NCBI GenBank assembly: GCA_040377305.1
Contig: JBEIPA010000022.1
Location: forward strand, 17,503 to 81,502
Length of the DNA: 64,000 nt
Source: Flavobacteriales bacterium
GTDB lineage: Bacteria; Bacteroidota; Bacteroidia; Palsa-965
Direction of reading: 5' to 3'
Shown: piece by piece, positions 1 to 64,000 of the stretch
Position numbering within the stretch: position 1 is the stretch's first letter
Layout of the letters: every line of letters starts with the position of its first letter
The notes under the pieces: model-generated
The model's input: the letters and a program-made list of their open reading frames with translations, nothing else
What the model was told of the DNA's origin: nothing
Databases searched by the model: none
Position numbers and translations under genes: made by a program

Positions 1-1751
1 TACATGAACACGTACGGCTGATCGTCGTAAATGATTTTCTGCAACTCTTTCTCCATTGGAATGCGAATGCTGTCGTTGGTTTCAATTCTGATTTTGTCAA
101 TCAACGCATCCGCTTTCGGATTAGAATATCCAATGTAATTCGATCCGCCATTCTCCCACGAGGATGAATGCCAAAGCTGTTTGTAATCTTCCGGCTGACT
201 TGACCCCGACCACGCACTGAATATCATGTCGTAATCGTGAGAAGGCAAGCTCGCGAAAAACGTATTCGCATCCATTTCTTTCACGTTGCAAACCAATCCG
301 GCGAGATAGAATGAATTCTTCAAATCGGTTGCCATGTTGGTCATAACTGCATTACCAGCCATGATACGGAACTCAAATTCGAATTTGGTTTTCGTTCCGT
401 TGATCATTTTGTCGCGAACGTTATCTCCGTCTGTGTCTTTCCAACCCGCTTCGTCAAGTAGTTTCTTCGCTGCTTCAACATCGTAGGCAAGTGGTTTGAG
501 ATCACTGTTGTACGCGTCGAGTCGCGTCGGACATACAATGCTGGTCATTCGCAGTGCTTTTCCTTCGAGATAAGCCTCGTTCATTTCATCCGTTGGACAC
601 AACAATGCTATTGCTCGACGAACTTTCTGATCGGTAAAGAAAGGCGTTCTGTTCACCGACTCCGGACGCAAGTTGAATCCAATGTACTGCCAGTCGAAAT
701 TCGGAATGAACGCGGAGTGATAGTTGCGATTAAACGTAGAATCTTTCTGCAACGTAGCAAGACTGCGTGTGCCTATTACACAGCTCACATCAATGTCCTG
801 ATTTTTCAAACCAAGTTCAATCGCAGCTTCCTCATTAATCTGCGTCATGATGAGCTGATCCGGGAAAGAAGCATCACCCAAAGTCTTTGTAGAAAGGTTG
901 AAGGTCCAATGTTGTTTCTTGCGTGTGAGAACCATCTTGGTACGCTCCTGCCATTCGGTGACTTCGTAAGGTCCGAGTCCGTTGAACGTTGTAAAGTCGT
1001 GACCGTATTTCTCGTCGTTGAAATCTTTGCACCACGTTTCTACATCCTTGTGACTTCCTTTTGTGAATTCAGGATTCAGGAAGTCAGCCACTGTGTAGTT
1101 GCGTAGAATGTGTTTTGGGTCATGAAAATCTTCCTCAAGAATCGGAAACGCGGTCCACACAGAAACATTCTGGATGTACTTTTCGCTCATTACCATCTTA
1201 AACTTCAACGGATTGGTCGGGTCTTTCTCAATCGACTTCAGATATTCGAATGCAGGCTTGTACATTGGATTATCGGTAAGCGGACAAGCATTCGCCATCA
1301 GCGTGAAGATCACATCATCTGCAGTGAATGGTTTGCCATCGTCCCAGGTAATTCCGCTCTTCAAAGTGTAGCTGTAGGTCAATCCATCTGCAGATTCGGT
1401 TGGCAAAGACTCACACAAATCGGAAGTAAGCTTGAGTGTTTCGTAATCGAGTCGCACCAGAAAGCGTTGGGTGTAGTCGAACACAACCATTCGTGGCTGA
1501 GAAGCTCCGTTAGTAGGGTGCAAATTGTCAGGTTCGCCTCGCCAGTGAAAAACCACCACGTTTTCTGTAGACCAGTCTGATTCCCATTGAGAAGGTGGTT
1601 CATTCAGGATGAACATCTTCCGGTTGCCCATGCTGTCTTTTGTCTCTGCCGTACTATCCACGAACTGCCCTTGCGGATCTGAACTTCCACACGAAGAGAG
1701 AAATGCAGCACAAATTGTCAGTAGGGAAAAGAATCTGGTAGCCTGAATCAT
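1..1751 (-). CDS. ABC transporter substrate-binding lipoprotein, family 5 (peptide/nickel type); runs off the left edge
   Basis: Not in the ORF track; translated by hand from ATG at 1751: MIQATRFFSLLTICAAFLSSCG (lipobox) ... DLCESLPTESADGLTYSYTLKSGITWDDGKPFTADDVIFTL, the SBP family 5 signature. Confidence 0.88.
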   Translation of the reverse strand, partial: MIQATRFFSLLTICAAFLSSCGSSDPQGQFVDSTAETKDSMGNRKMFILNEPPSQWESDWSTENVVVFHWRGEPDNLHPTNGASQPRMVVFDYTQRFLVRLDYETLKLTSDLCESLPTESADGLTYSYTLKSGITWDDGKPFTADDVIFTLMANACPLTDNPMYKPAFEYLKSIEKDPTNPLKFKMVMSEKYIQNVSVWTAFPILEEDFHDPKHILRNYTVADFLNPEFTKGSHKDVETWCKDFNDEKYGHDFTTFNGLGPYEVTEWQERTKMVLTRKKQHWTFNLSTKTLGDASFPDQLIMTQINEEAAIELGLKNQDIDVSCVIGTRSLATLQKDSTFNRNYHSAFIPNFDWQYIGFNLRPESVNRTPFFTDQKVRRAIALLCPTDEMNEAYLEGKALRMTSIVCPTRLDAYNSDLKPLAYDVEAAKKLLDEAGWKDTDGDNVRDKMINGTKTKFEFEFRIMAGNAVMTNMATDLKNSFYLAGLVCNVKEMDANTFFASLPSHDYDMIFSAWSGSSQPEDYKQLWHSSSWENGGSNYIGYSNPKADALIDKIRIETNDSIRIPMEKELQKIIYDDQPYVFM

Positions 1752-1904
1752 AGTTTGCACGTTGTTACACAAATATAGTGCTGGCGCTGCTTAGTAGGTC
1801 TGAAATAGGTCATATTACCGGTACTTAAAAACCATGCAAATGATACTGCGAAAAATCGGAAAAAGTTATAAATTTGCAGCCCTGTTAAAGGTCAAGACGC
1901 ATCC

Positions 1905-1994
1905 GGTGAGGTGGGTGAGAGGCCGATACCAGTAGTTTGCTAAACTGCCGTACGATGTAAAGTTGTACCGAGGGTTCGAATCCCTCCCTCACCG
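1905..1994 (+). tRNA. tRNA-Ser (anticodon GCT)
   Basis: Acceptor stem GGTGAGG/CCTCACC, anticodon arm GTAGT-TTGCTAA-ACTGC, long variable arm, T-arm GAGGGTTCGAATCCCTC, discriminator G. CCA not encoded. TAAATTTG promoter element upstream (~1869-1876). Confidence 0.96.
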
Positions 1995-2138
1995 CAACAC
2001 AATTCTCTAATGCCGCTAGCGATAGCGGCATTTTTTATTTGTTCGGACGGAGTCCGAACTTGTTCGAGCGAACGTTCGAGCAAATAAAAAATGAGAGCCT
2101 GCTTTTTCGCAGACGGCGGCATTAGAGAATTGTGTTGC
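1994..2138. repeat. MITE-like nested inverted-repeat element with 23-bp perfect terminal IRs
   Basis: GCAACACAATTCTCTAATGCCGC (1994-2016) is the exact reverse complement of 2116-2138. Inner 13-bp IR 2029-2041/2081-2093. Contains a terminator-like hairpin AATGCCGCTA-GCGA-TAGCGGCATT followed by Ts. Confidence 0.8.
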
Positions 2139-2178
2139 AGGACCACCATCCGGGATCAACGCAGTTAATCCCTCTTAC

Positions 2179-2220
2179 CTTGAACCTGGAACCTGAAACT
2201 GGGAACCTAGAACTGGGAAC
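2179..2220. repeat. Degenerate heptamer tandem array (NNNGAAC x6)
   Basis: cttgaac ctggaac ctgaaac tgggaac ctagaac tgggaac, followed by TATATTTG at 2223-2230. Confidence 0.75.
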
Positions 2221-2233
2221 CGTATATTTGATC

Positions 2234-2998
2234 ATGCGTATCACATTCCTCGGCACCGGTACTTCAATGGGCGTTCCTGTTATCGGATGCGGCTGTGAAG
2301 TGTGTACGTCGACAGATCCACAAGACAATCGCTTACGTTGTTCTGTTCTCGTTGAACACAACAACCGGAAAATTGTAATCGACACCGGACCCGATTTTCG
2401 CCAGCAGATTCTTCGCGTAGGAGTGAAGCATCTCGACGCTGTTGTGTTTACACACGAGCACAAAGATCACATGGCCGGACTGGATGAAGTCCGTGCCTTC
2501 AATTTCTTCAACCAGGGCAAAGAAGTTCCCGTGTATGCAACTGAACATGTGCAACGCGCAATTCGCAGAGAGTACGCGTACATTTTCGAAACGCCTGCTT
2601 ATCCCGGGATTCCGAAAATCGATATTCGCACCATAGACGTTGCACCATTCAACGCAGAAGGAATCGAGCTGATACCGATCAAAGTATATCACCACTTACT
2701 TCCCGTTCTCGGTTTTCGAATGGGTGGATTCGTTTACATCACCGATGCGAATCGAATTGACGAAGAAGAAAGAAAAAAAGTCCGCGGCTGCGATGTACTC
2801 GTGTTAAACGCATTGCGTCGCGAGCCGCACATTTCTCATTTCACACTGCAGGAAGCAATCGATCTGGTTGCCGATCTCAAACCGAAGCAAGCGTACTTCA
2901 CGCACATCAGTCACCAGATGGGAAAACACGAAGATGTGGAAGCTGAGTTGCCGGAGAATATCCGGGTTGCGTATGATGGAATGCAAGTAAATCTTTAA
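2234..2998 (+). CDS. MBL-fold metallo-hydrolase (PhnP-like phosphodiesterase)
   Basis: MRITFLGTGTSMGVPVIGCGC, IDTGPDFRQQ, THEHKDH metal motif, THISH. Start moved to ATG 2234 because the ORF-track extension crosses repeat DNA. Confidence 0.92.
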   Translation: MRITFLGTGTSMGVPVIGCGCEVCTSTDPQDNRLRCSVLVEHNNRKIVIDTGPDFRQQILRVGVKHLDAVVFTHEHKDHMAGLDEVRAFNFFNQGKEVPVYATEHVQRAIRREYAYIFETPAYPGIPKIDIRTIDVAPFNAEGIELIPIKVYHHLLPVLGFRMGGFVYITDANRIDEEERKKVRGCDVLVLNALRREPHISHFTLQEAIDLVADLKPKQAYFTHISHQMGKHEDVEAELPENIRVAYDGMQVNL

Positions 2999-3013
2999 TT
3001 AATCCATATAAAA

Positions 3014-6000
3014 GTGAAGAGGATGTTAAGACAGTTTTTTTTGGTTATAACGGCAATTGTCATTGGTTCAGTTCAAATGAATGCGCAAGCACAGTTTTGG
3101 GGAACTACTTCGAAAGGCGGGGAGTACGGTGCCGGAACAATATTCAGAACGGATGGGACAGGAAACAATCCTGTCGTGTCGCATTCGTTTTTCCAGATCG
3201 AAGGTCATCAGCCTCATTATGCTAAACTGTTAGAAGGTACAGATGGAAAGTTGTACGGCGTCACCAACTACAAAGGGAAATTTGATTTGGGTGTACTCTA
3301 TCAGTATGATCCCGTAACCGGGGTATATGTAAACAAATTTGACTTCGACGGTGTGTTGAACGGGGCTCATCCTCAAGGTTCGTTGATGCAGGCTACGGAT
3401 GGTTTAATTTATGGTATGACTTGGGGCGGCGGAAGTTTTGGATTAGGCGTCCTTTTTCGTTTTGACCCTGTAACCGGAATCTTCACAAAACTTATTGATT
3501 TCAGTGGAACGGCAAATGGTGCAAATCCAAGAGGCCACTTGCTACAGGCTTCCGATGGAATGATGTATGGCGTAACTCAGGGTGGGGGGACAGTAGGCGC
3601 AGGCGTTCTGTTCAGATTTAATCCAGTTACCGCAGTATTGACTGTCCAAACGAATTTTATGGGAATTTCAAATGGATCTCAACCACTCAGCGGATTGATT
3701 CAGGCTCTCGATGGAATGTTATACGGTGTTACATGCAACGGAGGCACCTACAACGACGGAGTGCTTTTTCAGTTTAATCCCGTTACCAGCGTGTATTTTA
3801 AGATGAGAGATTTTGCGGCACCAAGTCATGGAGAGGCACCCCAGGCTACGTTGGTACAGCTGCCCAATGGAAGGTTTTACGGAACGGCAACAACGGGTGG
3901 CGGATTGGGCTCAGGTTGTATCTATGAATTTAGTCTTGTAGATTCTTCTATCACTATCAGGGCAAACTTCACGAGCGGGTTGAACGGAAGTGGTCCTAAA
4001 ACAGCTTTGCTTTTAGCAAGCGATGGTATGATGTATGGAACTGCCGTTTCGGGAGGCTTAGGGGCACAGGGAACACTCTTCCGTTTTGACCCGACGACAT
4101 TTGCACTTACAAACTTGAGGAACTTCACTACCGGTGCATCGGGTTGCGGACCGTATGGATACTTGATGCAGGCAACAAATGGATTGTTGTATGGACTCAC
4201 AGTCGATGGAGGAAGCGTACTCAATCATAATGGAGTGATGTATTCTTATAATATCTCAACTTCGACGTACACCAAAATCCTGGATTTCGGCCAGGCTCCC
4301 ACCGGCAATTCTCCGGAGCGTGGATTGATGACAGCGTCGAACGGAAAATTTTATGGAATGGCGCGACTTGGCGGAAGGTTCTATAATCACGGTGTAATTT
4401 ATGAGTACGATGCAGCCACAAATGTATTTGATACCATCAAAAATTTTGACGATGTGCTTTCGGGCAGGGATCCCCAAGGTCTGCTAACAGAATCGTACGA
4501 CGGATTTTTGTACGGTGTAACGCGACAAGGAGGTGTAAATAGTTTTGGTGTTTTGTTTCAGATTGATCCGGTAACGCACGCATTCGTCAAGAAACACGAC
4601 TTTTCAGCTTCAACGGGCATTGCACCTTCTGGTTCTCTTGTAGTAGGTGCGGATAACTTGCTTTACGGTGTTGCGGGATCCGGAGGTGCAAACAATCAAG
4701 GGGCTCTTTTCCGTTATGATCCGGCTACTTCAGTTTATTCGCTTATATACAGTTTCAGTACTGCAGTATCAGGCCGCGACCCTTTGGGTTCATTGTGTCT
4801 CGCACCAGACGGATTTTTTTATGGAGCAACCAATGGCGGTGGGGCCAATGGCCTCGGAACAATTTACCGCTTCAATCCGATAACACTTGCGCTTACAGTA
4901 GTGTACCATTTCTCTACCGGTTCAGGTGGATATGGGGAAGTAGATCATTTGATCCCATCCCAAAATGGGAAAATGTACGGAATGACTAATTCGGGCGGAC
5001 TGAACAACATGGGTGTCATTTTTAGTTTTAATCCTGTAACGCTTACCTACACTCCGGAATTCCATTTTGACGGCGTTGCTCATGGTGCTTATCCTAATGG
5101 AAGTTTAATGGAAGCTTCGGACAACAATCTTTACGGAATGACCGCGCGCGGAGGAACCTTGGACTACGGAACGATGTTCAGGTTTGACCCTGTGTCCGGA
5201 ATCTGCACGAGATTAACTGACTTCACTGGTCTTAACGGACAATCACCCCGGTTCTCTTCGCTGCTGGAGGCTCCGGTTAATATTCAGTTGAGTGTTAGTG
5301 ATACATTTTATTGTCCGGGCGATACATTCACTATTGGTTATACATTATCCGGCGCATTTAATAGTGGTAACGTCTTCACGGCGCAGTTATCGGATGGCAA
5401 CGGTTCGTTCTTCCAACCAATTACAATCGGAGCAATCACATCCTCTGTTCCCGGAAGCCTCTTGTGTACGTTGCCTGCGAATAGCCTGCACGGAACGGGT
5501 TATCGAATCCGGATTTCATCGTCGACACCTTTACTGAGTGGTGCCGATAACGGATTTGATCTTACCATTTCAAATCCGTTGACAGTAACGGTATCTGATT
5601 CAGTAATTTGTTTAGGCGATACTGCCGGAATATTTGCTTCGGGAATGGATAGCTACTCCTGGTTACCCATAGCATCAACTTCAGATTCGGTGTTCGTTAT
5701 GCCGTCAGTTTACACGCAATACACTTTAACTGCGACGGATTCTTCAACGGGATGCGTATTGCACGATACTGTTGGTATTGTAGTCAATCAGCTGCCTAAT
5801 GTTATGGTAGCTGCTAACGACACCACGTTATGTATTTATGACAGCGTGCTTCTGGTTGGGTCAGGAGCAGACACTTATTTGTGGCCCGCATTTTCTTTTT
5901 CAGGCGATTCGCTGGTGGATGCGCCTGTTGTTACAACAGTTTATCTGCTTCTGGGCACAGATACCAACGGTTGCGTCGATTCTGCGCAGATCTCGGTACA

Positions 6001-7486
6001 GATTCTATCACTTCCGGTGATCAATGTTTCTGCTAGTGACACTTCGCTTTGCCAGGGCCAATCTGTAACTCTCTTTGCATCCGGTGGTCACGACTATTCT
6101 TGGTTACCAGGGAATGACACAACAACGCAAGTGACCGATACATTGTTAACGACTGTGACTTATTCAGTGAGTGGGTCTGATACCATCACGGGTTGTAGTA
6201 GTCTGTCGGTGCTTACAATCGTAGTTTTCAGTATTCCACAGCTAAGCGCAACAATTGATAATGTTGCAGGATGCAACCAGTCTAATGGCAGTCTGACCGG
6301 TGCTGTAATTAACGGAACACCTCCTTATTCAACTGAATGGACTCCAGGTAACGTTACAACGTTGAACTATTCAGGAATCGCTTTTGGAAGTTACGTTTTG
6401 GTAGTGAATGATTCTGTTGGCTGTACAGATACACTTACGATTGCATTAGGGGATTCCTGTGCATTTGTCTGGCCGGGTGATGCGAATGAAGACGGGACTG
6501 CAGACAATCTCGATATTCTTGCCATTGGAATTGCGAACGATTCAACAGGTGTTGCGCGCGTGAATCCAACCACAGTTTGGATTGGACAAGATGCTATTGA
6601 CTGGAATCAGAATTTCGCTTCTGGTGTTAATTTCAAATATGCCGATTGTGATGGAAACGGATTGGTAGAACCTGCCGACACAACTGCGGTTATTCTTAAT
6701 TATGGTCTTACGCACATCATGCGAAGTAGTAATCCAGCGTGGCAGGTGAGCGCACCGGAACTTTCTGTAGTGATTTCTGATGATACAATCGGTTCCGGAA
6801 TGGCAGCATTTATGGACATATACCTGGGATCTGCGTCGACAGTCAGCGATAGCACGTACGGTGTGGCATTCACGATCAACTTCGATCCATATCTTATTGA
6901 TCAAACTTCACTGAATATCGACATGTCGGGTTCATGGATAGATTCACAAGGCAACATGATTGGTGTCCTACTTAATTCAACGCAGTTTCCCGGAACTGCA
7001 CAGATCGGAATTACGCGACTGAATCACACAGATACTTCTGGCTATGGATTTCTATGTAGGATTTATTTCGAAACCACGGATTCATTAACAGGCACGGGGA
7101 CAAGTGCACTTTCGTTTATCAGCCTGAGCAATCCAGTATTGCAGAGTAGTTCTCAGATTTTGCTGCCGGTTAATGCGGCACTTGATTCGATGTTTATTAT
7201 CGATAGCTTAGTCTATGTTGGTGTTCCTGAAACGAACTTGCCCTCAGTAAACATCTATCCTAACCCTACATCTGGAGAATCATTCGTGGTTTTCCCTTCG
7301 GAATACAATGGACAGCAGCTACAGCTCAAGATATATGATCCTTCAGGTCGGGTTGTATTTGCGAATTCAGTGATTGCTGGTCAATCCAACGTGCTTTTCG
7401 CTGATGGATTTGCTTCAGGTATTTATCTCGTAGAAGCTGTTTTTTCAGACAATACACGGGCAGTTGTGCGATGGATCATCGAATAA
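3014..7486 (+). CDS. Large T9SS-secreted protein: 14 GloVer-type beta-propeller repeats, Ig/SprB-like repeats, dockerin-like and cohesin-like modules, type A CTD
   Basis: Signal peptide; 14 units of DGxLYGxTxxGG...GVLFxFDP; VWPGDANEDG...ADCDGNG Ca-binding pair; C-terminal IYPNPT...SGIYLV. Confidence 0.85.
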   Translation: MKRMLRQFFLVITAIVIGSVQMNAQAQFWGTTSKGGEYGAGTIFRTDGTGNNPVVSHSFFQIEGHQPHYAKLLEGTDGKLYGVTNYKGKFDLGVLYQYDPVTGVYVNKFDFDGVLNGAHPQGSLMQATDGLIYGMTWGGGSFGLGVLFRFDPVTGIFTKLIDFSGTANGANPRGHLLQASDGMMYGVTQGGGTVGAGVLFRFNPVTAVLTVQTNFMGISNGSQPLSGLIQALDGMLYGVTCNGGTYNDGVLFQFNPVTSVYFKMRDFAAPSHGEAPQATLVQLPNGRFYGTATTGGGLGSGCIYEFSLVDSSITIRANFTSGLNGSGPKTALLLASDGMMYGTAVSGGLGAQGTLFRFDPTTFALTNLRNFTTGASGCGPYGYLMQATNGLLYGLTVDGGSVLNHNGVMYSYNISTSTYTKILDFGQAPTGNSPERGLMTASNGKFYGMARLGGRFYNHGVIYEYDAATNVFDTIKNFDDVLSGRDPQGLLTESYDGFLYGVTRQGGVNSFGVLFQIDPVTHAFVKKHDFSASTGIAPSGSLVVGADNLLYGVAGSGGANNQGALFRYDPATSVYSLIYSFSTAVSGRDPLGSLCLAPDGFFYGATNGGGANGLGTIYRFNPITLALTVVYHFSTGSGGYGEVDHLIPSQNGKMYGMTNSGGLNNMGVIFSFNPVTLTYTPEFHFDGVAHGAYPNGSLMEASDNNLYGMTARGGTLDYGTMFRFDPVSGICTRLTDFTGLNGQSPRFSSLLEAPVNIQLSVSDTFYCPGDTFTIGYTLSGAFNSGNVFTAQLSDGNGSFFQPITIGAITSSVPGSLLCTLPANSLHGTGYRIRISSSTPLLSGADNGFDLTISNPLTVTVSDSVICLGDTAGIFASGMDSYSWLPIASTSDSVFVMPSVYTQYTLTATDSSTGCVLHDTVGIVVNQLPNVMVAANDTTLCIYDSVLLVGSGADTYLWPAFSFSGDSLVDAPVVTTVYLLLGTDTNGCVDSAQISVQILSLPVINVSASDTSLCQGQSVTLFASGGHDYSWLPGNDTTTQVTDTLLTTVTYSVSGSDTITGCSSLSVLTIVVFSIPQLSATIDNVAGCNQSNGSLTGAVINGTPPYSTEWTPGNVTTLNYSGIAFGSYVLVVNDSVGCTDTLTIALGDSCAFVWPGDANEDGTADNLDILAIGIANDSTGVARVNPTTVWIGQDAIDWNQNFASGVNFKYADCDGNGLVEPADTTAVILNYGLTHIMRSSNPAWQVSAPELSVVISDDTIGSGMAAFMDIYLGSASTVSDSTYGVAFTINFDPYLIDQTSLNIDMSGSWIDSQGNMIGVLLNSTQFPGTAQIGITRLNHTDTSGYGFLCRIYFETTDSLTGTGTSALSFISLSNPVLQSSSQILLPVNAALDSMFIIDSLVYVGVPETNLPSVNIYPNPTSGESFVVFPSEYNGQQLQLKIYDPSGRVVFANSVIAGQSNVLFADGFASGIYLVEAVFSDNTRAVVRWIIE

Positions 7487-7503
7487 CAATAGTAGAAGTA
7501 AAG

Positions 7504-7764
7504 CACCGATGCGAATCGAATTGACGAGGAAGAAAGAAAAAAGTTCGCGGCTGCGATGTACTCGTGTTAAACGCATTGCGCCGCGAGCCTCACATTTCTC
7601 ATTTCACACTGCAGGAAGCAATCGATCTTGTGGCCGATCTCAAACCGAAGCAAGCGTACTTCACGCACATCAGTCACCAGATGGGAAAACATGCCGACGT
7701 TTCAAAAGAACTTCCTTCCAATATTTTCCTTGCACACGATGGATTAACCATTGAAGTGAACTGA
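7504..7764 (+). pseudogene. Orphan second copy of the 3' end of the MBL hydrolase gene
   Basis: About 190 bp nearly identical to 2740-2930, with a 1-nt deletion in an A run, then an alternative C-terminus ADVSKELPSNIFLAHDGLTIEVN*. Confidence 0.9.
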
Positions 7765-7784
7765 AAACTGAAAATCAGAAGGTG

Positions 7785-8165
7785 TTAAAGTACCTTGGAC
7801 AGAAATTCGTTCAGTTCATGACGGATTGCATTGAAATTCGTCTCGAAAGAGTTCATCGATTCGCGCATCTTAGGATGATCATTCACCTTACGAACGCCTG
7901 CTGAAACCGGATTTTCTTCTACGCGGTTTTGCAGGTAATTGTCATGGTCTTTTACCGTGTGGCGTAATTCGTCAATGTTGTTCTTCTGAACAATCATTGA
8001 ATTCTGAAAATGCTCTACCTGTGCAAGAGTTTCCTTTGCTGTGTTTTTTGATGCAACATCTGCAATCCTCTTATTCATGATGTTAATTTCATCCGCATAA
8101 AAGTCAAGTCGCTTCTGCCAATCGGTATGTTCTGCGTGCAATTCGTCGATAGTCTTGGTGTCCAT
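7785..8165 (-). CDS. Conserved hypothetical helical protein
   Basis: 126-aa clean ORF, LHAEHTDWQKRLDFYADEI...VEHFQN, genome-like codon usage. Confidence 0.75.
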   Translation of the reverse strand: MDTKTIDELHAEHTDWQKRLDFYADEINIMNKRIADVASKNTAKETLAQVEHFQNSMIVQKNNIDELRHTVKDHDNYLQNRVEENPVSAGVRKVNDHPKMRESMNSFETNFNAIRHELNEFLSKVL

Positions 8166-8277
8166 AGTACCTTTTTTGATTTGTTTATAGTGCTAAAGTG
8201 CAGACAATGTCGCACGACGAACATGACGGAAATCCTGACTAATCCTGATTCTTGTCACAAGCCGGAAATGTTGGGGC

Positions 8278-8308
8278 AAAAAAAATCCCCTCGCAAAGCG
8301 AAGGGATT
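8278..8308 (-). terminator. Intrinsic terminator after ssb
   Basis: AATCCCCTCGC-AAA-GCGAAGGGATT hairpin with an A run on the plus strand (U tail on minus). Confidence 0.7.
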
Positions 8309-8335
8309 CCAAAACCATGACACTTGACTACGTTT

Positions 8336-8668
8336 CTAAGCGGCTTCGTCCATCAGCACAATGTCGTTCACCACGATTTCTGTGTTGGTGCGTTTCTGTC
8401 CGAGTTTGTCAACCCATGAACGCTGCATGAGTCGTCCGCTTACACCTACTTTTCTTCCTTTCTGAAGATATTGTTCAACCACGTCCGCTTGTTTTTCCCA
8501 CGCAACCATGTTAAACCAGTGCACGTTGCTTTGTTTTTGTCCTTCCATGCTGGTTGTGTACGAAACGTGAGCGAGTGAGAACCGCGCTACTTTCTTTCCT
8601 GTTGTTGTTGCTTTTACTTCCGGATTCATTCCGAGTTTCCCGATGATCTGTACGTTGTTCGCTTGCAT
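8336..8668 (-). CDS. ssb: Single-stranded DNA-binding protein (short form)
   Basis: NNVQIIGKLGMNPEV...HWFNMVAWEKQA...LQKGRKVGVSGRL...TEIVV OB fold; no acidic C-terminal tail. Confidence 0.9.
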   Translation of the reverse strand: MQANNVQIIGKLGMNPEVKATTTGKKVARFSLAHVSYTTSMEGQKQSNVHWFNMVAWEKQADVVEQYLQKGRKVGVSGRLMQRSWVDKLGQKRTNTEIVVNDIVLMDEAA

Positions 8669-8790
8669 CTTGATAAATTTTAAAATGGTTTAAAAATGAA
8701 ATTGTTACTGTCGCAGCCTTCCTGCCCGCCGTTTGGCATTCAGGCGGGGTTGACTTGAACGACGGTGCAAAGATGTGGCGGAAGATTCGA

Positions 8791-8850
8791 GCTAGTCGGG
8801 TGTTAAACGTTTGTAGTCGGATGTAAATGTTTGTAAACGTTTGTAAACGG
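8791..8850. promoter_or_regulatory. Six 10-bp phased direct repeats upstream of ssb
   Basis: gctagtcggg tgttaaacgt ttgtagtcgg atgtaaatgt ttgtaaacgt ttgtaaacgg. Confidence 0.55.
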
Positions 8851-8959
8851 ATATAGTGCTGAAATACAGTGTTATATGGACTATTAGTAATTTCTTCAAA
8901 ATTTGAATAATCACCTTTTACTGAGTTTCTCTGCGCAAAATGTCGGCCGGAATCCGCAA

Positions 8960-9078
8960 AAAAACACCCTGCAGGAGTTAAACGCTTGCAGGGTTAAGTA
9001 AGAAAAACACCCTGCAGGAGTTAAACGCTTGCAGGGTTAAGTGAGAAAAACACCCTGCAGGAGTTAAACGCTGGGTTA
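8960..9078. repeat. Three tandem 43-bp REP-like palindromic units
   Basis: CACCCTGCAGGAGTTAAACGCTTGCAGGGT begins at 8965, 9008 and 9051; the third copy is truncated. Confidence 0.9.
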
Positions 9079-9093
9079 TAAAATCCTGTTGCA

Positions 9094-9717
9094 TTACTCC
9101 GTCTTAAACGCTCCGCTCAATCGCACAATACCAATCTGTCCATTCCCCGGCTTCTCAACCGCAAGATTAAACGATCCGCATGCCTGATCACCTTCGATAT
9201 AGTCAAGCTTCACCGAACCTTGCTCATCCATTCCTAGTACCCAGTTGAAGTAAACTTTACCTTTTGAAGTGGTCATAGTAGTGAATGAACTGTAGTCCAT
9301 ATCACTCGCGCTGTGCTTGTACGTTGCAGGTTCAACTTTTTTTCCGTGACGGGCATAAAGCTCAATTACAAGATCAACCTGGTCGTCTTTGCGATCGCCT
9401 ACTAATTCGTCAGAAGCATAATTCTTGAGTGTGATTATTGCATTCGAATCGTTTGTCCACTCAATGTTCGATTGCTTTACCACAAAGTTTCCGGTTTCGA
9501 ATGCGTAGTCGCCCGACATTCCATACTCGTAATCTTTAATGGTAACCGCCACATTCGAACTTCCGGTACACACATCAACGTAAGCCGATTTAGGTTCTTC
9601 GTTCACGACAACTGTGTCGCCTTTTGCGGAATCGTTATCATTCGATTCTCCATCACCACAAGATGAAATTGTAAATGCTGCTGCAAACAGAGCAGGCAAG
9701 AGGATGTATTTTTTCAT
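9094..9717 (-). CDS. Hypothetical lipoprotein
   Basis: MKKYILLPALFAAAFTISSC lipobox; 207 aa. Confidence 0.8.
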   Translation of the reverse strand: MKKYILLPALFAAAFTISSCGDGESNDNDSAKGDTVVVNEEPKSAYVDVCTGSSNVAVTIKDYEYGMSGDYAFETGNFVVKQSNIEWTNDSNAIITLKNYASDELVGDRKDDQVDLVIELYARHGKKVEPATYKHSASDMDYSSFTTMTTSKGKVYFNWVLGMDEQGSVKLDYIEGDQACGSFNLAVEKPGNGQIGIVRLSGAFKTE

Positions 9718-9786
9718 AGGTCCGTTTTAGTTTCGCGAAAGCTACCCATAAACACCGGATCACCGTGAAATTCCACAGTGTGGAAA

Positions 9787-10272
9787 CTACTTTTCCAACG
9801 ATAAATTCGATATCAGGCTGTCTAATTCACGATAACTGGTTTCACGCGGAATGAAAACAGACTTGCCACTCTTCGCACTGTAAATCTTCGTCGCCGGAAT
9901 ATTTCCCTGCCACAATGAATCCACTTTCGGAATCCACTCGTTGTCGTAAATCTCGTCGAGAAAGTTTACTTCAGAGTGATACTTCTTCTTCTCGAGAAAC
10001 GGAATCAGGCGACCATTAATGTCTTTCTTGAAGTCGGTAGAGACGAGAATCACTTTTACTTTCTTTCCGGCGTAAGCAGAATCAATCTGCTCGAAGTATG
10101 GAAGCTCAGCCACACAAGGCGCACACCACGTTGCCCAGAAATTGACAACGTAGATAGTGTCGTTACCGGATTTCATACGGGAGTTGAGGTCGTCGATTTT
10201 TACTTGCGGAACTTTCAATGCTAACATCGAACCAACAGCAACAGCAGGAATCAGTAGGGCGAATAATTTCAT
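9787..10272 (-). CDS. TlpA/ResA-family thiol-disulfide oxidoreductase
   Basis: VVNFWATWCAPCVAELP. Confidence 0.9.
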   Translation of the reverse strand: MKLFALLIPAVAVGSMLALKVPQVKIDDLNSRMKSGNDTIYVVNFWATWCAPCVAELPYFEQIDSAYAGKKVKVILVSTDFKKDINGRLIPFLEKKKYHSEVNFLDEIYDNEWIPKVDSLWQGNIPATKIYSAKSGKSVFIPRETSYRELDSLISNLSLEK

Positions 10273-11975
10273 TTCTCTGAGAGGTATATCACATATCTGA
10301 ATCCAAGTGTGCTATGTGCCGAATCAGGATTACAAAATGTTTTAGCCTGCATTCCAGCAACATTCTTGCCGTGTTTGAGGGCGAAGCGTTCATCGTACCA
10401 ATTTGCACCGCGTACCAGTTTACCTTTTTTCGGAAGTTTGTCGTAATAATATTTCTCGTAATTCCGGATTAACTGCTCTTCGTTTGCGTAAGGGCCGTTA
10501 GGTACACGAAGGTGGCGTGTGAAAATTGCTCTCCAGTTGAGATCGAGATCTTCGCGCATCCATTCACTGACGTTACCGTCCATCCAGCACACGCCAGTTG
10601 TTTTATCATAATGAGCTTGCGAACGTTCATTCGATTCGCGATACCGAAGGTGCTTGTTGAATCCATCAGCATCAATTTGTACAGGTCCCGGATGCAGGTA
10701 GCCATCCTCACTGAAGTTTCCCCACATTTTTTGGTTGTTAAGTTCATGCCGACGCAATGGTTTATCATAATCATCGGTAAATGCCCAGAATGGTTTGCGG
10801 GGTGGTTTACCCGGGGAGAGAATTTCTTTCACCGTGTCGCGTGGATCGAATCTATATTCGTAAACCGGGATGTCCGTGGTGTAATCAAAGTATAGGGAAA
10901 GGTCAGTTTGCCAACTCCGGTCTGCAATTTCAAAATAGCGTCCTGCAAGTAAAATGATGTTTTCATCCTTCGTTTCAGCTGTTGAAACATAATCCCATTC
11001 TATTTCAGATGGCAACACACATTCAATTTTAACGTTGAGTTTCTTTTTATCTAAATATCTCTGCAACTGACATGTTTTCCATTCGAGAAATGCAAGACAC
11101 TGCCAGTAGTTTATGCCGGCTACTGCATAATCATCATAAGCTGGATGCCAGAAGTACATATTGGTCATTGGTTCACTTACGATACCAAAATGCCAATCTT
11201 CGATCCATGACAGAGTATCGGGGTAAACGTTGATTGTATCGAATCCGTACTCTAACGGTCGTTGTACAAACTTGTAATTTAACTTGCGTGCATTAATGTC
11301 TTTTCTCGAATAAAACCGCTCTTCCTTCGGGAGAATAAGCATAGTTACAGAATCAGTTTTGTTGTCGTACAGATCATATTTCTTTTTTCGATCAAGTAAT
11401 CCGTTGGGAAGAATGTACCCCAGCCGTGTTCGCGCAATTGAATCTGTTACCCATTGAACAAATTCGCGATACTCTTTATTCGAGACTTCATACTTCCTGA
11501 AGTAAAATGGTTTTGCATAATCTGAAGTAATTGATTGTGGAAAGTTGCTCGAAACGAGTGACCCGTGAATGGGATTATCAATCATTCCGGTAGTATCTGC
11601 GTAAAACCGAATGGAAGCAGGAACTACACCACGTCCTAGTTGTTCAGTATTTCCACGATCAACGCCTATAAAAAACTGACGACTATGTCCGGTGGTTGCC
11701 ATTTTCATGGGTTCAATAAGAATACAATCTTTAAACAAATCCTTCGGATGCGGTACTACCGGTTTCAGTCTTATTGCAAATTCTTTCGCACGGACTTCAC
11801 CCGCACTGTGAAAATCCCATCCCGCAGAATCTGTTGGAGTCAGGTAACCTGCTCGATAAGATTCGAACGCAATGCTTGGAGAGACACCGGGTAAAACCAG
11901 TAAACTGTCTGATCCACTCTGTGACCAGCAATCAAGAAACAACAAGGAACACCCCAAGGCAATCAGCTTTCTCAT
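10269..11975 (-). CDS. SUMF1/FGE-sulfatase domain protein (GldK/GldJ-like)
   Basis: FYFRKYEVSNKEYREFV, YFWHPAYDDYAVAGINYWQ, LPSEIEWDY, MDGNVSEW, RGANW, LGFR. Start placed at the signal-peptide ATG (MRKLIALGCSLLF) because the longer ORF overlaps the opposite-strand gene at 12081. Confidence 0.82.
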   Translation of the reverse strand: MRKLIALGCSLLFLDCWSQSGSDSLLVLPGVSPSIAFESYRAGYLTPTDSAGWDFHSAGEVRAKEFAIRLKPVVPHPKDLFKDCILIEPMKMATTGHSRQFFIGVDRGNTEQLGRGVVPASIRFYADTTGMIDNPIHGSLVSSNFPQSITSDYAKPFYFRKYEVSNKEYREFVQWVTDSIARTRLGYILPNGLLDRKKKYDLYDNKTDSVTMLILPKEERFYSRKDINARKLNYKFVQRPLEYGFDTINVYPDTLSWIEDWHFGIVSEPMTNMYFWHPAYDDYAVAGINYWQCLAFLEWKTCQLQRYLDKKKLNVKIECVLPSEIEWDYVSTAETKDENIILLAGRYFEIADRSWQTDLSLYFDYTTDIPVYEYRFDPRDTVKEILSPGKPPRKPFWAFTDDYDKPLRRHELNNQKMWGNFSEDGYLHPGPVQIDADGFNKHLRYRESNERSQAHYDKTTGVCWMDGNVSEWMREDLDLNWRAIFTRHLRVPNGPYANEEQLIRNYEKYYYDKLPKKGKLVRGANWYDERFALKHGKNVAGMQAKTFCNPDSAHSTLGFRYVIYLSEK

Positions 11976-12080
11976 ACAGTTATAATCGACGTCTATTCTA
12001 AAGTTACATGGAATAAACAGGTTCAAACGCGAAAGTGCCTTCAAAAATGCTAAATTTGACTCTCTCTGATACCCAAACCT

Positions 12081-12515
12081 ATGTCGGGCACTGTGCCCAT
12101 TTACAAGATTATCGCTCCCGCCATTCCATCGGCAGGTGTATATTTCTTTACCACGGATAGCGGTATCCAGTACGAAGTTCGCTTTGGACGCCGTCAAGAC
12201 AATATTCTTCACGCAACAATTGTATTTGGTGTCATCAACGATGAGTTTGATGGTGAAGAGTACGTGTTGACCAATCGCGGGGAAGTATTCCGCGTAATGA
12301 GCACCATTGTACAAATCGTGAAGATGTTCATGATTGAGCACCCAAAGATTGTTTCGTACGAGTTTACCGGAATCCCGAAAGAAGGCGAAGAAGATGAGAA
12401 AGCGTCTCAACGTACGTTGCTTTACAAACGCTATCTCCCCCGTATTTTCGAAACCGGATTTGACTTCAACTTCAAGGGCAACTCTGCGCTTGTTACGCGT
12501 ACATCGCGTTTTTAG
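12081..12515 (+). CDS. Hypothetical protein
   Basis: 144-aa ORF with genome-like codon usage, YFFTTDSGIQYEV...QRTLLYKRYL. Confidence 0.7.
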   Translation: MSGTVPIYKIIAPAIPSAGVYFFTTDSGIQYEVRFGRRQDNILHATIVFGVINDEFDGEEYVLTNRGEVFRVMSTIVQIVKMFMIEHPKIVSYEFTGIPKEGEEDEKASQRTLLYKRYLPRIFETGFDFNFKGNSALVTRTSRF

Positions 12516-12602
12516 GTCGCGAGACTGAACAAACTCCGCATTTCTTTTCACGACTTTTCATTGGTAAAATGATTCATTCGCCTGAATGAGCATATTTGCG
12601 GA

Positions 12603-13916
12603 GTGAAAGAGAAAGCAGGTGTAGCAATTCATTGGTTTCGTCGCGATTTGCGGCTGAACGATAATGCAGCATTGTATCATGCGTTGAAAAGTGGGCTGCA
12701 GGTTCAATGCGCTTTCATTTTCGATGAGAACATTCTCAGCAAACTCAACAAAGGCAGTGTCGATAAGCGCGTTGTTTTCATACACGAGCAGATAGCCCAC
12801 TTGTCGCTGGAACTACAGAAGCTTGGAGCATCGCTGGCCGTTTATCACGATACTGTAGAAAATGCCTGGGAGAAAATCGTGAAAGATTATCCGGTGAAGT
12901 CTGTGTTCACGAATCACGATTACGAGCCCTATGCAAGAAACCGCGATCAGAAAATCGGAAAATTTCTGCTGTCGAAGAATATCGAATTCCTCACCTGCAA
13001 GGATCAGGTAATTTTTGAAAAGGACGAAGTAGTCAAAGACGATGGCAAGCCCTACACCGTTTTTACGCCTTACAAAAATAAGTACCGCAAAAAGCTGACG
13101 GAGTTTTACCTGAAGTCTTATCCGAACAAAAAGTATGAAAAGAATTTTCTTCAGCAGAAACAGCACACGATTCCCACCATTGAATATCTCGGATTCGAAA
13201 ACGCGGAACTGAAATTTTCAACGCCGGTACTGACTGAGGAGTTGCTGAAAGATTATCAGAAGCATCGCGACTTTCCTGCAATCGCCGGCACATCACGTTT
13301 GAGTTTGCATTTACGCTTCGGAACGGTAAGTATTCGCGAGTTGTTTTCGTTTGCCGATCAGCACAGCGAAACCTGGACGAACGAGCTCATCTGGCGGGAA
13401 TTTTACATGCAGATTCTCTGGCATTTTCCGCACGTCGCGAAATCATCGTTCAAGCCGGATTACGACCGCATTCAATGGAGCAATAACGAAACAGAATTTG
13501 CTGCATGGTGTGAAGGTCGTACAGGCTATCCGCTCGTAGATGCAGGCATGCGCGAGCTCAACGCAACCGGATTCATGCATAATCGCGTGCGCATGGTTGT
13601 CGCGAGTTTTCTCGTGAAGCATTTGATGATCGACTATCGCTGGGGAGAAACCTACTTTGCGGAAAAGCTTCTCGACTTCGATCTGGCCGCAAACAACGGG
13701 GGCTGGCAATGGGCTGCAGGTTCAGGAACAGACGCAGCACCTTACTTCAGAATCTTCAATCCTTCGGAACAACTCAAACGTTTCGACCTGGAATTCAAAT
13801 ACGTGAAGAAATGGGTGCCGGAATTCGGAACGTCAGCTTATCCAGAACCGATTGTCGATCACAAGTTCGCGAGAGAACGTTGCCTTACGGTGTACAAGAA
13901 GTCGCTGAGCAAGTAG
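12603..13916 (+). CDS. phrB: Deoxyribodipyrimidine photolyase (class I)
   Basis: HWFRRDLRLNDN, TSRLSLHLRFG, ELIWREF, GRTGYPLVDAGMREL, GFMHNRVRM, NNGGWQW. Confidence 0.95.
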   Translation: MKEKAGVAIHWFRRDLRLNDNAALYHALKSGLQVQCAFIFDENILSKLNKGSVDKRVVFIHEQIAHLSLELQKLGASLAVYHDTVENAWEKIVKDYPVKSVFTNHDYEPYARNRDQKIGKFLLSKNIEFLTCKDQVIFEKDEVVKDDGKPYTVFTPYKNKYRKKLTEFYLKSYPNKKYEKNFLQQKQHTIPTIEYLGFENAELKFSTPVLTEELLKDYQKHRDFPAIAGTSRLSLHLRFGTVSIRELFSFADQHSETWTNELIWREFYMQILWHFPHVAKSSFKPDYDRIQWSNNETEFAAWCEGRTGYPLVDAGMRELNATGFMHNRVRMVVASFLVKHLMIDYRWGETYFAEKLLDFDLAANNGGWQWAAGSGTDAAPYFRIFNPSEQLKRFDLEFKYVKKWVPEFGTSAYPEPIVDHKFARERCLTVYKKSLSK

Positions 13917-13984
13917 CTATGGCAGTCGCGGTATGCAGTCAGTATCCAGTGACTATAAACTGACTGCGACTGCCGCTGCAACTG

Positions 13985-14662
13985 CTACTTCTTTTTAACC
14001 GGCGGCACAATTTTCTCCTTAAACTCCACTTCACACGGCACAACCAATTGATCCTCGAGAATGATCATATCACAACTCGTGGTCACCATCTCCAAGGTTT
14101 TAATGCTTCCATCCGGCATTTCCATTGGCATTTCCGAAGTAGTTGCAGCTGGTCCGGTAAAGACAAACGGATCTTCGAAGTGACTCGCAAGATCAATGTC
14201 TTTGATGTGTTGCTTCACACCAAAAACCTTCGTGTAAATTCCAACGATTGCACGCGTGACTTTTACGTTGATTAAGTTCTTCGTGCGGTCGTACCAGATC
14301 ATAACATCGCCCGTGCAGGGAGTCGAGTAGGAGAAGGGACCCGCAGTTACATTGACGTCCGTCACAAATTCCGATTTTCCCGGGTGCAGATAAATCTTCG
14401 GATTGATAAGCGTCCACTGAAAAGTATCTTCTACAAACAATACTTTGTAGGGCTCTTTGCCCGTTATATTTCCGAGTGCAGCCAGACTTTTGTTGATCAT
14501 CTCCTCGTGAAGAATCACCTTGAGATCATTCGGAGGATTTGAAACTACGGCCTTCTGCGGAGGCGGAACTGTCTTCGGCGGTTCAATTACAACGTGACGC
14601 GATTTGCATCCGAATATAACAAGACAGAAAAGTGAAAAAGCAATCAGCGAAAATGCTCTCAT
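13985..14662 (-). CDS. Hypothetical lipoprotein
   Basis: MRAFSLIAFSLFCLVIFGC lipobox; start moved to 14662. Confidence 0.75.
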   Translation of the reverse strand: MRAFSLIAFSLFCLVIFGCKSRHVVIEPPKTVPPPQKAVVSNPPNDLKVILHEEMINKSLAALGNITGKEPYKVLFVEDTFQWTLINPKIYLHPGKSEFVTDVNVTAGPFSYSTPCTGDVMIWYDRTKNLINVKVTRAIVGIYTKVFGVKQHIKDIDLASHFEDPFVFTGPAATTSEMPMEMPDGSIKTLEMVTTSCDMIILEDQLVVPCEVEFKEKIVPPVKKK

Positions 14663-14805
14663 GTTGACAAATGTACGGGGCCTGCGTCGCCTCTGTTGCA
14701 TTCGGGCAAGCTATTTGTATAATTGTATTGAAATTTTGTTCAACCGGAGATGAAACTCTGACGTTGACTATCGGGCAAACGAATACCATAAATAAACCAA
14801 AAGCA

Positions 14806-15342
14806 ATGAGTAACGCAATTTTGTTAGCGGCGGGATTTGTAGCGGGTACGCTCATCCTTTCGACTCCACCTGTCGGAGATATTTTCCCTGAACTCAAAGC
14901 AGAAACACTCGACGATAAAACGTTGACAATTCCTACCGACACAAAAGGGAAGTCTACACTCATTTGCATGGCGTACTCGGCCGATGCAGAAACCGACCTC
15001 AAAACCTGGTACGAGCCGACCTACGATAAATTTATCGCGAAGACAGAACTCATGTCGGATATGTATGATGTGAACGTGTACTTCATCCCTATGTTCACGG
15101 GTGTGAAAGCTGTGGGCGCCGACAAAGCAAAAGCCGACATGAAGAAAACGGTGCAGGAAGATTTACAACCGCATGTGGTTGTCTATCGGGGCAAGCTGGA
15201 AGACTACAAAGAGAAATTGAAAATGGATGACAAATCCAAGCCGTACATCTACGTACTTGATAAGGAAGGGAAAATCCTGTTTGTCACCAGCGGTGCGTAC
15301 ACCGAGGATAAGATGGACGAAATAGACGAATTTATAGAGTAG
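14806..15342 (+). CDS. Thioredoxin-like fold exported protein (no CxxC)
   Basis: FPELKAETLDDKTLTIP...PYIYVLDKEGKILF redoxin-like pattern; A-rich leader before ATG 14806. Confidence 0.7.
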   Translation: MSNAILLAAGFVAGTLILSTPPVGDIFPELKAETLDDKTLTIPTDTKGKSTLICMAYSADAETDLKTWYEPTYDKFIAKTELMSDMYDVNVYFIPMFTGVKAVGADKAKADMKKTVQEDLQPHVVVYRGKLEDYKEKLKMDDKSKPYIYVLDKEGKILFVTSGAYTEDKMDEIDEFIE

Positions 15343-15414
15343 TAACTGGCAAGTGGAAAGTGTCAGTGCAGTGGCCTTTGACTGCCTACTACGCTGCTGC
15401 ACTACTGCCTACTG

Positions 15415-15615
15415 TTACGCTACTACTTTCGCATTCGGATACTTCACCATCCACATCTCAAGGGCCTTCTGTGACTTAACCATGATTACGGTGCGGTAAT
15501 CAACCTGAAGCTTGATAATGTCAGCACCAGTTGTTTGTGGAGCTACAAGTTTTGGTTTGCGTGTACGGAAGTTTTTCATTTGTTTGCTTTCGCGGACTAG
15601 AACGAGTGGTTTCAT
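15415..15615 (-). CDS. Small hypothetical protein (paralog A)
   Basis: IKLQVDYRTVIMVKSQKALEMWMVKYPNAKVV matches the neighbouring ORF 16004-16156; the start could alternatively be 15579. Confidence 0.72.
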   Translation of the reverse strand: MKPLVLVRESKQMKNFRTRKPKLVAPQTTGADIIKLQVDYRTVIMVKSQKALEMWMVKYPNAKVVA

Positions 15616-15906
15616 TGTGGCTTGTTTTATATTCTATACAAATGAAACGATAATACAAGCGCACCTCTGGTCCAAATCGTTCAGTGGATTGAACCCCTCG
15701 ATGAACCGTAACACCCTCTCGTTGAGGATAAAAACCACGAAAATTTTAACGTTTACAGCGTCGGTTTATAACCTGTTAATTGCCCGGTGGATATCCGGTT
15801 CATTAACGGTTTATCGGATTCAAATGTCTGAGGGTCAGTGATTGACGGCCCAATTACGCGACAAACAATTTTTCGCTGTTTCGTTGTGTCCCACTTGGAA
15901 CGGTAC

Positions 15907-15934
15907 AAAAAAGCCCGCACTTAAAAGTGCGGGC
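15907..15934 (-). terminator. Intrinsic terminator
   Basis: On the minus strand GCCCGCACTT-TT-AAGTGCGGGC followed by TTTTTT. Confidence 0.75.
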
Positions 15935-16003
15935 CATACCGATTCGGTTAACCAGTATTTCAATGCAGCATTTGCGAAATTGTCTTCCGCACGTGCTGTG
16001 ATA

Positions 16004-16156
16004 TTAAGTGATAATCTTCGCTTCCGGGTGACGACTCATCCACATTTTCAGTGCTTCTTTTGTCTTCACGATAACAATCGTATTCCGATTGATTTGCAAT
16101 TTGATTCGTTCTCCAATAGAGAGTTTCTGTGGGGGAATATTATTTGGCTTTCTCAT
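16004..16156 (-). CDS. Small hypothetical protein, 50 aa (paralog B; missing from ORF track)
   Basis: Hand translation MRKPNNIPPQKLSIGERIKLQINRNTIVIVKTKEALKMWMSRHPEAKIIT*; clear similarity to 15415-15615. Confidence 0.72.
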   Translation of the reverse strand: MRKPNNIPPQKLSIGERIKLQINRNTIVIVKTKEALKMWMSRHPEAKIIT

Positions 16157-16229
16157 CTCAGTTCAGTTTATATTGTTGATACAGGTACGTCGAAAACCGT
16201 TCCACAGTTCACGGCATTAACAGAGTTTA

Positions 16230-18851
16230 TCAAGCTATGAGCTTATCTAATGCAATTGGCTCACGAAACACCATTTGCCGCTCAAAAACGTCGACTACTA
16301 CATGACCGCTGGTGGGAACTTTTCCGGCGAGAATCTGTTTTGACAGCTCATTCAGAACCTTCTTCTGTAGAATTCTTTTCACAGGTCGTGCACCGAACTG
16401 CGGATCGAATCCAAGTTCACTCAGCCAACTGATTGCTTCCGGTGTAGCAGACAAGTGAATGCCGCTGGACTCAATCATCTTCGCAATGGAATTGAACTGA
16501 AGCTTCACAATCTGATCAACATCTTCCCGTGTCAATGGAGCAAACATGATGATCTCATCGATACGATTCAGAAACTCCGGTCGTATTGTCTTCTTCAGCA
16601 AATCGAAAACTTCAGAACGTGTGTTCGCCAATACTTCTTCACGATTCTTATCCGTCATCTTCTCGAATTTCTCCTGGATGAGATGTGATCCCATGTTTGA
16701 AGTCATGATGATGATCGTGTTCTTGAAATTCACCACGCGACCTTTATTGTCGGTTAATCTTCCATCATCAAGAACCTGAAGCAGAATGTTGAATACGTCC
16801 GGATGTGCTTTCTCAATCTCGTCGAGAAGAATTACGGAGTACGGTTTTCTGCGAACAGCTTCTGTAAGCTGACCACCTTCTTCGTAGCCAACATATCCCG
16901 GAGGCGCACCAACAAGTCGCGATACTGCATGACGTTCCTGATATTCGCTCATGTCAATACGGGTCATCGACTGATCGTTGTTGAACAGAAACTCTGCCAG
17001 CGCTTTCGCCAATTCTGTTTTACCAACACCGGTCGTACCAAGGAAAATGAATGAACCAATGGGTTTCTTCGTGTCCTGCAATCCTGCGCGACTTCTTCTC
17101 ACCGCATCTGAAATGGCTTCAATGGCTTCGTGCTGTCCAACTACACGTTTGTGCAATTCATCTTCGAGATGCAGAAGCTTTTCTTTTTCACTCTGCAACA
17201 TTCTCGTCACGGGAATTCCGGTCCAACTGCTAACAACACCAGCAATATCTTCAGCATCAACTTCTTCTTTGATCATCTGGCGTCCTTCGCTTTGCATGAT
17301 TGCGAGTTCAGCCATTGCTTTATCTAAAGTGATTTCAGCTTCTTTGATACGACCATAACGTATCTCAGCAACTTTTCCGTAGTCGCCGGAACGTTCTGCT
17401 GCATCAGCTTCGAACTTGAGTTGTTCGATTTGTTCTTTCGCTTTCTGAATCGACTCAACAATCTCTTTTTCTGCCTGCCATTTCGCGCGAAGATCAGAAC
17501 GCTTGTCGTTGAGTTCTGCAATTTCTTTGTTCAGCACATCGAGCTTCAGCGTATCGTTCTCACGCTTGATGGCCTCGCGTTCAATTTCCAGCTGACGGAC
17601 TTTGCGTTCTACATCTTCCAGTTCAACCGGCATGGAGTTGATTTCCATCCGCATTTTGGAAGCAGCTTCATCAATGAGATCAATCGCTTTGTCCGGAAGA
17701 AAACGATCGTTGATATATCGCTGAGACAATTCAACGGCAGCAATAATCGCTTCGTCCTTAATGCGCACTTTGTGATGCGTCTCGTATTTCTCTTTGATCC
17801 CGCGTAGAATAGAAACAGCATCTTCCGAATTCGGCTCATCGACCATCACTTTCTGAAAGCGACGTTCGAGTGCTTTGTCTTTCTCGAAATATTTCTGGAA
17901 TTCGTTCAGCGTTGTTGCACCGATAGCTCGCAATTCTCCGCGCGCTAATGCAGGCTTGAGTATGTTTGCAGCATCCATTGCACCTTCACCTCCGCCACCT
18001 GCGCCTACAAGTGTGTGAATTTCGTCAATGAACAAAACAATTTCTCCGTTCGAGCCAATCACTTCCTTCACTACCGATTTCAATCGCTCTTCGAATTCAC
18101 CTTTGAACTTTGCACCTGCGATAAGCGCACCCATGTCAAGAGAAAATATTTGTTTGCTCTTCAGGTTCTCCGGAACATCGCCGTTCAGAATTCTATGTGC
18201 GAGTCCTTCTGCAATGGCCGTTTTTCCTACACCTGGCTCACCAACGAGAATCGGATTGTTTTTCGTTCTGCGCGAGAGTATCTGCAGCACGCGACGAATT
18301 TCTTCATCACGCCCAATCACCGGATCGAGCTTGCCGTTTCGGGCCTGCTGATTCAGATTAATCGCAAACTTGGAAAGCGCGTTGTACGTTTCTTCCTGCG
18401 ATGCACTCGTTACGCGTTCTCCCTTACGCAGTTCCTTGATCGCTGCCTTAAGATCTTTGGCATTCATGCCTTGATCTTTCATCATCTGCGCAACCTGGTC
18501 GCCGGCATCAAGCAATCCCAACAACAAGTGTTCAATGGAGACAAATTCGTCGTTGAAGTCTTTGAGGCTGTTTACGGCTTTCACAACGGCTTTATTCGCC
18601 TGTTGGGATAAATACTGTCCACCACCCGAAACCTTCGGATACGACTGCGTAATGCGTTCTGTGAGCTGCGTGAAGAGTGCACCGTTAATGTTCAGCTTCT
18701 TCAGCAGGAATGGGGTCACATTTTCATCCACAGTAAGAATACCTTTCAGAATATGACCGGTTTCAATGGCCTGGTTTCCCAATGTCATTGCTTCCTGTTG
18801 TGCAGTTTGAATAGCTTCCTGCGACTTTAATGTGAAATTATTGAGGTTCAT
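16230..18851 (-). CDS. clpB: ATP-dependent chaperone ClpB
   Basis: Two AAA+ modules ([16 protein letters not shown]), coiled-coil middle domain, [13 protein letters not shown]; 873 aa. Confidence 0.97.
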
Positions 18852-19050
18852 AGTAATCGTGTTTGCACTTGTGCTTCAAACTGCATTCCATTCCGCAATT
18901 GACGATTTTTCGTGCCACATTAACATGATCAAGGTCATTTTATAGACAAACTGGCATGGAATATAGATCATACGTGGACATTGTTAGGCACAAAAAATCC
19001 CGACCTGCATGAGCAAGCCGGGACAGAAACTGAATTCCTAAATCAGTTTA

Positions 19051-20970
19051 TTACTGTACCACAACACGTGTAGTTGCAGTTGATTCACCAGTTGTAACAG
19101 TGATCAGATAAACACCAGCTTCGAGGTTGTATGTGCTCATTTGGATGTTGTTTGAACCTGAGTTCATGGTGTATTGCTGTGATGAAACTGTTTCACCAAG
19201 CATGTTCACCAGGTTAACAGTTACTTTCTCGCTGTTATTAAGTGTGATATTTACATTCAACACATCAGTCGCCGGGTTCGGATATGCTCCGATTGATCCG
19301 AATGATGCTGCAGCTTCTTTCACGCCAACAGGCAATGTAAATTCTGATTCATCAAAATCAACATCACTGATGTAGTAGTGATCGAATGGAGTAGTGGTGT
19401 TGTGCGAATTGTCGCGATCCACTGAGTTAGTTGATGGAACACTATATGTGCTGCCACTAATCAATGCAAGATTGGAGTTGTAGTGCCAGTATGCATCATC
19501 GGAGAATGTGAACTGTTTCTTCGCTGTCTTCATCATAGTAGTCCAGTCAACACCCACACCATACATGTTCGGGTATGCGTTCTCTCCACCTGCAATTGCA
19601 GGATCAGTATCAACCCACATGTAGAAGATATGATCGCGGCCTGGGCTTACAGAAGCCTGCAAACGCGCATCCAGATCATAAGCAGCAGAACCATCAGAGA
19701 ATGGCGACTGTGTAGTTGTTGCACTAGTGAGCAAGGAATCAATCAGGACAGCGTCCCAGGTGTTTGCTCCTGTTGTGTAAACATCATAGATGTAATGTGT
19801 AGTAACACCGTTCGGAACCGCGAAGAAGCTCAGTGAATCGTTGTTATCAGAGAAACCGCTTTCAATCGTGCAGATGATGTGAAGCTGGTTATTGTGATCT
19901 ACAACAATATCCGAACCATTGCTCTGAGAGAACCATGGCTTAACGTCGCCATTCGAATTATAGGCGAATAGGTGGTCGTTGATTACCGGAATTGAAGTGA
20001 AGTCGAATGGAGCCCAGGCTGCTGACCAGTTGTCGCCACCATCTGTTGTGCTGTAAACAATAGGGTTGAAGCTGCGTGTTGGAATTGTAGAAGCAGCTGC
20101 TTGTACTCCGAAGAATACACAGTAACCATTCTGCCCGTTTGCGGAGAAGGAGAGGTGCGTGTTCTGGTAAGCGTCGGTTGCGCCTGCACCATCTGTGTGG
20201 AATGTAGGCTTAATCGAATCCATAGTCCACGTAACCTGAGTTCCATCCCAGCTTCCTTTGTTTAAAGAAGCACCACGGTAGGCACTGCCTGCAACGTCAT
20301 CGTCGGCGAGAAGTGCACCTGTTACCCATACTGTGCTGTCGTTGTATGAAGCCATGTCAATACGTGGGAATGAGTTCAGACTTGCTGATGCAACGCCCGT
20401 ACCTGTGTTTCCGAAATTCGCTGCAATCGGAGCAGCCTGAAGGTAATAACCACCCCAGCCAGATCCAGGAGTATATGGACCTGCAATTGCCCACCATGCA
20501 TTTGAAATGTTGGTGTTTCCAACTCCGTTAAGAATCGCTCCGGAAGGGTAACGGAACAATTGAACTCCATCGTTGTCGAAGTACATAGAATCCCATGAAA
20601 CTCCATCATTCGATGTCCATGTGCCCTGGATGTAACCGTTATTAACGCCGGCTGGAGACCAGTCTGTTGAAATACGGTGCGTGAACAGTGCAATTCCAAG
20701 AGCCTGATTCGACGTCATACAATTCGACTGCGATACAAGCAACGTTAAAGCATTGCGTGAACTCGAAAAGTGAGTTCCTGTCATTTGTGCAGATGGGTTC
20801 TGGCTATTACGCTGTGTGTGCGCATCAGCGTAGAAACTGCTTTGTGCAGGATCTTCAGAACGACTGCCATCAAGTTTTAAATCGGGTTTGAGCGGCGTCA
20901 GCTGGGGCGACTGTGCGAATGCCACAAATGCTGAAGTGATGCCGATTGTTAAGAGTAATCCTTTTTTCAT
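19051..20970 (-). CDS. T9SS type A CTD secreted protein (twin 1)
   Basis: Signal peptide, YSTTDGGDNW BNR-like motif, AYPNPATD...AGVYLI CTD; paralog of 21056-22975. Confidence 0.85.
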   Translation of the reverse strand: MKKGLLLTIGITSAFVAFAQSPQLTPLKPDLKLDGSRSEDPAQSSFYADAHTQRNSQNPSAQMTGTHFSSSRNALTLLVSQSNCMTSNQALGIALFTHRISTDWSPAGVNNGYIQGTWTSNDGVSWDSMYFDNDGVQLFRYPSGAILNGVGNTNISNAWWAIAGPYTPGSGWGGYYLQAAPIAANFGNTGTGVASASLNSFPRIDMASYNDSTVWVTGALLADDDVAGSAYRGASLNKGSWDGTQVTWTMDSIKPTFHTDGAGATDAYQNTHLSFSANGQNGYCVFFGVQAAASTIPTRSFNPIVYSTTDGGDNWSAAWAPFDFTSIPVINDHLFAYNSNGDVKPWFSQSNGSDIVVDHNNQLHIICTIESGFSDNNDSLSFFAVPNGVTTHYIYDVYTTGANTWDAVLIDSLLTSATTTQSPFSDGSAAYDLDARLQASVSPGRDHIFYMWVDTDPAIAGGENAYPNMYGVGVDWTTMMKTAKKQFTFSDDAYWHYNSNLALISGSTYSVPSTNSVDRDNSHNTTTPFDHYYISDVDFDESEFTLPVGVKEAAASFGSIGAYPNPATDVLNVNITLNNSEKVTVNLVNMLGETVSSQQYTMNSGSNNIQMSTYNLEAGVYLITVTTGESTATTRVVVQ

Positions 20971-20999
20971 GTCGTTTTCGTTGATGAGACTCTAAGTTA

Positions 21000-21036
21000 A
21001 AAAGAAACCCCGACAATCCGTAGATGTCGGGGTTCT
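21000..21036 (-). terminator. Intrinsic terminator between the twin genes
   Basis: AACCCCGACA-loop-TGTCGGGGTT with an A-rich flank. Confidence 0.7.
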
Positions 21037-21055
21037 GTATTGTTAACAGGAACGA

Positions 21056-22975
21056 TTACTGAACTACAACGCGTGTAGTAGCAGTAGAAGTACCAGTTGA
21101 TACTGTGATCAGGTAAACACCCGCTTCCAGGTTGTACGTGCTCATTGAAAGGTTGTTAACACCTGCATTGAGGCTGTGCTGCTGTGAAGAAACTGTTTCT
21201 CCAAGAACGTTTGTCATCGCAACAGTTACTTTTTCGTTGTTGTTCAAAGTAACGTTGAGGTTCAACACGTCAGTAGCAGGGTTTGGATAAGCCGCAACTG
21301 TTCCGAAAGAAGCTACTGCCTCACCGATTCCGATAGCGAGCGTGAACTCAGACTCATCGAAAGTTACGTTATCAAGGTAGTAGTGATCGAACGTAGTAAG
21401 TGTGTTGTGTGAGTTGTCGCGATCTGTAGAGTTAGATGAAGGCACTTTGTAAGTGCTTCCGCTCACAAGCGCAAGGTTTGAGTTGTAGTGCCAGTATGCA
21501 TCATCAGAGAATGTAAACTGTTTAGTAGCAGTCTTCGTCTGAGCTGTCCAGTCGATACCAACACCAAAAAGGTTAGGGTATGCGTTTTCTCCACCAGCGA
21601 TTGCAGGATCTGTATCAGCCCAGAGGTAGAAAATGTGGTCACGGCTAGGGCTAACAGAAGCCTGAATACGTGCATCAAGGTCATAAGCAGCAGAACCGTC
21701 AGAGAAAGGAGACTGGGTTGTTGTTGCGCTTGTCTTCAAAGAATCAATAAGCGTTCCAGACCATGAGTTAGTTGCTTGTGCAGTTGTGTGTACATCCCAG
21801 ATGTAGTGAACGTTGTCGTTACGTGTCCAGGTGTATCCGAGTGAATCATCATCATCAGAAGAACCCCACTCAACTGTGCAGATGATGTGAAGGTTACCGT
21901 TGTTGTCAACTACCATGTCAGAACCATTGCTCATAGAGAACCAAGGCTTAACAGAACCGCCAACAGCAGCAATTGCAATTGGAGCTGAAGCAAATACTGT
22001 AGAGTAATCGTAAGGAGCCCAAACTGAAGACCAGGTTGTACCACCGTCAGTTGTTGAGTAAACGATAGGCTGGAAACCGCGAGTCTCAGGAGTTGTAGCT
22101 GAAGCCTGAACACCGAAGAACACTGCGTAACCAACTTGTCCGTTTGCAGAGAATGCAAGGTGAGTCATTGTATAGCAATCAGTTGCACCTGCACCATCAA
22201 GGTGGAAGCTAGGCTTGATCGAATCCCATGTCCATGAAACACTTGTTCCGTTCCATTTTCCACGGTTAAGAACAGTACCACGGTATGCGCTTCCGCCAAC
22301 ATCATCATCAGCAAGAAGTTCGCCTGTTACCCATACTGTAGAATCGCTATAAGAAGCCATATCGATACGTGGGAACGAGTTAACGTTGTTAGAATAAGTT
22401 CCGGTTCCTGTGTTACCAACGTTCGGTGCGAACATTGCGTCATTCAGGAAATAACCATCCCAGGTAGATCCGCTCGTGTAAGGACCACCAACAACCATCG
22501 CAGCATTAGCAACGTTTGTGTTGCCAGTACCGTTCAGAATTGCACCAGAAGGGTAACGGAAAAGTTCTGCTCCGTTGTTATCCCAGTACATTGAATCCCA
22601 CTGCGTGCCATTCCACCAGCTAACTTCAATATATCCGCTGTTTACACCAGCAACTGACCAATCAGCTGACATACGGTGTGTGAAAGCTGCAATTCCCAAT
22701 GCCTGGTTCGCAGTCATACAGTTCGACTGAGAAACAAGAAGCGTAAGCGCATTGTATGAGCTAGAGAACATCTGACCAGAGATCTGTGTAGTTGGACCTC
22801 CACCGTTACGCTGATTAGAAGCTTCTGCGTAGAAGTTTACTTCTTGTTCTGTGTCAATTTGAGATTTGCTCGTAAGCGTCAGGTCGGGCTTCTGCACACC
22901 ATTTGCTTTCGGTGCCTGAGCGACCATAGCAAACGAAGCGGAGACTCCGATCACAAACAGTAATCCTTTTTTCAT
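21056..22975 (-). CDS. T9SS type A CTD secreted protein (twin 2)
   Basis: Same architecture and same length (639 aa) as 19051-20970. Confidence 0.85.
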   Translation of the reverse strand: MKKGLLFVIGVSASFAMVAQAPKANGVQKPDLTLTSKSQIDTEQEVNFYAEASNQRNGGGPTTQISGQMFSSSYNALTLLVSQSNCMTANQALGIAAFTHRMSADWSVAGVNSGYIEVSWWNGTQWDSMYWDNNGAELFRYPSGAILNGTGNTNVANAAMVVGGPYTSGSTWDGYFLNDAMFAPNVGNTGTGTYSNNVNSFPRIDMASYSDSTVWVTGELLADDDVGGSAYRGTVLNRGKWNGTSVSWTWDSIKPSFHLDGAGATDCYTMTHLAFSANGQVGYAVFFGVQASATTPETRGFQPIVYSTTDGGTTWSSVWAPYDYSTVFASAPIAIAAVGGSVKPWFSMSNGSDMVVDNNGNLHIICTVEWGSSDDDDSLGYTWTRNDNVHYIWDVHTTAQATNSWSGTLIDSLKTSATTTQSPFSDGSAAYDLDARIQASVSPSRDHIFYLWADTDPAIAGGENAYPNLFGVGIDWTAQTKTATKQFTFSDDAYWHYNSNLALVSGSTYKVPSSNSTDRDNSHNTLTTFDHYYLDNVTFDESEFTLAIGIGEAVASFGTVAAYPNPATDVLNLNVTLNNNEKVTVAMTNVLGETVSSQQHSLNAGVNNLSMSTYNLEAGVYLITVSTGTSTATTRVVVQ

Positions 22976-23398
22976 TGTGTGTTGTTTTAACAGGTTAGGA
23001 ATTCAATTTTAAGTGTCCAAAGCTAATCATTGTATCCATTCCTACAACCAATCAACCGCTCAAATTACTAACCCTCCTTTCATTGGGAAATTGTCATAAA
23101 ACAGTCAGAATATATCATTCAACATGTCCACCAAAACTGTTGAACGAAAACTGACAGTTCTTAGCCGATATCTGGAACACAATTGGTCCGGAATTTACAT
23201 GACCTACCACCTAAAATCCTGTATTTCAGGCCAAAAAACATCATAAGAAAAACTTCATAATTCTGACAGGGTAAATTGCCTTTTGAGCTATCTTTGTGTC
23301 CCTTTCAAAAGAAAGAGTCTGGCCGGTTACAGACTTTGTCTAACAATCAGGATAAACCGGGATTCTGAACAGTCTGCTTCGGCGGACCAAAAAAACAA

Positions 23399-25210
23399 AT
23401 GGAAGAACACACAACCGCACTTGCGGATTTCGATTGGAATGCAATCGGAAAAAAACAAGATCTCTATTCAAAGGAAGAAGTTGAACAACTCGAGAAGTTG
23501 TACGGCGGAACTTTGAAGTCGATCACAGATCATGAAGTTATTGAAGGAATTGTAGTTGCGCGCAACTCGAAAGAGGTTGTAATCAACATCAATTTCAAGT
23601 CAGATGGTGTAGTTCCTCTGTCAGAATTCCGCTACAATCCTGATCTGAAAATCGGTGATAAAGTGGAAGTTTATGTAGAAAGTCAGGAAGACAAAAATGG
23701 TCAGCTGATCCTTTCTCATAAAAAGGCACGCGCTATGAAATCATGGGAGCGTGTTAACAATGCTCTCAACGGTGACGAGATTATTAAAGGTTACGTGAAG
23801 TGTCGCACAAAAGGTGGACTTATCGTTGACGTATTTGGAATCGAAGCATTCTTGCCAGGTTCACAGATCGACGTTAAGCCTATCCGCGATTACGATATTT
23901 ATGTAGGGAAAACAATGGAATTCAAAGTTGTGAAAATCAACAACGAATTCAAGAACGTTGTTGTATCTCACAAAGCGCTTATCGAGGAAGAACTCGAAGC
24001 ACAGAAGAAGGAAATTATCTCCAAGCTTGAAAAAGGACAAGTCCTCGAAGGAACAGTTAAGAACATTACTTCTTACGGTGTATTCGTTGATCTTGGCGGT
24101 GTTGATGGTCTTATCCACATCACTGACCTTAGCTGGGGACGTATTTCTCACCCGGAGGAAATCGTTAAGCTTGATCAGAAAATCAACGTTGTTATTCTTG
24201 ACTTCGATGATCAGAAGAAACGTATTGCTCTCGGCCTGAAACAACTTACATCTCACCCTTGGGAAGGCTTGTCAGCTGACCTGAAGGTTACTGATAAAGT
24301 AAAAGGACGTGTTGTTGTAATTGCAGATTACGGCGCATTCGTAGAAATCCAGCCTGGAGTAGAAGGTCTGATCCACGTTTCAGAAATGTCGTGGTCACAG
24401 CACTTGCGTTCGGCTCAGGACTTCCTGAAAGTAGGCGACGAGGTTGAAGCAGTTGTATTGACACTTGATCGCGAAGAGCGCAAGATGTCACTCGGCATCA
24501 AGCAAAACTCTCCTGATCCTTGGCAGGGCATCCTTGAGAAGTATCCGAAAGGATCACGTCACAATGCGAAGGTTCGCAACTTCACCAACTTCGGAATCTT
24601 TGTTGAACTCGAAGAAGGTATCGACGGACTCATTCACATTTCTGATTTGAGCTGGTCGAAGAAAATCAAGCATCCTTCAGAATTCACGAAGATCGGTGAG
24701 AGCATCGACGTAGTGGTTCTTGATGTTGACGTTGAAAACCGTCGCCTCAGCCTCGGTCACAAACAACTTGAAGAAAACCCTTGGGATGTGTTTGAAACTG
24801 TATTCACAGTAGGATCAGTTCATCAGGGCACAATCACAAGCCTGAACGATAAAGGTGCAGTAGTTCAGCTTCCTTACGGAGTTGAAGCGTTCTGCCCAAC
24901 GAAGCATTTGATGAAAGTTGAAGGCGGCAACGCGAAAGTTGAAGAAGTAATCGACTTCAAAGTGCTTGAGTTCAATAAAGATTCGAAGAAGATCATCGTA
25001 TCGCACCGTAATACTGACGAAACTATCGCAATCGCTGATACAGACAGCGGACGTGGTGGTAAGAAAGAAGGCGGAAACAAAGGCGGTGCTTCTGAGGAAA
25101 CGAAGAAAGCAGTTAAGAAAGTGAAAGACAGCCAGGAGAAAACAACTCTTGGAGATGTGTCTGCACTTGCTGACCTGAAATCAGCTCTTGAGGACAAAGA
25201 GAAGAAGTAA
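23399..25210 (+). CDS. rpsA: 30S ribosomal protein S1
   Basis: Six S1 domains (AFLPGSQID, DGLIHITDLSW, EGLIHVSEMSW...), C-terminal TTLGD. Confidence 0.97.
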   Translation: MEEHTTALADFDWNAIGKKQDLYSKEEVEQLEKLYGGTLKSITDHEVIEGIVVARNSKEVVININFKSDGVVPLSEFRYNPDLKIGDKVEVYVESQEDKNGQLILSHKKARAMKSWERVNNALNGDEIIKGYVKCRTKGGLIVDVFGIEAFLPGSQIDVKPIRDYDIYVGKTMEFKVVKINNEFKNVVVSHKALIEEELEAQKKEIISKLEKGQVLEGTVKNITSYGVFVDLGGVDGLIHITDLSWGRISHPEEIVKLDQKINVVILDFDDQKKRIALGLKQLTSHPWEGLSADLKVTDKVKGRVVVIADYGAFVEIQPGVEGLIHVSEMSWSQHLRSAQDFLKVGDEVEAVVLTLDREERKMSLGIKQNSPDPWQGILEKYPKGSRHNAKVRNFTNFGIFVELEEGIDGLIHISDLSWSKKIKHPSEFTKIGESIDVVVLDVDVENRRLSLGHKQLEENPWDVFETVFTVGSVHQGTITSLNDKGAVVQLPYGVEAFCPTKHLMKVEGGNAKVEEVIDFKVLEFNKDSKKIIVSHRNTDETIAIADTDSGRGGKKEGGNKGGASEETKKAVKKVKDSQEKTTLGDVSALADLKSALEDKEKK

Positions 25211-25282
25211 TTGAAAGAATAACCGGGGCCGGTGCCTCCTGTTCCCGGTTCGCTAAAAACTACGCCATGGTTTTTAGTTTTG

Positions 25283-25319
25283 AAAATCCCTCCGCAATAC
25301 CAGCGGGGGGATTTTTTTG
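25283..25319 (+). terminator. rpsA terminator
   Basis: AAAATCCCTCCGC...GCGGGGGGATTTTTTT. Confidence 0.75.
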
Positions 25320-25329
25320 TGCCCTCAGT

Positions 25330-25444
25330 TCAACGGTCCAAGGGTTAAGCCCTTGGAGGGTATGTCCCAAATCAACCCTGCAAGCGTTTAACTCCTGCAG
25401 GGTGTCATCAACTCAACAGTCCAAGGGTTAAGCCCTTGGAGGGT
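25330..25444. repeat. REP cluster (BIME-like)
   Basis: TCCAAGGGTTAAGCCCTTGGA at 25337-25357 and 25420-25440 flank an inverted copy of the 8960-9078 unit (25374-25405). Confidence 0.85.
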
Positions 25445-25672
25445 TACGCGCGCGCACGTAATAACAACTATTTATTCAACCTCGACAACCGGTATTTAAT
25501 TCAGGGTATCCGGATGCGTTGAAAAAAAAGATGACCTACGGTCATATCGTTAATAGTGACCTAAAATATTTACAAAAGACTTGCAGGTTTGAGAAATATT
25601 TTAATTTCGTATTAAACAACTATATATTTTGATTAAAGTTTAACTGTATTCACATCTATCAAGGAAAGATTT

Positions 25673-26080
25673 ATGGCTAAGTATTGCATTGATTGCGGAG
25701 AATCGCTCAACGGAAGAGCAGACAAGAAGTTCTGTTCAGACATCTGCAGAAACGCGTTCAACAATAAGTTGAATAGTAACACGAACAATTACGTTCGCAA
25801 CATTAACAACGTGCTCAGGAAGAATCGTCGTATTCTCAGTGAGATTTTGCTCGAAGACAAGATCACATTACATGCGGACAAACTTCTTGAAAAGGGCTTT
25901 CATTTCGGGTACTGTACACACATCTACACGACGCGTAAAGGCGATCTGTACAAGTTCATCTACGAGTATGGATACATTCAGCACAAGACAAACTTCGTAA
26001 CGGTTGTGATGCGTCGCCCAGCAGGAGACAAAATCAGTGATAAACTGATGATGGATCCGCAGATGAACAATCTCAATTGA
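25673..26080 (+). CDS. Zn-ribbon domain protein (DUF2116-like)
   Basis: CIDC...GRADKKFCSDICR, NINNVLRKNRRIL, YEYGY. Confidence 0.8.
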   Translation: MAKYCIDCGESLNGRADKKFCSDICRNAFNNKLNSNTNNYVRNINNVLRKNRRILSEILLEDKITLHADKLLEKGFHFGYCTHIYTTRKGDLYKFIYEYGYIQHKTNFVTVVMRRPAGDKISDKLMMDPQMNNLN

Positions 26081-26329
26081 TAATCGGACTATAGAAAGAT
26101 AGAATGGGGGCATAGTCTCCCATTTTGTTTTTCACTCCAACCGATCCTTTCATCATCAACCGGTTTTTTTTGTCAGAGTAATGTAACCAGGTTTTGGTTG
26201 GTAGGAAAACCACCACACTTAATCGACCAATACTGTCAATTAACTCTTCACAGTTGATAATTCCGAACCTTCTTGGTAATATTAACGTAACGCTAGTCGT
26301 TTCTTAGTTGAGGAATTAAGCTGATTGTT

Positions 26330-27304
26330 ATGATGAAGAAAGGAATTGTTGCTCTCGCAACTGTAGTTGGATTTGCCTGCGCCTCGCTGAATGCACAGGA
26401 ACCCGTGTTTCACGAATTGTGTCTGCGTCCTTTGCAAGGCGATACCACCATGTGTTATGTGGTGAAGACCAACCAGATTTACGAAGAAGGAATGGACACC
26501 ATGCCCCAGATCATTTTCTGGCGGAAAGTAATGACCATGACTCCGGATTCGGGCGTATTGTCTATGTACGGCAAGCGCACGATTTACGGCACTATGTCTG
26601 TCGCGAACTGGGATAAACTCGGAGAAACGAAGCAAAACGCTTTACGCGATAGTATCCGCAAGGAATACGCTTTGGATTCAACAACCCGCATTCTGTTCAC
26701 CGCAGGCAAGAACGATTTCTATAATGCCAGCGGAGTAATCACCGACATCAACAAGGCTGTACCCATTTTCGTGCAGCAAGGTGTTGACCCGTTTTATGCC
26801 CAGGCAATCCTGTTAATTGAGAGCCCGGGTAAGGTGAGAAAGTCGTATGCCGGTGCCATGGGATCGTTTCAACTAATGCCTTCAGTGGCGCGTAGTATGG
26901 GGCTGACAGTCAATAAGAAAGTGGATGAACGAAAGGACTTCGATAAGTCGGCATTCGCTGCTTCGAAACTCATACGCACGATCTGTATTCCGCAGCTCAA
27001 TGCCATGCTTGCTAAGCGCGGGATTGCCTGCGATTCCACCTCGTTGTGGTACCGCTGCATGGTGTTACATATCTACCACGCCGGTGCCGGAAACGTAGAC
27101 GCAGCATTGAATGTGATCAATCCGACGAGTGGTGGAATGTGGCTTGTTCAGGAATTGTGGACGACCAAAGCCGCTTCTTTCGGGAACGCATCTCAGAACT
27201 ATTCACAGCTTGCACTCGCACAAATGCTGGAAATGGATGCCGTTCTGGGCAAGGAAATAGAAACTCAGGAACCAACCGACGATCCACCAACAGTGGACAA
27301 GTAA
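26330..27304 (+). CDS. Transglycosylase SLT-domain protein
   Basis: Signal peptide; AILLIES...AGAMGSFQLMPSVA...YHAGAGNV. Confidence 0.85.
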   Translation: MMKKGIVALATVVGFACASLNAQEPVFHELCLRPLQGDTTMCYVVKTNQIYEEGMDTMPQIIFWRKVMTMTPDSGVLSMYGKRTIYGTMSVANWDKLGETKQNALRDSIRKEYALDSTTRILFTAGKNDFYNASGVITDINKAVPIFVQQGVDPFYAQAILLIESPGKVRKSYAGAMGSFQLMPSVARSMGLTVNKKVDERKDFDKSAFAASKLIRTICIPQLNAMLAKRGIACDSTSLWYRCMVLHIYHAGAGNVDAALNVINPTSGGMWLVQELWTTKAASFGNASQNYSQLALAQMLEMDAVLGKEIETQEPTDDPPTVDK

Positions 27305-27396
27305 GAAAGTTGATAAATAGCCCTCCCCAAAAGAGGGCTATTCTATTTCATAACGTTCTGTATACCGTATCTTTACGTTATACAAATCTGCCCACC

Positions 27397-29901
27397 ATGA
27401 GTTATCTCTACCAGAAACGCTCATCTCTTTTTCTAACCCTCTTGCTCGCATTGTTCTTTGTTCCGGCGACCTCGCAGATCATGATCAACGAATATTCCTG
27501 CGCGAACATCAGTCAAACTGCCGATAATTACGGACAGTTTAACGATTGGGTCGAGCTCTATAATGCAGGTGGTACCGCAGTCAACATTGGCGGCTACTAC
27601 ATGAGCGACAATGTGAACAATCCCGACAAGTGGGCTTTCCCTGCAGGAACTACGATTGCTGCTGGAGGATACATCCGCGTAATTTGCTCCGGACTAAACG
27701 TAGTGAGTGGAATCTGGTATCATACGGGTTACAAAATGACGCAGTGTAAACCGGAAGAAGTTTGTTTTTCAGATGCAGCCGGAAACATTCTCGATTCCAT
27801 GACACTTCGTCGTAACCAGTCCAATCACTCCTGGGGCAGAACAACTGACGGTGGACCAACGTGGAGCGTATTTATGACTCCTACACTTGGAGCATCAAAC
27901 GCAACGTCGACAGCTTACAGTCCTTACGCAACTACGCCAGCATTTTCTGTGTCACCGGGATTTTATCCGGGATCTCAAAACGTTTCTATTACGTCTCCCG
28001 ATCCGAACATCACGATACACTACACCACAAACGGATTCGAACCCACAACAGGCGACCCGGTTTATTCCAGCGCCATTTCAGTTACCACAACGCAGGTAAT
28101 TCGTGCACGCGCATTCAGCAGCACAGCAACCATTCCGGCATCGTTCATTGAAAACAACACGTACTTCATTGGAAATACTCACGTTGTTGCAACGCTTTCC
28201 ATTTACGGAGATAATCTCATGACGCTCATGAATGGTTCGTGGAATGCAGAACCAACAACCGGCTTAGAATACTTCGATAAAGGTGGAGTGTTCCGCACGG
28301 AAGTTACCGGTACAACAAATAAACACGGGAATGACTCCTGGGCGTATGATCAGCGCGGTATTGACTTCGTTTCAGAAGATGAAATGGGATATAACGACGC
28401 GCTCGATTGGCCATTGTTTCACCGTAAGGATCGTCCGAGCTTCCAGAAGATAATGATCAAAGCAGCGGCGAACGACAATTATCCATTTGAAAACGGAGCA
28501 CATATCCGCGATGCGTATGTACACGACATTTCTCAGGAAGCACACCTTGCACTGGATGAACGTTCATTCGAATCGTGCGTGCTTTACGTGAATGGTGCAT
28601 ACTGGGGCGTGTATGAAATCCGCGAGAAGGTTGACGATCATGATTTCACGGATTACTATTATGATCAGGATGCGGCTCATTTGCAGTTCCTGAAAACGTG
28701 GGGCGGAACATGGTCGGAGTATGGCGGAACACAAGCACAAACCGACTGGAACGCATTCGTCACGTTTGTTACTACGAACAACATGGCAACTGCGGCCAAC
28801 TGGGCGTATGTCGACAGCGTTTACAACTGGCATAGTCTTGTCGATTATATGATATTGAATTCCATTTGTGTTACATCCGACTGGCTGAACTGGAACACGG
28901 CCTGGTGGCGCGGCATGGATACGCTCGGCGACAAAAAGAAATGGCGTTACGCGTTGTGGGATAATGATGCAACTTTTGGTCACTACATCAACTACACCGG
29001 AATTCCTGATACGGGTCCGAATGCAGATCCATGTAATCCGGAATCACTTCCGGATCCGGGTGGACAGGGGCACGTTCCGATTGTTAACGCACTGCTCAAC
29101 AATCCGATTTTCGAACAGTACTACATCAATCGTTTCGTCGATCTGATGAATACTTCGTTCAGTTGCGATTCGTTGTTGCAGGATCTCGATACGTGTATTG
29201 CACACATTGCTCCGGAAATGCCGGCACAAATTGCGAAGTGGGGCGGAACTATGCCAGCCTGGCAAGCGAACGTTACCACGCTGCGTACCTACATTTCTAC
29301 GCGTTGTGTAGCCCTTACACAAGGCATGATCGATTGCTACAACTTAACAGGTCCATATCCGATTGTTGTTGATGTTGTACCTGCAGGAGCCGGAACTGTT
29401 ACTCTGAATTCATTGTATCTCGATCAGTTTCCGTGGACAGGAAATTACTTCGGCGGTATTCCGATCATACTTACAACAGAACCAACATCTTCGCAGTATA
29501 CATTTGACCATTGGGAAATTCTGGATGTGCCAACCCCAAGTACTACATCCGATAGTATTCAGGTGAACCTTACACAAGCTCAAACCATCGTCGCACATTA
29601 CACAGAAGGTCCTCCCGTTGTGTTAGGGAATGTATTTATTCCAACGGCATTCTCTCCGAACGGAGATCAGAACAACGATATGTTCTTCCTGCACGGATTG
29701 GAGCCGCAACAAACATTCACCTTCCGCGTGTTCAACCGTTGGGGACAAGTTGTTTTTGAAACATCAACTATGGCAAACGGATGGGATGGAAGTACAAACG
29801 GAAAACCGAATCCGAGTGATGTTTACGCTTACACGATTGAAGTGAGTAATCCGGATGGCTCAACGGAGTCAAAGTCCGGAAACATCACATTAATGCGCTA
29901 G
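27397..29901 (+). CDS. CotH-kinase family protein with lamin-tail domain and T9SS type B CTD
   Basis: INEYSC...DWVELYN (LTD), IHYTTNG (Fn3-associated), LYVNGAYWGVYEIRE and WRYALWDND (CotH), IPTAFSPNGDQNND...FNRWG (type B CTD). Start moved to ATG 27397. Confidence 0.88.
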   Translation: MSYLYQKRSSLFLTLLLALFFVPATSQIMINEYSCANISQTADNYGQFNDWVELYNAGGTAVNIGGYYMSDNVNNPDKWAFPAGTTIAAGGYIRVICSGLNVVSGIWYHTGYKMTQCKPEEVCFSDAAGNILDSMTLRRNQSNHSWGRTTDGGPTWSVFMTPTLGASNATSTAYSPYATTPAFSVSPGFYPGSQNVSITSPDPNITIHYTTNGFEPTTGDPVYSSAISVTTTQVIRARAFSSTATIPASFIENNTYFIGNTHVVATLSIYGDNLMTLMNGSWNAEPTTGLEYFDKGGVFRTEVTGTTNKHGNDSWAYDQRGIDFVSEDEMGYNDALDWPLFHRKDRPSFQKIMIKAAANDNYPFENGAHIRDAYVHDISQEAHLALDERSFESCVLYVNGAYWGVYEIREKVDDHDFTDYYYDQDAAHLQFLKTWGGTWSEYGGTQAQTDWNAFVTFVTTNNMATAANWAYVDSVYNWHSLVDYMILNSICVTSDWLNWNTAWWRGMDTLGDKKKWRYALWDNDATFGHYINYTGIPDTGPNADPCNPESLPDPGGQGHVPIVNALLNNPIFEQYYINRFVDLMNTSFSCDSLLQDLDTCIAHIAPEMPAQIAKWGGTMPAWQANVTTLRTYISTRCVALTQGMIDCYNLTGPYPIVVDVVPAGAGTVTLNSLYLDQFPWTGNYFGGIPIILTTEPTSSQYTFDHWEILDVPTPSTTSDSIQVNLTQAQTIVAHYTEGPPVVLGNVFIPTAFSPNGDQNNDMFFLHGLEPQQTFTFRVFNRWGQVVFETSTMANGWDGSTNGKPNPSDVYAYTIEVSNPDGSTESKSGNITLMR

Positions 29902-29904
29902 AAC

Positions 29905-30936
29905 ATGAGAAAGGTTGTTGCAGCAGTAATGATTGCCTGTGCGTGTGCCGGATCGGTTCAAGGGCAGGATGTTCATTTTTCTGAATTCAACGAAACGCCG
30001 TTGCATATCAATCCTGCGTACACCGGGTTGTTCGATGGAATTTTCCGTGTGTCGATGCATTACCGCAACCAGTGGACCTCGATGGGAAGTCCGTACAAAA
30101 CCACTGCTGGCAGTTTCGATTGTGCGATTGGAAATCCGAACAGAGCCCGTCTGGGAATCGGAATGTTTCTTTACAAGGATCAGGCTGGCGATTCAAAGCT
30201 GGGCACGTTCAACGGATCATTATCGTTAAGCGGTCTGGTGAAAGTGGATGATCTCAATACACTTTCTGCAGGATTCATGTTTGGGTATGCACAACGTTCG
30301 GCGGACGTTTCAACATTGCAGTGGGAGAATCAATACATCAATGGTGCGTACGATCCGAATGCAGGTAGCGGAGAAGGAAATCTTCTTACTTCTTTTCCTT
30401 ATGTGGATTTCGCAGGTGGCGTTGCATATCAATACAGAAGTGTAAGCGGAAGTATTGTTGGCAAAGATGTTTTCGAACTCAACGTAGGCTTATCTGCATT
30501 TCACCTGAACAAGCCCGATCAGAAATTTCACGGCGGAGGCAATGAAGAAAAGGCCATGCGAATTGTTGGTCACACGCACGCGCGAATTGACATGCCCGGA
30601 ACGGCGTGGTCTGTTCGTCCTTCTGTTACTTATATCATGCAAGGTCCGGGCAAAGAATTCATGATTGGCGGAGCGTTTCGTTATCGCATCACAAACGGAA
30701 CAAAGACAACCAATTTCTCCAGTGAATCCGGAATCGGAGTGGGCGTTCACTACCGCTGGAAAGATGCCATTGTACCGCAGCTTTATTACGATCTGGGCGA
30801 CTTCTTTATCGGACTTGCCTACGACGTGAACATTTCAAAGTACTCCGCTATATCAAAATACAAAGGCGGTTATGAAATCACAATACGATACGCTAACCTT
30901 AACGGTGCGTTATATAAGAACAAGAAGAAGTATTAG
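29905..30936 (+). CDS. PorP/SprF family T9SS membrane protein
   Basis: QDVHFSEF...INPAYTG...YRNQW, IGLAYD; directly follows a type B CTD gene. Confidence 0.92.
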   Translation: MRKVVAAVMIACACAGSVQGQDVHFSEFNETPLHINPAYTGLFDGIFRVSMHYRNQWTSMGSPYKTTAGSFDCAIGNPNRARLGIGMFLYKDQAGDSKLGTFNGSLSLSGLVKVDDLNTLSAGFMFGYAQRSADVSTLQWENQYINGAYDPNAGSGEGNLLTSFPYVDFAGGVAYQYRSVSGSIVGKDVFELNVGLSAFHLNKPDQKFHGGGNEEKAMRIVGHTHARIDMPGTAWSVRPSVTYIMQGPGKEFMIGGAFRYRITNGTKTTNFSSESGIGVGVHYRWKDAIVPQLYYDLGDFFIGLAYDVNISKYSAISKYKGGYEITIRYANLNGALYKNKKKY

Positions 30937-30986
30937 TAGTTTGCAGCTGAAGCGAACAACGGTATTTCATTGAACACAATTAGGCT

Positions 30987-31109
30987 ATGAATATATTCAA
31001 CAAAGAATGGTGGCGCGATTTCTATAAGAAGTACCTCACTCAGTTTCCTGATTTTCTCCAGTACATCATATTAATCATCGGTGGATTAATTATGCTGTGC
31101 TTTCTTTAG
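30987..31109 (+). CDS. Putative 40-aa single-pass membrane protein (missing from ORF track)
   Basis: MNIFNKEWWRDFYKKYLTQFPDFLQYIILIIGGLIMLCFL* fills the intergenic gap. Confidence 0.55.
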   Translation: MNIFNKEWWRDFYKKYLTQFPDFLQYIILIIGGLIMLCFL

Positions 31110-31112
31110 GAA

Positions 31113-32483
31113 TCAGGAACTTACTTTCACTTTCTTCCTGCCGTTTACTTTAAATACTTCCGGATTGTCGGTTGCTTCAATCGAAGTGTATTTGGCAGGC
31201 AGAATAATTTTACCGCGTTCATCCATCATTCCAAACAATTGCGTGTCGTCATCATAGTAGATGATACGATGCGGATTGAATCCGGGAAATGAGTAATTGT
31301 CGGTATAATAACCGCCTTCTACGATGGCAGGAATGTAAATGGAATCCTGTAAGACAGTTCCTGAATCGGCATCGATGAGCGCAAAACACGCCATGACTTC
31401 TTCTCCGTATTTTTTACTCGGCAATATTTCCCATCCGCTTACAAGCATGAGTGTTTGATTTTTCCGCTCGCCAAGGAACTGGTGGTAATAACAGGAGTTC
31501 CTGTATTTGGAGTTGCAAAATGTCCACCCTAAGGAGTCGTAGATGAAGAAGGAAGAATAGTAGGCCGAATCATCGCTCCATCCCATCGTAATGTGATTGT
31601 CGCTGTAGCCCAATGATTCAAAATGTGCGGGAAGCAATTCGTAGGAGTTTTTTGTTCTTCTCATAATTACGATGTGCGAAAAATCCGACTCGTATCCTTC
31701 ATAGCTGGACCAGGGCGCAGCTGTTACATAATCGTCATTCAGCTTACTCGTAAGAACATAATTGTCTTCCGGTTTAGGATCTTTTCGCATCACCGATTGA
31801 AGGTCGTTTATGATGCGCTGCAGCCAGTGCCGACATTCTTCTCCCGACAGTTCATTCTTCGAAATGCGACGGTAAATGAAAGCATTTAAATCTCCACGTG
31901 TTTCTTTGAACGTCCAGGGTTGATCATCAATCACAGCTTGTTCTTTGGCGAAGTCAAGCGTGTCGATATAATTAAGTCCGCCCCGGAAAATGTTCAGGAA
32001 AGAATTCTGCTCAGGAACGCTCATCTCTGCAAATGCCTTCTGGTATACCGGCATTAGCCAGTTGTACATGGCTTCCTGTACAATTTTGTTGGAGATAATT
32101 TCATCTTTGATTCTGGCGGCTTTGTCTAACCAATCGACTGAATTGATGTATTCGTAATCGGAATTCCCGAGAAGGATGAAGTGCGCATCCAGGCTAAATG
32201 CGTCTTGTTCATTGATGTAGTGGCTCTGCAGATGTTGAAACTGAAAAGTGTTCACTGCGTCGTTTGCAGTCTCCCGAAAATTCACGTCAAATGGAAACGC
32301 ACCGCTAATGACAAGAGGTGTAGGAGGAATGTTGTAATCCATATCCGGAACCCCGTAGCCTCCGTCATTCGGGTGAACACGAATTGATCCGATGCTGTCG
32401 CCTTTAGGCAGAATCAACAAGCGGTTCTGTGCATTCATGCATACGCAAAGACAAACGAAGAAGCAGAGAAGTGAGGTTTTCAT
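31113..32483 (-). CDS. Exported hypothetical protein with C-terminal WG-like repeat
   Basis: Signal peptide; LFGMMDERGKIILPAKYTSI. Confidence 0.75.
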   Translation of the reverse strand: MKTSLLCFFVCLCVCMNAQNRLLILPKGDSIGSIRVHPNDGGYGVPDMDYNIPPTPLVISGAFPFDVNFRETANDAVNTFQFQHLQSHYINEQDAFSLDAHFILLGNSDYEYINSVDWLDKAARIKDEIISNKIVQEAMYNWLMPVYQKAFAEMSVPEQNSFLNIFRGGLNYIDTLDFAKEQAVIDDQPWTFKETRGDLNAFIYRRISKNELSGEECRHWLQRIINDLQSVMRKDPKPEDNYVLTSKLNDDYVTAAPWSSYEGYESDFSHIVIMRRTKNSYELLPAHFESLGYSDNHITMGWSDDSAYYSSFFIYDSLGWTFCNSKYRNSCYYHQFLGERKNQTLMLVSGWEILPSKKYGEEVMACFALIDADSGTVLQDSIYIPAIVEGGYYTDNYSFPGFNPHRIIYYDDDTQLFGMMDERGKIILPAKYTSIEATDNPEVFKVNGRKKVKVSS

Positions 32484-32613
32484 GGGTTTGGTTTTCGGGT
32501 GAACTAATGTAGTTGTTTATGGCAGGATGCATCCGAAAACCCGATTTCACACACGAATTGCGTGAATTCCTAATTATCTTCGATCTGAGTGACTTTATCT
32601 TTGCGAGCATCTT

Positions 32614-33123
32614 ATGCAGGTTTTATCTCCCGTTATGTTGAAGTTGAAAAAGGCTGTTCTTGCTGATGCAAACGCAATATCGTCGCTGGCAGGAATTATC
32701 TGGCGCATTCATTATCCGTCGATTATTGGAAGTGTTCAGGTCGAGTATATGCTCTCAACGATGCACACACCTGAAAAAGTTGCAGAACAAATGGAGCAGG
32801 GAACCTCGTTCGCCTTTATCCAGGACGGAGAAAAAACAATCGGCTACATTGCAACGAGTATTCCTGCGGATGGAGAATTGTTCATTCACAAATTCTATGT
32901 TGATCCGCTATTACACGGAAAGGGAATCGGGAAACTGGTGTTCGATGAAATTCTCGATAACAATCCGCAAGCGAAAACAATTCGGCTTACTGTAAACCGC
33001 ATGAACTACAAATCAATCAACTTCTACTTCAAGGTTGGATTTGTAATCGAAGAAGTGAAAGACTTCGATATCGGCGGTGGTTACTTCATGAATGACTTTG
33101 TGATGAAGTGGACTTCGAAGTAG
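32614..33123 (+). CDS. GNAT family N-acetyltransferase
   Basis: IHKFYVDPLLHGKGIGK, LTVNRMN...FYFKVGF. Confidence 0.9.
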   Translation: MQVLSPVMLKLKKAVLADANAISSLAGIIWRIHYPSIIGSVQVEYMLSTMHTPEKVAEQMEQGTSFAFIQDGEKTIGYIATSIPADGELFIHKFYVDPLLHGKGIGKLVFDEILDNNPQAKTIRLTVNRMNYKSINFYFKVGFVIEEVKDFDIGGGYFMNDFVMKWTSK

Positions 33124-33133
33124 TAGCAAGTTG

Positions 33134-33324
33134 GAACGCGGATTTTGATTTTCGTTGTTTTCTTTTTCTTCGCCCGGATGATTCTGGTGATTTAAAGTTT
33201 GCGAATCAGATTTCATGAGATAGGTTTGTTAAGTTTCTCTCATGAAATCCCAAACCAATTGTGTTGCAAACAAAGCTGATCCGACGGAAAGACTAACACG
33301 TTTCGGACATAAAAATCCGCGTTC
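33134..33324. repeat. Intergenic element bounded by 13-bp inverted repeats
   Basis: GAACGCGGATTTT (33134-33146) / AAAATCCGCGTTC (33312-33324); internal TTTCATGAGA/TCTCATGAAA hairpin. Confidence 0.6.
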
Positions 33325-35792
33325 TACTTCCTTCTCGACATCGCCCCAGTGATGTATTGATAATCGAGGAAGTACAACACACGAACTGAAATCTGGTTGA
33401 GCTGAGGCGCGTTCATGGTTGTCTGGAAGTTGTACTTGTAGCTGTTGTTGATAACGTTCTCTTCACTCATCGTGTTGAGTTTGTAAGCAACCGATACAAT
33501 ACTTCCAGGTGCAAATATCCAGGAGTAAACGACATCGGCATTGATCGAGTTGAAACTGAAATCGTGATTACCCGGATACGTCACGTAGTCGTGCAACGTT
33601 CCATCTTCCTGCAAGACATAGTAGTTGGTGTAGTCTCCGGTTGCCCAGTAGTGACGAGCATTAAGCGTAAGTGTCATGTCTTTCATGAACACGTAGCTTG
33701 CCGTAAACCAACCTTCGATGTTGCGGATGTTGCGTCTGCCGAAAACAATTGTACCATCATCTTCAATGTTCACCCAGCCACGATCGCCCCAGTCGGTATG
33801 CACACCCGGAATTACCTGCATCGTCAAACGATCATTAGCCCTCCAGGTCAAACGGAATGAACCACCGATCCATGGATTTACAGGAATAGTTGGCGAAATG
33901 AATGCCGTTTTTCCAGCGTAAAGTTCAATTCCCCAATTGAATTTCTTGGTGTAATTACTTCCGTACCCCATGAACACATTTTGAATTCGAGTTCGTAAGA
34001 ATGAACGTCCGGCAACCCGAGGTTCGAAGTAATCATAGAAATCTACTGGATTAAATTCGAAGCCAACAAAATAGTTCGAGAAGTTTCGGAACTGGAAATA
34101 GTTGAACCAGTTGATTCCAACGTAAGTTGGCTTTCCCGTTGTGAGGTTGTAATTGTAATTAACGCTTACATCGCTTGACGCGTAATTGAAAATCCCTTTC
34201 GGATTAAAGAGCTGGTACATTCCCCAGACGCGATTGGCAGCGAAGTTATTGTCGAACGTTACGCCGAGATCATCAGCATCCCAGAGTCTACTTAAAACGT
34301 TTCGTGAAATTCCACCTTGCCAGGTTCCGCTGGTTTTGTCAATACCGATATTGTATTTGTAACCAATATCTGAAGTGAATTCACTGATCTCTGTCGAAAT
34401 AGGATACAATACGTTGCTCACCGCACCTTCAATTCGCATACGATACGTGTTCGCCTTGTTATTCAGAAAAGCACCAACGCCAGTAACGTTCGAACTGCGG
34501 TAACCGGCCGTGCGGATTACATTCGTATTGATGAAGTAAACCGAAGAGCTGTTTTGAATCTGTTTATCAATTACGAAGATGTTATAATTCGATCGGGGCT
34601 CGGTGAGAACATTTCGCTGGGCACCGGTAGTGGTGTCTTCTGCAATCGCGTAGGTGTTTTCAACGAAGGCATTCAGAATTCCGAGTCCTAATCCTTGATT
34701 AGTTCGACCTGAAACTTTCGTCGCATTCAGCAATCGTGCACGACTTGGGTTTTTCATGAGGACCTCGTTCGAATCACATAAGTCGCTGGCACTGTAGAAC
34801 TGCGATGGAGTTTTTCCTATCCTGCGCGAATAGAAAAGATCGCCGCGCTGAAACAAGTCTACACCTTCCGTGAAGAAAGGGCGAAACTCCTGAAACGTTT
34901 GCTCGAACGCACCAAGATTCTTCACCACGTTATCACTTTGTACCTGTGAAAAGTCGGGAAGAAGCGTCATGTCGACCGTGAAGCTTTCATTGATTCCCCA
35001 TTTCAGATCCATTCCACCTGCGAGGCTCAATTCGGGTTCTGAAGCACCAAAGCGATCGTCATCCTGAAGAATGGTGGTGAAGTAGGGCGTGAGTGAAAGT
35101 CTAACCGGTGGATCAATATCGTTCAGACCTTTGAGTAGTCCCCAGTACTTCTGACTGTTCGAAACGTTTTTCGGAGTGAGCGCCCACTGATCGAATTCGT
35201 TCCAGCGTGTAATCTGTCGCGTAATCTGCAATCCCCAATCGTGGTTGCCGGTGGGAAAGCGCAATGCGGACCAGGGAATAAGAATTTCGCAGATCCATCC
35301 GTTCGCAACAATTTGAGTGGAGCTTTTCCACACCGCGTTGTAGTTGAAATCGGAAAAACGACTGTCGAACTGTACTCCAGATGCTGAAACACTGAAATCG
35401 AATGCGTCCTGTTGTGTGTTGTACGTGTCAAACACAATACGGAACTGGTCGGCAACCAGATTGTAGTCGTCACGAATTCCAAGTTGCTTCACGATACTGT
35501 CGGGTGCATTGTCAAACATCATTGCGCCAACATAGATGCCCACGTTATCGTAAATGATTTTGACTTCGGTTTGATTGCGAACGTTTCCGTCTTCTACTGG
35601 ATTGTTCTGACGGAAACCATCGGCAACTTCAATTCCCTGCCAGGCAGCGTCGTCTAGTGAACCGTCAATCTTAATAGCAGATGTAGTACGAGTCGTGAGA
35701 TATTCCCGACGCACGATTACAGAATCCTCTCCCTCTTTACCGAACAGGGAAATGCAAAGGGCGATTGCAAGTCCGGTTAGTGTAGCCTTCAT
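33324..35792 (-). CDS. CBM9-like plus DUF5916 outer-membrane protein
   Basis: IKIDGSLDDAAW, IPWSALRF, PDFSQVQSD, EFRPFFTEG, LFYSRRIG. Confidence 0.88.
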   Translation of the reverse strand: MKATLTGLAIALCISLFGKEGEDSVIVRREYLTTRTTSAIKIDGSLDDAAWQGIEVADGFRQNNPVEDGNVRNQTEVKIIYDNVGIYVGAMMFDNAPDSIVKQLGIRDDYNLVADQFRIVFDTYNTQQDAFDFSVSASGVQFDSRFSDFNYNAVWKSSTQIVANGWICEILIPWSALRFPTGNHDWGLQITRQITRWNEFDQWALTPKNVSNSQKYWGLLKGLNDIDPPVRLSLTPYFTTILQDDDRFGASEPELSLAGGMDLKWGINESFTVDMTLLPDFSQVQSDNVVKNLGAFEQTFQEFRPFFTEGVDLFQRGDLFYSRRIGKTPSQFYSASDLCDSNEVLMKNPSRARLLNATKVSGRTNQGLGLGILNAFVENTYAIAEDTTTGAQRNVLTEPRSNYNIFVIDKQIQNSSSVYFINTNVIRTAGYRSSNVTGVGAFLNNKANTYRMRIEGAVSNVLYPISTEISEFTSDIGYKYNIGIDKTSGTWQGGISRNVLSRLWDADDLGVTFDNNFAANRVWGMYQLFNPKGIFNYASSDVSVNYNYNLTTGKPTYVGINWFNYFQFRNFSNYFVGFEFNPVDFYDYFEPRVAGRSFLRTRIQNVFMGYGSNYTKKFNWGIELYAGKTAFISPTIPVNPWIGGSFRLTWRANDRLTMQVIPGVHTDWGDRGWVNIEDDGTIVFGRRNIRNIEGWFTASYVFMKDMTLTLNARHYWATGDYTNYYVLQEDGTLHDYVTYPGNHDFSFNSINADVVYSWIFAPGSIVSVAYKLNTMSEENVINNSYKYNFQTTMNAPQLNQISVRVLYFLDYQYITGAMSRRK

Positions 35793-36086
35793 AGCGTTTG
35801 TCGGGTCAACAATGCAAATGTATTCCAGTTAAATTCACGCACAAGTGAACAATGACTAGCGGGTGATAAAGAATGTGAAAGGGTTCAAAGTTCTATGTGC
35901 TCGGTTCTAAGTTCCGTCATTATAGAACAGATGCAGGTAACAGAACGTTGAAATGCTTGATTTAATCTTTGAACGGACGGATAATACGTTCGAGTCTATT
36001 GTTTATCGGGCTTTATGCCGGAATGCCGGAACAGGTAATAGAACAAGATGACGACATTGAACACTTAGGAAACTGTACTTCGCAGA

Positions 36087-39000
36087 TCAAATTCTAACCC
36101 CAACAATCGTCACATCATCCACCTGTTCCAAATCGCCTCTCCAGTTTTCGAATGTTTCCAGAATGATTTTCTTCTGATCATCCATTGACTCATGCGAAAT
36201 TGAAACGAGCAATTCCTTCAACGGCTTATACTTGAATTTTTTGCCTTTAGGACCACCGAATTGATCGGGCATACCGTCGGTCAGTGCGTAAACGCAGTCG
36301 CCTTTCTGCAGTTGGAATTCCTGCTCAGTGAAAGGAACGTTGTCTTTGTCATGTTTTCCAACCGGCATCTTATCTGCCAGCAATTCGATCATTTCCTTGT
36401 TGCGAACGATCCATACCGGATTATTTGCTCCGGCGAAAGTGAGTCGCTTATTTGCAAAGTCAAAACTGATGAGGCTGCAATCCATTCCGTCTTTCCCGCC
36501 GTCGGTGCTTCCATCTTTCGAAAGGGTATTTATTATCCGGCTTCTCGTAAAGTTCAGAATATGGGCTGGTGAAGTCTGATGCTCAAAATCTACCGCTTTC
36601 TCGAGGCAGGAAATATTCAACATGCTCATGATTGCTCCCGGAACGCCGTGACCTGTGCTATCCGCGGTTACTAAAGCAAATTGATTGTTGGATAGGAGAG
36701 AAGCCCAGTAGAAATCACCACTCACAATATCTTTTGGACGGAAGAATACGAAATGTTCAGGCAAATGAGTCCGCAATACATTATCGCTTGCCAGTAACGC
36801 ACGCTGAATTCGTTGCGCGTAATTGATGCTATCGATAATGTCCTTCTGTTTTTCTTCTACAAGATGTTTTTGTTCTACAACTTCCGCGGTTCTTTCTTCT
36901 ACGGTTTGTTCCAGTTCCTTTTGACGAACACGAAGTTGTCTCGTTCTGAATCTGAAGAATCCAACCACCGAAGCGATGATGAATAACACAGTGCCACTTC
37001 TGAACCAGGTTGTTTCCCACCACGGCGGGCGAACTTCGAATGCATATTCAAAAGGTTCACTCCACACACCACTTTGATTCATCGCTTTTACTTTGAACAC
37101 GTATTCACCGGGAGGAACGTTTCCGTAAGGTGCTTCTGTGCGTTCAGTAATTGAACTCCAGAATTCGTCAAGGTTTTCGAGCTTGTATTGGTACTTGATG
37201 TGGTTACGGCTTTGCATGTGTACGCCGATGTAGTTGAACGTAATGTTGCTATTGTCGTACGGTAAGCTTAAATGTTGCGGCAAATTATACCAAGGAGAGA
37301 TACTGTCAAATTCAATTCCACTCAGGAGAATGCCGTTCGAAAGAATGGAGTCTTTGGAAACACCACTAATAGTTTCGTTCCCTGTTGAGTCCATCGTAAG
37401 TGCCCCAAGACTAGTCCATGCAATGTTTTCTCCATAGAGTTTTAGACTTGAAACATTTACCGAAGGCGCAATTAAATCTGCTTGATCACCTTGTGGATCG
37501 TAGCAAGTAAGAAAATCTGTTCCCCACCAAATTCGTCCCTTGCTATCTTGTAAAACAGAATTGCGACGACAGTTTAAACCTAAAAAACCATCATTATAAC
37601 CGTAATTATAAAAGAGTGCCTCTTTTATGGGATTGTAATTCTCATTTTTTTCAGCTAACCTTATTAGCTGTACCCGACCAACTTTACTTAATCCTTTTCG
37701 TGTACCGAACCAAATATTTCCATCTACATCCTGCACCATGTTTAGTACCGCATTATTTGACAGGCCTTCTTTCTCTGTAAAATTGGTAAAGGATTTCCCA
37801 TCGTAACGGCACACGCCCCCGCCATTAGTGCCGAACCAAATCCCGACTTCTCCAGTCGGGACGGTTTTATCTTCTAAACCACAATAAACAAAATTATTTG
37901 ACAGGCCTTCTTCCTCCGTAAAATTGGTAAATGATTTCCCATCGTAGCGAGAGACTCCGCCCTGAGTGCCGAACCAAAAGTTTCCGGTTTTATCTTCCAA
38001 AATACTCCAAACAGTATTATTTGACAAACCTTCTTTCTCTGTAAACTTCGTGAAGGATTTCCCATCGTAACGACACACGCCTCCGCCGTAAGTGCCGAAC
38101 CAGAGGTTTCCCGTTTTATCTTCTAAAATACTCGAAACAAAATTATCTGTCAGACCTTCTTTATCTGTAAAGTTCGTGAACGATTTCCCATCGTAACGAC
38201 ACACGCCTCCGCCATTAGTGCCGAACCAAAGGTTTCCCGTTTTATCTTGTAAAATACTCAAAACAAAATTATTTGTCAGACCTTCTTTATCTGTAAAGTT
38301 CGTGAAGGACTTCCCATCGTAACGGCACACGCCCCCGCCATAAGTGCCGAACCAAAGGTTTCCGGTTTTATCTTCTAGCATACTCACAACAAGATTATTG
38401 CCCAGCCCTTCATTCTCGGTAATATTGGTAAAGGATTTCCCATCGTAGCGAGAGACGCCGCTTCCAGCTGTGCCGAACCAAAGGTTTCCGGTTTTATCTT
38501 CTAAAATACTCTGAACAAGATTATTGCCCAGCCCTTCATTATCGGTAAAATTGGTAAAGGATTTAACAAGTTTTCCATCTTCTCTTTTAAGGTCCTGTTG
38601 ATCGCTTAAAGGAATTTTTTCGCCGCGTTCAATCGCTTCCACGCGATTCCCATCGTAACGGCATATGCCCCCGCCATATGTGCCAAACCAAAGGTTTCCG
38701 ATTTTATCTTCTACAATTGCACTCACAAAATTATTTGACAGACCCTCTTTCTGTGTAAAGTTCGCGAAGGATTCCCCATCGTAACGGCACACGCCCCCGC
38801 CATAAGTGCTGAACCAAAGGTTTCCCGTTTTATCTTCTAAAATTGAGGCAACAACATTATTTGACAGGCCTTCTTTCTCGGTAAAATTGGTAAATGATTT
38901 CCCGTCGTAGCGACAGGCCCCGCTATCAGTGCCGAACCAAAGGTTTCCCGTTTTATCTTCTAAAATACTCCACACAACATTATTTGACAGGCCTTGTTTC

Positions 39001-39791
39001 TCTGTAAAATTGGTAAAGGTTTTCCCATTGTAACGACACACGCCCCCGCCATCAGTGCCGAACCAAAGGTTTCCCGTTTTATCTTCTAAAATTGCATTAA
39101 CAACATTATTTGACAGGCCTTCTTTCTCTGTAAAGTTGGTAAAGGTTTTCCCATCGTAGCGACAGACCCCACCTTTAGTGCCGAACCAAAGGTTCCCCGT
39201 TTTATCTTCTAAAATACTCCAAACAAAATTATTTGACAGACCTTCTTTCTCTGTAAAATTCGTAAAGGATTTCCCGTCGTAACGAGACACGCCCCAGCCA
39301 TAAGTGCCGAACCAGAGGTTTCCGGTTTTATCCTGTAACATTCCACGCACGTTATTATTCTTTAAACCTTGCAGCGTTTTATAAAAACAAAAATTAGCGG
39401 GGTTAACATCTTTCGACGCGGCATCTTTGGCAATAACTACTTCAGGAATTCCTGCCGGCACAACTTTACCTTTTGCAGGAACGGTCTTAGGTGTGGAGAA
39501 AGTATCTGTTCCGGGCGTGCATACTCTTGGTGTTCCAACCGGAATAACTGTTGGCTCTCCGGCAATGTGAACATTCAGATTTGTCGGAATCACTGTCGGC
39601 TCTCCAGCGGGAATAACAGTAGGCTCTCCAGCGGGGATTGTAATCGGTTTTGCAAAACTATCCGGATTCATCCAAACACCTTGCGAGTAGGTAATTTTTA
39701 ACCCGTGTGTTGATGTTTGTTCTTCCTGATCTGAGTTACAAGATGTAAGCAGGGAAATGATGGCGCAAAGAATGAATGCAGAACGGATCAT
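36087..39791 (-). CDS. Sensor phosphatase: 14 two-component-regulator propeller repeats, YYY domain, TM helix, SpoIIE/PP2C domain
   Basis: EDKTGNLWFGT repeats; YQYKLENLD; PPWWETTWF before a TM helix; PKDIVSGDFYW, ADSTGHGVPGA, DGMD, TDG, QVDDVT. Confidence 0.92.
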   Translation of the reverse strand: MIRSAFILCAIISLLTSCNSDQEEQTSTHGLKITYSQGVWMNPDSFAKPITIPAGEPTVIPAGEPTVIPTNLNVHIAGEPTVIPVGTPRVCTPGTDTFSTPKTVPAKGKVVPAGIPEVVIAKDAASKDVNPANFCFYKTLQGLKNNNVRGMLQDKTGNLWFGTYGWGVSRYDGKSFTNFTEKEGLSNNFVWSILEDKTGNLWFGTKGGVCRYDGKTFTNFTEKEGLSNNVVNAILEDKTGNLWFGTDGGGVCRYNGKTFTNFTEKQGLSNNVVWSILEDKTGNLWFGTDSGACRYDGKSFTNFTEKEGLSNNVVASILEDKTGNLWFSTYGGGVCRYDGESFANFTQKEGLSNNFVSAIVEDKIGNLWFGTYGGGICRYDGNRVEAIERGEKIPLSDQQDLKREDGKLVKSFTNFTDNEGLGNNLVQSILEDKTGNLWFGTAGSGVSRYDGKSFTNITENEGLGNNLVVSMLEDKTGNLWFGTYGGGVCRYDGKSFTNFTDKEGLTNNFVLSILQDKTGNLWFGTNGGGVCRYDGKSFTNFTDKEGLTDNFVSSILEDKTGNLWFGTYGGGVCRYDGKSFTKFTEKEGLSNNTVWSILEDKTGNFWFGTQGGVSRYDGKSFTNFTEEEGLSNNFVYCGLEDKTVPTGEVGIWFGTNGGGVCRYDGKSFTNFTEKEGLSNNAVLNMVQDVDGNIWFGTRKGLSKVGRVQLIRLAEKNENYNPIKEALFYNYGYNDGFLGLNCRRNSVLQDSKGRIWWGTDFLTCYDPQGDQADLIAPSVNVSSLKLYGENIAWTSLGALTMDSTGNETISGVSKDSILSNGILLSGIEFDSISPWYNLPQHLSLPYDNSNITFNYIGVHMQSRNHIKYQYKLENLDEFWSSITERTEAPYGNVPPGEYVFKVKAMNQSGVWSEPFEYAFEVRPPWWETTWFRSGTVLFIIASVVGFFRFRTRQLRVRQKELEQTVEERTAEVVEQKHLVEEKQKDIIDSINYAQRIQRALLASDNVLRTHLPEHFVFFRPKDIVSGDFYWASLLSNNQFALVTADSTGHGVPGAIMSMLNISCLEKAVDFEHQTSPAHILNFTRSRIINTLSKDGSTDGGKDGMDCSLISFDFANKRLTFAGANNPVWIVRNKEMIELLADKMPVGKHDKDNVPFTEQEFQLQKGDCVYALTDGMPDQFGGPKGKKFKYKPLKELLVSISHESMDDQKKIILETFENWRGDLEQVDDVTIVGVRI
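37700..39360. repeat. Intragenic near-identical ~130-bp tandem repeats
   Basis: Recurrent GTGCCGAACCAAAGGTTTCCcGTTTTATCTTCTAAAAT...ATTATTTGACAGGCCTTCTTTCTCTGTAAA units. Confidence 0.9.
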
Positions 39792-40066
39792 TATGAAATT
39801 CCGGGGTTATTTATTCGCGGTTGGATTTTGATTCACGTGAAATAAAATCGTGGAGAGTAAATATATCTTTCTTTTAGATCGAATTGCAACGATGGGAAAA
39901 AAGTGCCGTAGTACAGAACGGGGGACTTCCCGATAGAGGCAGTGCTCGAAGTGACAGTTCACCACTTTTCAACATTTCACCACCATTAATCCCACACCTC
40001 GGAATGATTGCTATTTTTGCCTGTCCGAACGCAATTGTAGGCGGACTATCCTTAAACCAAAACCAA

Positions 40067-41281
40067 ATGAATCTCCACGAATATCAAGGCAAAGAAATCC
40101 TCAAAGGATTTGGTGTTGCCATCCAGGAAGGAATTGTTGCCGACACTCCTGAAAAAGCAGTCGCAGCAGCTCAGGAATTGACGAAGACAACCGGCACCAG
40201 CTGGTGGGTCGTAAAGTCGCAGATACACGCAGGTGGTCGCGGTAAAGGAAAAATCGTAGGAACCGAACAGCGTGGTGTACAGCTGGCGAAAAGCCTCGAT
40301 GATGTGAAGAGCATCTCGAAGAATATCCTTGGCGGAACACTCGTAACGCTACAGACCGGAGAAAAAGGAAAAGTGGTAAACAAAGTCCTCATTGCGCAGG
40401 ACGTTTACTATCCGGGAGCTGAAGAGCATAAAGAATTTTACATGAGCGTTCTGCTCGATCGTGCAAAAGGCCGCAACGTAATTGTTTACTCTACCGAAGG
40501 CGGAATGAACATTGAAGAAGTGGCTGAACACACGCCGCACCTTATTCACCGCGAAGAAATTGATCCGAGAGTTGGATTGAGAGATTTCCAGGCACGTAAG
40601 ATTGCATTCAATCTCGGACTCGCAGGAGAATCTTTCAAGAGTATGATTTCTTTTGTGAAGTCGCTTTACAAAGCTTACGAGTCGATTGATGCGAGCCTAT
40701 TCGAAATCAATCCGCTTTTCAAGACTTCCGATGGCAAAATCATCGCGGTTGATGCAAAAGTTTCTGTTGACGGAAACGGATTGATTCGCCACAAGGACAT
40801 TGCAGAATTGCGCGACACTACGGAAGAAGATCCTACAGAAGTGGAAGCAGGTTCGCACGGACTTAACTATGTGAAGCTCGACGGAAACGTTGGCTGCATG
40901 GTAAACGGAGCAGGACTTGCAATGGCAACAATGGATATCATCAAGCTTTCGGGCGGTGAGCCGGCAAACTTCCTCGACGTAGGTGGTACGGCAAATGCAG
41001 CACGCGTAGAGCAGGCTTTCCGAATCATCCTTCGTGATGAAAAAGTGAAAGCTATTCTCGTGAACATCTTCGGCGGAATTGTTCGTTGCGATCGTGTTGC
41101 ACAAGGAATTGTAGACGCATACAAGAACATCGGCGACATCAAAGTTCCGATCATTGTTCGTCTGCAGGGTACCAACGCTGTTGAAGCGAAGAAGATCATT
41201 GTTGACTCAGGACTGAAAGTTTTCTCTGCGATTGAGTTGCAGGAAGCTGCTGATCTGGTGAAGAAAGTGGTTCAGGGATAG
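40067..41281 (+). CDS. sucC: Succinate--CoA ligase subunit beta
   Basis: MNLHEYQGK, KSQIHAGGRGK, GCMVNGAGLAMATMD, NIFGGIVRCD; true start at ATG 40067. Confidence 0.97.
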   Translation: MNLHEYQGKEILKGFGVAIQEGIVADTPEKAVAAAQELTKTTGTSWWVVKSQIHAGGRGKGKIVGTEQRGVQLAKSLDDVKSISKNILGGTLVTLQTGEKGKVVNKVLIAQDVYYPGAEEHKEFYMSVLLDRAKGRNVIVYSTEGGMNIEEVAEHTPHLIHREEIDPRVGLRDFQARKIAFNLGLAGESFKSMISFVKSLYKAYESIDASLFEINPLFKTSDGKIIAVDAKVSVDGNGLIRHKDIAELRDTTEEDPTEVEAGSHGLNYVKLDGNVGCMVNGAGLAMATMDIIKLSGGEPANFLDVGGTANAARVEQAFRIILRDEKVKAILVNIFGGIVRCDRVAQGIVDAYKNIGDIKVPIIVRLQGTNAVEAKKIIVDSGLKVFSAIELQEAADLVKKVVQG

Positions 41282-41308
41282 TCATACTTCGACTCCGCTC
41301 AGTATGAC
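41281..41308. repeat. REP-like hairpin after sucC
   Basis: GTCATACT-TCGACTCCGCTC-AGTATGAC. Confidence 0.6.
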
Positions 41309-41336
41309 AATTATCTGAGTAGAAATTCAAGAATTC

Positions 41337-41372
41337 AAAAAGGTCCGGGGTGAGAGCTTCGGACCTTTTTTG
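41337..41372 (+). terminator. sucC terminator
   Basis: AAAAAGGTCCGGGG...CTTCGGACCTTTTTT. Confidence 0.8.
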
Positions 41373-41442
41373 TTGAGATCAGTTTAACATTATGTTGATG
41401 AAATTACTTGACTTAGATTTCAATTTGAATTACCTTTCATAT

Positions 41443-42372
41443 ATGAAGAAGGCGATGTTTATTGTGGTTGTGTTATTAGCAGTGCAGGCGAGTGCTCAGA
41501 TGAATTTGGTGCCGAATCCGAGCTTTGAGGATACTGTAGCATGTCCTGTAGCGCCTGAAAATATTATTGATGCTACCTTCTATTATTCTGCATCGGGCTC
41601 TCCGGACTACTTCAATTCGTGTTGTTCGTACTATATGGGTGTCCCCAATAATTTTGCGGGAATTCAATTTGCAGCTCAAGGTAATGGCTATGTAGGACTT
41701 GCTACATATTCTGCTGTGTCGGCACCAGGTTATAGAGAAATTATTGGCGTTAGGCTTTCCCAGTCTTTGACGGTGGGTGTCAGGTATTATGTCTCTATGG
41801 TAGTTTCAAGAGCAGATACTGCTGGAAATAACTGCGCTACAAATAATTTAGGTTTTCGATTCTCTACGGTGGAACATAATGCTATAAATCTCAATCCTGT
41901 TCCCATTGACAATATGGCTCATGTTAATTACCCGGCGATCATATTCAATAATGTTACTTGGCATCAAATTACTGGAAGTTTCATGGCAGACTCCACCTAT
42001 GATTATCTGATGGTAGGTAATTTTTTTAATGATTTTAATACGGATACAGCACAGTGCGCTGACATTGGATATTATTTTGTTGATCTGTTATGTGTGTCTA
42101 CTGATTCATTAATGTGCGATGATCCTACTGGAGTTTCTGAACATCATAATATGCCATTTTCAGTTTTCCCGAATCCTGCAGACTCTTACATCGAAATAAT
42201 GAATATTAAAGAGATGACTCGTTATCAGCTGATAGACGTATTTGGTCAATCTATTGAATCTGGTCAGTTAACGCCAGGTGAGAATCAAATTAATACTACC
42301 AGACTTTCTACTGGGATGTATTTATTATTTATTGAAAATCAGATTCCGCTCCGAATTATAATTAGTCGTTAA
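41443..42372 (+). CDS. T9SS type A CTD secreted protein
   Basis: Signal peptide; NLVPNPSFED, SPDYFNSC; VFPNPA...GMYLL CTD; AT-rich codon usage. Confidence 0.85.
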   Translation: MKKAMFIVVVLLAVQASAQMNLVPNPSFEDTVACPVAPENIIDATFYYSASGSPDYFNSCCSYYMGVPNNFAGIQFAAQGNGYVGLATYSAVSAPGYREIIGVRLSQSLTVGVRYYVSMVVSRADTAGNNCATNNLGFRFSTVEHNAINLNPVPIDNMAHVNYPAIIFNNVTWHQITGSFMADSTYDYLMVGNFFNDFNTDTAQCADIGYYFVDLLCVSTDSLMCDDPTGVSEHHNMPFSVFPNPADSYIEIMNIKEMTRYQLIDVFGQSIESGQLTPGENQINTTRLSTGMYLLFIENQIPLRIIISR

Positions 42373-42388
42373 CCTAAAACAAACCCTC

Positions 42389-44602
42389 ATGAAAACAATC
42401 CCATGGATATTTACAACAATTTCACTCTGCGTGTTTAATTTATCGCTTTGGGCTCAATCAACTGTTACCGGTCCAGTGGTTGGTCACATTGGCGTTGCGG
42501 CCGCAGTTGATTGGTGCGGCTGGAATGCCGCGACACCTATCCCATTTAACCTCGAACACCGTGGCACACAAAACATCAATTTTCTCACTGGTGGTGTTCA
42601 GCGTATGACAATTCGGGGAACAGCCGCAGGGGCTACTACTGGTTTTGTGGGTATCGGAACCGGATTTGCAAACCCCCAATCGTTACTTCACCTTCATCAA
42701 CCTCTTGGGAATAACGTGTTTCTTAGGTTTTCAAATGCAGGAACTGGAGCAACGAACCTTGACGGTTTTGTGGTGGGAATGCTCAACGGGACGGTTAATG
42801 GTGACGCCGCACTTATTCAATATGAGCCGAACCCATTGCGACTTTTTCAGGCGGATATCAATATTGCTGCTCTCGCAGCACCGGAGAAAATGCAATTGAC
42901 TTATGGCGGACAGATGGGTGGCGGCACAGCAGATGGTTTGAGAATTTTTAATCCGGGTTATCCTAATTCATTTGCCAACTCGTCGATTAATTCCATTGAT
43001 ATCTTTTGCGGAATTAATAATAGTACCCACATCCGGTTAGATAACAGTGGGAATTTGGATACTGAGCAGAATCTTTTTAAGCAATCCGCTTGAATCAATG
43101 GATTCTGGTTTAATGCTGCGCCAACAGCGACACATTATGCCAATGGTATTCGGGCACGTTATGTTTTTAATATCGACAGCGTTGAAGTAATGCGAATTGG
43201 AAGTGCGATTGGAATGGGTGCTAATGTTCCACCAGGCCCGAACTCATGGAATGTGAATGAAGGGTTCGTTCGTATTGGCGAGCAGCCCAATACGGCGTTG
43301 CCAGTAAACGCAGGTAACCGGTTAGAAATCGATGCATTTCCAAATACTACGTTTGCAACGCCTAATGCGAGTTGTGCAGGAAGCACTGGATTTAGCGGGC
43401 TACGATTGACAGATCTAACTTCTGCGTCCGTTCCATGTGCGAATCCCCCGACGACAAACGTCTTGAGTGTTGATGGTAACGGGGATGTAATTTTAATTCC
43501 AAATGGCTCTTTAGGTTTTGGAGGTGCGTGCGCTAATGTTAACACGATGACTCAGGATTTTGAAATTCCTATGGGCAACTTTAATTACATTTTCTCAGGG
43601 CAGAGTACAAGCAACAAGTCTCGAGTAGGGATTGGGCTTGCAGGAGGTAATTGTCAACCTGCCGCAAAGCTCGAAGTATTGATGAGCGCACCCCAGTCAA
43701 CTACAATTGCAATTTTAACAACGAATACTAATACTGATGGAATTGCAATTAAGGCGATCAGCAACGGGACTGCATCAGCCCAGAACACCAAGGTGGCAGG
43801 ATGGTTTGAATCTTCTGCAGGTGCAGGTTTACAACAGACAGCAATTTTTGTGCCTCAAGGTGGTGGTGCTGTTCAAATTGGATTTACCTATCCTACAGGA
43901 AGTGCTTACCTAATGGATGTGAATGGTTCTCTCAATGCGCTTGTCTATGGTCCTTCTGATGGGCGCTTCAAGGAGAACGTGGTAAATCTCACCAATGGAA
44001 GTGACTACATCAGTCGACTGCGTCCAGTTAGTTATGACTGGATTGACTCTTTAGTGACGGATTCTATGATGGAAGGCACTCAATATGGCTTTATTGCTCA
44101 GGAAGTTGACACCGTACTACCAGCAGTAGTGCGAACAAACGTCAATGGAAGAATGTCGATCGCTTATGATCAGATAATACCGGTATTAGTTCTTGCCTGG
44201 CAGGAAGAACATAGAAGAAATGATAGTTTAGCTTTACAGCTAGACTCACTAATAAATGTTGTGTCTGGTTGTTGCAGTAGTAATGCGCGTCAGTCAAATC
44301 CCGCGGAAAGTCAACAAGACGTAACGCTCACGAATTCCCATTCAATCGTCCTTCAGCAAAACGTTCCAAATCCATTCGCAGAACAAACAACCATTTCGTT
44401 CTTGCTTCCGGAATCAGTTGTAAAAGCACAAATGTTGTTCTACGATGCGCAAGGCAAGCTCATCAAAGCTGTTGATTTGGAAGGTCGCGGTGCTGGACAA
44501 CTGAATGTATTTGCAGATGATCTCAGCAACGGAGTTTATTCGTATGCGTTGGTTGCAGATGGGCAAGTGATTGACACGAAGCAGATGGTGAAAACGAAAT
44601 AG
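42389..44602 (+). pseudogene. T9SS tail-fibre-like protein with peptidase S74 chaperone domain, interrupted by one in-frame TGA (43091-43093)
   Basis: ORFs 42389-43093 and 43190-44602 share a frame (offset 801) with no other stop between them. Signal peptide lies in the first part; SDGRFK/GFIAQEV S74 motifs and QNVPNPF CTD lie in the second. Confidence 0.8.
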
Positions 44603-44749
44603 ATCATTCGAAAAATTGAAGATTCGAATTCGAAGGACCTTGGGAGATCAAACTTTCAAGGTCTTTTCATTTTATTTAATAATCTTTGATTCGTAAACGA
44701 TTTTCGATTGAGAACATTGCAATCGAAAATTGAAAACCGTAATTCATAC

Positions 44750-45397
44750 ATGCTCAACCGCCTCAAACCTGTAACTCTTTCAAAGCTCAAATCTGCTTCC
44801 CACGAACAGAAAGTAAGGAAGGGTGACATGCTTTTTCCTGAAGGAAAGAATCCGCAGAACGTTTACTTCGTAATAAACGGTAAACTGAAACTGTACACCA
44901 CTGATCACCAGGGACGTGAGCAGATTGTCCATCTTGCATCGGACGGCGATATTATGGGCTACCGTGCCGTTCTGGGTGGCGATTCGTTTTCCTGCAGTTG
45001 TTCCGCACTGGAAGATTCTATCGTGCTCAGCGTTCCGAAAGAAACCTTTCTGAATGTCCTCGATATTGATCCTGAGTTTTCATTCGCTGTAATTCGCTTG
45101 CTCACACAAGAGCTTCGCGATGCAGAACATCATCTCGCCGGACTTGCCCGTAAAACTGTGCGTTCACGAATGGCAGAAGTGCTACTGATTCTCGCCGACA
45201 AGTTTGGTTACCAACCCGATGGGAAATCACTTTCCGTTTCGTTGACCCGCGAAGAAATTGCCGGACTTGTAGGAACTGCCACTGAAACAGCCATTCGTAT
45301 TCTACACAGTTTGCAGGACGAAGGTTTGCTAGAAACCAATGCCAAGAAAATCACTTTACTTAAGAAAGACGAGCTGCGAATAATTGCTGGAGCGTAA
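44750..45397 (+). CDS. Crp/Fnr family transcriptional regulator
   Basis: cNMP-binding barrel (GREQIV...GDIMG) and HTH LTREEIAGLVGTATETAIR. Confidence 0.92.
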   Translation: MLNRLKPVTLSKLKSASHEQKVRKGDMLFPEGKNPQNVYFVINGKLKLYTTDHQGREQIVHLASDGDIMGYRAVLGGDSFSCSCSALEDSIVLSVPKETFLNVLDIDPEFSFAVIRLLTQELRDAEHHLAGLARKTVRSRMAEVLLILADKFGYQPDGKSLSVSLTREEIAGLVGTATETAIRILHSLQDEGLLETNAKKITLLKKDELRIIAGA

Positions 45398-45511
45398 TTG
45401 TCTGATCAATTTTATAATTGGCCGGACAAAACCAGTCAATCTTCCACTAATCGTGAAACTATTCGATTAGTTGTACTGACATTCGATACAACAGCAGTTA
45501 TTTTTGTAAGG

Positions 45512-47410
45512 ATGAACAAATTATACACTGCTTTCATTGTATTCATGTTCTTCGCAACAACTCAGATGTTCGCGCAGCAACCTGTTAACGGGTATGCACG
45601 TGTGTCATCAATCGCAGGGAACACACTCACAGTAGTCAATTGCGCTGAAGCATTCGACTCGTTTGAGGATGGAGAATATGTGATCGTGATGCAAATGCAA
45701 GACAATATTCTTGGCAATACGACTACAACTTCCAGCAGTTTTGGTGATATGACTGCAACGCCGCTTTCAGCAGGATTGTATGAAGTAGCAATAATTTCAT
45801 CACACACGGAGAACGCAGGATTTGTGCCGCTTACAATTACACTTCAGTCGGCATTAGCACACACCTACAACACCGGAGCGAATTCCCGGGTACAGGTAAT
45901 TTCATATCCAGTTCTGGGATCACCGAATTACACGAGTCCGGCAGGAGGAATTGTTGCTACACCCTGGGATGGAAACAGAGGTGGCGTAGTTGCATTCTGG
46001 GTTCAGGGAACACTCACATTAGGTGGAAACATAACAGCCGATGCTGTTGGTTTTCGTGGCGGAGTAAAGAATACACCAAATGGATACTCAGCTTGCGAGG
46101 GTACTACCTACGCAACAACTACGGCTACTCGCTATGCGGGTAAAGGAGAAAGTATTTACCTGAACACAACAGCAGCTTACACTGGTGCGCGCGGGAAGAT
46201 TCTCAACGGCGGTGGTGGTGGTAACGATGTAAATGCAGGCGGCGGCGGCGGTGGTAATTATTCTTCCGGCGGTAATGGTGGAATCGGATGGACTCCTGCC
46301 GGAACCGGATGTTCACCCGGTGTTGGTGGCTTAGGCGGACTTACATTACAACCATACATTTCAGGTGCTCGCTTGTTCATGGGCGGTGGCGGCGGTGGCG
46401 GTCACGAGAATGATGGGGTGGGAAGCATTGGTGCAAATGGAGGAGGTATTATTCTGTTACGAGCAAATACAATTACCACAGTAGGTTCATGTGCGCTTAT
46501 TATCAGTGCGAATGGAGGAACTCCGGCGAATGCATCGAACGATGGCAGCGGTGGAGCTGGTGCGGGTGGGACTGTTTTGTTGCAGGTTACAACTTATTCT
46601 ATTGCTGCAGGATGTCCGTTGACGATTAGTTCGAACGGAGGTAGCGGTGGAAGCAGTGTAACAACAGGTGCACACGGCGGCGGTGGTGGCGGCGGACAAG
46701 GTGCGGTTATTTTTTCCGGAGCACAGCCATCAACAAACGTTACTACACAAACGAACGCAGGTGCTGGTGGAAGCAGTTGCATCGGATGTACCGCAGCTCA
46801 AAATGGAGTAGGTGGAACAGGTCCCAACAACGCTGGAATTCTCACCGGAAATACGAACCCTTTGCCAATTGAATTCTTGCTGTTTACCGGACATCTCAAC
46901 GGCAACAATGTTGATCTCTTCTGGCAAACGGCAACTGAAATCGATAACGACTATTTCACTGTTGAACGCCGGGACGAGCTCGGAAACATGAGTGAGATCG
47001 GTCAAGTTGATGGAGCAGGTACGACAACGATATTACGTTCGTATAGTTTAACCGACTACGCTCCTCGTCAAGGTGTAAACTACTACCGTTTGCGTCAAAC
47101 CGATTTCAATGGAACATTTTCCTATTCGAACTGGATCAGCTTTGAGTTCAATTTCAGCGGACAGGTTGTTTCAGTATATCCGAATCCAACGCATGGAAAT
47201 TTTGCACTTGAACTTTTCGGGTATGAAAATCAGTTGGTGACAACAACCGTTACAGATGTAACCGGCAGAATCGTGAGTCAATCATCTCAGGTTATCGTAC
47301 AAGGCAATACGACTCAGCAAATTCTTCTCGAAGGTGAACCTGCCGGATTGTACTTCGTGAACATCTCGACCGGAGATCATTCGGAAGTGATTCGGATTAT
47401 CCGCTATTAG
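45512..47410 (+). CDS. Glycine-rich T9SS secreted protein
   Basis: Signal peptide from ATG 45512; poly-G tracts; PLPIEF...NYYRLRQTDFNG; VYPNPT CTD. Confidence 0.85.
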   Translation: MNKLYTAFIVFMFFATTQMFAQQPVNGYARVSSIAGNTLTVVNCAEAFDSFEDGEYVIVMQMQDNILGNTTTTSSSFGDMTATPLSAGLYEVAIISSHTENAGFVPLTITLQSALAHTYNTGANSRVQVISYPVLGSPNYTSPAGGIVATPWDGNRGGVVAFWVQGTLTLGGNITADAVGFRGGVKNTPNGYSACEGTTYATTTATRYAGKGESIYLNTTAAYTGARGKILNGGGGGNDVNAGGGGGGNYSSGGNGGIGWTPAGTGCSPGVGGLGGLTLQPYISGARLFMGGGGGGGHENDGVGSIGANGGGIILLRANTITTVGSCALIISANGGTPANASNDGSGGAGAGGTVLLQVTTYSIAAGCPLTISSNGGSGGSSVTTGAHGGGGGGGQGAVIFSGAQPSTNVTTQTNAGAGGSSCIGCTAAQNGVGGTGPNNAGILTGNTNPLPIEFLLFTGHLNGNNVDLFWQTATEIDNDYFTVERRDELGNMSEIGQVDGAGTTTILRSYSLTDYAPRQGVNYYRLRQTDFNGTFSYSNWISFEFNFSGQVVSVYPNPTHGNFALELFGYENQLVTTTVTDVTGRIVSQSSQVIVQGNTTQQILLEGEPAGLYFVNISTGDHSEVIRIIRY

Positions 47411-47476
47411 CAACTAATTCCCTGTTTTCCCGTCTCGTCAGTAATTCGGCGACTTTTAATCTATCCTATTCAACCT

Positions 47477-47511
47477 GTGGAACCTGCAACTGAGCACCTG
47501 GAACTGAGAAC
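47477..47511. repeat. Heptamer tandem array (x5) upstream of the bamD promoter
   Basis: gtggaac ctgcaac tgagcac ctggaac tgagaac; TATCTTTG at 47518-47525. Confidence 0.7.
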
Positions 47512-47539
47512 TTTTCGTATCTTTGCCCGCTTATTGAAT

Positions 47540-48364
47540 ATGTCAGGCAGAATATTTATCGCTTTTTCGTTGATTTTGACGCTTTTTGCTGGTTCGTGTA
47601 GCGAATTCAACAAGATTCAGAAGAGCACTGACATAAACGAAAAGTACAATAAGGCCAAAGAGTATTACGCGAAAGGTGAATATGTAAAAGCTCAGTTGTT
47701 ATTCGACGAGCTTTACGGACAGGTCCGCAATACTGAAAAAGGCGAAGACGTTCTTTTCTATCTGGCTTACTCGAATTACTACATGGGTGATCAGATTCTG
47801 GCGGGATATCAATTTGCGATATTCTACAGAACCTATCCGCTGAGTACACGCGCTGAAGAGTGTTTGTACATGAGCGCAAAATGTCACTATGAAATTGCGC
47901 CTTCGTACAGTCTCGATCAATATGATACGTACCTGGCCATTGAGCGCTTTCAGTATTTCGTGCAGATGTTTCCGAACAGTACGCGCGTGGGTGAGTGTAA
48001 CAAGCTCATTGACGAATTACACGTTCGATTGGATGAGAAGCAGTTTGAAGTTGCCAAGCTCTATCTGAACATTGGCGATTATAAAGCGGCAATTGCAGCA
48101 TTTGATTTGTTGCTGAAAGATTCGCCGACAACGAAGTTCCGTGAAGAGTCGATGTATTTACTGGTGAAAGCAAAATACTACCTGGCTCTGAACAGTATTG
48201 AAGAGAAACAAGAACAACGGATAAACGCAGCGCAAACACAGTACAACCTGTTTGCGAAGGAATATCCGGAGAGTGAATACGAAGAAGATGCGAAATCTTA
48301 CCAGGAGAAAATAAACAAGCTCCGCGAAGATTTCCAGAACAATAAAAAAAGTAAAACCAATTAA
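47540..48364 (+). CDS. bamD: Outer membrane protein assembly factor BamD
   Basis: Lipobox FAGSC, TPR-like helices, YSLDQYDT; precedes rpoZ-coaBC. Confidence 0.92.
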   Translation: MSGRIFIAFSLILTLFAGSCSEFNKIQKSTDINEKYNKAKEYYAKGEYVKAQLLFDELYGQVRNTEKGEDVLFYLAYSNYYMGDQILAGYQFAIFYRTYPLSTRAEECLYMSAKCHYEIAPSYSLDQYDTYLAIERFQYFVQMFPNSTRVGECNKLIDELHVRLDEKQFEVAKLYLNIGDYKAAIAAFDLLLKDSPTTKFREESMYLLVKAKYYLALNSIEEKQEQRINAAQTQYNLFAKEYPESEYEEDAKSYQEKINKLREDFQNNKKSKTN

Positions 48365-48375
48365 TAACTACCACA

Positions 48376-48705
48376 ATGGTTGATTTCAAAAAGTCGAATG
48401 CAGAAGTAACTACAGTTACACGCGATCTTCGCAAACTGGATGGTGCGACCGGCAACGTTTATGAATCAGTTGCAATCATCTCTAAGCGTGCAAACCAGAT
48501 CAGCGCTGAACTGAAAGAAGAACTTACAGGTAAACTGAATGAGTTCGCTTCTCACACAGACAATCTTGAAGAAGTATTCGAGAACCGGGAGCAGATTGAA
48601 ATCTCTAAGTTTTACGAGCGTCTTCCAAAGCCGGTAAACATTGCAATTCAGGAGTTCACTGAAGACAAAGTTTATCACCGCAATCCGTTGAAAGAGCAGG
48701 AGTAG
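48376..48705 (+). CDS. rpoZ: RNA polymerase omega subunit
   Basis: TGNVYESVAIISKRANQI...EEVFENREQIEISKFYERLPKP. Confidence 0.92.
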   Translation: MVDFKKSNAEVTTVTRDLRKLDGATGNVYESVAIISKRANQISAELKEELTGKLNEFASHTDNLEEVFENREQIEISKFYERLPKPVNIAIQEFTEDKVYHRNPLKEQE

Positions 48706-48831
48706 TTTCCTGGAAAAGATAAAGCTTAGACATGGTAGAATAAACACTGCCATGTCTTTGTTATTTATGGCGATCGAGATTGCCGCGCGCCGAAAAGGCG
48801 CTCGCAATGACGATCGCCAAATACAAAGAGC

Positions 48832-50043
48832 ATGTCAACGCTTCAAGGCAAAAAAGTCATCATCGGAATCACCGGCGGAATCGCAGCCTACAAGGTTCCG
48901 CTGCTCATCCGTCTGCTCATTAAAGCAGGAGCGGAAGTGCAAGTAATGATGACTCCATCTGCTCATGAGTTTGTAACACCGTTGACACTTTCTACACTTT
49001 CGAAGAAACCTGTTCTTTCAAAGTTTACCGAAGGAAACGAAGGAGTCTGGAACAATCACGTGGATCTTGGCTTGTGGGCCGATCTGATGGTGATTTGTCC
49101 GGCGACTGCGAATACGATTTCTGATCTCGTTCACGGCAAAAGCGAAAACATTCTTCAGGCGGTTTTTCTTTCTGCACGTTGTCCTGTTGCGGTTGCGCCT
49201 GCGATGGATCTCGATATGTACCAGCATCCTGCTACTAAAGCGAATCTGGATACATTGCGCGAACGTGGTACGCTCATCATTCCTCCGGGAACAGGCGAGC
49301 TAGCCAGCGGATTATCCGGAGAAGGTCGCATGGCTGAGCCGGAAGAAATATATGCGTTCATCGAGACAACTTTGGTGCATGCGAACCGTCTTTCAGGAAA
49401 GAAGATACTCATCACGGCCGGACCTACATACGAACCTATTGACGCAGTGCGTTTCATTGGCAATTTCTCTTCGGGAAAAATGGGAATTGCGATTGCAAAC
49501 GTTTTAGCGCGTCAAGGTGCCGAAGTTACACTCGTGTGTGGTCCTAGTAAGGAAAAGACTTCTGACGCGAATGTGAAGCGTATTGACGTTACCACCGCTG
49601 CGCAGATGTACGATGCATGTGTTAGCGCATTTCCTTCCTGCGATGCCGCAATTATGACGGCAGCCGTTGCCGATTTCCGTCCGAAGAATATTGCCGATAA
49701 GAAGATCAAGAAAGAAGACGGAGGAATGAGTCAGGTCGAGTTGGAAGAAACACAGGACATTCTCGCGTCATTAGGTAAGCTGAAGAAAGCTGGTCAGGTT
49801 CTTGCAGGATTTGCGTTGGAAACGGATAACGAATCTGCAAATGCAAAATCTAAACTCGAGCGTAAAAACCTCGATTTTATCGTGATGAATTCCTTGCGCG
49901 ATCAAGGTGCCGGATTCGGCACAGATACCAATAAGATTACCGTCTTTACGCGTGACGGAAAAACGCATAACTTTGATTTGAAACCGAAAAACGAGGTTGC
50001 GCAGGACATTGCTGATGTGCTGTTCACTTATCTACACAAATGA
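48832..50043 (+). CDS. coaBC: Phosphopantothenoylcysteine decarboxylase / phosphopantothenate--cysteine ligase
   Basis: GITGGIAAYK, PATAN, APAMD, ITAGPTYEPIDAVRFIGNFSSGKMG, GFALET. Confidence 0.97.
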   Translation: MSTLQGKKVIIGITGGIAAYKVPLLIRLLIKAGAEVQVMMTPSAHEFVTPLTLSTLSKKPVLSKFTEGNEGVWNNHVDLGLWADLMVICPATANTISDLVHGKSENILQAVFLSARCPVAVAPAMDLDMYQHPATKANLDTLRERGTLIIPPGTGELASGLSGEGRMAEPEEIYAFIETTLVHANRLSGKKILITAGPTYEPIDAVRFIGNFSSGKMGIAIANVLARQGAEVTLVCGPSKEKTSDANVKRIDVTTAAQMYDACVSAFPSCDAAIMTAAVADFRPKNIADKKIKKEDGGMSQVELEETQDILASLGKLKKAGQVLAGFALETDNESANAKSKLERKNLDFIVMNSLRDQGAGFGTDTNKITVFTRDGKTHNFDLKPKNEVAQDIADVLFTYLHK

Positions 50044-50942
50044 AAAAAGTCATTGTTTTCGCTTTAGTGCTGTTGTCTGCGATTCGTATGAATGCGCAGG
50101 AGCTGAATTGCATGGTGCAGGTGGTTTCTCCGCAAATTCAGGGAACAACTGAGAAAAGGATTTTGGAGAATCTCCAGAAAGCCGTTTTCGAGTTCATGAA
50201 TAACACGAAATGGACCAGCGACATTTATTCGATTGAGGAGCGTATCAGCTGCAACATGATGATCAACGTTGTGGAAAAGTTGGGTACGGATGAATGGAAA
50301 GCCACAATTCAGCTTCAGTCAACGCGCCCTGCATTCAAATCATCTTACAATACGGTTCTACTCAACCATAACGACGCAGACTTCAATTTCCGTTATGTCG
50401 AGTTCCAGCCAATGGATTTTACAATCAACCAACACTTCAGTAACCTTACCTCGGTACTCGCTTATTATGCATACGTCATTATCGCAATGGATTACGACTC
50501 GTATTCTTTGAAAGGTGGTCAACCATGGTGGTCGAAAGCACAAACGATTGTGGCCAACGCACAGAACGCTCCGGAGAAAGGCTGGAAGTCCTCCGAAAGC
50601 ACAAAAAATCGGTACTGGTTCGTGGAGAACATGCTACAGCCGTTGTATGAGCCGCTTCGTGTTTGCATGTATAAGTATCATCGTCTTGGTTTCGACTTAA
50701 TGTACCAGGATGTTGAAGCAGGTCGCGCTGCATGTCTCGAAGCATTGCAGGGATTGGAAGCTATTCACAATCAGCGTCCGCTTTCCTTTCCTATGCAGGT
50801 GTTCTTCAACGCGAAGACAGATGAAATTGTGAAACTGTTTTCAGGTGGAACCACCGAGGAGAAAGGGAAGATTGTGCCGTTGTTACAGAAGATCGATCCG
50901 GGTCACGGTATACAATACCAGAAAATCAATCAGGCCCAATAA
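50040..50942 (+). CDS. porD: DUF4835 family protein (T9SS component PorD)
   Basis: AQELNC, EFMNNTKWT, NLTSVLAYYAY, YHRLGFD, FFNAKTDEI; follows coaBC. Confidence 0.85.
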   Translation: MKKVIVFALVLLSAIRMNAQELNCMVQVVSPQIQGTTEKRILENLQKAVFEFMNNTKWTSDIYSIEERISCNMMINVVEKLGTDEWKATIQLQSTRPAFKSSYNTVLLNHNDADFNFRYVEFQPMDFTINQHFSNLTSVLAYYAYVIIAMDYDSYSLKGGQPWWSKAQTIVANAQNAPEKGWKSSESTKNRYWFVENMLQPLYEPLRVCMYKYHRLGFDLMYQDVEAGRAACLEALQGLEAIHNQRPLSFPMQVFFNAKTDEIVKLFSGGTTEEKGKIVPLLQKIDPGHGIQYQKINQAQ

Positions 50943-51025
50943 AACCTTCAAGGTTTTAAGTTGATCAAATGCAATCTCGTTAATTTTCGGGTATAGTCAT
51001 GATTGTGATCAAACCTTAAAGGTTT
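50941..51025. mobile_element. Short non-coding element bounded by AAACCTTnAAGGTTT palindromes
   Basis: AAAACCTTCAAGGTTTT (50941-50957) and AAACCTTAAAGGTTT (51011-51025) sit between two copies of the porD 3' end. Confidence 0.55.
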
Positions 51026-51034
51026 AACCGGAGT

Positions 51035-51073
51035 CACGGTATCCAGTACCAGAAGATTAACCAGGCCCAGTAA
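51035..51073 (+). pseudogene. Displaced duplicate of the last 13 codons of porD
   Basis: Encodes HGIQYQKINQAQ* like 50904-50942, with 6 synonymous differences. Confidence 0.85.
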
Positions 51074-51077
51074 ACAG

Positions 51078-51268
51078 GTATGAGGAATGTGGGTCGAGGA
51101 ATGAGGGATGAAGAGTTAGATTCTAGCAAACCATTTGTGAACTCATAGAATCCACTTATCTACTTTACCGTTTTTAAAATTCCGTTCCATTGGAAAACTA
51201 CTTTCTATTGGTATTTCCGCATTCCACATACCCCATGCCCTGTCCCTCATCCCGCGTTCCGCATCCTT
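51078..51268. repeat. Inverted pair of heptamer tandem arrays
   Basis: Left gtatgag gaatgtg ggtcgag gaatgag ggatgaa; right gcattcc acatacc ccatgcc ctgtccc tcatccc gcgttcc gcatcct. Confidence 0.65.
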
Positions 51269-51327
51269 GATTTTCCTAACTTCGGCACAGTTTTGGATTC
51301 CAACCATCCATACCTACTGCTGATAAC

Positions 51328-52404
51328 ATGAAAACATCTACATTCCGTTCAAATGCGCTGAAATTCATAGCAGCGTCAATCATTCCGGTTCTTGCATTAA
51401 TGCCTTCCTGCAAAATGGGACACGCTTCCATGCAGGTTCTCGAACCAGCCGACGTAACACTTCCGGCTCACATTCAGAAATTCGTTCTCGCAGACCGTAC
51501 GCGTCCTGAAAAAGGAAACGGTCAGCAAGCGCTAAATATCCTTGAAGGAATTCTCACTGGCGAAGGAATTTTCCAGGACAAATGGGCTTCTGAAGATTGC
51601 CTTGAAGGCCTTCGTCAAAAACTGACAATGACTCCACGTTTTACGGTTACTGTTGCTGCACTTGATACTGCGCTAAAAGGAACAGGACGTCGTCAAACGA
51701 AACCACCACTTGATTGGGGAACGGTATCAAGACTTCTTGGTGGAGATACAACTTCTGCACTTGTTGTATTGGAAGCATTTGACTCGAACACAAACCTTAC
51801 GAATGAAGTTGTGAATACAACGAAAACTGTAAATGGAGAAAACATTACAGTTCCGGAGTATCGCACACACAGCCGGGTTCAGGTGTGGACTGTTTGGAGA
51901 ACTTACGATCTCAAAACAAAAACAATCGTTGATCAGTTTACACAAGAAAGTTGGAGACAGTTCGACGGCGCAGGAGCTACACAAGCAGAAGCTGAAAGTC
52001 GTCTTCCGAACCGTTCTGATATGTCGAGTCGTGCAGGTGTTCACGCGGGACAAGAGTACGGACACCGTATTTCTCCGCAGTACGTTTGGGTTTCACGCGA
52101 GTACTACCGAAAAGGAAATGCTGAGATGAAATCAGCAGGTAAAATGGCAAGGTACAATAACTGGAAGATGGCTGCAGAAGTATGGAACAAGCAAGCGACC
52201 AGCTCTGATCCGAAAATTGCTCGTCGTGCCAGCATGAATATGGCTCTTGCAGCAGAACAAACCGGAGATATCGATCTCGCAATTCAATGGTGCGAACGCG
52301 CTGTTCAGATGGGCGACAAAAAAGCAATGCGATACTTACAAACTCTGCAGTACAGAAAAGCTCAGAATGAGCGACTGAAGCAGCAGATGAATGGCAAGCA
52401 ATAA
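51328..52404 (+). CDS. TPR-containing lipoprotein (DUF6340-like)
   Basis: Lipobox LMPSC, VLEPADVTLP, WVSREYY, C-terminal TPR NMALAAEQTGD. Confidence 0.75.
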   Translation: MKTSTFRSNALKFIAASIIPVLALMPSCKMGHASMQVLEPADVTLPAHIQKFVLADRTRPEKGNGQQALNILEGILTGEGIFQDKWASEDCLEGLRQKLTMTPRFTVTVAALDTALKGTGRRQTKPPLDWGTVSRLLGGDTTSALVVLEAFDSNTNLTNEVVNTTKTVNGENITVPEYRTHSRVQVWTVWRTYDLKTKTIVDQFTQESWRQFDGAGATQAEAESRLPNRSDMSSRAGVHAGQEYGHRISPQYVWVSREYYRKGNAEMKSAGKMARYNNWKMAAEVWNKQATSSDPKIARRASMNMALAAEQTGDIDLAIQWCERAVQMGDKKAMRYLQTLQYRKAQNERLKQQMNGKQ

Positions 52405-52435
52405 AAAAAAGACCGCGAAAAGCGGTCTTTTTTTT
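52403..52435. terminator. Bidirectional intrinsic terminator
   Basis: AAAAAAAAGACCGC-GAAAA-GCGGTCTTTTTTTT. Confidence 0.85.
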
Positions 52436-52538
52436 GATGTGCCGATATGCCGATTTTCGATATGCCGATTGCGTAATGTGCTAATAACACGTTAGAATCT
52501 TGAGTTAGCACATTAGCAAATTACCCCATTAGCACATT
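52436..52538. repeat. Inverted pair of octamer tandem arrays
   Basis: gatgtgcc gatatgcc ... aatgtgct, then ttagcaca ttagcaaa ttacccca ttagcaca. Confidence 0.7.
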
Positions 52539-52549
52539 AACTTTGCGGC

Positions 52550-53587
52550 GTGTATCGCTACCTCCTGCGGCCATTTCTTTTTTTAGTCGACCCCGAAAAA
52601 GTTCACTATTTCGTTTTCGATTGCCTGCGTTTCTTCATGCGTGTGCCGGGATTCAAATCCTTGTTTCGTGCGATGTATGCGGTGAATGACAAACGTCTTG
52701 AACGAACAGTTTTCGGTTTGACGTTTCCGAATCCTGTGGGCCTTGCGGCCGGACTTGACAAAGACGCAAAGGTGTCTGATGAGCTCGGCATTATCGGTTT
52801 CGGTTTTATTGAGATCGGAACGCTAACACCGAAAGGTCAGCCGGGAAATGACAAACCACGATTATTCCGCTTGCGTCCGGATTCCGGATTGATTAACCGC
52901 ATGGGCTTTAACAACGAAGGCGTTGATGCTGCTGTTGCGCGTTTGAAGAAACGAAAAACGAAAGTCATCATCGGCGGAAACATCGGTAAGAACAAAGTCA
53001 CTCCGAACGAAGAAGCAACTTCCGATTATGAGAAATGTTTCGAAGTGCTTTTCGATCACGTGGATTACTTTGTTGTGAACGTAAGCTCACCGAATACACC
53101 CAATCTTCGCGAGTTGCAGGACAAAGCACCACTCACTGCATTGTTGTCGCGACTGAAGGAATTGAATTCACTTAAGAAAAATCCAAAACCAATTCTGTTG
53201 AAGATTGCACCGGATCTCACGGATTCGCAACTTGACGACATTATTGACATTGTGAAGTCAACGAAGATCGATGGAGTTGTTGCGACAAATACAACAATTT
53301 CACGCGAAGGATTAAACACGCCGCCAGAACGATTGAAAGAAATCGGAATGGGTGGACTCAGCGGAAAACCATTGACCAAGCGCGCAACAGAAGTTATCCG
53401 ATATTTGCATACGAAGTCGGGAGCAAGCTTTCCGATTATTGGAGTAGGAGGGATTCACTCTGCAGAAGATGCATTGGAGAAATTAGATGCGGGTGCAACG
53501 CTTGTGCAACTTTATACCGGCTTCATTTACGAAGGGCCAAAACTTATTACACGTATAAACAAGGCTTTGCTGTCTCGCACCAAATGA
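52550..53587 (+). CDS. pyrD: Quinone-dependent dihydroorotate dehydrogenase
   Basis: [46 protein letters not shown]. Confidence 0.96.
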
Positions 53588-53626
53588 TGTGCTGATTTGC
53601 AGATATGCCGATATGCTGATGAAAAG

Positions 53627-54484
53627 ATGAGCAAAGAACTACAACTAATAGAATGTCCACGCGATGCGATGCAGGGCATTGAGGAATTTATTCCAACGGA
53701 AAAGAAAGCGGCATACATCAATCAGTTGCTGAAATGCGACTTCGACACGATGGATTTCGGAAGCTTCGTTTCTGAAAAGGCGATTCCGCAAATGCGTGAT
53801 ACAGCTGAAGTGCTTGAGTTGCTTGATCTGGGTATCTCGAACACGAAACTGCTCGCCATTGTTGCGAACAAACGTGGTGCGCAAGACGCTTTGGAGTTTG
53901 GTGAAATCGAATGTCTCGGTTTTCCGTTTTCAATTTCTGAAACTTTCCAGCAACGCAATACCAATTCGTCCATTGAAGAATCGATGAAGCGTGTTGATGA
54001 AATTCAGACGCTGTGCATCAAGAAGAAACGCAAGCTTATCGTTTACATTTCAATGGCATTCGGAAATCCGTATGGCGATGCGTGGAATACAGATGTTGTG
54101 ATGCATTGGGCGAAAGAACTATCATGGCGCGGAATAGAAACACTTGCACTGGCAGATACAACTGGAGTTTCTACTCCGGAAAATATCACGCAACTTTTCT
54201 CGAATCTCATTCCGGAATTTCCGCGCGTGAACTTCGGAGCACATCTTCACACGACTCCAGAAACATGGAGAGAGAAAGTTGACGCAGCATGGAATGCCGG
54301 TTGTCGCCGTTTTGATTCTGCCGTGAAAGGTTATGGCGGATGTCCAATGGCCGAAGACAAACTCACAGGCAATATGCCAACGGAGAAGTTGTTGAGTTAC
54401 TTCGCAGAAAAGAAAATCGCGACAGGAATTAAAGAAAGTGAGTTTGCGAAAGCGCTTGTTGCATCATCAGAAGTTTTTGGATAG
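53627..54484 (+). CDS. Hydroxymethylglutaryl-CoA lyase
   Basis: IECPRDAMQG, GSFVS, HLH, GYGGCPMA...GNMPTE; start at ATG 53627. Confidence 0.92.
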   Translation: MSKELQLIECPRDAMQGIEEFIPTEKKAAYINQLLKCDFDTMDFGSFVSEKAIPQMRDTAEVLELLDLGISNTKLLAIVANKRGAQDALEFGEIECLGFPFSISETFQQRNTNSSIEESMKRVDEIQTLCIKKKRKLIVYISMAFGNPYGDAWNTDVVMHWAKELSWRGIETLALADTTGVSTPENITQLFSNLIPEFPRVNFGAHLHTTPETWREKVDAAWNAGCRRFDSAVKGYGGCPMAEDKLTGNMPTEKLLSYFAEKKIATGIKESEFAKALVASSEVFG

Positions 54485-54574
54485 CCTGCGGCGCTAACCA
54501 CGGCGATCCGGAGTAACGGCTGACTAAATTTAGCACATTAACCCTCCGCCGCGGCGGAAGCAAATTAGCACATT

Positions 54575-54610
54575 AAAAAGCCCCGAATGCTTACGCTATC
54601 GGGGCTTTTC
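54575..54610. terminator. Bidirectional terminator
   Basis: AAAAAGCCCCGA...TCGGGGCTTTT between convergent genes. Confidence 0.8.
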
Positions 54611-54634
54611 TATATTGAATTGTATTGCTAGTTC

Positions 54635-55030
54635 TTAGTGTGAACCGAGATCATCAAACGAAACATCCGTAGTAACGGGTTGTTCGTTGTTGTGTGACTC
54701 CGTATGCGAAGGTGCTTCGTTGTTAGCATGTCCATTTTCATGACCATTGCCATTGCCCAAACTGTTGTTGCGGTTCTTGATGAAGTCAATTACTTCATGT
54801 AATCCGTCAGCGAACTTGTCGAAGTCTTCTTTGTAAAGGAACAATTTGTGTTTCTCGTAATGGAAACGTCCGTCATCACCAAAGCGCTTTTTGCTTTCGG
54901 TAATTGTCAGGTAGTAGTCATTTCCTTTCGTGGCTTTCACGTCAAAGAAATACGTACGCTTACCCGCCTTCACAGGTCTCGAAAAAATTTCGCCAGCATC
55001 TCCAAAGCCCTGGCGCTCTTCGTTTGTCAT
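54635..55030 (-). CDS. DUF3276 / PUR-family nucleic-acid-binding protein
   Basis: VKAGKRTYFFDVKATKGNDYYLTITESKK...HKLFLYKEDF. Confidence 0.9.
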   Translation of the reverse strand: MTNEERQGFGDAGEIFSRPVKAGKRTYFFDVKATKGNDYYLTITESKKRFGDDGRFHYEKHKLFLYKEDFDKFADGLHEVIDFIKNRNNSLGNGNGHENGHANNEAPSHTESHNNEQPVTTDVSFDDLGSH

Positions 55031-55213
55031 CGGTTTTTGGTTGGTGTATTACAAAATTAACAAAATACATGACAGTGCCAAACGATAAGTAGCTTATTTA
55101 CAGCGGTTTCGTCGAATTGGTGTAGATACTTAGTTTGGGGTTAATTAATTGAAAATCAACAAAAAGTGAAAGAATTTCAAGCCTCAAAGGGGATATCTGC
55201 GATATGACAACTT

Positions 55214-55244
55214 AACCCTGCAAGGGTTTAACCCTTGCAGGGTT
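55214..55244. repeat. REP palindrome (same family as 8960-9078)
   Basis: AACCCTGCAAGGGTT-T-AACCCTTGCAGGGTT perfect palindrome. Confidence 0.85.
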
Positions 55245-55269
55245 GTTGTACTTTTGCCCCGGCAGCCTT

Positions 55270-56823
55270 ATGAAACATTTCCTCTACCTCACCGCGGGTT
55301 TATTCCTGCACTTGTCTGTTTTTGCACAGACTACTTTCCAAAAAACTTTTGACCTCTCACAGGACGATGAATTTCTTTCGTGCATTCAAGTGAGTGATGG
55401 CGGATATCTCATGGGAGGATATTCACTTGGTGTTCCATTCGGTGGAATAGTTGTCAAGACGTGGAACGACGGAACTGTTCAGTGGTCAAAGTCTGTTGGT
55501 GGAACTCAAATCACCGACGTTGTTGAAACACCTGCAGGAATGTTTTATGTAGCTGGTGTAAACAACGTAAGCTCGAATACAAATTTCTTCCTGGTGAAAT
55601 TGAACAGCGCAGGAACAGTTGTGTGGTCGCGCACTTATGGAAAAACTTCTGAACCCGATGCGTTGTATTCAATGGCTTTGTGTCCCGACGGCGGAGTAAT
55701 TCTCTCAGGCAGTGCGGACTCAACAGCAGGATCCGGATTTCTTCCAATGGGTTACATCGTGAAAGTAGATTCGTCAGGCAATCACGAATGGTCGCGTTAC
55801 ATGAGTGGTGGTAACGGAGAAATATTTTACGTTACCAAACCTGTGAGTAGCGGAGGATATCTTTCCTGCGGATACACCGGCAGCTTTGGTTCGCAGGTGG
55901 GAACAGAAGCGTATGCGGTTCGTTGGGATGCAAATGGAAATGTGTTGTGGACAACAGTATTTGGTCACAACAATCGCTTTGATCGCATTTACGATTTCGT
56001 TGAGAAACCAACCGGTGGATTTTATGTTACCGGAAAAGGATTGTACACTTCTACGAACGATAATCTTTTTCTCGCAAGTCTCGATAACGCAGGACAGGTG
56101 GTTTGGCATCACAACTACAATATGTATGATGATGTGCAACGATTGCTTTTGTTGCAGGATGGAAATCTCGCGATGTGCGGATACAACATTGATCTGAATC
56201 TTTCCGTGTACAACCAGAGTTACCTCATCAAAACTGATACAACGGGAACTGTAATGTGGGCGAAGCAATACGGCGCTTCCGGTCTGATTGACGATAAATT
56301 GTGGTGTGCATATCAAACAACGGATGGTGGTTTTCTGCTTGCAGGAAGTACTTACGGAACAGGTGTAATGCGCACTTCCTGGATGGTTCGAACAGATAGC
56401 GTAGGAGGAAGTACTTGTCGCGATTCTGTTCTCAATGTTGTGCAGACGAGTCTCACGATTGCGCAAACTAGTGGGGGCACAATGTCTACTGCTTCTTTCA
56501 ATTCAAATCAGGCGGTAGGACAAATGAATGCGAACATGACGCAACAATATTTTTGCGGAGGACCAACATCAGTCGTTCAGTGGACGGTTGGGGAGTCGGT
56601 TGTGAATGCGTATCCGATTCCTTCGCGTGATGTCTTGAATATTGAAGCAGATCCGGAGAATTTTGCAGTGGCACGAATATATTCACTGGACGGAAGACTG
56701 GTGTTGCAGCATATCATCACTGATCGCAGAACAACAATTGATATTTCGGTGCTCCCATCGGGTGTTTATACGCTCGAGTTGAAAGGTGCATCTCACAGCA
56801 CTACAAAGATTGTGGTGGAGTAG
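55270..56823 (+). CDS. T9SS secreted beta-propeller protein
   Basis: Signal peptide from ATG 55270; repeated DGGY/F...LVKxDSxGxxxW units; YPIPS...SGVYTL CTD. Confidence 0.85.
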   Translation: MKHFLYLTAGLFLHLSVFAQTTFQKTFDLSQDDEFLSCIQVSDGGYLMGGYSLGVPFGGIVVKTWNDGTVQWSKSVGGTQITDVVETPAGMFYVAGVNNVSSNTNFFLVKLNSAGTVVWSRTYGKTSEPDALYSMALCPDGGVILSGSADSTAGSGFLPMGYIVKVDSSGNHEWSRYMSGGNGEIFYVTKPVSSGGYLSCGYTGSFGSQVGTEAYAVRWDANGNVLWTTVFGHNNRFDRIYDFVEKPTGGFYVTGKGLYTSTNDNLFLASLDNAGQVVWHHNYNMYDDVQRLLLLQDGNLAMCGYNIDLNLSVYNQSYLIKTDTTGTVMWAKQYGASGLIDDKLWCAYQTTDGGFLLAGSTYGTGVMRTSWMVRTDSVGGSTCRDSVLNVVQTSLTIAQTSGGTMSTASFNSNQAVGQMNANMTQQYFCGGPTSVVQWTVGESVVNAYPIPSRDVLNIEADPENFAVARIYSLDGRLVLQHIITDRRTTIDISVLPSGVYTLELKGASHSTTKIVVE

Positions 56824-56838
56824 ACAGTTCTAATTTCA

Positions 56839-56964
56839 ACCGCCAAGACGCCAAAACGCCAAGGTTGGTGTACAAGTGATTGGGAAAAACCCTGACTGAG
56901 CCTTCTTGTGATTGGAATCAATCCTTAAGAGAAAAATTTCTTGGCGTTTTGGCGCCTTAGCGGT
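56839..56964. repeat. Element with 25-bp imperfect inverted repeats
   Basis: ACCGCCAAGACGCCAAAACGCCAAG / CTTGGCGTTTTGGCGCCTTAGCGGT (2 mismatches). Confidence 0.8.
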
Positions 56965-56988
56965 CAAAATAGCAAACAACTGGTTGCA

Positions 56989-58746
56989 TTACTTCCGCAA
57001 ATCATCAACCTGCTTCTTGTACAGCTCTGCATACAACCCATTCTTCTGAATAAGTTGCTCATGCGTTCCTTCTTCAGCAACGCCTCCGTTTGCCATCACA
57101 ATGATATGATCTGCATTGCGCACAGATGAAACACGATGACTGATGATAATCGTCGTTTTTCCATTCATGATGCGTTCCAGATTGCCGAGAATTTCTTCTT
57201 CCGTTTCTGTATCAACTGCAGAAAGACAATCGTCGAATACTAAAACTTTTGGGTGAGTTACAATGGCACGCGCAATCGAAATACGTTGCTTCTGTCCGCC
57301 AGAAAGTGTTACGCCTCGTTCACCAACCATCGTCTGGAAGTTCTCCGGGAACTCCATGATGTTCGCATAAATCGCAGCATCTTTCGCCGCCTGCTTCACA
57401 GCATTATCGTCGTTGCCTGTTGTTTGTGAGTTGAACCGGATGTTTTCTGCAATTGTATCGGAGAACAAGAAAACTTCCTGTGGAACATATCCGGTGTTCG
57501 CACGGAACTCATCGAGATTGATCTTGCGAATGTCTTTATCGTCAATGAGCACCTGACCTTCACTCACATCATACAATCGAAGCAACACCTGTGCAACTGT
57601 TGATTTCCCCGAACCGGTGTGACCAAGAATTGCTACTGATTCACCTGGCTTAGCAGTGAAAGAAAAATTATTCAACGCTTTGATTCCGGAATCAGGATAG
57701 ACGAAACTTACGTTCTTGAATTCAATTTTTCCCTGAAGATTCAATGCGTCTGTAGTTGCGCTTTTGATCGCCGGTTCAGTATCCAGAAACTCATTGATGC
57801 GAATCTGCGATGCTGCTGCACGCTGAACAAGGGAAGTCACCCAACCCAGTGCTGCAATCGGCCATGTTAGACGAATGACAAACAACACGAACGCGGTAAT
57901 CATTCCGACACTTATTTTTCCGGCAATGGCATCCATTCCACCAACATAAACGGTGAGAAGGATACTCAATCCGATCAGCAACATCATGAATGGCTGAAAC
58001 AATGCTTCGGTTTTCGCGAGACCGAGACTTCGTTTGCGATATTCTTCCGCCTCATTTGCAAAACGTTCCTGCGTGTGATCTTCGTGTGCGAACGCTTTCA
58101 CCACGCGAATACCGGAAAATGCTTCCTGCGCACGACTCGATAGCAGTGAAAGTTGTCCCTGAACTTTGAGACTTTTCTTGTTGATGATATTACTTACGAG
58201 GTAGATTGTGATTGTAAGAACAGGAAGCGGAGCGAGTACGAACAACGTAAGTTTCACATCCTGCTCGAGCATGAATAAGATTGTCATCACTAAAGTCACC
58301 ACCGTTGTAATCGTGTACATCACAGCCGGACCGGTATACATACGTACACGACCAACATCTTCACTGATACGATTCATCAGATCGCCGGTGTTGTTGCGTT
58401 TGTAGAACGACTGATCGAGTTTCTGGTAGTGCTCAAAGATTTCATTCTTCATATCGTACTCAATGAGTCGCGACATGACGATAATTGTTTGTCGGTTCAG
58501 GAAGAGGAAGAATCCGAAGATTAATGTGTGCAGAATGATCTCAAGTCCGAACATTAAGAGAATGTGATTGACCTGATCTGCGGGTAAATTATGCTCTGCA
58601 GCGAATCCTGCGAAGTCAAGTCCTTCACCCAATAAATTGACCGGACTTAAGCTGAAGTACGTGGAAACCAGAATGAAAACGATGCCCGAGAAAAATCGAA
58701 CCTTGTACTTCCAGAAATATTTGTTCAGATGACCTAGCGCTTTCAA
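56989..58746 (-). CDS. ABC exporter, fused permease/ATP-binding (MdlA-like)
   Basis: TM domain; GHTGSGKS, LSGGQKQRISIAR, FDDCLSAVD. Confidence 0.93.
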   Translation of the reverse strand: MKALGHLNKYFWKYKVRFFSGIVFILVSTYFSLSPVNLLGEGLDFAGFAAEHNLPADQVNHILLMFGLEIILHTLIFGFFLFLNRQTIIVMSRLIEYDMKNEIFEHYQKLDQSFYKRNNTGDLMNRISEDVGRVRMYTGPAVMYTITTVVTLVMTILFMLEQDVKLTLFVLAPLPVLTITIYLVSNIINKKSLKVQGQLSLLSSRAQEAFSGIRVVKAFAHEDHTQERFANEAEEYRKRSLGLAKTEALFQPFMMLLIGLSILLTVYVGGMDAIAGKISVGMITAFVLFVIRLTWPIAALGWVTSLVQRAAASQIRINEFLDTEPAIKSATTDALNLQGKIEFKNVSFVYPDSGIKALNNFSFTAKPGESVAILGHTGSGKSTVAQVLLRLYDVSEGQVLIDDKDIRKINLDEFRANTGYVPQEVFLFSDTIAENIRFNSQTTGNDDNAVKQAAKDAAIYANIMEFPENFQTMVGERGVTLSGGQKQRISIARAIVTHPKVLVFDDCLSAVDTETEEEILGNLERIMNGKTTIIISHRVSSVRNADHIIVMANGGVAEEGTHEQLIQKNGLYAELYKKQVDDLRK

Positions 58747-58877
58747 CTTCCTATCAGATTCAGCCGGATTTTCGTGAGAAAAAACAGCTACTTTTGTGCC
58801 CTCTCAGCGAAGGAGTCCCTTCGCGAGAATAACAAGAGCAAAATTAAGGAAATTAATCCCCTTAAAAACGAGCTGAT

Positions 58878-59975
58878 ATGGTATCCGTAAACGAGCAGCA
58901 GGTTCAATCGGGCCCTATGACACAAATGGGCGTCTTCGATCATGAACAAGTCGTATTCTGTAATGACAATACAACTGGTCTCAAAGCAATTATCGCTATT
59001 CATAATACGACACTCGGACCCGCTCTTGGTGGAACACGTATGTGGCCTTATGCGGCTGAGGCTGAAGCGTTGACAGACGTCCTGCGTCTTTCCCGTGGCA
59101 TGACTTACAAGGCAGCCGTTGCCGGATTGAATCTTGGCGGAGGTAAAGCTGTGATTATTGGCGACTCCCGAAAAGACAAAGGCGAAGCAATGATGCGTCG
59201 TTTCGGAAAGTTCGTGAACAGTCTTGGCGGAAAGTATATTACTGCAGAAGATGTTGGAATCGGCACCCGTGATATGGAATACGTACACATGGAAACAAAA
59301 CATGTGACCGGAATTCCACCGGCATTGGGTGGAAGCGGAGATCCTTCTCCGGTAACTGCATTCGGTGTTTATATGGGAATGAAAGCTGCAGCACAAGAAC
59401 GTTGGGGCAGCGACAGTCTTGCAGGAAAGAAAGTAGTTGTGCAGGGCGTTGGCAACGTTGGTTCACACCTCGTTGATCATCTCATGAAAGAAGGTGCGAA
59501 AGTTACGATCTGCGACATCTATGATGACCGTATTTCCATGGTGACGCAGAAACATTCGGGAGTAGCTGTTGTTGATGGAAATGCACTTTTCACATTGGAC
59601 ATGGATATTTACGCGCCATGTGCTTTGGGTGCTACCGTGAATGATGAAACGCTCGCTCAACTGAAGTGTTCAATCATCTGCGGAGCTGCAAACAATCAAC
59701 TTGCAGACGAAACGAAGCACGGAAAAATTGTGATGGAGAAAGGAATTCTCTACGCACCGGATTACGTGGTAAACGCTGGCGGACTGATCAACGTTTATTC
59801 GGAAGTTGCAGGCTTCGGAACAGATTACGCAATGAAACAGGCGGAGAATATTTTTGCAACAACTGCAAGTATTTTTGCGCTTTCAAAAAAAGAAAATATC
59901 CCGACATATCTCGCCGCAAATAAAACAGCGGAGAAGCGATTGTCTGGTATTGCACATATTCGCACTCGTCGTTAA
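58878..59975 (+). CDS. Leucine dehydrogenase (Glu/Leu/Phe/Val family)
   Basis: IAIHNTTLGPALGGTRM, RLSRGMTYK, TAEDVG, QGVGNVG, GAANNQL. Confidence 0.93.
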   Translation: MVSVNEQQVQSGPMTQMGVFDHEQVVFCNDNTTGLKAIIAIHNTTLGPALGGTRMWPYAAEAEALTDVLRLSRGMTYKAAVAGLNLGGGKAVIIGDSRKDKGEAMMRRFGKFVNSLGGKYITAEDVGIGTRDMEYVHMETKHVTGIPPALGGSGDPSPVTAFGVYMGMKAAAQERWGSDSLAGKKVVVQGVGNVGSHLVDHLMKEGAKVTICDIYDDRISMVTQKHSGVAVVDGNALFTLDMDIYAPCALGATVNDETLAQLKCSIICGAANNQLADETKHGKIVMEKGILYAPDYVVNAGGLINVYSEVAGFGTDYAMKQAENIFATTASIFALSKKENIPTYLAANKTAEKRLSGIAHIRTRR

Positions 59976-60063
59976 TGCCAAATGCCCAATACTCAATGTT
60001 CAATTTTCAACTGAAAGTAGGGCTGTTGAATTGAATAACACTACTAGAATTTAAGTTCTTTAT

Positions 60064-61014
60064 ATGCTCAACAGGAGATACCTACGCATCAAAGCCATGC
60101 AAACTGTTTACAGCTTTTTCCAATCGGATGATGCTGATCTCGCTGCAGGCGAAAAAGACTTATTACGCAGCATAGACAGAACTTACGACCTGTATCTCAC
60201 TGCACTTATTTTTCCGTGTGAGTTGGCTGATTTTGCGGCTAACAAGCAGGAGATTGCACGTGGTAAGCACTTGCCAACTGCGGAAGATCTTAATCCGAAC
60301 ACCAAGTTTCTTGAGAACAAGCTGATCAAAAAAATCCGTGAGTCGGGGAGTGTTCAACGCGAAGTAAACGCCCACCGAATTGGCTGGCAAAGTGACCAGT
60401 CGCTGGATCTTATCCGTAAAACCTGGGAACAAATCAGGAATTGGGACGCGTACAAAGTGTACATGTCAACACCGGAAAATACGTGGATTGAAGACGTTGA
60501 ATTCGTAAACGACATTTTCAGAAAGTTCGTTGGCGATTCAGATATTTTCGAGCAGTATATTGAAGAGATCAGCCTTCACTGGCCAGGTGATATGAATATG
60601 GCGGTTGCGCCTGCTTTGATCAAGACGTGCGAAGCCATTGTTGAAGAAGAAGACATCAAGCTTGCACCGCTTTACAAAGATCCGGAGGATGATAAGAAAT
60701 TCGTGGTCGAACTTTTCCGCAAGACTGTCCTGGAGAACGAAGCATCTTCGGCCTTAATTGGTGAGAAGACGAAGAATTGGGAAGTTGATCGTATTGCCAA
60801 GATGGATGTAATTCTGATGCAAATGGCGATTACAGAGTTGAAGAGCTTTGCAAGTATTCCTGTAAAAGTGACTTTAAACGAATACATCGAGATTTCGAAA
60901 ACATACAGCACACCGAAATCGCGTCAGTTTATCAATGGAATTCTGGATAAACTGGTTGCAGATTTCAGAGAGAAGGGCTTGATTCAGAAGACGGGTCGCG
61001 GTTTGATGGAGTAG
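60064..61014 (+). CDS. nusB: Transcription antitermination factor NusB
   Basis: MLNRRYLRIKAMQ; NWEVDRIA...VTLNEYIEISK.YST..S..FINGILD. Confidence 0.94.
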   Translation: MLNRRYLRIKAMQTVYSFFQSDDADLAAGEKDLLRSIDRTYDLYLTALIFPCELADFAANKQEIARGKHLPTAEDLNPNTKFLENKLIKKIRESGSVQREVNAHRIGWQSDQSLDLIRKTWEQIRNWDAYKVYMSTPENTWIEDVEFVNDIFRKFVGDSDIFEQYIEEISLHWPGDMNMAVAPALIKTCEAIVEEEDIKLAPLYKDPEDDKKFVVELFRKTVLENEASSALIGEKTKNWEVDRIAKMDVILMQMAITELKSFASIPVKVTLNEYIEISKTYSTPKSRQFINGILDKLVADFREKGLIQKTGRGLME

Positions 61015-61134
61015 CTCACCGTTAGGTCGTTAATTAGTTCACCGTTCTTTTTACCGCAAATAACTGTTAACGGTGAACCAATTAACCTTGAACGGTCGAA
61101 CGAATTGAGTATTTTTGAGCAAAATTATAACATT

Positions 61135-61644
61135 ATGAAAAACGTTTTTTCGCTGAAGAGCTACTTCGTTTTCATCCTCGCAATTGGTCTTGTTGCTTGT
61201 GCTCCGCGCAAAGAAAAAGACATTGACACCGACATGGTGAACATTGATGCTTCGGCTAGCGGGAATGCTCCAACGGGCAAAGCTCCTCAAATGAAGTTTG
61301 ATCGAACCGAACACGATTTCGGAACTATCTCACAAGGTGAACGAGTAACGACTCAGTTCAAATTCAAGAACACGGGTGGATCAGATCTCGTTATTTCTGA
61401 AGCTCACGGTAGCTGCGGATGTACAGTTCCTGATTATCCACGCAAAGCAATTGCTCCTGGTGCCGAAGATGTAATCAAAGTTGAATTCAACAGCGAAGGC
61501 AAATCAGGTCAACAGGAAAAAACAGTTACACTTACAACAAACTGTGAGCCTCCAACACTTATTCTTACCGTTAAAGCAGACGTTGTAGTTCCTGCTGAGC
61601 GTGGTGGAACAGGCGAAGAAAGCCACGAAGGTCACAATCACTAA
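61135..61644 (+). CDS. DUF1573 domain lipoprotein
   Basis: Lipobox LVAC; HDFGTI...FKNTG..DLVI...GSCGCTVP. Confidence 0.88.
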   Translation: MKNVFSLKSYFVFILAIGLVACAPRKEKDIDTDMVNIDASASGNAPTGKAPQMKFDRTEHDFGTISQGERVTTQFKFKNTGGSDLVISEAHGSCGCTVPDYPRKAIAPGAEDVIKVEFNSEGKSGQQEKTVTLTTNCEPPTLILTVKADVVVPAERGGTGEESHEGHNH

Positions 61645-61665
61645 TCAATCAACATAAAAACAAGT

Positions 61666-62043
61666 ATGTCTTTAATTACAACTCTTCTTCAAGAAGCTCC
61701 TGCGGCTGTCGATTCAACTGGAAAAAGTAGCGGCGGTGGAATGTTCCAGATCCTTTTGCTCGTAGCAATGATCGGTGTATTCTATTTCTTCCTCATTGCA
61801 CCACAACGTAAAAAAGCAAAAGAACAAGGCAAATTCACGGAAGACGTGAAAAAAGGCGACAAGGTTGCAACTATCGGTGGCATCGTTGGAAAAGTTCTTG
61901 AATTGCGCACGAAGACTTTCATTATCGAAACTGAAGGTGGCGGACGTTTGCAATTGCTTCGTTCTGCTATTTCTTTCGAGAACACACGTGCATTGAATGC
62001 TGAAGAGGAGAAGAAAGATTCGAAAGACGATAAGAAAGCTTAA
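61666..62043 (+). CDS. yajC: Preprotein translocase subunit YajC
   Basis: TM helix, FYFFLIAPQRKK, KKGDKVATIGGIVGKV. Confidence 0.93.
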   Translation: MSLITTLLQEAPAAVDSTGKSSGGGMFQILLLVAMIGVFYFFLIAPQRKKAKEQGKFTEDVKKGDKVATIGGIVGKVLELRTKTFIIETEGGGRLQLLRSAISFENTRALNAEEEKKDSKDDKKA

Positions 62044-62061
62044 CCTTCTAATTCAACCGCG

Positions 62062-63045
62062 GTGAGTTCGCAAAACACAAAACGCGGGGAATCCCGGACA
62101 CGACAAGTGCCGTGGAGTCCCCGCGTTTCTGCATTCTTAGTGTGTGTGCTGCTCGCAGGCGGATTCTGGTTCCTTCATGCGTTGTCCAAAACGTACGATG
62201 AACTCGTGAAGGTAAAAGTGGAATACATCAATCTTCCTGCAGCGCGAATGATGCCGAAAGACCTTCCGGATTCACTCAACGCAAAAATTCAGGCCAGCGG
62301 ATTTTCATTACTCACTTTCCTGTGGTCATCCGACTACGATCCGATTCAGCTTGACTTGAGTCGTGCACGTTCCATAGGTGGTGGCGAATACGCTCTCGTA
62401 ACGAATTGGAAAACGTATTCCGTTCAGTCGAGTGTGGGAAAAGAAATTAAAATCATTCGCCTTTATCCCGACACAGTTGTCATCAGCTTCGAAGGGAAAA
62501 TGGAGAAACAGGTTCCTGTGCGGGCGAAAGCCGAAATCAACTGCGCGCCGATGTACCGAATTGGCGACAGCATTACCGTTTCTCCGCAGTATGTAACCAT
62601 CAGTGGTCCGGAAGCTTTGCTCGAGCGAATTTCCTACGTGGAAACCGAACGACGCACATACGATGACGTTACATCGAACATTGATGAAGACGTAAAACTT
62701 GTTCTTCCGGAAGGCGTGACACAAGTGAGTGTACAGCCTTCTGTTGTAAAACTTCACGCGACGATCGGAAAGTACACCGAAGGACGCTTTACCATTCCGT
62801 TGAACACGATCAACGTTCCACCGAATGTCGATCTGAAAACATTCCCCGATAAAGTGGATGTAATTTTTCAGGTACCGGTTGAAGATTTCGCTGCCATCAA
62901 ACCTGAGATGTTCCGTGCTGTTGCAGACTATCGTAAAGTGCAAAGCGGATCACAAAGTCTTGTAGTAGAAGTTGTGCGTGCGCCAATGGTTATTCGTCAG
63001 TTGAAAACGGAACCGGCTCGGGTCGATTTCATCATCCGGAAGTAG
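62062..63045 (+). CDS. YbbR/CdaR-like domain protein
   Basis: N-terminal TM (FWFLHALSK), KQVPV...VTISGP repeats; follows yajC. Confidence 0.8.
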   Translation: MSSQNTKRGESRTRQVPWSPRVSAFLVCVLLAGGFWFLHALSKTYDELVKVKVEYINLPAARMMPKDLPDSLNAKIQASGFSLLTFLWSSDYDPIQLDLSRARSIGGGEYALVTNWKTYSVQSSVGKEIKIIRLYPDTVVISFEGKMEKQVPVRAKAEINCAPMYRIGDSITVSPQYVTISGPEALLERISYVETERRTYDDVTSNIDEDVKLVLPEGVTQVSVQPSVVKLHATIGKYTEGRFTIPLNTINVPPNVDLKTFPDKVDVIFQVPVEDFAAIKPEMFRAVADYRKVQSGSQSLVVEVVRAPMVIRQLKTEPARVDFIIRK

Positions 63046-63909
63046 ATGGTCATCACCGAGCGCTTTACGGATATTCTTGTTGACTTTCCGAAGAAGATCA
63101 TTCTCTCGGACAAGAACGGAGAATACAGCACGCAACAGATATACAATGCAACGCAGTATTTGCTCAGCGAAGAAATGCGTGCTGTGTCGGGTATGGGAAC
63201 CCGACAACACCCACGCATTTGTATTCTCTGCAATCCCGGCTTGAGTTACGTGAGTTCCATGCTCGCAGGTTGGATGAGCGGAGCAATGGTAGTTCCGATG
63301 TGCATCACACATCCTCCAGCAGAGATTCAGCACGTTCTCGACGACGCACAGCCTTCTTTGATTATTGTGGATGCAGATTTGAAATCACTTCTTCCTGCAA
63401 CGAGAATCAAAACCATCACACCCGATTTTAAGAAAGCGATTAAAGAATACATCCCGGCGAATTACACCACTCCGTTGGCATCTCATCCGGCAATGATGTT
63501 GTATACAAGCGGCACGACCGGAAAACCAAAAGGTGTTGTGCATACACACGGGTCACTTTCTGCGCAAATTGAATGTCTGGTCGGCGCATGGAAGTGGACA
63601 GAAGACGATCGCATATTGCATTTTCTGCCTTTGCATCATACACATGGAATCGTGAATAAATGGTTGTGTGCGTTGTGGACCGGCGCTCGCTGTGATATGA
63701 TGCAGAAGTTTGACGCGAAGGAAGTTCTGGAGCGGATTTCGAAAGAGAACTACACGCTTTTTATGGCGGTGCCGACGGTGTATGTGAAGATGATTGACGA
63801 ATTATCATCCCTCGGTACGACGGGTGCAAATTTGCAAGCGGCTCCGCCGATTTCCGAGTCTACTCCTTTAGACTTGTGGTTAATTCAGAACTTGCCAACA
63901 AAAAGCTAA
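63046..63909 (+). pseudogene. Acyl-CoA synthetase (MatB/ACSF3-like), C-terminally truncated
   Basis: YTSGTTGKPKG, LPLHHTHG and FMAVPTVY are present, but family similarity stops near 63813; the YGMTE, TGD and C-terminal domain motifs are absent. Confidence 0.7.
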
Positions 63910-64000
63910 ACAGGTAAAGCTACCTAACAGTTTACTCTAGGATTCGAGCCTAGAGACCGATTCAGTGCTTTACCTGTTTTCTTCAAGTGATGCTCAAATA

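What the first reader, a model, noticed from the sequence alone, without database searches (positions are those of the whole stretch)
2740..7764. 4.5-kb secreted-protein gene inserted by a '3'-end swap' of its host gene, with no integrase
Seen: about 190 bp of the MBL hydrolase 3' region (2740-2930) recur at 7504-7693, just after the large T9SS gene. By hand alignment the copies differ by 7 substitutions, all at synonymous third positions (gaa/gag, gtc/gtt, cgt/cgc, ccg/cct, ctg/ctt, gtt/gtg, cac/cat), plus one A deletion in the orphan copy. They then end in two homologous but different tails (EDVEAELPENIRVAYDGMQVNL vs ADVSKELPSNIFLAHDGLTIEVN). Inference: a synonymous-only pattern means both ends were once functional alleles under selection. 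Incoming DNA carrying its own allele of the gene end plus cargo would have recombined in, restoring the gene and displacing the old end. This resembles att-site restoration by integrative elements, but no recombinase is present. The same signature occurs at porD, so this may be a general cargo-capture route in this lineage.
Basis: partly seen in the sequence, partly recalled or inferred. Interest (0 to 1): 0.72.

Follow-up and report, generated by a model that had tools for sequence, protein, structure and literature searches.

The report
Displaced gene end behind captured gene
In a Bacteroidota genome a large secreted-protein gene sits between a housekeeping gene and a spare, differently spelled copy of that gene's end, a scar likely left when DNA from a related strain recombined in by homology on one side only; about 16 such scars occur in this genome, and some recur at the same genes in related species.

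Summary
In detail: 190 bp of the hydrolase 3' region recur behind the 4.5-kb GloVer/T9SS gene, with 7 synonymous and 0 amino-acid changes, one lost A, and two different tails. Contigs of the probable source run carry the cargo at flank depth and show no empty site. The copies are two formerly functional alleles. No recombinase or att-like site was found. The scar is general: 21 of 3,615 genes have a 3'-end copy downstream against 1 upstream (16 kept on inspection), porD among them. It recurs in the genus and once in another family. At one gene, three species hold the same toxin-antitoxin pair with orphans of different length, each resembling its own species. Best reading: homologous recombination at one end plus a non-homologous join at the other, close to published 'insertion with long target duplication' and rhs/T6SS C-terminal displacement. 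This scan noted the pattern before in other genomes.

The parts
2234..2998 (+). Host gene: MBL-fold metallo-hydrolase, 254 aa (PRK02113/PhnP-like, below the curated cut-offs; far below the class B beta-lactamase cut-off)
2740..2929 (+). Expressed copy of the duplicated core (96% identical to the orphan core)
2930..2998 (+). Tail 1 (EDVEAELPENIRVAYDGMQVNL), present C-terminus
3023..7486 (+). Cargo: 1487-aa protein with 14 GloVer repeats (TIGR03803) and a T9SS type A C-terminal signal; weak sequence likeness to Kelch beta-propellers; alternative GTG start at 3014
7487..7503 (.). 17-bp spacer ending at the non-homologous junction 7503/7504; 7498-7503 matches 3 of 6 bases of the gene at 2734-2739
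7504..7692 (+). Orphan core, starts inside the coding sequence, one A lost
7693..7764 (+). Tail 2 (ADVSKELPSNIFLAHDGLTIEVN) with its own stop codon
7785..8165 (-). 126-aa conserved hypothetical protein, convergent neighbour; directly behind the hydrolase in L031, G018, G019, G022
8336..8668 (-). ssb, the conserved right-hand neighbour of this slot in the genus
50898..50942 (+). Last 45 bp of porD (gene 50040-50942, NF052317), second scar in the window
50943..51027 (.). 85-bp gene-less insert bounded by short palindromes
51028..51073 (+). Orphan porD end, 6 synonymous changes, one extra base near its start

Best explanation
The locus holds two diverged alleles of the hydrolase end on either side of one cargo gene, and likely arose when DNA from a related strain, carrying its own gene end followed by the cargo, recombined by homology into the gene on the left and was joined without homology just behind the cargo to a point 260 bp inside the resident gene, stranding the old end. 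Shown: two alleles, one non-homologous junction, no recombinase or shared site, the same scar at about 16 genes and in relatives. Inferred: homology-facilitated illegitimate recombination after DNA uptake; the direction (upstream allele incoming); an earlier tail exchange at the conserved HISHQMGKH motif to explain a 96% core beside a 50% tail.
For: Synonymous-only divergence in a barely decayed orphan. Polarity: 21 of 3,615 genes have a 3'-end copy downstream, 1 upstream; mid-gene controls 3 and 4, none a new case. Duplication length is free (33-260 bp), targets share no motif (pair score 12.7 against 12.6 +/- 0.3 for random gene ends), nearest tyrosine recombinase on the same contig 37 kb or more away. 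Two mirror cases at 5' ends (C17:52759; hemC C7:18022) fit a process with no fixed site. Possible donors exist: G015 has the GH3 gene followed by the same RelB/ParE pair without an orphan, and G013 and G007 have icmF followed by the same RAYT cassette without one. At synonymous sites one close relative per locus matches the orphan 37 times and the expressed end 13 times over 7 loci (34:18 with the other ftsE relative; summed by hand, sites not independent). ComEC and DprA are encoded. The cargo has no match at E<=1e-80 in 34 other genomes of the order and is absent from the slot in L031.
Against: At this locus relatives do not mark the orphan as native: synonymous matches gene:orphan 4:4, 7:4, 3:4, 5:1; residues 5:2, 3:5, 4:2, 4:2. 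GH3 also gives no support (4:2, 3:3, 2:2, 2:2). The junction lies 0-65 bp behind a complete cargo gene in all nine co-oriented cases measured and no insert ends in a clear piece of the next gene, which a random join does not predict without later trimming or selection. Cargo codon use is only mildly atypical once amino-acid content is corrected (48th lowest of 482; the uncorrected 1.5th percentile was misleading). No donor with hydrolase end plus cargo was found (0 of 16 loci). ComEC and DprA also occur in 10 of 14 control genomes, so they do not show competence. No same-species strain was available.
Confidence: 0.52

Rival explanations
1. Same one-sided recombination, opposite direction: the cargo was already resident, and DNA from a cargo-free strain came in anchored on the right (126-aa gene/ssb side) and was joined just behind the cargo, bringing a random-length piece of its own hydrolase end. 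A clean double crossover would have deleted the cargo.
For: Explains why junctions hug the cargo stop while orphan length varies: GH3 orphans start 90, 231 and 128 bp before the stop, with junctions 8, 0 and 11 bp behind the toxin stop in G000, G007, G013. The RelB/ParE pair is present in all four genomes of the close clade. Tail 1 is closer to 3 of 4 nearest sequences.
Against: Synonymous sites at recG (10:1 with G015), icmF (7:1, 6:3, 5:3), ftsE (7:1 twice, 4:6 once) and mpl (3:0) favour a native orphan. No gain is evident, so fixation would be by drift.
Confidence: 0.22
2. Circle pop-in: a non-replicating circle of core + tail 1 + cargo, excised in a donor that already had the duplication, integrated by one homologous crossover (the model proposed for rhs tips).
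For: Gives the same geometry and explains a near-identical core beside an old tail; model read in PMC2935791 (passages). A crossover after the lost A would leave an open 255-codon gene, so pop-out is possible.
Against: No circle or empty site in X1 contigs and no excess cargo depth. At GH3 the three junctions differ in the target, so they were not copied from one donor. The first junction still needs a non-homologous join.
Confidence: 0.13
3. Remnant of an integrase-driven element that restored the gene end as e14 does at icd, with the integrase lost or acting in trans.
For: Geometry and size resemble icd/icdC (PMC13626634 passages). The genome encodes 7 tyrosine and 1 large serine recombinase matches.
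Against: Insert is one gene with 24- and 17-bp flanks; no dyad at the crossover (6 and 4 of 8, ordinary among 300 random 50-mers), no likeness to the genome's attC-like unit; 16 unrelated targets without a motif; three different crossover points in one gene.
Confidence: 0.06
4. Tandem duplication or tandem full-length paralogues with later decay, or an assembly chimera of two strains.
For: Deletion could trim both a second full gene and cargo-side junk to the present junction; some short hits in the genome are plain tandem repeats. The middle of the repeat is collapsed in the contigs.
Against: A drifting copy should hold about 13 amino-acid changes for half of the synonymous ones; it has none. 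Relatives have one copy. Depth is flat at 14-15 across flanks and cargo, and one contig runs from the first copy through the cargo into the second.
Confidence: 0.07

Closest known systems
Insertion with long target duplication (Nobusato et al. 2000, seen only as a reference; Furuta, Abe and Kobayashi 2010, PMC2853133, passages and sections 15 and 18 read)
   Same: Insert under 20 kb, direct repeats over 30 bp and of variable length, no mobile-element genes, repeats often spanning a stop or start so that the target gene stays intact, mostly in competent species.
   Different: Described for restriction-modification cargo; the repeats in its Table 2 are 96-100% alike and read as copies of the target. 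Here cargo is a secreted protein (elsewhere TA pairs, RAYT, small repeats, enzymes), and the two copies are diverged alleles at 75-98%.
C-terminal displacement at rhs and T6SS effector loci (PMC2935791 and PMC5361080, passages read)
   Same: A new 3' end replaces the old one, which is shunted downstream with a core fragment of variable length; one-sided homology-facilitated recombination or a circle is proposed.
   Different: Those are polymorphic toxins where the new tip is the payload and arrays build up. Here the targets are housekeeping genes (recG, asd, ftsE-like, mltG, lepB, lpxH-like, porD), the new end is nearly synonymous, and the payload is an unrelated gene behind the stop.
Homology-facilitated illegitimate recombination in Acinetobacter, Streptococcus pneumoniae, Pseudomonas stutzeri (primary papers not held; known here through passages of PMC5361080 and PMC2884548)
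   Same: One homologous anchor plus one non-homologous join; no dedicated recombinase.
   Different: From memory, laboratory products mostly delete recipient DNA; here the join lies inside the anchor gene and leaves its end. Not shown experimentally in this lineage.
Gene-end restoration by integrative elements: e14 at icd/icdC (PMC13626634, passages read)
   Same: Intact gene on the left, C-terminal pseudogene on the right, synonymous differences between them.
   Different: e14 is a 15-kb prophage with a fixed site; here there is no integrase, no fixed site and no element.
Minimal mobile elements of Neisseria (search listing only; definition recalled)
   Same: Variable gene content in a slot between conserved genes, exchanged by homologous recombination.
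   Different: Clean two-sided exchange leaves no orphan end.

Membership tests
Insertion with long target duplication | Direct repeats longer than 30 bp flank an insert under 20 kb | tested here: met
   260-bp homologous ends around 4.5 kb
Insertion with long target duplication | No other mobile-element genes | tested here: met
Insertion with long target duplication | Empty site in a related genome | tested here: inconclusive
   L031 (78% aa) has hydrolase then 126-aa gene with no cargo, but it is another species; no conspecific strain held
Insertion with long target duplication | Cargo includes restriction and modification genes (criterion i of PMC2853133) | tested here: not met
   GloVer/T9SS protein only
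C-terminal displacement (rhs/T6SS) | Orphan core fragment plus different tip downstream of an intact gene | tested here: met
C-terminal displacement (rhs/T6SS) | Host is a polymorphic toxin with toxin tip and immunity gene | tested here: not met
   host is an MBL-fold hydrolase
C-terminal displacement (rhs/T6SS) | The orphan is the former resident end | tested here: inconclusive
   mixed at this locus, favoured at four of six others
Homology-facilitated illegitimate recombination | One homologous anchor and one non-homologous join | tested here: met
   single junction 7503/7504 and an allele change in the gene; the left crossover cannot be placed
Homology-facilitated illegitimate recombination | Microhomology at the join | tested here: inconclusive
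   3 of 6 bases match before 7504; donor sequence beyond the join unknown
Homology-facilitated illegitimate recombination | RecA-dependent, follows DNA uptake | not testable with these tools
   ComEC and DprA present, which is not proof of competence
Integrative element with gene-end att site (e14/icd type) | Integrase in or beside the element | tested here: not met
   no PF00589 or PF07508 match on contig C22
Integrative element with gene-end att site (e14/icd type) | Fixed crossover site with dyad core | tested here: not met
Integron cassette | attC site behind the gene | tested here: not met
   flank scores 16 and 20 against a random mean of 17.5 and maximum of 28 with this genome's attC-like unit

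The most novel reading that the evidence does not exclude
The non-homologous join is aimed, not random: Bacteroidota have an integrase-free capture route in which a cut at the end of a complete unit (cargo stop region or the end hairpin of a small repeat, perhaps by a Y1/HUH enzyme) is joined into any nearby gene 3' region while homologous recombination finishes the other side. Hints: junctions 0-65 bp behind complete genes; three independent events at one gene with junctions 0-11 bp behind the toxin stop; 3 of the 16 scars end at the same hairpin of one 95-bp repeat family (3 of 27 genes that carry it at their stop against 13 of 3,588 others, P 2e-4; counts by eye, test); 10 Y1 transposase-like genes in the genome. 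The hydrolase junction itself has no such hairpin.
Probability: 0.15. Interest if true: 0.78.

Novelty: new variant of a known kind. Interest (0 to 1): 0.45.

Why it matters
How single accessory genes enter chromosomes without integrases or transposases is an open question. These scars are a countable, datable natural record of one-sided recombination: about 0.4% of genes here, at housekeeping targets, between alleles 75-98% alike, so across strain and species borders. Recurrence at the same genes (3 of 26 orthologous loci in relatives against 2 of 785 unselected genes) points to hot spots and makes direction and junction rules testable with population genomes. The mechanism class is published and this scan has met it in other phyla, which caps the surprise. 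The cargo's function is unknown.

Tried and rejected
Assembly artefact: not supported; runs X2 and X3 hold next to none of the stretch and say nothing. Close strains: none found; best relatives 77-82% aa among 40 genomes and 80 metagenome loci. Same scar at the hydrolase elsewhere: none in 109 loci, many too short to show it (the one hit was a low-complexity repeat). Donor with hydrolase end plus cargo: none in 16 loci; cargo homologues are 29-51% identical. Codon usage to orient the swap: weak (summed lnLR +6.6 or +2.2 toward the orphans over 106 codons, +0.35 or -0.55 here). Idea that the 126-aa gene came in with tail 2, because G015, G013 and G007 lack it: dropped, since L031 in the same clade has it in place at 74% over 46 residues (tree of 30 hydrolases, G032 left out for a parsing failure, FastTree supports only). 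Shared junction motif, dyad, attC, hairpin at 7503: none. Promoter and terminator scan: at chance level. Rows dropped from the 21 hits by eye before counting 16: C12:8876 (attC-like array), C50:66 (tandem unit), C11:77323 (33 bp identical), C49:31493 (0 syn/5 non), C14:119987 (33 bp); so 106 syn/48 non for the 16 is flattered, and the unfiltered figure is 109/65. icmF (C52) and C50:43930 appeared only under the looser scan. One G016 hit was a paralogue array and dropped. The C19 48-bp pair beside an integrase is a repeat element, not a gene end. Rates in own genome, genus and other families do not differ significantly (P 0.76 and 0.34), so 'specific to this lineage' is not shown. [quoted passage not shown]
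Full report
Observation. The hydrolase gene (2234-2998, MBL fold) is followed after 24 bp by one 1487-codon gene with 14 GloVer repeats and a T9SS signal, then after 17 bp by a copy of the hydrolase's last 260 bp. The first 190 bp are 96% alike, with seven synonymous changes, no amino-acid change and one lost A; the last 70 bp are two open tails about 50% alike. Seven of seven synonymous has P near 0.001 even if only one copy was free to drift, and pS is 0.17, so these are two alleles that were both under selection and met recently. Contigs of the probable source run reproduce both flanks and the cargo without mismatch at equal depth and show no empty site. They are not an independent sample and do not phase four of the seven differences.

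No dedicated machinery. The insert has no room for a recombinase; contig C22 has no tyrosine or large serine recombinase match. The crossover has no unusual dyad and the flanks do not resemble the genome's own attC-like unit. No hairpin stands out at the junction.

The scar is common in this genome. Using a simple ORF caller of my own and a 20-kb reach, 21 of 3,615 genes of 150 codons or more have a copy of their end downstream and 1 upstream; mid-gene controls gave 3 and 4, 5' controls 12 and 8, nearly all repeat elements or wrong starts. I kept 16 on inspection (dropped rows are listed under Tried and rejected). Hosts include recG, asd, mltG, porD, signal peptidase I, ftsE-, mpl- and lpxH-like genes. 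Inserts run from 34 bp to 15 kb: two RelB/ParE pairs, a second T9SS gene, a 2OG-Fe oxygenase, small palindromic repeats, and under looser settings a RAYT cassette behind icmF. Copies are 75-98% alike; the ftsE-like case has 13 synonymous and 0 other changes in 62 bp. Two mirror cases exist at 5' ends. Targets share no motif.

Relatives. In 1.17 Mb from same-genus genomes 2 of 785 genes show the scar (G011 pyrD, G016 DUF58 gene; a third hit was a paralogue array), and in 1.2 Mb from four other families 1 of 827 (G036 mutS2); these rates do not differ significantly from the window's genome. At orthologues of six scarred genes, 3 of 26 loci with a readable 3' end carry their own scar (three had under 250 bp downstream). 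The GH3 locus is the most telling: G000, G007 and G013 hold the same RelB/ParE pair between gene and orphan, the orphans begin 90, 231 and 128 bp before the stop, each resembles its own genome's allele, and the junctions lie 8, 0 and 11 bp behind the toxin stop; G015 has the pair without an orphan, G010 and G016 lack it there. These look like independent events with a free point in the gene and a tight point behind the cargo, which argues against a fixed att site and against copying of one old junction.

Direction. For the hydrolase, 22 of 24 same-genus genomes have one match; none of 34 genomes of the order has a close cargo homologue; L031, in the same clade, shows the slot without cargo. 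The cargo was therefore gained in this lineage. But tail 1, not tail 2, is nearer to three of the four closest sequences, and site-by-site matching is mixed. At recG, icmF, ftsE and mpl synonymous sites favour the orphan as native. With 19 residues and relatives at about 80% this cannot be settled. Any history needs two events, because a 96% core sits beside a 50% tail: an older tail exchange at the conserved HISHQMGKH stretch (59 identical bases, 2870-2928) and a recent one-sided join (inference).

Mechanism. I favour homology-facilitated illegitimate recombination with the upstream allele and cargo incoming (0.52), then the same process with the orphan incoming (0.22), circle pop-in (0.13), a decayed integrative element (0.06), duplication or artefact (0.07). 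The first two share the core claim: one homologous crossover, one non-homologous join, no dedicated recombinase. Unexplained by a random join: junctions lie 0-65 bp behind complete co-oriented genes (17 here; 41, 21, 8, 3, 65, 53 at other G000 loci; 0 and 11 in relatives), and three scars end at the same hairpin of one 95-bp repeat family that occurs some 55 times. Trimming by deletion, selection, the reversed direction or an aimed cut could each explain this.

Known systems. Furuta et al. (PMC2853133; passages, sections 15 and 18) describe insertions with long, variable target duplications, no mobile genes, repeats spanning stop codons, for restriction-modification cargo. Jackson et al. (PMC2935791; passages) and Kirchberger et al. 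(PMC5361080; passages) describe C-terminal displacement at toxin loci and propose circles or one-sided recombination. icd/icdC (PMC13626634; passages) gives the geometry with a prophage. PMC2884548 (passages) invokes homology-assisted illegitimate recombination for small variable segments. The locus works like these but fails their cargo or host criteria, hence 'new variant'. Earlier notes of this scan report the same pattern in other bacteria and archaea; they gave me the long-target-duplication lead and are not evidence. G012 is unpublished: it enters only as one row in the genus tallies, tail table and tree, and no claim depends on it.

Verdict. Real, well supported as a recombination scar, general rather than lineage-specific, direction open at this locus, mechanism class known. 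Interest 0.45.

Noticed in passing
G000:C19:50591-56685 and G000:C12:8311-10465: Arrays of short same-strand ORFs separated by 80-90-bp attC-like repeats (one folds at -39.6 kcal/mol); a tyrosine recombinase (PF00589 + PF13495) lies beside the C19 array. Likely an integron plus a second array.
   Followed up: partly
genome-wide, e.g. G000:C44:20061-20165, C1:9224-9338, C30:15837-16047: A 95-bp palindromic repeat family, 55 hits, often starting within 10 bp of a stop codon and often in facing pairs; four copies are followed directly by an orphan gene end.
   Followed up: partly
window 8960-9088, 25319-25444, 55201-55251: REP-like palindromes in tandem and dispersed copies; the genome has 10 Y1 transposase-like matches.
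   Followed up: no
window 1905-1995: tRNA-Ser(GCT) 240 bp upstream of the hydrolase, followed by a terminator-like hairpin; no displaced tRNA fragment came up in the window's repeat search.
   Followed up: partly
G000:C17:51289-52867 and G000:C7:17900-18100: Mirror scars: orphan 5' ends upstream of a glycosyltransferase-like gene (109 bp, 1.36-kb insert) and of a hemC-like gene (58 bp, 10 synonymous changes) (gene names from sequence likeness, recalled).
   Followed up: partly
G000:C6:61351-76767: Largest scar: 15-kb insert of about 19 small genes (several TIR-like by eye, a response regulator) between a 154-aa gene and its orphan end, with no integrase inside.
   Followed up: partly
window 19051-22975: Two tandem 639-aa T9SS-type paralogues, 70-76% alike in DNA, ordinary full-length duplication.
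   Followed up: no
window 36087-39791: Sensor-type protein with about ten 126-bp propeller repeats and a C-terminal phosphatase-like domain (by eye).
   Followed up: no

Follow-up and report, generated by a model that had tools for sequence, protein, structure and literature searches.

Two recoded ends of porD around a hairpin element: a likely displaced gene tail and similar loci in a Flavobacteriales genome

The gene porD of this Flavobacteriales bacterium ends twice. Its last 13 codons are found in the gene and again a short distance downstream, the two copies differ by silent changes, and between them lies a decayed, inverted copy of the same tail enclosed by two palindromes. We lean towards an account in which the porD tail of a related lineage integrated by homology together with this element and thereby moved what is likely the native end downstream. 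The same kind of displacement likely took place at about twenty other genes of the genome. The features of the locus are given below as positions in the window, i.e., the whole stretch of 64,000 nucleotides that was analysed.

50040..50942, plus strand: porD, a T9SS protein of 300 aa, downstream of coaBC
50895..50942, plus strand: copy A, the in-gene porD tail (last 16 codons, the final 13 giving the copy B peptide)
50942..50956, no strand: REP palindrome 1, which overlaps the TAA stop; of the C-centred variant, in the minority in this genome
50957..51010, minus strand: spacer, a decayed end-to-end reverse complement (mirror) of copy A; core 50976-50997, matching A at 17/22 and B at 16/22
51011..51025, no strand: REP palindrome 2, the majority, A-centred variant in the genome; the displaced copy joins on at its 3' foot
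51026..51034, plus strand: decayed 5' stub of copy B, equivalent to gene positions 50895-50903, out of register or mutated
51035..51073, plus strand: copy B, 13 intact codons including the stop, in an untranslated position

The gene is recognized by the NCBIfam T9SS_PorD profile (358 bits, against a cut-off of 170). Copy A, at 50904-50942, and copy B, at 51035-51073, both encode HGIQYQKINQAQ*. They differ at 6 of 39 nt, none of them non-synonymous, as the sequence-only reading had claimed and as we find on reading the sequence again. The codon pairs, with A before B, are ATA/ATC, CAA/CAG, AAA/AAG, ATC/ATT, AAT/AAC, and CAA/CAG. The probability that six out of six random mutations are silent is 2.5e-5 if they are uniform and 3.5e-4 if transitions are weighted fourfold. 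A plain target-site duplication, already held not to fit, is rejected on these grounds: the repeats are neither identical nor randomly mutated. The in-gene copy had also been described as mostly A/T-ending, which is true of 5 of the 6 differing codons and of 7 of the 13 codons overall.

The repeat has a period of 131 nt, its ungapped part beginning at 50902 and 51033. The identity core shared by A and B covers 50902-50911 (10 nt, or 14 with one gap) and is likely the crossover point. Behind REP 2, the first 9 nt of copy B are decayed relative to the gene and the following 39 are intact; the ORF list of the window has no ORF in the insert (50943-51034). The locus is made of an intact gene followed by a dissociated 3' end that carries a piece of the homologous core. 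The presumed incoming tip encodes the same peptide as the other end and brings no ORF, toxin domain, or immunity gene. Since the PorD protein is unchanged, the event was probably near neutral, also for porD function. Directly 3' of copy B are inverted arms of 7-base purine-rich repeats (51077-51111 and 51215-51271), probably a native downstream element.

What lies between the two copies? The earlier description of an 85-bp palindromic element was nearly right: the palindromes and their inner pair (TTGATCA at 50961-50967, TGATCAA at 51006-51012) are in place, but the span from REP to REP is 84 nt. It had, however, treated the interval as just non-coding DNA with palindromes, and missed that the 54-nt spacer separating the two REPs mirrors the gene tail. 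A local match of the spacer to the reverse-complemented tail reaches 15/18 (shuffle p 0.003-0.004). Aligned end to end with 50895-50941, the spacer scores 32, against 23 for copy B, and 0.12% of 5000 shuffles reach 32 (p=0.0012). This score is reached by 3 of 3586 gene tails, porD among these, in a test devised after the match had been noticed. The spacer sequence has no other occurrence in the genome. The end of the mirror corresponds to gene position 50895, and the distance from there to the foot of REP 2 (51025) is 131 nt, exactly the repeat period. The repeat unit can be written as tail-REP-mirror-REP and the whole layout as A-REP-mirror-REP-B, with the central copy inverted and palindromes at both junctions.

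The wear of the mirror gives a relative chronology. Because it matches A better and is far more worn than B, the mirror, the REPs, and A likely arrived together. Being more decayed than B, the mirror would be older than the displacement of B. The four silent sites in its core have two A-type and two B-type bases. Its origin is hinted at by G021, a member of the genus in which the flanks of 11 doublets of this REP are mirrored in a locus-specific way (12.2 vs 7.6 of 14 positions paired, 0/5000 permutations). Mirrored flanks are not significant in the present genome (22 doublets, p=0.07), nor in G015, the nearest relative (4 loci, p=0.59). Near-perfect mirrored REP flanks are seen at the G021 loci L151, L162, and L394-L402, as if insertion inverts and copies one flank.

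Which of the two copies is the native one? The sequence-only reading had proposed that the in-gene end came with the element and that the downstream copy is the displaced native end, and this is likely on three counts. Copy B fits the codon usage of porD itself better than copy A, with a likelihood ratio of about 130 (about 5 with genome-wide usage). At asd, it is the downstream copy (YLVANKLI*), together with the element that follows it, that matches G015, which is 94% identical; the in-gene copy does not. At C11:77323, the stop of the downstream copy overlaps the ATG of the next gene. Judging from such sequence comparisons, copy B is probably the displaced native porD end, and the 3' part of copy A is likely foreign and arrived with the element. 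The proposed direction of the change, from G/C-ending to A/T-ending codons, is not general: across 13 loci there are 35 vs 30 changes (p=0.62). The closest relative of this porD has 84% protein identity among 41 genomes, 27 genomes of the genus (searched as DNA), and 80 metagenome loci. Neither the ancestral, element-free allele nor the donor allele was found among 109 other porD loci, and a duplicated tail was found at none of these 109, 100 of which have at least 300 nt of downstream sequence. The tallies over the genomes of relatives include G012, which is marked unpublished; no conclusion rests on it.

porD is not alone. When 4314 called ORFs were scanned at the codon level, there were 46 hits within 3 kb, and removing 17 paralogous genes left 29 orphan hits, some of which are false ORFs or repeats at one gene; a control with shuffled tails gave 3 hits, all whole identical genes. 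Nucleotide and peptide-seed scans of 3586 genes found the tail repeated downstream at 30 and 22 genes, vs 4 and 1 for the tail repeated upstream. We kept 22 loci by hand, those where the similarity ends at or before the stop, setting aside tandem units that share sequence after the stop. Displaced tails would concern about 0.6% of the genes (22/3586), a lower bound since two loci spotted later by eye (C7:7253 and C21:41257) are not among the 22. At the 13 loci that can be aligned at the stop, there are 70 synonymous vs 19 non-synonymous codon differences, pooled over loci hand-picked from an amino-acid-identity search that favours silent differences. A nucleotide search recovers mostly the same loci, plus older ones. 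Tandem units from the same search have 1 silent and 3 non-synonymous differences (C35) or 0 and 5 (C48), and two others, at C49:168189 and C50:1862, differ only silently. The stop codons differ in 8 of the 13 loci and 0-2 nt are common after them, so that the similarity ends where coding constraint ends. Because the similarity ends at the stop, the differences are silent, and the stop codons differ, we infer that, until recently, A and B each served as a working allele.

The differences are not evenly spread. Across loci they are denser in the 3' half (47/85 vs 32/85 codons, p=0.03), porD itself having no such gradient (3 vs 2), and at asd about 45 near-identical nt are followed by 7 differing codons out of 7. 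The payloads vary as well: several hairpin families, a RAYT-like gene, whole genes (one of 4.5 kb), or no repeat at all. In the short cases, the junction is mostly a few bases off the hairpin foot (by eye). High-copy repeats follow 9 of the 22 displaced tails vs 639 of 3564 other genes, an enrichment of about threefold (p=0.01); a stronger figure was set aside as circular, the repeat families having been chosen from the hits. Gene starts may undergo the mirror-image event, with two plausible cases, on C17 and on C7 (11 synonymous and 3 non-synonymous differences). In the latter, the first 19 codons of a presumably hemC-like gene are found again, displaced and recoded, upstream of a short tandem repeat (C7:17900-18090). 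At C11:142400-142900 (L034), a 42-codon tail is stacked in three copies, the middle one a hybrid of the outer two, which differ silently at 28 codons. An ABC-ATPase tail at C44:20000-20220 (L032) has 13 of 20 codons silently different and no non-synonymous difference, which we estimate by hand to be at least saturation.

Displaced tails are rarer or unseen in the other genomes sampled. Among foreign loci, 1 of 800 ORF ends had a duplicated tail, itself a simple repeat, so that none was counted (control, 1). A sample of G015 (370 ORFs, 392 kb) had 1 displaced or tandem tail. At L376 (contig C10 of G015), a 31-codon tail is repeated 303 nt downstream with 6 silent differences and 1 non-synonymous one.

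A related event is found within the window itself, at the gene of an MBL-fold hydrolase:

2741..2998, plus strand: in-gene tail of the MBL-fold hydrolase gene (PF12706)
3014..7486, plus strand: cargo gene between the two MBL tails, encoding a 1490-aa T9SS-secreted protein (PF18962)
7505..7764, plus strand: displaced MBL tail; its first 62 codons have 6 synonymous changes and one 1-nt gap

The porD locus had been called a cargo-free version of this event, and the MBL locus does have the same layout, with a 4.5-kb cargo. There is no hairpin at its junction. Beyond the first 62 codons, the displaced tail has a different yet natural-looking end, and the peptides of the two tails do not decide which copy is native. 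The idea of local hypermutation of copy A was dropped, both MBL tails looking like natural alleles. Elsewhere in the window, there is a 42-residue repeat array in a 1234-aa signalling gene (37500-39400) and a pair of tandem 639-aa T9SS paralogs (19051-22975).

How could such loci arise by homology? In the donor lineage, a REP would have landed at the porD stop, and the flank would have been mirror-copied as far as a second REP, so that the order became tail-REP-mirror-REP. Decay would then have affected the mirror and the first bases behind REP 2, while the coding tail changed silently only. The 131-nt unit could have been freed by recombination between the two tails of the donor, or by trimming and end-joining at the hairpin foot. 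This unit, probably as a small circle needing one crossover, would have recombined with the recipient porD in or near 50902-50911. As a result, A would combine a host 5' part with a donor 3' part, and B an old stub with a fresh host tail. No integrase would be required, as host recombination would suffice, and the silent differences between A and B likely slow the loss of the element by A-B recombination. If an old stub was joined to a fresh host tail near the core, indels are expected in the 5' part of B, which is where all four indels seen (porD, asd, MBL, C43) are located.

Some observations stand against displacement by homology. Neither the donor nor the element-free allele was found, and the identity core at porD is just 10 nt (14 with one gap). 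Identity over 10 nt is short for RecA. Furthermore, the 3'-denser differences and the asd pattern are not what one crossover with a donor of uniform divergence would give, and mosaic donors or a later allele exchange have to be added. ComEC-family and DprA genes are present in the genome; they are weak support, since they are also matched in 10 of 14 control genomes. A circle and a linear one-sided invasion fit equally. There are precedents for both. A two-step displacement model with a circular intermediate was put forward for rhs tips (Jackson et al. 2009, PMC2935791), and for V. cholerae T6SS arrays the proposal is one-sided homology (PMC5361080). In E. coli given a fragment homologous at one end, 56 of 60 clones were single-crossover duplications of 109-950 bp (PMC3240628).

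The locus could instead have a local origin, a course that we regard as unlikely and still the strongest of the single alternatives. Template switching at two REP hairpins would have produced a sense-antisense-sense mini-triplication, after which the allele of a relative would have replaced the in-gene copy alone. The A-REP-mirror-REP-B layout is that of an inverted triplication, the mirrored flanks of the G021 doublets imply that mirror copying occurs locally there, and the first 62 codons at MBL, with 6 silent changes and a gap only, are what allele exchange gives. However, copies of the same age should both decay, whereas the mirror is heavily decayed and B has 0 non-synonymous differences in 13 codons. 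The mirror is also closer to A than to B, and the mixture of A-type and B-type bases in its core implies that the lineage of B changed silently too. Finally, the similarity ends at the stop codon in 13 of 13 loci, and the test for mirrored flanks gave p=0.07 in this genome and p=0.59 at the 4 loci of G015.

The palindromes themselves could be the agents of the process. The genome contains the palindrome AAACCTTnAAGGTTT 39 times in exact form, vs 0 for a reversed control; allowing one mismatch gives 27 clusters, mostly adjacent doublets between genes, and 7 of the 27 overlap a stop codon (table read by eye). On C52, there is a RAYT-like gene of 156 aa, a Y1 transposase that scores 24.7 bits with PF01797 (above the cut-off of 23) and 63.6 bits with the REP-associated transposase model NF047646 (below the cut-off of 80). 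This gene and a four-REP cluster are flanked on one side by the end of a gene of 1127 aa and on the other by the last 35 codons of that gene again, in decayed form (C52:172400-173300, L031); there is no REP at the downstream junction. In G021, a 44% homolog is bracketed on both sides by the same REP doublets. The porD palindrome is a REP, and the RAYT is likely its cognate. No conserved 5' GTAG/CGTC tag is seen in the listed flanks of the palindromes and no CT cleavage site at 51025/51026 (both by eye). An Rfam search gave 0 matches at E<=1, and promoter and terminator scans gave 0 sites.

There are five RAYT-like matches in the genome. Another palindrome family has tandem copies in the window at 8960-9088 and 25319-25452, and it also forms an array next to a second RAYT-like gene, on C8. 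In G013 (L005), a sister-family palindrome pair with a 25-nt spacer follows the porD stop directly, without a duplicated tail, and no mirror was found in this spacer (p=0.90).

The REP palindrome is neither sufficient nor needed for displaced tails. A search for elements bounded by the palindrome, suggested by the sequence-only reading, did find one other cluster between recoded gene ends, the one with the RAYT-like gene, but only 2 of 30 clusters follow a duplicated tail. Among the matches listed in other genomes, none of 112 ORF-end/REP pairs at 97 loci has a duplicated tail beside it, many of these 97 loci being chance single matches. Moreover, 13 of the 22 displaced tails lack a high-copy repeat in the 80 nt that follow the stop. 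A REP is not required, and the suggestion that the palindrome family itself makes the duplications is not supported.

A more specific role for the RAYT is doubtful, less probable than a local origin. In this scheme, an HUH enzyme would cut and join at the REP feet, giving a closed hairpin circle whose mirror strand guides pairing with the porD tail. The end of the mirror does pair with 50895, and from there to the REP 2 foot is precisely one period; the RAYT-like gene also adjoins a REP cluster between recoded gene ends here, its G021 homolog being bracketed by doublets. TnpA-REP cleaves far from REPs, and circle excision with capture of flanks has been proposed (PMC3333891). On the other hand, an antisense arm above threshold is found at 4 of 22 displaced-tail loci vs 101 of 1974 other ends (p=0.025), the REP tallies are low (2/30 clusters; 0/112 pairs elsewhere among the matches listed), high-copy repeats are only about threefold enriched at displaced tails, and the RAYT locus on C52 has no REP at its downstream junction. 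There is also no E. coli-type C/T cleavage site at the porD junction, where this RAYT may differ in specificity.

A second hairpin family bears on guided homing. It has four copies, C10:67029(-), C11:77323(-), C11:79428(-), and C26:2338(+) (L384, L386-L388), all behind paralogs that end in a DD motif, with the displaced tail starting at the same place. These paralogs, which we take to be SpoIIE/PP2C-like, account for 45 gene ends in the genome; C7:7253 and C21:41257 are listed with the hairpin loci. The arm has CGAT opposite ATCG in three copies and CCAT opposite ATGG in the fourth, i.e., an arm base covaries with the target, the target side at C26 being decayed. Three of the four spacers pair best with the tail of their own gene, one of the three narrowly. 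Such pairing, together with the porD geometry, would allow an antisense arm to set the junction; hairpin correction could also yield the covariation. Three copies of the family in G015 and G273 have no duplicated tail (by eye), which counts against homing. The family was found in 1 of 400 other genomes of the class, in 2 of 26 other genomes of the genus (one probably by chance), and in no viral contig.

A broader version of guided homing is speculative, and we give it a small chance only. The 131-nt tail-REP-mirror-REP unit may be a self-homing cassette, a REP-capped hairpin dumbbell that carries the conserved end of a host gene. It would be excised and closed at the REP feet, by the RAYT or by recombination between its two tails, and would re-enter element-free porD alleles in other lineages, with the mirror fixing the junction and each round leaving a new, silently recoded end. 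With the DD-motif family as a second example, this would amount to an integrase-free route by which tiny repeats pass between species via gene ends.

It is very unlikely that the locus is what remains of an integrase-type island that had brought a replacement porD end on its attP and then lost its cargo. In the pattern described for icd and tRNA genes (PMC10111431), a recoded replacement end likewise comes after a short identity core, but the porD insert has no ORF, hence no integrase gene, about 22 unrelated genes with unrelated payloads are affected, and no second porD case is found in 109 loci. Copy B is also undecayed, which leaves little time for losing a whole island. Separately, a diversity-generating retroelement was rejected: the would-be template, copy B, has C, G, G, T, C, and G at the six sites, not adenines.

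The duplicated porD end is real and was not created by the assembly. Run X1, possibly the source of the assembly itself, has a 15-kb contig that covers the stretch with no difference. In run X2, from another study, a single 351-nt contig covers 50757-51106 and is identical except for one extra T at 50983, possibly an error in this one contig of depth 3. No joint bypassing the element was found in the contigs of 8 runs; X3-X8 do not cover the element and give no evidence. A chimera joining two strains is extremely improbable, even though the genome is a 60-contig assembly and the spanning support comes from assembled contigs and not from raw reads, since two separate studies each cover the element in one contig.

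Displacement by homology, if correct, has several implications. Gene-end displacement, known from polymorphic toxins, would also act on ordinary genes, about 0.6% of them here, so that lineages exchange final codons, stop codons, and 3' regions with the protein left unchanged. Each scar would hold the old allele beside the new one, and recent transfers could be read from it. The spread of REP-type repeats is described as poorly understood (PMC8266576). The displaced-tail loci offer a testable route, hitch-hiking on conserved gene tails.

Several known systems resemble parts of what is seen at porD. In the displacement of rhs tips (PMC2935791) and of V. cholerae T6SS effectors by homology-facilitated illegitimate recombination (PMC5361080), the new end likewise takes the in-frame position, and the former end comes to lie further downstream together with part of the homologous core. 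Neither involves an integrase, and a circle or one-sided homology was proposed, as in our model of porD. The present loci differ from these systems in that the genes hit are housekeeping genes in single copy and the new tip leaves the encoded peptide as it was. Homology extends over 10-45 nt at several loci, and the porD payload is an 84-nt non-coding hairpin and not a toxin-immunity pair. Hence, the porD locus works like C-terminal displacement but is not an rhs-type locus. Re-circularised fragments homologous at one end also produce partial gene duplications around foreign DNA with host enzymes alone (PMC3240628); that work concerned laboratory E. coli with identical homology and duplications of 109-950 bp, and classical HFIR deletes and does not duplicate.

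With the REP, BIME, and REPIN sequences and their RAYTs (PMC3333891, PMC8266576, PMC3116915, PMC6006769), the element shares a multi-copy intergenic palindrome, mostly in doublets, near a Y1 HUH gene. It differs in having no GTAG tag and in that its REPs are 54 nt apart around a locus-specific mirror of a gene tail. Duplicated, recoded gene ends are not described in the parts of these papers that we consulted. RAYT subclass 2.6 is mostly found in Bacteroidetes and has atypical flanking structures and repeats (PMC6006769), the supplementary figures on which may bear on the mirrored flanks; the porD repeat is a REP of an atypical kind.

Tandem inversion duplications in Salmonella reportedly have a comparable layout. 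Inverted triplication (ODIRA, PMC4689423) likewise gives a sense-antisense-sense order with palindromes at both junctions. Here, in contrast, the structure is a miniature with a 131-nt period, the junction palindromes are mobile REPs, and the outer copies are two functional, non-identical alleles. Integrase islands such as those at icd (PMC10111431) also restore the target gene with the incoming end and leave the old end downstream, whereas the present loci have no integrase, no common target gene, and many payloads. Recoded displaced tails of housekeeping genes around REP-type hairpins were not found in a search of titles and the beginnings of abstracts, with subscription journals mostly outside its scope. 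Displacement itself was already proposed for rhs tips; here it would act on housekeeping genes.
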